24,000 bases of DNA. Origin: Oculatellaceae cyanobacterium. GTDB taxonomy: Bacteria; Cyanobacteriota; Vampirovibrionia; Obscuribacterales; Obscuribacteraceae. Of the stretch, positions 1 through 24,000 are shown piece after piece; position 1 is the stretch's first letter; every line of letters begins with the position of its first letter. The notes below the pieces were generated by a model that was not told the origin of the DNA, made no database searches, and worked only from the letters and a program-made list of their open reading frames with translations. A program made the translations under genes and the position numbers. Where the stretch lies: NCBI GenBank assembly GCA_036702975.1, contig DATNPX010000034.1, positions 413,818 through 437,817 of the forward strand, in the 5' to 3' direction.

Positions 1-231
1 CCCCTAGGCAGTACTACTGTAACCACGCCTGGTGCTAACAAAGCCCTTACAACTCAAGCCGATCCGACAAACAATTCTTACAATTGTGTGGTAAAGATAC
101 ATGCAACGCTTCAACCGGTATGGCCTGGCTTTCCCTCAATGGTGGGGAGTGTGCCGGGGTTGAATGCGTCTTACGACGCCTGGGTGCAAGGAACGAATTT
201 TTTCGAGAACTCATCGAACTTGAATATTTAG
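1..231 (+). CDS. 3' end of a CDS entering from upstream (last 76 codons); function unknown, possibly Tad-pilus associated by position
   Basis: Frame 1 is open from base 1 to TAG at 229-231 (...AWVQGTNFFENSSNLNI*). It lies on the same strand as the TadE-like gene and directly abuts it. No recognisable motif. Confidence 0.4.
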   Translation, partial: PLGSTTVTTPGANKALTTQADPTNNSYNCVVKIHATLQPVWPGFPSMVGSVPGLNASYDAWVQGTNFFENSSNLNI

Positions 232-255
232 TTGAAACCTGGAGCTTCGTCAAGC

Positions 256-777
256 ATGTGTAGTCGCAAAGTCAACATTAAGAATGCCAGGAATCGGAGA
301 CGAGGCGTCAGCGCGGTTGAAATCGCGATAGTTTCGTTTTTAGTGATCGTTATAGTGGGAATCGCTGTTGATGCAACAATCTTCACCATGGCCTATGCCA
401 GACTTGATTCTACGACCCGTGACGCAGCACGCGCGGCAGCAGCACAACAAAAGGCCGCAACCGACGTTGGAAATACCTGTGCGGCAGCGCTGAAAGCGGC
501 TAAAACTCAACTCCAAACACATTCGACCGACGGCGTATTCATCAAGCAGCCGGTGCTGACGGGTACGGTTGCACCATACTTCGTTTACAACGACTTCGGC
601 GGCAGCCCGCCGGCACCGCAGTCAGCCTATGTTACCGTCACCTGCTCGGAAGATGTTTATCTACCGATACCAGTGACTTTTTTCGGAGCATCGTTTGGTC
701 CTTTTTTAACCAGCGGAAATCACATAACACTCTCAAGACAATACGTCTTTCCTATCGTCAAAACCAAGTTCTACTAA
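256..777 (+). CDS. TadE-like (Flp pilus assembly / pseudopilin-like) protein
   Basis: The N-terminus RRRGVSAVEIAIVSFLVIVIVGIAVD is the TadE/TadG-type basic stretch plus a hydrophobic helix with the conserved AVE motif. The ORF is open from TTG 232. ATG 256 is preferred because GGAG lies at 241-244. The start is uncertain (232 or 256). Confidence 0.72.
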   Translation: MCSRKVNIKNARNRRRGVSAVEIAIVSFLVIVIVGIAVDATIFTMAYARLDSTTRDAARAAAAQQKAATDVGNTCAAALKAAKTQLQTHSTDGVFIKQPVLTGTVAPYFVYNDFGGSPPAPQSAYVTVTCSEDVYLPIPVTFFGASFGPFLTSGNHITLSRQYVFPIVKTKFY

Positions 778-820
778 TCAACGAATTGACCTACTCGCTC
801 AAAATCGGGGCAACAAAAAC

Positions 821-2773
821 ATGAAAGGCAAAAGACAAAGACGAAGCGAAAAAGGTTTGACAGTAGCCGCGCTGGTGGCATTTATAGCGGTCTTTGTGAT
901 CGGACCATTGTCGATGTTTGTTTTTGAATTGACCCGCTACAACCTTGCCGCGCAGCAACTGAAGAACTGCCTCGATTCAGCGGCCCTGGCTGCAGCTTGT
1001 GCAGTCACGGGCTCAAACTCTTCCAACGCTGGAGTGACACAAACTGCAGCAATGAACGCTGCAATTTATATGTTTCAGCAGAATTCCATTTTCAACTATT
1101 CACTGTCCTCAGTCTCTTCGACACCCGCATACGGAACGAGTGCACCAACCTGGAGCCCTACACCAAACGCTGCCCAGCTATACTTCGAATTTTTAGATCC
1201 GGTAACGAAAAATCCAGTTGCATATAACAACAGCAGCGGTAAGATCATCCGCGTTTTCGGCGCATGGGGCTTTGTTCCGAGCACAGCTAAATTCATAGGC
1301 GTTGGACAGGGTCCTTACATAATTCAAGATCAGTCAGATGGTGGCTTACCACAATTGGACGTTATCTTGTGCTTTGACACATCAGCCTCTATGGACGATT
1401 TCACAAACGTCAGTCTCGTAAATAGGTATCAGAACGGATCCTACAATGGCTATGCTCTGCCCCAAGACACCAGTCAATACAACGGTCAGAACACCTGTCA
1501 GGGCCCACTCTACTACGCAATCGGTGCGACGAACGCCACCGGAACAGCCGTCAATGCGACCTGGCCAATGCAGTGGGACGCCGGTGGTGGCACCTCTGGC
1601 GTTTACACGTGGAATTCAACCGGCTACGGCACTGTAAATGGTTATGCAAAGTACACATTGAGCCAACTGTATAGCACAAGCAACGGCGGCGGTCCCCGAA
1701 CGTATACCGACATGGTAGTTAACGTCGATGGTACCGCGACGCAATCTATCGGCGCTACGATTAACGGGTTCACATTCCCAGCTGACGACGCCACTCATAA
1801 AGGTCTCGGTATCATGGTTGAGGCCATGAGGGGCAATCTTGAAAGCGTATCGGCTGCAACCGCAGCGAACGTTCCGTATACAACTTGGGGGATAACACCG
1901 AAAGCGGGTTGGTTCCAGGCTTATTATCAGGGCGTCTTGTCGGCGCAACCAGGTTTTCCCAGTTCATCCGCTCAGGTACCTTTACGGCACCCGATCGGCG
2001 ATGCGATCCTCGCATCCGAAAACTTCTTCAGTATTTTGAATCAAGATGCTGACTGTCACTTTGGGCTTTGCACATTCAGCAGCAACGCCGGGACCAGTTC
2101 GTCATCTCTTGAGGGCAGCAATCCAACACTGAGCACTGGAGGCAACCCTTCTTCTTATCCATATCCATCACCAGCATCCATCCCCTGCCCGCAACCAACC
2201 ATCAATTTAAATCCGACGGCTGGGTCAGCTTACAGTAACTTCTCAAGCGCCACGCCACCATCCACGTCGAGCGTGAACGGCGCATTGTTCGCCGCCGATC
2301 CCACGACCGATACATTGGTAGGCACTGTCTATGCGGTAGGAGGTACAAACATTGCCGACTCGCTAGACCAAGCCATTTCGCAAATGCTTGGTTCCAAAAG
2401 CACTGATCCGGCCGGGCCCACGCCTCTTGGACGCGCAGCCCAGAAGCTTGCTAGACCAGGCGCAACACGTGCGATTGTTCTGTTTACTGACGGTCTACCA
2501 ACCGCAGGCGGTGACAGCGGAACATCAGATCCAAACTCACAAGCAGAAGCGACATTCGCTAAGAAAGCTGGAATTCCGATTTATACAATCGGTTTGTGTA
2601 TGGTGTCGAGCTTACAAACTGACCAGACTACAGTGCTCACAGACCAGAGCGGCTCAACCGGCATTGCTGCTTTGTCTGGCAATGGAGCGACATTCACCCA
2701 AACAACAAGCGCATCACAGCTAAATTCTGTGTTCCAAAACGTTGCTCGCCAATTAGTCCAGTTGGTGCAATAG
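821..2773 (+). CDS. TadG-like pilus-associated protein with a C-terminal von Willebrand factor A domain
   Basis: The N-terminus KGLTVAALVAFIAVFVIGPLSMFVFELTRYNLAAQQLKNCLDSAALAAA is a TadG/Flp-pilus-assembly-like helix. vWA MIDAS elements are present: DVILCFDTSASMDD (DxSxS), GGTNIADSL and IVLFTDGLPT. The central part is rich in N, S, T and G. Confidence 0.85.
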   Translation: MKGKRQRRSEKGLTVAALVAFIAVFVIGPLSMFVFELTRYNLAAQQLKNCLDSAALAAACAVTGSNSSNAGVTQTAAMNAAIYMFQQNSIFNYSLSSVSSTPAYGTSAPTWSPTPNAAQLYFEFLDPVTKNPVAYNNSSGKIIRVFGAWGFVPSTAKFIGVGQGPYIIQDQSDGGLPQLDVILCFDTSASMDDFTNVSLVNRYQNGSYNGYALPQDTSQYNGQNTCQGPLYYAIGATNATGTAVNATWPMQWDAGGGTSGVYTWNSTGYGTVNGYAKYTLSQLYSTSNGGGPRTYTDMVVNVDGTATQSIGATINGFTFPADDATHKGLGIMVEAMRGNLESVSAATAANVPYTTWGITPKAGWFQAYYQGVLSAQPGFPSSSAQVPLRHPIGDAILASENFFSILNQDADCHFGLCTFSSNAGTSSSSLEGSNPTLSTGGNPSSYPYPSPASIPCPQPTINLNPTAGSAYSNFSSATPPSTSSVNGALFAADPTTDTLVGTVYAVGGTNIADSLDQAISQMLGSKSTDPAGPTPLGRAAQKLARPGATRAIVLFTDGLPTAGGDSGTSDPNSQAEATFAKKAGIPIYTIGLCMVSSLQTDQTTVLTDQSGSTGIAALSGNGATFTQTTSASQLNSVFQNVARQLVQLVQ

Positions 2774-2824
2774 GACGGACGGCGACGCAATACGGGTCCA
2801 GGCACTCAGGGTCGAAATAACGAG

Positions 2825-2870
2825 CTGAGTTATGAACGCAACGCAGGCTGAGTTATGAACGCGACGCAGG
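2825..2870. repeat. Tandem duplication, 2 x 23 bp (CTGAGTTATGAACGC[A/G]ACGCAGG)
   Basis: Units 2825-2847 and 2848-2870 differ at one base. The repeat sits in the convergent intergenic gap between the TadG-like stop (2773) and the lexA stop (2888). Confidence 0.9.
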
Positions 2871-2887
2871 GCTACTCGAAGATGGAC

Positions 2888-3565
2888 TTACATCTTCCGG
2901 AAAAGCGCGACCACGGTGCCTTGAATATTGAGGTCTTCTCTAGAATTGACAAAAATCGGCTGCATCTGGCTATTGGCTGGTTGCAGCCTGTACCCCTCTT
3001 TCTCCTTAAAGAAGCGCTTCAAGGTGGCATTACCATCCTCGAGTAAAGCAACCACAATCTCTCCATTACGTGGAGAAGGATTGGGCTTGATGATGACAAA
3101 GTCACCATCATAGATACCATCGTCAATCATAGATTCGCCTTTAACCTTAAGCGCAAAACAGCCGTCGCTGGCATAAGGTCCTTCCATCTCTAAGTACTCG
3201 TTATGCGATAGAGCGTCTATAGGTTGACCGGCGGCGATGGCACCAACCAATGGAAGACCGGTTGGTGGAGCGACATTCTCTTCAATGACCTCATCTTCTT
3301 CTGCAACAGGCTTAGTGCCCGAGATTGGACCAACAAGGCGAAGTGAACGGTTTAAGCCTGGCTCCCATTGGACGAATCCCTTTTTCTTGAGCGCGGCCAC
3401 ATGTTGATGCACTGTCATCCGATTTCTCAAGCCAAGCGCCTTCGCTAGTTCAGCCAAAGTTGGCGGATAGCCGCAATCTTCGGTCAATTTTATGATCTGC
3501 AGAACAACATCCCGCTGTCTAGCTGGCAGCTGATCTAGATCTATGGACTTTGCCGACTCCATCAT
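2888..3565 (-). CDS. lexA: LexA repressor (S24 peptidase, SOS regulator)
   Basis: It has a winged-helix N-terminus (PPTLAELAKALGLRNRMTVHQHVAALKKKGFV) and an Ala-Gly cleavage site (VGAIAAGQP). The catalytic Ser lies in GESMIDDGI and the catalytic Lys in NATLKRF. Length is 225 aa. Confidence 0.95.
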   Translation of the reverse strand: MMESAKSIDLDQLPARQRDVVLQIIKLTEDCGYPPTLAELAKALGLRNRMTVHQHVAALKKKGFVQWEPGLNRSLRLVGPISGTKPVAEEDEVIEENVAPPTGLPLVGAIAAGQPIDALSHNEYLEMEGPYASDGCFALKVKGESMIDDGIYDGDFVIIKPNPSPRNGEIVVALLEDGNATLKRFFKEKEGYRLQPANSQMQPIFVNSREDLNIQGTVVALFRKM

Positions 3566-3584
3566 ACGATGCTCCAGGTTGAGT

Positions 3585-3598
3585 ACATACGTAAGTAT
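3585..3598. promoter_or_regulatory. Candidate LexA operator: near-perfect 14-bp palindrome TACATACGTAAGTA (TAC-W-TACGTA-W-GTA)
   Basis: 12 of 14 positions are self-complementary. It overlaps the predicted -10 and start region of lexA, as expected for autoregulation. It does not match the E. coli, Gram-positive or cyanobacterial LexA-box consensus. Confidence 0.35.
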
Positions 3599-3623
3599 AG
3601 TATCGACAGATCGTCTTGTCTAG
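3595..3623 (-). promoter_or_regulatory. Predicted sigma70-type promoter of lexA (TAGACA-17 nt-TATACT on the - strand)
   Basis: Read on the - strand, the -35 TAGACA is at 3623-3618, the spacer is 17 nt and the -10 TATACT is at 3600-3595. A GGAG Shine-Dalgarno lies about 7 nt before the ATG. This is a sequence match only. Confidence 0.45.
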
Positions 3624-3813
3624 CCCTTTTTATTTTTCGTTTCTCTTCTCTTGTACGGATCTGATAAAAACTCCGCACTACCAGCGGTGCATCAGTTTTG
3701 CGGTGATTGTGCCGAGCGCAGGATGAACATTGACATTAAACAGGCGTGGGCACTGAAAAATCGTACCCGCAGAACGGAACAGAACGCCACAGAATAGAGA
3801 TAGAGGCAACAAT

Positions 3814-4797
3814 CTAGAGAATACGCTTGCCGAGTACCGACAAGATCAATTCGGTGCCCAGTTCGGCAGTTCTGTTACGGACGTCGAGCGCTGGATTCAG
3901 TTCGACGATATCTACAGAGGTCACGAGATCTGTTTCGGCTAAAAGCTCAAGAGCGAGATGACTCTCTCTATAATTGAGACCACCACGAGAATCAGTGCTC
4001 ACGCCAGGAGCAACGTCAGGATCAATTACATCAAGATCGAATGACACGTGCAGCCCACTTATATCGCCACCGATAGCACCAAGTGCACGATTCATAACTT
4101 CGGGCAATCCTAAGTGGTCGATATCTTTCATCGTGAAGGCGGCCACACCGCAGTCGTCGATCAGATCGCGCTCGGGCTCATCCAACGCCCGTATTCCTAT
4201 TAAGGCCGTACGATTGCGGGGAACCTTCGGTTGATAATCATTGAGTTCGACCAAACGCGAATCGCCCCGACCAAGCGAGATTGCCAGGGGCATACCATGA
4301 ACGTTTCCACTGGAGCTGGTGGCAGGAGTGTTGATGTCCCCATGAGCGTCGAACCAAACCAGGCCAAATTCTTTCTTGATCCGTTTAAAGTGCTTGGACA
4401 CGCCAGCGATGCTGCCTATGGCCAGACTGTGGTCCCCGCCTATGGTGACCGGAATGTGACCATTGGCGAGAGCGTCGTCTACGGCATCTGATACGTCCTG
4501 ACTTACTTTCAAAATTTCGGGGATGCACTTGGCAGTGGTCTGGTCACCCCAACAGACTGAGCGTGGAACGTCGATATCGATCTCTTCAGCAACGTTGAGT
4601 CCTAATTTTTCAATCTTCTCTGCCACTTCAGCCACTTTCATGGCTGCCGGTCCCATACTGACCCCGCGATGAGCGCCGCCAAGATGCAGAGGCACGTAAA
4701 TCAAAGAGACAGAGCGCAATTTCTTCTTAGACGCAGTCTTTTCGCGCGATACTTTAGGCACTGATTTGAACTCCCGTGTTCTAACTATCGAATTCAC
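3814..4797 (-). CDS. rocF: Arginase (ureohydrolase family)
   Basis: Mn-binding and signature motifs are present: GGDHSLAIGS, WFDAHGDINTP, SGNVHGMPLA, SFDLDVIDPDVAPGV, GGLNYRESH and ELNP. It aligns along its length with Bacillus RocF from memory. The start is GTG 4797 with GAGGA 7 nt upstream. There is a roughly 30-aa basic N-terminal extension. Confidence 0.9.
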   Translation of the reverse strand: MNSIVRTREFKSVPKVSREKTASKKKLRSVSLIYVPLHLGGAHRGVSMGPAAMKVAEVAEKIEKLGLNVAEEIDIDVPRSVCWGDQTTAKCIPEILKVSQDVSDAVDDALANGHIPVTIGGDHSLAIGSIAGVSKHFKRIKKEFGLVWFDAHGDINTPATSSSGNVHGMPLAISLGRGDSRLVELNDYQPKVPRNRTALIGIRALDEPERDLIDDCGVAAFTMKDIDHLGLPEVMNRALGAIGGDISGLHVSFDLDVIDPDVAPGVSTDSRGGLNYRESHLALELLAETDLVTSVDIVELNPALDVRNRTAELGTELILSVLGKRIL

Positions 4798-4810
4798 GAC
4801 CTATTCCTCA

Positions 4811-4843
4811 GATGTTGATAGGAGATGTTGTTAGGTTGATAAG
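4811..4843. repeat. Direct repeats GATGTTGATAGG / GATGTTGTTAGG / TTGATAAG just upstream of the arginase RBS
   Basis: The copies are at 4811-4822 and 4824-4835 (one mismatch), followed by a partial third copy at 4836-4843. On the - strand they read CCTAWCAACATC x2 immediately 5' of the GAGGA SD. Confidence 0.6.
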
Positions 4844-5089
4844 CGGCAAACATTGCCAGTGCCACCGAAATTCGGTAACACATTGTTCTTTTGCCGACGT
4901 CGACAAGTAATCATAAAGAACGCTAGTGTATAATCTTTCGATAGATTTGTCTTTGTTCGGCTTCGGTTCACCGCTCCAGCCACCCTCATCGGTTGCTGAG
5001 CGCAAACAAAAAGTTGGCTGCCAGATTCTTGAACGTTTTTTGTACGGATTTAGCTGCAGCAGCCAGGAGAGATTAGGGAGGTTAGAGAA

Positions 5090-5452
5090 GTGTTCCGTCC
5101 GTTGGTGAAATTGTTTTTCTTGGCGAAAGCAACTTTCGAAGTTGCCCGCGAGCGAGTAGAAGACGCGGTCGATTCTTTGACCGCCAGAGCTGGCGAATAC
5201 AGATCCTCGAGCAACGACCACCTGCACGAGGCCAAAGAGAAGGTAAGACAGGTCGTTGGCGAAATAGCGCAAAACATTTGGCAACGCTCTGAAGTCTTGG
5301 AAAGCCAAACAAAGGAAAAAATTCGCCGCCAAGTAGCTGATTTTTCCTTGGGTGCCCTAGGCGACACAACTGAAATCAATGAACTGCGGGCAGAAATCGC
5401 TACTTTACGAGCAGAAATCGCCGAACTTCGCTCCAGCAGAGTGAGCATTTAG
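5090..5452 (+). CDS. Small coiled-coil protein, function unknown
   Basis: The start is GTG 5090 with GGGAGG at 5076-5081 (8-nt spacing). The sequence is helical and charged, ending in the heptad-like ELRAEIATLRAEIAELR. It is preferred over three overlapping - strand ORFs. Confidence 0.6.
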   Translation: MFRPLVKLFFLAKATFEVARERVEDAVDSLTARAGEYRSSSNDHLHEAKEKVRQVVGEIAQNIWQRSEVLESQTKEKIRRQVADFSLGALGDTTEINELRAEIATLRAEIAELRSSRVSI

Positions 5453-5545
5453 TCTGGCCGCGATTGCCACGCCTGAATTCCGTCTGAAATAATGGCCCGT
5501 TAGCGAGTTCGGTGCGGACTGGAACGCTGATAGAGGCAGGTCATA

Positions 5546-8500
5546 GTGAGTAGCGATAGCCAATCGAAAGAAGAGCAGTCGCGCGATTTGCCGACAGAGC
5601 AGGACGTTGAGCCGGCTAACACCGATCAAAAAAAGCAAAGACTCGAACCGAAAAGCCTGGCCGAGGCAAGTACGACGGTCGTCGACGAAACAAGTGATGG
5701 TCTAGATACGGCGGCAGCGTCTCACATCGAAGAAGTTCCGGCGGCATCAGATAGCCACTCCTCTTCAAAACCGGGAGAGGCGAGCACTCCTGAACAGGCC
5801 GATCAGCTAGCTACAGCCGGCAGTGGCGAGGCGCCGTCGATTAGCGCCACCATCACCTCACAGGCACAATCTATTCATGATGCGGCTAGGCAAGCCGCAA
5901 TTCTGGCTGATTCGGAAGAACTGAAGTCTAAACTCAAGCGACCAACGGACAAGGCTATTCAAGCTGCCGCATCGGTCATGCAAAACCTTGAAGCTGCACA
6001 AGAGAAGGATTTCGATGCCTGGTTAGACGAACTCGACGCAAAACTAGCTGCAGCCAGCGCCCTTCTAGACAAGGCGGCAGAAGAGAAGGAAGCGCTGCAC
6101 AGAGTGGAAGCAGAGATTGCTGCCGCTCAACAGATGGCAGCTGAAAGAGTCGCCAAAGAAAGGCTCGAACATCTAGTAGCACAGGAAAAAACCGAGCCAA
6201 GCGAAAAGAGAGAAAGTAAAAGTCACAAGAGCAGACCAGTTGGAGAACACAAGGAGCGTCGCAAGTTACCGCGCGACACTCGTGAGACCTCTGGACCGAA
6301 AAAGCTCTTGCCGTCAGCACCAGACTCAGTGCCTGCGGCAGAAAAAAAACATCCTGCAGATAAATCAGGCAGCAGAGAAGAACGCAACCAGGCGCAAAAA
6401 AGCCAGACGACTCGAGACGAGCGCGATAACTTAAAAAAAGAGACGAATCAAGAGAAGATACAATCCCCGTCCACCGAAAGTTCTAGCGAAAGTCCAGCCG
6501 GCAACACCGCTGGCGATACCGAACAAAAACCAGCTCAACGCATCAATAAAGCCACTCATTCGCCGCCGCAAGCAACGAAGCATGAGCCTCAAGCCGTCAC
6601 GCGCAGAAAAAATTCTTCCGTAACCGATTCGCTCCAAGAAGCGGCCAACACACCACCAACAGTGCCGACTTGCGTTCCCGTTTCCACAACAGGTGCACCA
6701 ACATATGATCCGGAAATCGCTGACGAATATGTAAAATTGAGACGTCTCGCTCTCGACGATCGCTTCTGGAGCATGACAAAGTTGATGGCCTCATTCGCCA
6801 AAGAGAAAGCACGCAATAAGTGGCTCCCAGATAAAAAAGTTCCGGCATCAGTGCGCAAACGCGCTCTCGCAATTCGATTTCGCGAAGCGCTTGTGGAACT
6901 TGGTCCAACTTTTATCAAACTCGGTCAATTTCTATCGGTGAGACGTGATCTGCTCGAGGCAGAAGTGGCTGATGAACTGGCCACGCTGCAAGACAAAGTG
7001 CCACCATTTTCGGCCGACCAAGCGATAAAAACGATCGCACAAGAGCTTGGGCAAGAGCCAGACAAACTGTTTTTGGAGTTCGACAATACACCGATCGCCT
7101 CGGCTAGTATTGGACAGGTGCACCGTGCGCGGTTGCACGACGGTCGCGAAGTTGTGGTCAAGGTTCAGCGTCCCGATCTTGCTTCCAAATTTTACCAAGA
7201 CCTTGGCTACATGAGAGCCTTGATTCGTTGGGGTCGCCGTCTTAAACCCGATGGAGACTGGGATGGTTGGTTGGCTTTATCGGACGAGTTCGGACGTTCT
7301 TTGTTTTCCGAAATTGATTATTTGCAGGAAGGCAAAAATGCCGACCGCATGCGCATAAATTTGCGCGATTCAGGCTTCATTCGCATCCCGCGAGTGATCT
7401 GGAAATACACCGGACGGCATGTCCTGGCTTTTGAATATTGTCCTGGTATCAAAATCGATCGTATTTCTGAATTGAAAGAACGAGGTTTCGATCTGATCGA
7501 GATCGGCAATCAGCTAGTCTACGCCTATCTCGAGCAAGTTCTTATTCACGGTTACTTTCATGCCGATCCTCATGCCGGCAATCTAGCAATTGACGACGAG
7601 GGTCGCATCATCATGTACGACTTCGGCATGGTGGGCGAAATAAGCGAAGCACAGCGATTGGCAATTGCGGGTTGTGTTACGTCGGTAATCGACAAACAAG
7701 GCGAAGACGTCGCGCAATATCTTGTCGAGCTTGGCGTCTTGAAAGCAGAAGCGAACAAAGCGCCCGTGGTGCGAACCTTGACTCCATTTATCGATTATTA
7801 CTCCGGTCGTTCAGTGAAAGATCTCGATTTTTCGCATCTGGAAAGAGACATCGATCAGATTGCACTTGAACGGGCGTTGAAACTACCAGCCAATCTCGCC
7901 TATCTCTTGCGTGCTGGCAGTTCTGTTGAAGGAATCGCGAGAACATTGCAACCCGAATTCAGCTTCGTGGAAGCAGCGAAACCATTCATACAAAGGTGGT
8001 TACTAAGCAGGCCAAGCGCCTTCGGGGCCCTGTTAAAAATATTTTTGAAATACAGTGCCGAGGCATACAGAACCAGTGCAGAACGCCTCACAAGCGGCTC
8101 TGGTTTGTTCGGATTTGGCAAGCGCAAAGAGAAAAGCGGTCAAGAGATACCACGAGCTCAACCAACTCGCAGTACAGCCCAAGAAGCCGCAAACAAAGGA
8201 ATTAGTGCCCGTCCGAGCAGCAGTGAAAAAACGCCGCCGCGTGTGACATCATTACCGGCGCAGCCAACAGCGACCTCGGTTACGCCGCTATCCCTGCCAG
8301 ATGCCGAACCCGAAGACGTCCCAGCCACAACCATCGACAGCGCCACGCAAGCCCTTGAGAGAGACTGTCAAAATCAGCAACGACAAATTTACTTACTGGA
8401 AACAAGACTTGGAAAAAGCGTTAGACTACAGATGATTGTAGGCTGGTCTGCGGCGGGAGCTCTTGTATTCTCCTCTCTTTTTTTAATTGCGAGTTTTCTT

Positions 8501-8620
8501 GCAGATTATCGGTCTTACGCTCACCTTTTTCTGATTGGAAATGGTGTAATGGGGGCAATAATATTGTGGCATTTGGTAGAAGCCGCTTTACTTGGAAACG
8601 AGATCCAGGGAAAACGGTAA
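5546..8620 (+). CDS. ABC1/UbiB (AarF)-family atypical protein kinase with a long disordered N-terminal extension and a C-terminal membrane anchor
   Basis: ABC1 signatures are present: ELGPTFIKLGQFLSVRRDLL, PIASASIGQVHRA, VVVKVQRP and YFHADPHAGN. The first ~390 aa are low-complexity (K, E, S, P). The C-terminus has a coiled-coil-like stretch and two hydrophobic helices (MIVGWSAAGALVFSSLFLIASFL and LFLIGNGVMGAIILWHLV). The start is GTG with AGAGG 9 nt upstream, and the exact start is uncertain. Confidence 0.88.
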   Translation: MSSDSQSKEEQSRDLPTEQDVEPANTDQKKQRLEPKSLAEASTTVVDETSDGLDTAAASHIEEVPAASDSHSSSKPGEASTPEQADQLATAGSGEAPSISATITSQAQSIHDAARQAAILADSEELKSKLKRPTDKAIQAAASVMQNLEAAQEKDFDAWLDELDAKLAAASALLDKAAEEKEALHRVEAEIAAAQQMAAERVAKERLEHLVAQEKTEPSEKRESKSHKSRPVGEHKERRKLPRDTRETSGPKKLLPSAPDSVPAAEKKHPADKSGSREERNQAQKSQTTRDERDNLKKETNQEKIQSPSTESSSESPAGNTAGDTEQKPAQRINKATHSPPQATKHEPQAVTRRKNSSVTDSLQEAANTPPTVPTCVPVSTTGAPTYDPEIADEYVKLRRLALDDRFWSMTKLMASFAKEKARNKWLPDKKVPASVRKRALAIRFREALVELGPTFIKLGQFLSVRRDLLEAEVADELATLQDKVPPFSADQAIKTIAQELGQEPDKLFLEFDNTPIASASIGQVHRARLHDGREVVVKVQRPDLASKFYQDLGYMRALIRWGRRLKPDGDWDGWLALSDEFGRSLFSEIDYLQEGKNADRMRINLRDSGFIRIPRVIWKYTGRHVLAFEYCPGIKIDRISELKERGFDLIEIGNQLVYAYLEQVLIHGYFHADPHAGNLAIDDEGRIIMYDFGMVGEISEAQRLAIAGCVTSVIDKQGEDVAQYLVELGVLKAEANKAPVVRTLTPFIDYYSGRSVKDLDFSHLERDIDQIALERALKLPANLAYLLRAGSSVEGIARTLQPEFSFVEAAKPFIQRWLLSRPSAFGALLKIFLKYSAEAYRTSAERLTSGSGLFGFGKRKEKSGQEIPRAQPTRSTAQEAANKGISARPSSSEKTPPRVTSLPAQPTATSVTPLSLPDAEPEDVPATTIDSATQALERDCQNQQRQIYLLETRLGKSVRLQMIVGWSAAGALVFSSLFLIASFLADYRSYAHLFLIGNGVMGAIILWHLVEAALLGNEIQGKR

Positions 8621-8645
8621 TTCATGGGGGCAACGGAGATAAACA

Positions 8646-9413
8646 ATGCTGAAATGGCGTGCGGCTGCACGAACTGATGCGGGTTGCCAGCGTCAGCGCA
8701 ACGAAGACAATTACTACGTAAGCCCGGATGAGCGGGTTTTCGCGGTTGCAGACGGAATGGGCGGCGCAGTTGGTGGCGCCAAAGCAAGCAAGTTAGCTGT
8801 AGAAGCGATCGAAAAGCGTTGGAAAGATGCTCCACCGCCTGCAACTGACAAAGATGCTATTCAAGATTGGCTTATTGAAACCGTTACACAAGCCAATCAA
8901 TCGGTCTGGCAGCAGGCGGAAGAAGATTCGACCGTTCGAGGGATGGGGACAACAGTGGTTGTCGGCGTTCAATCCGCCGACGAAGCGCATCTCCAAATTG
9001 CCCACGTGGGGGATTCCAGAGCTTACTTGCTGAGAGACGGAAAGCCGACACTGTTGACCAACGATCACTCGGTGGTGCAAGAGATGGTCAGGGCCGGTCG
9101 CTTGACAGAAGAGCAAGCCAGAATCAATCCTTACAAGAATTTAATCACTCGTTGCCTGGGGCACGAAGAGAAAGTCGAAATCGATTCGACCCCGGTAGAA
9201 GTAAAGCGCGGCGATTGGATAGTGCTCTGTTCGGACGGTCTGCCAACCGTGCTGAGAGATGAACAGATCTGCGATGTCGTCGGTAAGAAGCACGAGCCGG
9301 AAGTTGTTTGCGAAGAGCTCGTCAAACAAACTCTCGATGGTGGCGCACCGGATAACGTGACTGTCGTAGTCATTCAATACCTCGAAGAGGATTCCGGTAA
9401 CGGAGTTAAATAA
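8646..9413 (+). CDS. PP2C-family Ser/Thr protein phosphatase
   Basis: PP2C motifs are present: AVADGMGG, GMGTTVV, HVGDSRAYL, LCSDGL and GGAPDNVTVVV. GGAG precedes the ATG. Confidence 0.92.
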   Translation: MLKWRAAARTDAGCQRQRNEDNYYVSPDERVFAVADGMGGAVGGAKASKLAVEAIEKRWKDAPPPATDKDAIQDWLIETVTQANQSVWQQAEEDSTVRGMGTTVVVGVQSADEAHLQIAHVGDSRAYLLRDGKPTLLTNDHSVVQEMVRAGRLTEEQARINPYKNLITRCLGHEEKVEIDSTPVEVKRGDWIVLCSDGLPTVLRDEQICDVVGKKHEPEVVCEELVKQTLDGGAPDNVTVVVIQYLEEDSGNGVK

Positions 9414-9415
9414 CG

Positions 9416-9883
9416 ATGTCCATGAGTGGGACGGAATGCTCACGGTGCGGTGGGCAGCTAAATCAAGATGGCAGGTGTTCGGTCTGCGGCGTGACACGGG
9501 AGATGAGCTCCAGTGTGCAGCAAGCGACACGCACCTTTCCTGAGCGCTCACCTGATGTGATATCGATGCCGTTGCGAAAGGACTCGAAAACTTCAAGACC
9601 GGCATTTCTCTTCAATAAGGCGACCAACGAAAGCTTCCCTCTAACTCAGTCGGTAAGCAAAATTGGACGTGACCAAACGAACAGCATTTCATTGGCGAGC
9701 GACCACTATATATCCAGGCACCATGCTTGGGTGCTCCAGATGCAAGGGGGCTATTGGGTGGAAGACCTTGGTAGCACCAACGGCACTCTCCTCAATGGCG
9801 AAGTTCTGAACGAGCGCAAACAGATATTTCCAGGTGACAGACTGACCTTCGGCAAGACAGAACTAGTCTTTGTTGTGGAATAG
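9416..9883 (+). CDS. FHA-domain protein with an N-terminal zinc ribbon
   Basis: It has CSRCGG-x9-CSVCG (CxxC...CxxC). The FHA core is IGRDQTNSISLASDHYISRHHAWV...EDLGSTNGTLLNG. It starts 2 nt after the PP2C stop. Confidence 0.9.
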   Translation: MSMSGTECSRCGGQLNQDGRCSVCGVTREMSSSVQQATRTFPERSPDVISMPLRKDSKTSRPAFLFNKATNESFPLTQSVSKIGRDQTNSISLASDHYISRHHAWVLQMQGGYWVEDLGSTNGTLLNGEVLNERKQIFPGDRLTFGKTELVFVVE

Positions 9884-9904
9884 AATCTAGATTTTGGAAT
9901 CACC

Positions 9905-11872
9905 ATGACCAAGGACTTCGGTCAGTACAAAATCCTCTCCGAAATTGGTCGGGGAGGAATGGGCATTGTTTATCAGGCAGTCGATGCCAAAAACGATCGC
10001 ACTGTTGCAATCAAGCAACTGGTTCTCGAAAACATCGATAAGGGCAAAGAGCAAGAGTTCCGTGACCGTTTCAGACGCGAAGCGGCCACCGCTCAACGAC
10101 TAGAGCATCCAAATATCGTCATCGTCTACGACGTGTGTATGGAGACCGACAACTACTTCTATGTGATGGAGTATCTCGAGGGACGCAGCTTACGTCGAGA
10201 TCTTGAAGAGCGGAAAAGACGGTACGGGGTAAAAGAGTTCTGGCCTATTCTTTCGCAAGTCATTGATGGACTATCATTTGCGCATAGCCAAAATGTGGTT
10301 CACCGTGACGTGAAGCCGGACAACATCTTTCTCCTGGCAGATGGCACCGTAAAAATAACGGACTTCGGAATCGCACGGGTAGCCGATTTCGAAGAGACGC
10401 ATCTTACCAAAACGGGCGTTATGATGGGTACTCTGGCCTATGTATCGCCCGAACAATTACAAGACGCAAAAAATGTAGACCATCGCGCCGATATATTTTC
10501 GCTTGGTGTCGTCACTTATGAAGCTTTGTCCGGTCAGACGCCTTTTACAGGCGATGGAGTCGCACAAACCATCGTGAAAATCGTCTCGCAAGAAGAGAGA
10601 CCGCTGCACATTATCAACCCATTTATAAATGTCGAGACATCATCTGTAGTATCAAAAGCGCTGCGAAAGAAAGCGCGAGACCGTTATCGGTCTGTGATGG
10701 ATTTTGCCAGAGAATATGAAGAGAGCATTAGCGCAGAAGATGACATGGCACCAAGACCGCACATTATAGGCTCAGTCGACCGAACAGACGCGGAAGGGGC
10801 AGTCATCGACAAAAGCCTTTTGCAAACGCAAGCGTCAATGGAGATTTCCGCCAACAAAACTCCACAGGAACCGATATCCTCACCGTCTCAACTTAATGCA
10901 ACCACCCCCGGCGAATCCTTCTACAGCAATCGCCCGCTAAGCGAACATATCTCCGGCACCCGGTCACTGGGGCAGGAAGCGAAGATATCGCATCCGGAGG
11001 AGACAACGAAAAAGCGTCTTTCAAAGCCGTTGCATGTCTTCGACAAACAAGGCAAATCAAACAGCAAACTAATCGAGCCCACTGCAATCTGTTATCGTTC
11101 AGGAAAAGTCATCGTTGCAGACGCCGGCAGTCGCAGTGTTCACGTCTTCAGTTTTGAAGGTCGCTGGCTAAACGACCTGGTGATGAAGCCGGAGATCGAC
11201 AGTATGACTGGTGGCGGGCGAGTCACCAAACCAAGTGGCATCGCCATGGACAGCAAAGGCCGAATTTATATCTGCGACAGCAGCGATCCATTCGTTAGAA
11301 TCTACGATAGCCGCGGGCAATTCGTGCGCGATCTCTGCAACATTCAAGCTAAAGATGGAGGACTGCAAGGAATTGCCGTCGACTCGACAGATCTGCTTTA
11401 TGTTGCTGACGCATATAACAGATGCGTGCAGGTCTTCCAGGCTGAAATGGGTCTGTGGATGCGAAACATAACCACGCTGGATGACGGAGGATTTCAGCTG
11501 CCGTCAGGACTGGCGACAGACCGGCTGAATCAAATATATTGCACCGATTATGGTGCCTGCCGGATATACATCTTTTCCAAGAGCGGAACAATGGTGCGTG
11601 CTTTTGGCAAGAGAGGGGCACTGGCGGGTGAATTCAACGTTCCCCGCAGCGTTGCAGTGGATAAGAACGACAAGATCTACGTATTGGATTCTCTGAATCA
11701 TCGCGTGCAAGTATTCAGTCCCCGCGGCGAATACATAACGGAGATAGGTGAACGCGGATCGCAACCTGGCCAGTTCTTGGGACCGTCTGACCTGAGCGTG
11801 GATCCAGCCAACGAACTCTTGTACGTAGCAGACAAAGGCAACCACCGCATTCAGGTATTCGAACTTGTCTAA
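9905..11872 (+). CDS. Hanks-type Ser/Thr protein kinase fused to a C-terminal NHL-repeat beta-propeller
   Basis: Kinase motifs are present: GRGGMGIVYQA, AIK, HRDVKPDNIFL, DFGIA and SPEQ. The C-terminal repeats are of the type G.F..P.GIAVDS.G.IYV.D..NHRVQVF and occur about 5-6 times. Confidence 0.93.
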   Translation: MTKDFGQYKILSEIGRGGMGIVYQAVDAKNDRTVAIKQLVLENIDKGKEQEFRDRFRREAATAQRLEHPNIVIVYDVCMETDNYFYVMEYLEGRSLRRDLEERKRRYGVKEFWPILSQVIDGLSFAHSQNVVHRDVKPDNIFLLADGTVKITDFGIARVADFEETHLTKTGVMMGTLAYVSPEQLQDAKNVDHRADIFSLGVVTYEALSGQTPFTGDGVAQTIVKIVSQEERPLHIINPFINVETSSVVSKALRKKARDRYRSVMDFAREYEESISAEDDMAPRPHIIGSVDRTDAEGAVIDKSLLQTQASMEISANKTPQEPISSPSQLNATTPGESFYSNRPLSEHISGTRSLGQEAKISHPEETTKKRLSKPLHVFDKQGKSNSKLIEPTAICYRSGKVIVADAGSRSVHVFSFEGRWLNDLVMKPEIDSMTGGGRVTKPSGIAMDSKGRIYICDSSDPFVRIYDSRGQFVRDLCNIQAKDGGLQGIAVDSTDLLYVADAYNRCVQVFQAEMGLWMRNITTLDDGGFQLPSGLATDRLNQIYCTDYGACRIYIFSKSGTMVRAFGKRGALAGEFNVPRSVAVDKNDKIYVLDSLNHRVQVFSPRGEYITEIGERGSQPGQFLGPSDLSVDPANELLYVADKGNHRIQVFELV

Positions 11873-12542
11873 GAGCAATCAAGTCTCAAATCAACAGCAA
11901 AAGAGAATTACTGGTAAAGATCATCCGCGAATCGTATTGGCTTCTGGCTCACCAAGACGTCTCGAGCTTTTGACAAATCTTGGTCTAGAGTTCGAGGTAA
12001 TTCCGAGCAGAGTCGAAGAATCGGTGCTTCCGGGAATTTCTCCTGAAGAGCTGGTTCGGTCTCTGGCTAGAGAAAAAGCGCACGACGTTTTAAAGACACT
12101 AAGCAAAGAACAAAACACCGTCGTAATCGGTGCTGACACCATGGTCGTTCTTGACGGAGAGTTGATCGGTAAACCAACTGACGACGATGATGCGCGGCAG
12201 ATGTTAAGGCGTCTGTCGGAAAGAACACATACAGTCTTTACAGGCGTGATCGTTTTAAAACAGCATAAGAATGACGATCTTAAAGAAATTGAACATGTTG
12301 AGAGTTCATTAGTAACTTTTAGAAAGCTTGATGAAAAGGAAATTACAGCCTATATCGCAACGCGTGAACCGATGGACAAAGCAGGCGCTTATGCCTTGCA
12401 GGGCGTCGGAGCAGCCCTTGTAGCCAGGGTTGAAGGCTGTTACACCAACATCATCGGATTGCCAGTTCCGACCATAGTTTCAATGCTCAGGCAAGCTGGC
12501 GTAAATATTCTTGGTTTGCCAGATTGCCAAGATAGCATTTGA
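11865..12542 (+). CDS. maf: Maf-like nucleoside-triphosphate pyrophosphatase (septum-formation-inhibitor family)
   Basis: Motifs are IVLASGSPRRLELL, VIGADTMVVLDGELIGKP and DKAGAYALQG. The TTG start overlaps the kinase stop by 8 nt, and the start codon choice is uncertain. Confidence 0.9.
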   Translation: MSKSNQVSNQQQKRITGKDHPRIVLASGSPRRLELLTNLGLEFEVIPSRVEESVLPGISPEELVRSLAREKAHDVLKTLSKEQNTVVIGADTMVVLDGELIGKPTDDDDARQMLRRLSERTHTVFTGVIVLKQHKNDDLKEIEHVESSLVTFRKLDEKEITAYIATREPMDKAGAYALQGVGAALVARVEGCYTNIIGLPVPTIVSMLRQAGVNILGLPDCQDSI

Positions 12543-12590
12543 AATAAACTGTTGGTGTGCTAAAAACATAGTCGCGCCAGGGAGAGAATC

Positions 12591-13889
12591 GTGCGGGTTA
12601 AGAGTCTTCAGCCCCTTTTATCATCCAGAATATGGTCGACCAAAATTGGGATGATCGCCATCTCATTTTTATTTGCCAGTTTTTCAGCGCCCATATGCAC
12701 CGCAGCCGTCGCTCAGAACAATGATGGAACAGGCATGGACCAGATGTTCAACGACAGCGACACAAAGAAACCGGCAAGCAACTCGAAATTAGAGTCGACT
12801 GAAAATGACGAAAGCAAGTCGTCTGAAAGTGAGGGTGGTGCCCGCTCACACTCTCGCATTCTAAGCGTGCCAAGACGACGCAAACCAGCCAGCGCACCGC
12901 TTACTTCGCTGGAAGCATTTGCCAGAAGTCCGATTGTGCAAGGCACAGCCTGGCCGGGTGTCGGTCCGTTCAAACCTGGTGAAGACAATAGTCTCGTAGA
13001 TCCAAACAATGCATCGATGCGAATCGACACCACTGAGCAAAAGCAAGTAACAGGTGTCGATTTGGCGCTGTCGGGGCGCGCAGCACGCGACTTTCTCACA
13101 ATCGAGATGACGAGTGACTTCTTGCTTGAAGCATTAGGCACCAAACCAGCGAGAATCTCAGACTTCAACACCGCACTAGAAAAAAATCGCGCGGCGATAT
13201 TCACTAAGCGCTCGGTAGCATCAATTCCCGCAGGCAGATACAAAGTAAGAATTTTGCCGAACGTAGATGATGTGCAAAAGCTCGTGGTGCAAGTGCAGAA
13301 TATTGAAACAATACCGGAAGCGCCGGCTGGCACGACAAAGGGAGCATCCACAGATAACAGCATTCTGGCCGGAATCTTTAAAGGAATAAAGCCGGTTGCG
13401 GCAAGCAGTAGTGAGGACGAAGCGGAGAAGCCGCCGAAATCTAAAGGCGACAAGAAACAGACATCATCATCGCCCGCTTCGCTGAAAGACACGATGCGGA
13501 CTCTCATTGAGAATTGGCAGAAAGTAAAGTGTGCAGCGGTCAAAAACCGTGATACCAAGCAACTAAGTACATGCCTGACAGGTCACGCGCTGTCCGTCCA
13601 AACCAAAGGTGTTGAATGGCTAGGTGCTCACCACCAATACATCGAAATGGTGCCGAAAACTGTCACCATCAGTAAGGTAGACCAAGACCCGACGACCAAG
13701 AAATACACAGTTCTTGCAACAGTAAAAGAATCTAGCAAGACTTACGATGAACAGAGCAACAAGCTGCTGAGAGAAGCGGAAGATACTCGACTTGTTCTGT
13801 ACACGATCGAAAAACAAGGCGACAACTACCTCATAAGTGATTCCGCAATTGAAAAGATGGCGACTCCACAAGACGCTCAGAAGAAGTAA
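12591..13889 (+). CDS. Secreted protein with a C-terminal DUF4101 / ARC6-Ftn2 C-terminal-like (NTF2-like) domain
   Basis: It has a signal-peptide-like MIAISFLFASFSAPICTAAVAQ. The C-terminal segment LIENWQKVKCAAVKNRDTKQLSTCLTGHALS...WLGAHHQYIEMVPKTVTISKV...YTVLATVKESSKTYD...LVLYTIEKQGDNYLISD follows the DUF4101 pattern recalled from the ARC6 C-terminus. The start is GTG with an upstream GGGAGAG. Confidence 0.72.
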   Translation: MRVKSLQPLLSSRIWSTKIGMIAISFLFASFSAPICTAAVAQNNDGTGMDQMFNDSDTKKPASNSKLESTENDESKSSESEGGARSHSRILSVPRRRKPASAPLTSLEAFARSPIVQGTAWPGVGPFKPGEDNSLVDPNNASMRIDTTEQKQVTGVDLALSGRAARDFLTIEMTSDFLLEALGTKPARISDFNTALEKNRAAIFTKRSVASIPAGRYKVRILPNVDDVQKLVVQVQNIETIPEAPAGTTKGASTDNSILAGIFKGIKPVAASSSEDEAEKPPKSKGDKKQTSSSPASLKDTMRTLIENWQKVKCAAVKNRDTKQLSTCLTGHALSVQTKGVEWLGAHHQYIEMVPKTVTISKVDQDPTTKKYTVLATVKESSKTYDEQSNKLLREAEDTRLVLYTIEKQGDNYLISDSAIEKMATPQDAQKK

Positions 13890-13975
13890 GTCGACCATAC
13901 ATTGAGCAGATAGCGTTTGTTGGTTCGGCTAGTGCTTGGCTTGGTTAACAGCAGGCAAATTCGCACCGTTCAGGC

Positions 13976-14004
13976 TTAGCAAATGCCTTGAAAAAGGTTA
14001 ATAT
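13976..14004 (+). promoter_or_regulatory. Predicted sigma70-type promoter (TTAGCA-17 nt-TAATAT) for the M23 peptidase gene
   Basis: The -35 is at 13976-13981 and the -10 at 13999-14004, about 30 nt before the TTG start at 14035. This is a sequence match only. Confidence 0.4.
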
Positions 14005-14034
14005 GCTCGTGAGTTACCTCACTCCGTTTCAAGC

Positions 14035-16035
14035 TTGCGAGAACCAAAAATCAAGCGCTGGATCAGACTCAACGACACCGTTACTAGAACCACTTTCGTA
14101 GTGGCTATAGCTGCGTCCGGTGTCTTGACTGTAACACTGCATGCGGTGTCGTCACACACAGCCACGGCAGCACCCAGCAATAGCAAAGATAGCGCCGCGC
14201 GAAGATCTGCCGCACCAGCTACAACTGAGGGTCAAGCGACTGAAGCACCTGTTCTTTTGCAGCCGCACATGCACATGGTGAAACCAGCAACTGCTACAGG
14301 CGATGCAGCAGCATCGACACAAGCAGCGAAGCCGACGGTGACAGCACCGAATGTTAAACCGGCGCCTCCTCCTTTTACTGTTGCCGTTCCGTCCGTCTCT
14401 ACCGCTAAACATGCAGCACCAGTTGCTTCCCCTCCGCTTCCACTTTCTAACGCTAAGCCCGCACCAGCGTTTGCTGCTGCGCCTGCCCCCAGTACCGTCC
14501 CGGGAGCAGCCTCAGTTCCGGCCCATCCTCAACCAGCTGCGGTTACGAGTTTGGCTATGCCAACGCAATCGGTTCCACATGCTGGAACGGCTCAAATAAA
14601 GCTTTTCGATGCTGAGCAACAGAAACTCTTCAAACCTGCGACATTGCTGCAGACAAGCGACCACAGTTGCTTCCTCGGGGTCGATTGCGTGTGGATTGGC
14701 ACTTCAGACTCCAAAAACGGTCGTCCAGATTCGATTCTTGCTCAGCGTTACGATGTGATGAACAAGCAGATCGATGGAATTCCCGTACAGGAGTTCAACA
14801 ACTTCGTCTATTACGCACCAGACAATGCGTTGATGATCTTGGACAAAGCTGGCGATTTGTTCGAATTTCTTCTAGACAAGAGACAGTTTCGAGTCTTCCG
14901 TGCCAATAAACCATTCCTTCCAGGCTCGCCAGATCCCGATTTCATAGATCTCTGCGTAGTGGGGGACCAAGTCATGGTGCTTGATCCAGAGCGTAACGAG
15001 ATCTGGAGAATTGACAGCAAATCCAAAAAGATCGCTGGCTTATTTAAAGAGGTTCTGCCCTGGCGGCTGCAGCCAGGAGACGTAAGCGTCGCCGACGGTA
15101 TCTGCCTCGCTTACGACGGCTCGCTCTATATGCTGAGACAGCACGGCATGATTGCACGGTACAGCGTGCCGCCAGCAGGACAGCTCAGCCACCATATTGA
15201 CACCAGTTGCAAGCGCGTAATTGGTGAACGACCGGCGAGGCTTGCCACTGCAAACGGTGCTCCTATCTTCGTGGTTGAACGAGAAAATAACCGTGTGCTC
15301 GCCTATAACAAAGACGATGGAACGGTTAAACAATTTCTTTTCCCGAAAGGCTCCGATCTTCGTGGCGTAATGCCCACCAAAGACGGTTTCTGGGTAATCG
15401 ATGGCGACACCATCTGTTTTAGGAGGTTGGCACAACCAGACTCTTGGAAACAAAAAATTGAACCGCATCAAATCGATAAACGACTGCACGTCTTGAGCAT
15501 GCCGCTGCCAGGTCGCACGCTACCACGGCATCCGGGTGTCTTTCCTGGTGCCAGGCGGCTTTACCGCTATGGCGTACACGAAGGTGTTGACTTCTTCGAC
15601 GTGCCGATGAATAAAACGGTGCATTCGGCCGGTCCTGGCAAGGTGACACGAGCTGATGCCAATTTCGTAGATATGAACGAAAAGACGCTAAACCGCATCA
15701 TGGCTGAATGTCAGCATGAACATCGGACGTCCGACCGCAACGAAGATCTCTTTAGAGGTTGCCAGGTGTGGATCGATCATGGTGGCGGCCTAACGACTAG
15801 ATATGCACATTTGAATAAAATCAATCCGAAACTTAAGCTAGATCAGAGCGTTTCGCGGGGAGACCTGCTAGGTTATGTAGGGGTTTCAGGAACCGGGCAA
15901 AATCTACCCGGCCGGGCCAAGTATCCGCACTTGCACTTTGAGATTTGGCTAGACGGACATTATTTGGGTTACGGTTTGACACCACAGGAAACAATCGGAG
16001 TCTACGAAGATATTTTTGGCAGAACGTCAGATTGA
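14035..16035 (+). CDS. M23-family (LytM/NlpD-like) metallopeptidase with an N-terminal anchor, a Pro/Ala-rich linker and a central beta-rich domain
   Basis: The M23 catalytic motifs are HEGVDF (HxxxD) and PHLHFEIW (HxH), plus GGGLTTRYAHL. An N-terminal hydrophobic helix TTFVVAIAASGVLTVTLHAV is followed by about 150 aa rich in A, P and S. TTG 14035 is the only in-frame start upstream of that helix. Confidence 0.87.
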   Translation: MREPKIKRWIRLNDTVTRTTFVVAIAASGVLTVTLHAVSSHTATAAPSNSKDSAARRSAAPATTEGQATEAPVLLQPHMHMVKPATATGDAAASTQAAKPTVTAPNVKPAPPPFTVAVPSVSTAKHAAPVASPPLPLSNAKPAPAFAAAPAPSTVPGAASVPAHPQPAAVTSLAMPTQSVPHAGTAQIKLFDAEQQKLFKPATLLQTSDHSCFLGVDCVWIGTSDSKNGRPDSILAQRYDVMNKQIDGIPVQEFNNFVYYAPDNALMILDKAGDLFEFLLDKRQFRVFRANKPFLPGSPDPDFIDLCVVGDQVMVLDPERNEIWRIDSKSKKIAGLFKEVLPWRLQPGDVSVADGICLAYDGSLYMLRQHGMIARYSVPPAGQLSHHIDTSCKRVIGERPARLATANGAPIFVVERENNRVLAYNKDDGTVKQFLFPKGSDLRGVMPTKDGFWVIDGDTICFRRLAQPDSWKQKIEPHQIDKRLHVLSMPLPGRTLPRHPGVFPGARRLYRYGVHEGVDFFDVPMNKTVHSAGPGKVTRADANFVDMNEKTLNRIMAECQHEHRTSDRNEDLFRGCQVWIDHGGGLTTRYAHLNKINPKLKLDQSVSRGDLLGYVGVSGTGQNLPGRAKYPHLHFEIWLDGHYLGYGLTPQETIGVYEDIFGRTSD

Positions 16036-16050
16036 GGGATTGAGGGGAAG

Positions 16051-18558
16051 ATGAAAGCGATGGCGAACACTAGTCACCAGGCAGTTAACGTCAAGACAAA
16101 GCACTACAACTATATAGGTTTGGCGTTATCTCTTTTACTTCTCGGAAACGCAACAACGGCAGGCTTACCCGCGCTTGCAGCCTCTGATTCCGGCACAGCG
16201 AAATTGATTTTGGCGGAAGCGACTCCGCCAGACACTAGCAAGAAAGCTGACGCTGACGACGATCAAGACAAGAAAGCAGAAAAGCAAAAGCGCAAGCAAG
16301 AGAAGCAAGACGCAAAAGCCGCTGACAAAGCGAAAAAAGAAGACGACAAGGCAGCAGAAAAGTCCAAGAAAGACGACGTAAAGAGTAAGAAGGACGAAGA
16401 CAAGGCCGCAGAGAAGTCTAAAAAAGACGACGATAAGACCACGAAGAAAGACGATAAAGCATCGGACAAGGCAAAAAAAGACGAAAAAGACGCCGAAAAA
16501 GAGAAAGCCAAGAAGGACGAAAAAGCGAAGCAAGTCTCAGACAAACCAGCGAAAACGGACAAGCCCGTCAATACGGTAAAAGGAAAAGAAGCGGGCGACG
16601 ATGCCAAGAAAGAAGGTGACGAAAGCAAAACCGCAGAGGCCGACACACGCATCGAAACGCCGCCAAACTACGCGCCAGATGCCGCACTGATTTCAGTTTT
16701 AAAAGACCTCAGTCGTTCGCTCAAAGAGAGTGAAGAGTTTACGAAAATAGAAGATCCTGCGCAAAAAGCCGTAGTAGAGCTTGCTCATAGCGCTTTGCGC
16801 AAAGCCCTGGAAGATTCTCAACTTTCGTCAAATCGCATTGTAGAAAAAGTCGGCAAAGACAACGATATGCCTCCAATGGGCACGGAAGCGTGGTCTTCAG
16901 GAGAGCTCGATCTGGGAGACGACGGCCGAGCAGCTTTATCGGTAGTCTGGGCAAAGAGAGAAAACGGTTTGATGATGGTCACCATAGCTGGTACCACCGA
17001 CAAAAAAGCGCCTAAAGGTAAGAAGATTGGCGAGTACGTAGTTGTAATCAACGCTCGCTCCTCCGTAGAAAATGGATTCGATATTCAAAGCCAGCAAAAC
17101 GTAAGCTTTTGGCTCGGCAAAGTCGGCTCAATCACAATAGAGTCCGATTGTGTTCCGGCACCTGTACCTCCGGCAGCTGAAGGCGCAGAAGCAAAGACAC
17201 CCAATAAGGTGAGCGAGGATGACGAAGCAGTAAAAAAAAAGTCCCTGATAATACTGCCGGTGCTGCTCACTAATCGACGCCGCGAATATCTAGCAGCAGT
17301 AATGGCGGTCGAAAAACATAATGCGCTCGTCTCAACAAAGTTAGCAGAAGCAGCCAAGGCTGAGGCAGACGCAAAAGCCGAGTCCAAGACTGATGCGAAG
17401 GGTGAGTCATCGAGTACCTCTCAGATCAGTGATTTACCACCAGGCGTTGAAGCGAAGACGATGCAAGAAGCCTATGAGCGAGCATTGCGCGCAGTGGCAA
17501 TGAAAGAACTCATGAAAATGACACCAAACTCTGAGGCGGAGAAGCCTGGCGCAGAGAAAGGCGGCACAGCTGCCAGCAAAGAAGGAAACGACCAAGCAGC
17601 GAAAGATGACAATGCACAGGCCGCCAAAACTGAAGCTAACGCTGCGACGAAGTCAAATCAGAAATCGGCAACGGCTCAAAACGCTGCGGATAACGGCAAG
17701 TATGTAGAAAGTTCGAAGCAGTCACAAGCTCCTGCGCAGTCTCAACCTACCGGACAGCCACAAATACAGACTCAAGCGCAAACTCAGCACCAACCGTCTG
17801 TGGTGGCACAACAAGGAGAAACTCAGGTAGCTAACCAAACGACTTCAAATCCACAACCGGCTGCACAGCCACAAGCGAACCAAGTAGCCATGCTACCGGC
17901 CCACGGAACGACGGTGATTAACCCTGGACCTGACAATGTCTCCGCATTTCGAGCAGTGCGTCAACCAAGTGTTGGAGCAATGATGATGGTGCCGGAAAGA
18001 GCGCTCGCCGGACAAAGCATGACTATCTCCATTTACGACTCAAAACGTAATCCCGAGGCATCGGTTGAGTTAAGCCTCAACGGCAGCACGATGATTTCAA
18101 ATATTGACGGACAAGTATCATTTACAATTCCCGAAGATGCCACTCCGGGTCGTTCATTGAACGTCGCACTAGCTGCCCGCCCTGAAGTGATGCCGACGGT
18201 AATAGACATTCTTCAACCACTGATTGTGCCTTCGGAGAAACAAACCCCAAGCATCGAGGGTGTGACACTGACGGGCACGCACAACGATACACTCGTGATC
18301 AACGGACACTTCTTTGATGGAATTGCACCGAACAACAAGATTTCGATCGACGGTCAGGTGCAAGGAAGAATCGCTGCAGCGTCACCTGTCGAGCTACGAG
18401 TAAGCTTACCCATAACGCTACAAGGCGGCGAACACACAGTCGTCGTAAGTTGTGATGGAATGAACAGCAATTTGGGAACGTTCACGACTGAGGCACCACC
18501 AGCGCCACCGCCGTCTGCGTTAGAGCTCAAAAAAAAGCCGAAGCAGCCACGCTACTAG
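16051..18558 (+). CDS. Secreted Lys/Asp/Glu-rich repeat protein with C-terminal Ig-like / IPT-TIG-like domains
   Basis: A strong SD (GAGGGGAAG) precedes the ATG. The signal peptide is LALSLLLLGNATTAGLPALAA. There is a charged repeat region (KAAEKSKKDD...), a Q/P-rich stretch and a C-terminal segment SIEGVTLTGTHNDTLVINGHFFDG...VELRVSLP...GEHTVVVSCDG typical of IPT/TIG folds. Confidence 0.8.
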   Translation: MKAMANTSHQAVNVKTKHYNYIGLALSLLLLGNATTAGLPALAASDSGTAKLILAEATPPDTSKKADADDDQDKKAEKQKRKQEKQDAKAADKAKKEDDKAAEKSKKDDVKSKKDEDKAAEKSKKDDDKTTKKDDKASDKAKKDEKDAEKEKAKKDEKAKQVSDKPAKTDKPVNTVKGKEAGDDAKKEGDESKTAEADTRIETPPNYAPDAALISVLKDLSRSLKESEEFTKIEDPAQKAVVELAHSALRKALEDSQLSSNRIVEKVGKDNDMPPMGTEAWSSGELDLGDDGRAALSVVWAKRENGLMMVTIAGTTDKKAPKGKKIGEYVVVINARSSVENGFDIQSQQNVSFWLGKVGSITIESDCVPAPVPPAAEGAEAKTPNKVSEDDEAVKKKSLIILPVLLTNRRREYLAAVMAVEKHNALVSTKLAEAAKAEADAKAESKTDAKGESSSTSQISDLPPGVEAKTMQEAYERALRAVAMKELMKMTPNSEAEKPGAEKGGTAASKEGNDQAAKDDNAQAAKTEANAATKSNQKSATAQNAADNGKYVESSKQSQAPAQSQPTGQPQIQTQAQTQHQPSVVAQQGETQVANQTTSNPQPAAQPQANQVAMLPAHGTTVINPGPDNVSAFRAVRQPSVGAMMMVPERALAGQSMTISIYDSKRNPEASVELSLNGSTMISNIDGQVSFTIPEDATPGRSLNVALAARPEVMPTVIDILQPLIVPSEKQTPSIEGVTLTGTHNDTLVINGHFFDGIAPNNKISIDGQVQGRIAAASPVELRVSLPITLQGGEHTVVVSCDGMNSNLGTFTTEAPPAPPPSALELKKKPKQPRY
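16345..16432 (+). repeat. In-frame 54-nt-period repeat encoding DKAAEKSKKDD twice, inside a larger GAA/AAG/GAC-rich tract (~16255-16560)
   Basis: 34-nt copies at 16345-16378 and 16399-16432 differ at 4 positions. All four are synonymous third-codon positions (GCA/GCC, GAA/GAG, TCC/TCT, AAG/AAA). Confidence 0.85.
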
Positions 18559-18656
18559 TTACTTCAGACGTTCGAGCCGATATAGGCAATACAATCAGCG
18601 GCTTAGGCAATTTGTGTTTAGCTTTGAATTTTCTTTCGTGCATGACGATTTTCCTA

Positions 18657-18685
18657 TTGACGACATATTGCTTGTGTTGTAATTT
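18657..18685 (+). promoter_or_regulatory. Predicted sigma70-type promoter (TTGACG-17 nt-TAATTT) in the intergenic region upstream of rsr
   Basis: The -35 is at 18657-18662 and the -10 at 18680-18685. It would drive the structured unit at 18690-18956. This is a sequence match only. Confidence 0.4.
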
Positions 18686-18715
18686 GAGATCTCGTAGATC
18701 ACTCGGAGCGAGATC

Positions 18716-18898
18716 ATGTTGACTTTCAACAAGATAAATTTATTCGCCAACCAAGCCTCAAATTATTTTGAGCTCGACACGGCGCTTGTTGAAAACCGCT
18801 CCACATCGCCGTTTTCCCCGAGCCCGAGGCGATGGAACTATTTGCATCGCCTGGCAGGTAGATCGGGACCGGCGAAATTATGTTCTATAAATCAATAA
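18716..18898 (+). CDS. Possible 60-aa small protein; alternatively this span is non-coding RNA
   Basis: ATG 18716 has GGAG 7 nt upstream (18705-18708). The predicted promoter lies upstream and hairpins lie downstream. The product has no recognisable motif, and the ORF body is full of alternative RNA helices. Confidence 0.3.
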   Translation: MLTFNKINLFANQASNYFELDTALVENRSTSPFSPSPRRWNYLHRLAGRSGPAKLCSINQ

Positions 18899-18910
18899 TT
18901 TTTGGTCCCG
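18864..18910 (+). other. Long imperfect stem-loop (7 bp + 2 G-U + CG bulge + 7 bp, 13-nt loop)
   Basis: CGGGACC (18864-18870) pairs with GGTCCCG (18904-18910). AAATTAT (18875-18881) pairs with ATAATTT (18895-18901). The structure spans the stop codon of the 60-aa ORF. Confidence 0.6.
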
Positions 18911-18934
18911 CAAATAAACACGCCGCCTAGCCAT

Positions 18935-18956
18935 TGCGGCTTCAAAAGCCGCATTT
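18935..18956 (+). terminator. Terminator-like hairpin TGCGGCT-TCAAA-AGCCGCA followed by TTT
   Basis: It has a 7-bp GC-rich stem and a short U-tract of only 3 nt. The loop UUCAAAA with a 5-bp GCGGC/GCCGC stem also looks superficially like a T-arm, but the closing pair is C-G rather than G-C. Confidence 0.4.
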
Positions 18957-19177
18957 AACCAGGTTTCACGCACCCGACGTCTTTTCGCATAAAAAGTCCC
19001 TGCGAGTTGGGACGAAACGATGCAGTTAGAGCTCGCGCGCAGTGCTGCAAGAGATGAGAGATTCTTCTCCGAAAGCCTGATTTCAACTCATTCTTCAAAG
19101 ACACCTCCATCCAACCTGGTGGCAGTAACTCGACACGCCATCAATTCCTTTTTCACTTATGCAAGTGAGGTCACATC

Positions 19178-20899
19178 ATGTTCGACGCACTAAGAAATTT
19201 CATAACAAACAATGCCAACCAGCGCGAACAATTGCCAGGACAGATATCCAACAATGCTGGGGGATACTCATACATGACCAACGACTGGACGCAGCTTGTG
19301 CGATTCCTTATCTTGGGCACTACCCGTGGCAGCTACTACGTAGGTGAAAGAGACTTGACCGTCCAAAATTTGGAAGCCATAGAAAGATGCATTGCCGAAG
19401 ATGCTGAACGAGTCGTAGCTCTTGTTAGAGAAGTGAGCACCGCGGGTAGAGCTCTTAAGAACGATCCAGCTCTATTTGTTCTCGCTATGGTGGCATCAAA
19501 ACAGATACAAGTGGAAGTGAAAGGTAAGCTGATCACTGTTCCAACAGCTGGTGCAAAGGCTGCTTATGCAGCTATTCCAGAAGTAGCACGCACGTTCACA
19601 CACCTTTCCCACTTCGTCACCTTTGTGCGCAAGGGCAAAATGCGCGGATGGGGAAGAGGTTTTCGAAAAGCAATCGCTCGTTGGTTCACAATGAAATCAA
19701 CCGAAGCGCTCGCCTATCAAGCCATCAAATATCATGCGCGCGATGGTTTTAGCCAGAAGGAGGTCGCCTGGTTATGTCACGCCGGTTGCTTCTTAGCTAA
19801 AAACGATGCAGCTCGACGAGCTGTCTTCGATTACTTGGGCTACAAGGCGAAGCGGAACGCGAGCACTCTCGGCTTGAACGAAAGCGATCTGACGAAACTA
19901 CGTCGAATCGATGCGGCTAGATTATTGCTGCAGGCAACTGACGAGTCAAAAGCTGCAGCAATAGTTCGCGAATACGATCTGCCCGTGGAAATCGTACCAA
20001 CTCAACTTAGAGGGAAGGAGATTTACGAAGCAGTTGCAGCAAATGCGCCACTTGGTTGGTTGCTGAGAAATCTCGGCAATCTGGGCAAAGTGGGACTGCT
20101 CACGATCGACAACCGCTCATTCGCTAAAGGAGTGTGCAAGAAACTTACCGATCAAAATAGTCTCTACAAGGCCCGCTTGCATCCTCTCAGCATATTCATT
20201 GCCTTCAACACGTACAAAAGTGGAAGAGGTTACAGATCAAAGGGAGTTTGGCCTGTCGTGCCTAGTGTCCTGGACGCTCTAGATGAGGCTTTCTACGCAA
20301 GCTTCAGATATGTTCGTTCATCCGGTAAGCGCATATTGATCGCAATTGACGTCTCCGGTTCCATGAGAGGTACACACGTGCACGGCGTAGACGACCTGTG
20401 TGCACATGAAGCGAGTGCAGTATTAGCATTGGTAGCAGCACATGCTGAAAGCAATTTTCACTGTGTAGCCTTCGATACCGATACCTATCCGCTAAATATC
20501 TCGAGAAGACAACGACTAGATGACGTGATGCAGCGCATTGCAAAAACAGGAGGTGGTGGAACAGACTGCGCCCAACCGTTCATCTACGCAACACGAAACA
20601 AGTTGAATGTTGATCTGTTTGTTTGCTTAACCGACTCAGAAACATGGGCCGGAAAAAAGCATGTGATACCCGCATTGCGCCAATACCGCGAATCTAGCGG
20701 AATTGAAGCCAGAGCGATAAACATCGCAATGACAGCAAATCGTGTCAGCAACTTCGATGCTGATCCGCTGTGTCTTGAAATCTCCGGATTTGATACCACA
20801 ATCCCTGAAGTAATTTCTCTGTTCAGCAACGAATCAGCTGCAACGTTTGAGAGTCCTGAAAAACGGACTCTGGATGGAATGGAAGACCGCATTGGTTGA
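19178..20899 (+). CDS. rsr: Ro60 orthologue Rsr (TROVE domain + vWA domain RNA-binding protein)
   Basis: It aligns with human Ro60 from memory along its whole length. Matches include NAGGYSYMTNDWTQLVRFLILGTTRGSYY (Ro60 [27 protein letters not shown]), RGWGRGFRKAIARWF (GMWGRALRKAIADWY), LLRNLGNLGKVGLL (LLRNLGKMTANSVL), ARLHPLSIFIAFNTYKSGRG ([20 protein letters not shown]) and GGTDCAQP. The vWA MIDAS is IAIDVSGSM. The SD GAGG lies 7 nt before the ATG. Confidence 0.94.
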   Translation: MFDALRNFITNNANQREQLPGQISNNAGGYSYMTNDWTQLVRFLILGTTRGSYYVGERDLTVQNLEAIERCIAEDAERVVALVREVSTAGRALKNDPALFVLAMVASKQIQVEVKGKLITVPTAGAKAAYAAIPEVARTFTHLSHFVTFVRKGKMRGWGRGFRKAIARWFTMKSTEALAYQAIKYHARDGFSQKEVAWLCHAGCFLAKNDAARRAVFDYLGYKAKRNASTLGLNESDLTKLRRIDAARLLLQATDESKAAAIVREYDLPVEIVPTQLRGKEIYEAVAANAPLGWLLRNLGNLGKVGLLTIDNRSFAKGVCKKLTDQNSLYKARLHPLSIFIAFNTYKSGRGYRSKGVWPVVPSVLDALDEAFYASFRYVRSSGKRILIAIDVSGSMRGTHVHGVDDLCAHEASAVLALVAAHAESNFHCVAFDTDTYPLNISRRQRLDDVMQRIAKTGGGGTDCAQPFIYATRNKLNVDLFVCLTDSETWAGKKHVIPALRQYRESSGIEARAINIAMTANRVSNFDADPLCLEISGFDTTIPEVISLFSNESAATFESPEKRTLDGMEDRIG

Positions 20900-20907
20900 C
20901 CATTACC

Positions 20908-20942
20908 CCGGAGTAGGCGCCAGGAAACTGGCGCTTACTCGG
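20908..20942 (+). other. Very stable 15-bp stem-loop with a GAAA tetraloop, 9 nt after the rsr stop, with no U-tract
   Basis: CCGGAGTAGGCGCCAG-GAAA-CTGGCGCTTACTCGG has 15 pairs (one G-U) and one bulged G. It is followed by AAAACAATGG, so it is not a canonical intrinsic terminator on either strand. Confidence 0.75.
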
Positions 20943-21770
20943 AAAACAATGGAAACACAAACGCGCTGGGCCGAAGACAGACGGTTATCTACTTCTAAGA
21001 TCACTCCGTTGTCGAAAACTCGTCTAGCGCACCCTTTCTCTGCGGGCCGCAGTGATTTGGTTATCCGATTGAGACTCGGTAAACCAATGGTTTACGCCGA
21101 ATCACAAATTCGTCCGCAGTTCGTTCAGGAGCAGGTTCCGCCGTGAGTGCGATTGAGTCGCATTATCTCTCGCCCGAATTTCGACCAAGAATTCCTGCGG
21201 CGGGACCTGCTGTTGCGGGCGGCAAGAATACCACGGCACCGACCGGCCCAGCAGTTCCTATGAGCCCGGAAGATACCCAACAACGGCACCGGCAACGGGT
21301 AAGTCCTTTCGGTGAACGCGCCAGCGGCTTATGCCAAGTATTTCAATCCGATGAAAATGAGGATCGATGCACCAATTAATTTAAGAATCACCGTTTTTGG
21401 TGCGATAACGTTATGCATGAGTTCCCCGAAAAGAGTTAGCAAAATTGTTCATGTCTTTTCTACGCATGTGCGTATTTGAACATGCAACTGCGTGAAACGA
21501 GTAAAGACATCAAGCGTGTGGATTTCTTGCGTTGAGCGCAATTAAGACCTATTGAATACCTATCGATTACTTAAGGAAATTGAGTTTGGTGTATGCCATA
21601 GTAGCAAAATCGGACTTGAGGACAGGCTCCAAGTGGATACGGGGTATCCCATGAAAAGAAGTCTGATACTGACGTAGACAATGCTTAGCTCTTAAGTTCA
21701 CAGGCACTGACGGATTAGTTTGAGCATCCTGATGCGAACCAGATCTTCACCACTTGAACAAGATTCATGG

Positions 21771-21799
21771 TTGACAAAACAAGTATTAGTCAGTAGTTT
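21771..21799 (+). promoter_or_regulatory. Predicted sigma70-type promoter (TTGACA-17 nt-TAGTTT) for the hydroxylase-family gene
   Basis: The -35 is at 21771-21776 and the -10 at 21794-21799, about 55 nt before ATG 21854, which has GGGAAGG upstream. This is a sequence match only. Confidence 0.4.
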
Positions 21800-21853
21800 G
21801 AGTACATTAGCTGGCACCACAGACAGTGACTAGCAGGAAATCCAGGGAAGGCT

Positions 21854-22453
21854 ATGTTTCTTTCATTGCAGATTGTTGGATGGTTTCTTTTCTCATGTAT
21901 TTTGATGTCTTTCATTGAACATCAAGTTCACAGCAAGCTCATGCATAAGAGATCCATTCCGATGTTCCAGCGCACCTTTCAAGCGCACGCCATTGATCAT
22001 CACATGCACTACTTGTCGATCTTTCACGACGAGCCTGTCGGGAAAAACGAAGATAAAGAGATCCGATTGACAGTCAGGAAGGCTCCTATCAAGGCACTAC
22101 CGATTGCAGCAGTAATTGCACTGGTATCGGTTCCTGGTGCAGTTGTATTTGTACTAACGGCTACTTTGCACCATTGGATCTGGAACAAAATTCACCTCGA
22201 AATGCATAAGCCAGAACAGCGCGGATTTAGCCACTGGTCGATTTATAAAGCGTTTGCTCGATATCATTGGTTGCATCATCGGTATCCAAACAAGAACTTT
22301 AATGTCGTTTTTCCGTTTGCTGATTTCGTTCTTGGAACGCACGCGAAAGCTACGGAAGAGGATAGACAGGCGATGCGCCTGGAATTCGAGCCGGCAACTG
22401 TTGTGAATAAGGCGGAGTCTAAGACACTCGTTGGTTGTGGACCTAGGCGATAG
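21854..22453 (+). CDS. Fatty-acid-hydroxylase / sterol-desaturase-superfamily membrane di-iron protein
   Basis: His-box motifs are present: HQVHSKLMH, HAIDHHMHY, HLEMH and HWLHHRYP. Hydrophobic helices are IVGWFLFSCILMSFI and ALPIAAVIALVSVPGAVVFVLTA. Confidence 0.78.
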   Translation: MFLSLQIVGWFLFSCILMSFIEHQVHSKLMHKRSIPMFQRTFQAHAIDHHMHYLSIFHDEPVGKNEDKEIRLTVRKAPIKALPIAAVIALVSVPGAVVFVLTATLHHWIWNKIHLEMHKPEQRGFSHWSIYKAFARYHWLHHRYPNKNFNVVFPFADFVLGTHAKATEEDRQAMRLEFEPATVVNKAESKTLVGCGPRR

Positions 22454-22476
22454 ACGGTTTAGTAGCGTTTTTGAGC

Positions 22477-22806
22477 TTAACCAATATCAACAAACACATC
22501 AGTACCTTCTATCTTGACGGGATAGCTGTGAGAATCATTCGCTTTCATCTTGAGAAAGAGAATCTTCGCATCGGATAGGTTTTTCCCGCTCGTAATATCG
22601 AATCGTGCACCATGAAGCGGGCAGGTCACAACACACCCGTCCAACTTGCCTCTAGAGAGTGGCGCATGAGCATGAGTACATTGATTAGCAATCGCGTAAA
22701 TTTTTCCTTCAACATTTGCAAGCAGTATATCCTTGCCATTAATTTTTATGGCCTTCATTTTGCCTGGAGGAATCTCGGTAGCATTGGCTGTTTTGGTAAA
22801 ACCCAT
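22477..22806 (-). CDS. Rieske [2Fe-2S] ferredoxin-type protein
   Basis: CTHAHAPLSRGKLDGCVVTCPLHGARFD matches CxH-x17-CxxH. The ORF is open to 22884, but ATG at 22806 (MGFTKTANATEIPPGKM...) has GGGGGTGGAG directly upstream and gives the typical ~110-aa size. Confidence 0.82.
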   Translation of the reverse strand: MGFTKTANATEIPPGKMKAIKINGKDILLANVEGKIYAIANQCTHAHAPLSRGKLDGCVVTCPLHGARFDITSGKNLSDAKILFLKMKANDSHSYPVKIEGTDVFVDIG

Positions 22807-22973
22807 CTCCACCCCCGTAATTTTGTCGGACAGCAAGTCCAATATGGATGTATTTAGACTCGCCCAACACTTGCATAAATACATCGTTCTTTAGGAGTAT
22901 TTGCGGTCTTTCAATCGAGGGCATGGGAATTTCCGCAATTGTGCGAAGAAGAAGGAACGATGGAGACCAGCAA

Positions 22974-23537
22974 CTATTGTTTTTGACCACTATCGACAAT
23001 AATCCGCAGCGGTTTTCTGTCCCTAATTTTGAGCAAAGCGGTGCGTCCATTAATTTGCATCAGTTCCAAGTCGGCGCGCGGCGCCACATCCTCCGCATTT
23101 CCTGCAGTAATCTTAAAGATACGCATATCAGTGACTACGAAGAGATCAGCGTCTGTTTCATTAAAACCAGCGTCTGTTTCATTAAAACCATGGAAGTATC
23201 CTATCCGGCTAAGCCCGAATAGCAAGATGACATCTATCGCCACTCCAATAATTGTCCCGTGAATCCAGGACAAAGGCATTTGGAAAAACATCCCATAACC
23301 AATTATCCGAGAAAAAAACATCGACGAATAAATTGGAACGACTGGAAGACAAATCAGCACGGCTCCCAACAAGAGTGCCAAGACCACTTTTGAAAAGATT
23401 GCACCTGTTTCGGACTCTGCCTTGCCGACAAGGACAACTCGTTCGCCACGTGTAAGATGAAGTCTCGGATCGTGCATATTCTCGATATTGATCATACTTT
23501 CTCGGCAAGTCTGCGAAAAACCATGTTCCAGTATCAT
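22974..23537 (-). CDS. Two-TM membrane protein with a possible bacterial PH-like (YdbS/YdbT-type) C-terminal domain
   Basis: Two hydrophobic helices (VVLALLLGAVLICLPVVPIY and IHGTIIGVAIDVILLFGL) are followed by a beta-rich tail (LFVVTDMRIFKITAG...LLKIRDRKPLRIIV). The start is uncertain (23537 or 23495). It is preferred over the + ORF at 22848-23222. Confidence 0.5.
   Translation of the reverse strand: MILEHGFSQTCRESMINIENMHDPRLHLTRGERVVLVGKAESETGAIFSKVVLALLLGAVLICLPVVPIYSSMFFSRIIGYGMFFQMPLSWIHGTIIGVAIDVILLFGLSRIGYFHGFNETDAGFNETDADLFVVTDMRIFKITAGNAEDVAPRADLELMQINGRTALLKIRDRKPLRIIVDSGQKQ
23147..23188. repeat. Perfect tandem duplication 2 x 21 bp (CAGCGTCTGTTTCATTAAAAC), in frame within the CDS (GFNETDA x2)
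   Basis: Units 23147-23167 and 23168-23188 are identical. On the - strand they encode the duplicated heptapeptide GFNETDA between TM2 and the C-terminal domain. Confidence 0.95.
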
Positions 23538-23603
23538 TCAAGTATATAGTTATCTATGTCGTAAAAGCGGCAGTATCCATGCGATAGAAAAAGAGGAGTT
23601 CTT

Positions 23604-24000
23604 TTGTTTTCTCTTATCTCAGCGCGCGAACTGAAAGAACGACTCAGCTCGACAGTCGATAAACCTATCGTCGTCGATGCGCGACGCCGGTACGAATTCA
23701 ACAGCGGGCACATTCCTGGCGCAGCTATTTTGCGGTGGGAGAAGTACTGCGAGCCAGCGCCCAGCGCCTCCTCCACTGTGCTGCATCAACCTGGTTGGTG
23801 GGGAAAATTAGCCGAGTCGTCACCAAAGGTAGTGGCAAAAAAACTCGAACAGTCAGGACTTGGCAGCCAGCAGCATATTGTGGTCTATGCTGACGGCGCT
23901 AAATCGAAAGGCCGAGATGGACGCATTGCCTGGATGTTGCTCTATTTTGGAGCGCGCGAGGTTAGCCTTCTGAACGGCGGATGGTCCGCATGGCTTGATA
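23604..24000 (+). CDS. Rhodanese-domain sulfurtransferase (5' part; continues past the window end)
   Basis: The start is TTG 23604 with AGAGGAG 5 nt upstream. The translation is MFSLISARELKERLSSTVDKPIVVDARRRYEFNSGHIPGAAIL...VVYADGAKSKGRDGRIAWMLLYFGAREVSLLNGGWSAWLD, which carries the rhodanese hallmark D.R...EF..GHIPGA. The frame is open to base 24000. Confidence 0.8.
   Translation, partial: MFSLISARELKERLSSTVDKPIVVDARRRYEFNSGHIPGAAILRWEKYCEPAPSASSTVLHQPGWWGKLAESSPKVVAKKLEQSGLGSQQHIVVYADGAKSKGRDGRIAWMLLYFGAREVSLLNGGWSAWLD

Follow-up and report, generated by a model that had tools for sequence, protein, structure and literature searches.

Two bacterial systems are the closest described counterparts of the locus analyzed here. 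In Salmonella Typhimurium, organized as rsr-yrlB-yrlA (Chen et al. 2013, 2014; PMC4201824), two Y RNAs are encoded downstream of rsr on the same strand, and YrlA is the tRNA-like one (PMC4201824; bioRxiv 10.1101/312249). In Deinococcus radiodurans the RNAs are encoded upstream of rsr, and Rsr protects bases G7, G8, C9, G11 and A12 of Yrn1 (PMC4201824). The bacterial Ro-binding motif has been described as GNCGAAN0-1G plus YUAY (PMC4201824). In animals, the Ro site is GGUCCGA with a bulged C, and the nematode stem-bulge RNAs (Rfam RF01656) are homologous to Y RNAs; in the published view, the vertebrate clades share no homology with bacterial Y RNAs (PMC4726728).

Here we examine the spacer that follows rsr in the 24,000 nt stretch of DNA that was analyzed as a whole (the window). 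A sequence-only reading had proposed this spacer as the home of a Y-RNA-type partner of Rsr. We identify two tandem units immediately downstream of rsr that are very probably Y RNAs, and compare them with the described systems.

Results

A spacer devoid of credible protein genes follows rsr

The rsr gene of the window encodes a Ro60 orthologue with 7390 homologues at E<=1e-30. Compared to its closest relatives, which are 553 aa long, the protein carries a C-terminal extension of 20 aa. Between rsr and the next gene, starting at 21854, lie 954 nt in which no credible protein gene was found. At a threshold of 60 aa only two ORFs are present (20847-21146 and 21143-21379), and the ORF scan revealed no minus-strand ORF of at least 60 aa between 20893 and 22153. 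The sequence-only reading had described the gap in the same terms, and the ORF scan, Pfam and homologue searches agree with it. Coordinates of all features are collected in Table 1.

Table 1. Features of the rsr locus in the window, and tRNA-like units in two related loci
Feature	Position	Strand	Evidence or detail
Conserved promoter-like site, TTGAC-N18-TAATTT	18657-18685	+	window and all seven relatives with upstream sequence
Leader small ORF, 60 aa	18716-18898	+	GGAG at 18705-18708
Leader hairpins	18864-18872/18902-18910 and 18936-18954	+	
rsr, Ro60 orthologue, 573 aa	19178-20899	+	Pfam TROVE 3e-23, vWA_Ro60 2e-48
Hairpin right after rsr stop, 15-bp stem, GAAA loop	20908-20942	+	z -7.7 for 20900-20962
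Predicted Y RNA unit 1, plain 68-nt stem-loop, YrlB/Yrn2 type	20963-21030	+	covariance models, fold
Unit 1 outer stem			GCGCU/AGCGC
Unit 1 Ro helix	20968-20974 with 21020-21025	+	GGGC[C]GA with UCGUCU, bulged C
Unit 1 upper stem	20976-20984 with 21007-21014	+	
Unit 1 GGUUAUC	20983-20989	+	UUAUC 20985-20989
Predicted Y RNA unit 2	21040-21119	+	covariance models, fold
Unit 2 Ro helix	21044-21049 with 21111-21115	+	GGGC[C]G with CGUCC, bulged C
Unit 2 GGUUAUC	21059-21065	+	UUAUC 21061-21065
Unit 2 first inner hairpin	21066-21078	+	7-nt loop UUGAGAC
Unit 2 second inner hairpin	21079-21095	+	7-bp stem, loop AAU
Long hairpin without Ro motif	21130-21211	+	z -2.9; AGCAGGUUCCGCCGU ... GCGGCGGGACCUGCU
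Spacer remainder	21216-21853		no excess structure, no Rfam match, unconserved outside sister strain
Gene downstream of spacer, long ORF	21854-22453	+	also called as gene in sister-strain contigs
YrlA-type units, Obscuribacterales	L010 5038-5174, 5383-5516; L011 4521-4652		downstream of rsr

Two predicted Y RNA units lie next to rsr

To search the window we used R2, a covariance model built from rsr-linked units of other phyla only. Within the 24 kb it matched two units and nothing else, at 38.2 bits (E 1.2e-5) for unit 1 and 31.7 bits (E 2.4e-4) for unit 2. Model R1 scored them at 49.2 and 39 bits, respectively, and Rfam RF01656 at 16.3 and 23.7 bits (E 0.11 for unit 2), below the gathering threshold of 38 bits of that family. 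When Rfam was applied at gathering thresholds together with ARAGORN, nothing was returned in the window, and with Rfam 15 at E<=10 across 18400-22000 the list comprised RF01656 and a single chance match to a snoRNA, with no other family, nor any animal or bacterial Y RNA family that Rfam may hold.

The units start 64 nt and 141 nt past the rsr stop, on the + strand, and fill about 160 of the 954 spacer nt, all within the first 220 nt. In both, the 5' and 3' ends pair as a closing stem whose lower part is a helix of the Ro60-binding type in which one cytidine is bulged; next come an upper-stem strand of 9 nt and, at the mouth of the loop, GGUUAUC. The loop of unit 1, UUAUCUACUUCUAAGAUCACU, contains 14 pyrimidines in 21 positions. 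Folding z-scores are -2.65 for unit 1 and -4.63 for unit 2. With respect to the bacterial motif, GCCGAAG of unit 1 fits GNCGAAN0-1G and GCCGCAG of unit 2 is one base off, while the YUAY that follows the 5' stem strand is UUAUC in both units and shows little or no variation in alignment A3. All invariant bases of the Ro helix are kept in both units, as is GGUUAUC. Two copies of GGGCCG-N9-GGTTATC, 76 nt from each other, are present in the window, compared to 0.02 expected by chance. Neither unit has a recognizable terminator, a U tract or a promoter of its own.

The sequence-only reading, made by eye, had reported no classical Ro-binding helix and had anticipated a partner RNA divergent from the described classes. 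Both statements have to be revised: two near-classical GGGC[C]G/CGUCY helices with a bulged C are present and had been overlooked. Combined, these results make it very likely that the two units are tandem Y RNAs on the rsr strand and the likely partners of Rsr.

The units are conserved beside rsr and their helices covary

Tandem units were found directly 3' of rsr in eight relatives (Rsr identity 61-73%). The first unit lies 12-54 nt past the rsr stop in seven of the eight and 154 nt past it in L090. Comparison of the downstream spacer with the relatives by blastn revealed no similarity, which had first suggested an absence of conservation; the conserved units were found when the spacers of the relatives were read directly. 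A metagenome scan for closer relatives yielded one distant locus only. In the sister strain, two substitutions fall in stems and pairing is kept in each case: 21026 A>G in unit 1 preserves the pair as U-G, and 20921 C>T in the hairpin that precedes the units changes a C-G pair to U-G.

Beyond the clade, 58 out of 80 genomes from other phyla have the motif adjoining rsr, and the sequence-and-structure model built here places units beside rsr in 38 of 80 rsr loci of other phyla. Its 86 matches are all on the rsr strand, some upstream and some downstream of the gene. For the 21 units of the clade, 82.5% of cells are paired compared to 34-48% when the partners are slid (covariation score 0.49 versus at most 0.15), and across the 86 units the values are 86.3% versus 37-50% (0.59 versus at most 0.17), with changes on both sides at 17 of 20 pairs; the alignments had been fitted to the model, a procedure biased towards the structure. 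Together with the R2 matches, the units of the eight relatives and this covariation support the proposal of the sequence-only reading that a Y-RNA-type partner is probably encoded in the spacer.

The tRNA-like module is complete in two relatives and not recognizable in the window

As the sequence-only reading had noted, there is no proper T arm: ARAGORN and the Rfam tRNA model detected nothing in the window, and the loop carried by 21066-21078 is UUGAGAC in place of a T loop of the UUCRANY type. By inspection, a D arm is present in neither unit; L010 and L011 have UAGCUCAGNUGGNUAGAGCA. Neither window unit is a full tRNA-like RNA of the YrlA type. In the relatives, a T arm and an acceptor-like stem-loop occupy the place where unit 2 has its two inner hairpins, and the T arm is canonical in the unit-2 equivalents of L096 (2192-2310, loop UUCGAAU) and L092 (4353-4461, loop UUCAAAU). 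The 7-bp hairpin of unit 2 stands in the expected order, with an ambiguous MAFFT alignment to the acceptor-like stems; the hairpin corresponding to the T arm is likewise ambiguous when unit 2 is aligned with the T-arm units. Unit 2 probably corresponds, in decayed form, to the unit that bears the T arm in the relatives.

The YrlA-type units of L010 and L011 share with the window units the Ro helix, GGUUAUC and the 3' strand AAAUCGUCC. They differ by a complete permuted tRNA module, absent from the window units, which consists of a V hairpin, the T arm GGUGG-UUCGAAU-CCACC, an acceptor-like hairpin and a D arm.

Excess structure is limited to the first part of the spacer

GC content is 0.52-0.59 across 20900-21400 and 0.40-0.43 across 21400-21850. 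The 20900-21400 segment folds better than shuffled sequences on both strands (z -3.9 and -3.75), in agreement with the earlier description of a GC-richer first half packed with helices. The excess ends near 21215, as 21216-21350 has a z of +1.06, and 21380-21853 folds no better than shuffles (z -0.62 and +0.54). Two hairpins flank the units. The one that follows the rsr stop could serve in processing or stabilization at the boundary of the rsr mRNA with the Y RNAs; at the equivalent position, L096 carries another, different hairpin (2066-2100 of that locus). For the hairpin after unit 2, a similar one follows the Y units of L001 (5955-6038), with GGACCTGCTG common to both; none was found in the other relatives, and its candidacy as a conserved element was rejected as it is common to L001 only. 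Over 21121-21853, neither the covariance model nor folding revealed a further Y unit or any tRNA-like element.

The remainder of the spacer consists of about 640 nt of AT-rich, unstructured sequence, for which blastn against the relatives returned nothing. The promoter region of the gene that follows probably lies within it. The promoter-like site proposed earlier at 21771-21799 did not hold up: its -35 element TTGACA is good, its -10 element TAGTTT is poor, and the promoter scan did not list it. Of the spacer proposed earlier as a candidate RNA locus, the part that stands is the approximately 160 nt in two units, and the second half shows no sign of structured RNA. Most of the gap beyond the Y units looks like ordinary spacer.

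A predicted leader precedes rsr

The version of the promoter-like site at 18657 found in the relatives reads TTGAC-N17-18-TG(T/G)TGTAAGTT. Downstream of it, 18716-18954 shows 71% nucleotide identity to L001 and 62% to L002, the leaders of the relatives contain small ORFs of 55-60 aa, and model R1 gave no match to this segment. From these features, 18716-18954 is predicted to form a conserved leader on the rsr transcript, not a Y RNA. The upstream spacer as a whole (18560-19177) was rejected as a home for a Y RNA on the grounds of its promoter-like site, ribosome-binding site, ORF and hairpins and the lack of a Ro motif or model match. A tRNA-Glu gene lies upstream of rsr in seven relatives and has been lost in the window.

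Other readings of the spacer

Both spacer ORFs are intact in the window and 21143-21379 was called as a gene on sister-strain contigs, as would be expected if the spacer encoded one or two small disordered proteins. However, neither ORF has a Pfam match, tblastn of both against 90 rsr loci was negative, and among 5.8 billion proteins the only homologue of 21143-21379 is the 96% identical sister-strain copy, the two differing by three non-synonymous changes and one synonymous change. In the sister strain, two 1-nt deletions spread 20847-21146 over three frames, and the covarying RNA helices overlie this same ORF. A coding role was rejected for both, and we regard the small-protein reading as highly improbable. 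Even less credit can be given to a single long novel structured RNA spanning the whole 950 nt. It would agree with the overall z of -3.9 for 20900-21400 and with the gene-free state of the spacer, but four separate hairpins account for the excess structure, 21216-21853 folds like shuffles and is unconserved in every relative, and the spacers of the relatives measure just 215-470 nt, mostly taken up by Y units.

Alternatively, Rsr might not bind the hairpins at all, and these would be generic elements of the rsr mRNA (3'-UTR, terminator or repeat); they come directly past the stop without a promoter of their own, and those at 20908-20942 and 21130-21211 have no Ro motif. This is improbable given that the conserved bases are the known Ro60 contacts (GGNCCGA on the 5' strand, with the bulged C), that in many phyla the unit adjoins rsr, on either side of the gene, that a U tract is absent, and that the Ro helix also forms the stem of the full YrlA-type RNAs of L010 and L011. 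Slightly less improbable, though still unlikely, are units that are decaying relics, with the working partner encoded elsewhere, either at an unlinked site or in the conserved upstream region 18657-18954. The T-loop consensus kept by L096 and L092 is gone from unit 2, the window lacks the upstream tRNA-Glu gene of seven relatives, and sequence conservation is higher upstream of rsr than downstream of it. Against decay, the invariant Ro-helix bases and GGUUAUC are intact in units that fold better than shuffles, and sister-strain changes preserve pairing; what lies upstream is a promoter-like site, a small ORF and a ribosome-binding site, with neither a Ro motif nor a model match. Two Y RNA units serving as partners of Rsr remain the preferred reading.

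Discussion

Y RNAs beside rsr are an expected and known kind of partner, of which these two units are probably new members. The locus resembles that of Salmonella in that two predicted Y RNAs follow rsr on its strand, one of them a plain hairpin and the other of a kind with a tRNA-like module, which here would have been carried once, and in presenting a GNCGAA(N)G-type motif and then YUAY on the 5' strand. Unlike in Salmonella, no rtcR or rtcBA genes adjoin the locus in the window, and unit 2 has neither a D arm nor a T-loop consensus in its tRNA-like module. The lineage also differs; with its nearest named genomes at 49% Rsr identity, it is probably a relative of Obscuribacterales. In Deinococcus, the protected bases of Yrn1 fit GGCCGA, as in GGGCCGA of the window, Yrn2 is a long hairpin, and Yrn1 resembles the L096 and L092 units in having a T arm without a full D arm; in contrast, the window RNAs are downstream of rsr and the window has no tRNA. 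The likeness to YrlA, YrlB and Yrn2 described here is one of layout.

The units also resemble animal Y RNAs and nematode sbRNAs, with a single bulged C in the lower stem and an unpaired stretch opposite. The spacing from GGNCCG to GGUUAUC is 9 nt, as in human Y1 and Y4, and related bacterial units reach up to 40.4 bits with RF01656 (L067), above the gathering threshold. The loop of animal Y RNAs is also opened by a UUAUC motif (PMC4726728). Compared to the animal consensus, the third pair is G-U or G-C and not U-A, and the pair after the bulge is G-C in this clade and not G-U; moreover, the window RNAs are bacterial, are predicted to be operon-encoded and lack Pol III and La features. Based on three common features (the bulged-C lower stem, the 9-nt upper-stem strand and the position of UUAUC), it is conceivable, though we consider it doubtful, that plain rsr-linked bacterial hairpin RNAs are true homologues of animal Y RNAs and sbRNAs and not merely analogous Ro60 ligands. 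In animals, UUAUC has so far been linked to DNA replication activity. If true, deep homology would suggest that UUAUC is an ancient Ro60-related feature, and would contradict the published view of non-homology (PMC4726728). The animal-like layout of the window units invites a direct test.

As for their mode of action, rsr and the Y RNAs would be carried on one transcript, likely starting at the 18657 site, from which the Y units would be cut out. The lower helix of the units would bind the outer face of the Rsr ring and, by analogy with Deinococcus and Salmonella, the units may serve as a gate of the ring or link it, through their loop modules, to an effector such as PNPase.

Within one small clade, the tRNA-like module ranges from complete (L010, L011) through a T arm only (L096, L092) to unrecognizable in the window, and this series bears on the question of whether the module is essential. 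No Rfam family reaches gathering on the window units, and the 2014 survey, centred on YrlA, may have under-reported the plain type. In conclusion, the Rsr of an uncultivated lineage related to Obscuribacterales gains likely RNA partners, with exact coordinates and a binding helix that can be tested.

The spacer downstream of rsr carries two Y RNA-type hairpins

Between rsr and the next long ORF, which starts at 21854, the only ORFs of at least 60 aa are 20847-21146 and 21143-21379, with none on the minus strand, and the earlier description of this spacer as lacking a credible gene was thus accurate. A protein-coding reading was rejected: neither ORF has a Pfam match, homologues do not extend past the sister strain (Rsr 99% identical), and two 1-nt deletions in that strain (20906 and 20943), both in the unpaired flanks of hairpin 20908-20942, break ORF 20847-21146. 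The sole homologue found of ORF 21143-21379, the sister-strain copy, differs by 3 non-synonymous and 1 synonymous changes.

The Rfam covariance search suggested by the sequence-only reading gave no match at gathering thresholds, and ARAGORN found nothing on the window; a permissive Rfam scan limited to 18400-22000 did yield two weak, adjacent matches to the nematode stem-bulge RNA family RF01656, at 21038-21120 (23.7 bits, E 0.11) and 20962-21030 (16.3 bits, E 9.7). These alignments covered the lower stem and the GGUUAUC motif. Two stem-loops of the same plan, units 1 and 2, lie at these positions (see table). Both fold better than shuffled sequences (z -2.65 and -4.63, respectively), and GGGCCG-N9-GGTTATC occurs twice in the window compared to 0.02 expected. 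Sister-strain substitutions at 20921 (in hairpin 20908-20942) and 21026 (in unit 1) convert Watson-Crick pairs to G-U pairs. The sequence-only reading had reported no Ro-binding helix; this was mistaken, as the helix is present and a search with exact animal strings fails because two pairs differ. In the animal Ro60 site (GGUCCGA opposite UUGACY, with a bulged C) the third pair is U-A and the pair after the bulge G-U, whereas here they are G-U and G-C.

Features of the window and of rsr loci in other genomes (L numbers)
Feature	Position	Strand	Description
rsr	19178-20899	+	573-aa protein, TROVE and Ro60-type vWA domains
rsr leader, conserved	18657-18954		promoter-like site, GGAG and ATG, small ORF, two hairpins
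Hairpin	20908-20942		very stable, z -7.7; only L096 has a counterpart at this position
Unit 1	20963-21030	+	outer stem GCGCU/AGCGC
Unit 1 lower helix			G20968-U21025, G20969-C21024, G20970-U21023, C20971-G21022
Unit 1 bulge	C20972		followed by pairs G20973-C21021 and A20974-U21020
Unit 1 3' side			A-rich unpaired stretch; upper stem of 8 pairs
Unit 1 loop			21 nt, pyrimidine-rich, opened by GGUUAUC (20983-20989)
Unit 2	21040-21119	+	plan as unit 1: GGGCCG 21044-21049, GGUUAUC 21059-21065, CGUCC 21111-21115
Unit 2 loop	21066-21078, 21079-21095		two small hairpins
Hairpin	21130-21211		only L001 has a similar hairpin, following its Y units
tRNA-Glu(UUC)	L001 3806-3879; L002 3828-3901; L004 3867-3940; L090 2347-2418; L091 184-255; L092 2318-2389; L093 2322-2393	rsr strand
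tRNA-ordered elements	L067 1510-1616; L072 1930-2052; L045 1750-1858; L027 5902-6055 (-); others
Ro motif and 23S stretch	L026 4266-4345; L052 4306; L064 4304; L068 4266; L071 4279		about 150-200 nt 3' of rsr

A covariance model built from 28 units, all from other phyla, and run with filters off recovered unit 1 (38.2 bits, E 1.2e-5) and unit 2 (31.7 bits, E 2.4e-4), with zero further matches in the rest of the window. Covariation in related rsr loci, proposed earlier as a check, was found. In an alignment of 86 units, 86.3% of cells were paired compared to 37-50% when partners were slid by 1-3 columns, the covariation score was 0.59 compared to at most 0.17, and 17 of 20 pairs had changes on both sides; for the 21 units of the window clade the values were 82.5% against 34-48% and 0.49 against at most 0.15. 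Within this clade the second pair of the Ro helix is G-C (16 units) or A-U (5), and the C-G pair, the bulged C and the next G-C pair are invariant. Fitting the alignments to the model favours the structure; the margin over the slid controls and the extent of change in the outer stem are nonetheless large enough for us to take the Ro helix as real.

The first half of the spacer had been described as GC-richer and packed with helices. The GC content (0.52-0.59 up to about 21400, about 0.41 beyond) and the folding of 20900-21400 on both strands (z -3.9 and -3.75) bear this out, except that the excess of structure stops near 21215 (z +1.06 for 21216-21350; -0.6 and +0.5 for 21380-21853). Hairpins 20908-20942 and 21130-21211 lack the Ro motif and could have a role in processing, stabilisation or termination. 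Segment 21216-21853 is without structure, conservation or family match, and the gene that follows is unlinked to rsr in every relative; we regard this segment as ordinary intergenic DNA including the promoter region of that gene.

Two further differences from relatives were seen. Rsr has 553 aa in all close relatives, and the window frame extends 60 nt (20840-20899) into what they have as spacer; the ancestral stop has apparently been lost. Two stretches of the window, 21 nt (23147-23167) and 78 nt (23250-23327), are missing from the sister strain; the shorter is a single copy of a tandem repeat that reads SVCFIKTSVCFIKT and GFNETDAGFNETDA in the overlapping ORFs 22848-23222 (+) and 22974-23537 (-).

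Tandem units and a conserved leader in relatives

Rsr identity is 61-73% in the relatives beyond the sister strain and then drops to about 50%. In blastn the downstream spacer matched the sister strain only; when the spacers were read, tandem units were found directly 3' of rsr in L001 (three), L002 (two), L004 (three), L090-L093 (two to four) and L096 (two), and a ninth relative, L097, had a weak match only. L096 (71% Rsr identity) has the element order of the window: post-stop hairpin, plain unit, longer unit. The first unit begins 12-54 nt after the rsr stop in seven relatives (154 nt in L090); a gap of 12-54 nt leaves no space for a promoter of its own, and co-transcription with rsr would be the simplest reading. 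In a 61%-identity relative (L004 and L005, 6125-9662) rsr is followed, after three Y units, by Hen1 and Pnkp on the same strand, an RNA 3'-end methyltransferase and a kinase-phosphatase-ligase that together form an RNA repair pair. This linkage parallels that of rsr with rtcBA in Salmonella.

In the region preceding rsr, 18672-18971 shares 71% identity with L001 and 62% with L002. The leader ORF (55-60 aa; 60 in the window) encodes a weakly conserved peptide, maintained only near its C-terminus (HRxxGRxGPAK) in the closest relatives. One hairpin (18864-18872/18902-18910) spans the ORF stop codon and has a compensatory change in L004 (GGGAC/GUCCC to GAGAC/GUCUC), and the second is at 18936-18954. 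The region could provide leader-peptide or attenuator-like control. All seven relatives with upstream sequence carry tRNA-Glu(UUC) 60-190 nt before rsr, with a conserved G1-U72 pair and, in L002, a pyrimidine at position 37; a tRNA is absent at this place from the window and the sister strain. The combination of tRNA-Glu and Y units resembles the Deinococcus precursor joining Y RNAs and a tRNA, and by this analogy suggests that a single transcript may start at 18657 and extend across rsr as far as the Y RNAs.

Y units across phyla

Eighty rsr loci were fetched from one-genome-per-species collections (Obscuribacterales, Armatimonadota, Gemmatimonadota, Myxococcota, Chloroflexota and others). 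The motif G[GA]GCCG-N8-10-G[GA]T[TA]AT[CT] occurred 182 times in the sequences searched and in 58 of the 80 loci, always on the rsr strand except in L027; arrays of up to eight were common. A model built from 36 plain units retrieved, from 0.53 Mb at E<=1e-3, 86 complete hairpins in 38 of the 80 loci, all on the rsr strand. L027 is the sole locus with its Y and tRNA-like array (4120-6332, minus strand, 10 motif copies) opposite to and convergent with rsr. Arrays of tRNA or tRNA-like genes interleaved with Y units surround rsr in several phyla; seven loci (L020, L022, L026, L062, L065, L085, L093) have 3-12 such flanking genes on the rsr strand, and L093 has six further tRNA genes just upstream on the opposite strand.

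Elements of 105-155 nt in many rsr loci of other phyla were matched end to end by the Rfam tRNA model (17 matches in 20 loci; a regular expression gave about 37 candidates preceded by a D arm). Their acceptor stem, D arm and T arm are normal, ACCA is encoded in L072, and a Ro-binding helix of reversed strand order replaces the anticodon arm, capped by a short loop (CUUGCCCG-UCUU-CGGGCCGA...GGUUAUC). YrlA has been described as a tRNA mimic that is circularly permuted and whose acceptor stem is closed (bioRxiv 10.1101/312249). The elements with a Ro-binding arm are its tRNA-ordered counterpart. In five Myxococcota loci the Ro motif (GGGCCGAAAGGCGUCGAUUAUC) leads directly into a 29-nt stretch that has 100% identity with the helix 69 region of E. 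coli 23S rRNA (about positions 1902-1930). By sequence, a Y RNA mimicking rRNA is possible; minimum free energy folds of the L026 and L064 elements were no better than shuffles (z -1.2 and +0.3).

Which kinds of Y RNA are units 1 and 2?

Unit 1 fits the plain hairpin type (YrlB/Yrn2). Its GCCGAAG agrees with the GNCGAAN0-1G motif of bacteria and its UUAU with YUAY, which is conserved according to Chen et al. 2014 (PMC4201824). For unit 2 the tRNA-like YrlA type was considered. Complete YrlA-type RNAs with the same Ro helix and GGUUAUC, followed by a V hairpin, T arm, acceptor-like hairpin and D arm, occur in two Obscuribacterales loci (L010 and L011, 49% Rsr identity); in L096 and L092 a canonical T arm and acceptor-like hairpin are retained without the D arm, and in L001 the T arm is degenerate. 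Unit 2 has two hairpins in T-arm/acceptor order, with a 7-nt loop UUGAGAC, and MAFFT gave them no settled correspondence to those of the relatives. We do not class unit 2 as YrlA because the defining features fail; judging by its architecture, it is probably a decayed member of the T-arm type.

Nematode stem-bulge RNAs are treated as Y RNA homologues (PMC4726728), some bacterial units exceed the threshold of RF01656 itself, and human Y4 and Y1 contain GGUCCG-N9-(G/A)GUUAUC, spaced as in the window units. Deep homology of the plain rsr-linked hairpins of bacteria, including both window units, with animal Y RNAs is a tentative and rather doubtful proposal.

Ro60 contacts the 5' strand of the bulged helix, and in Deinococcus and Salmonella a Y RNA tethers Rsr to PNPase (PMC4201824, PMC12135203). 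By analogy, unit 1 would bind the window Rsr via 20968-20974 and unit 2 via 21044-21049, and their differing loop modules may specify two alternative partners or states of the Rsr particle. Combined, sequence, fold, rsr linkage and covariation support the earlier proposal that the spacer is home to the RNA partner of Rsr. Y RNAs adjoining rsr are what a specialist would expect; the two units are new members of this kind, in a lineage and a form that went undetected by Rfam families at gathering level.
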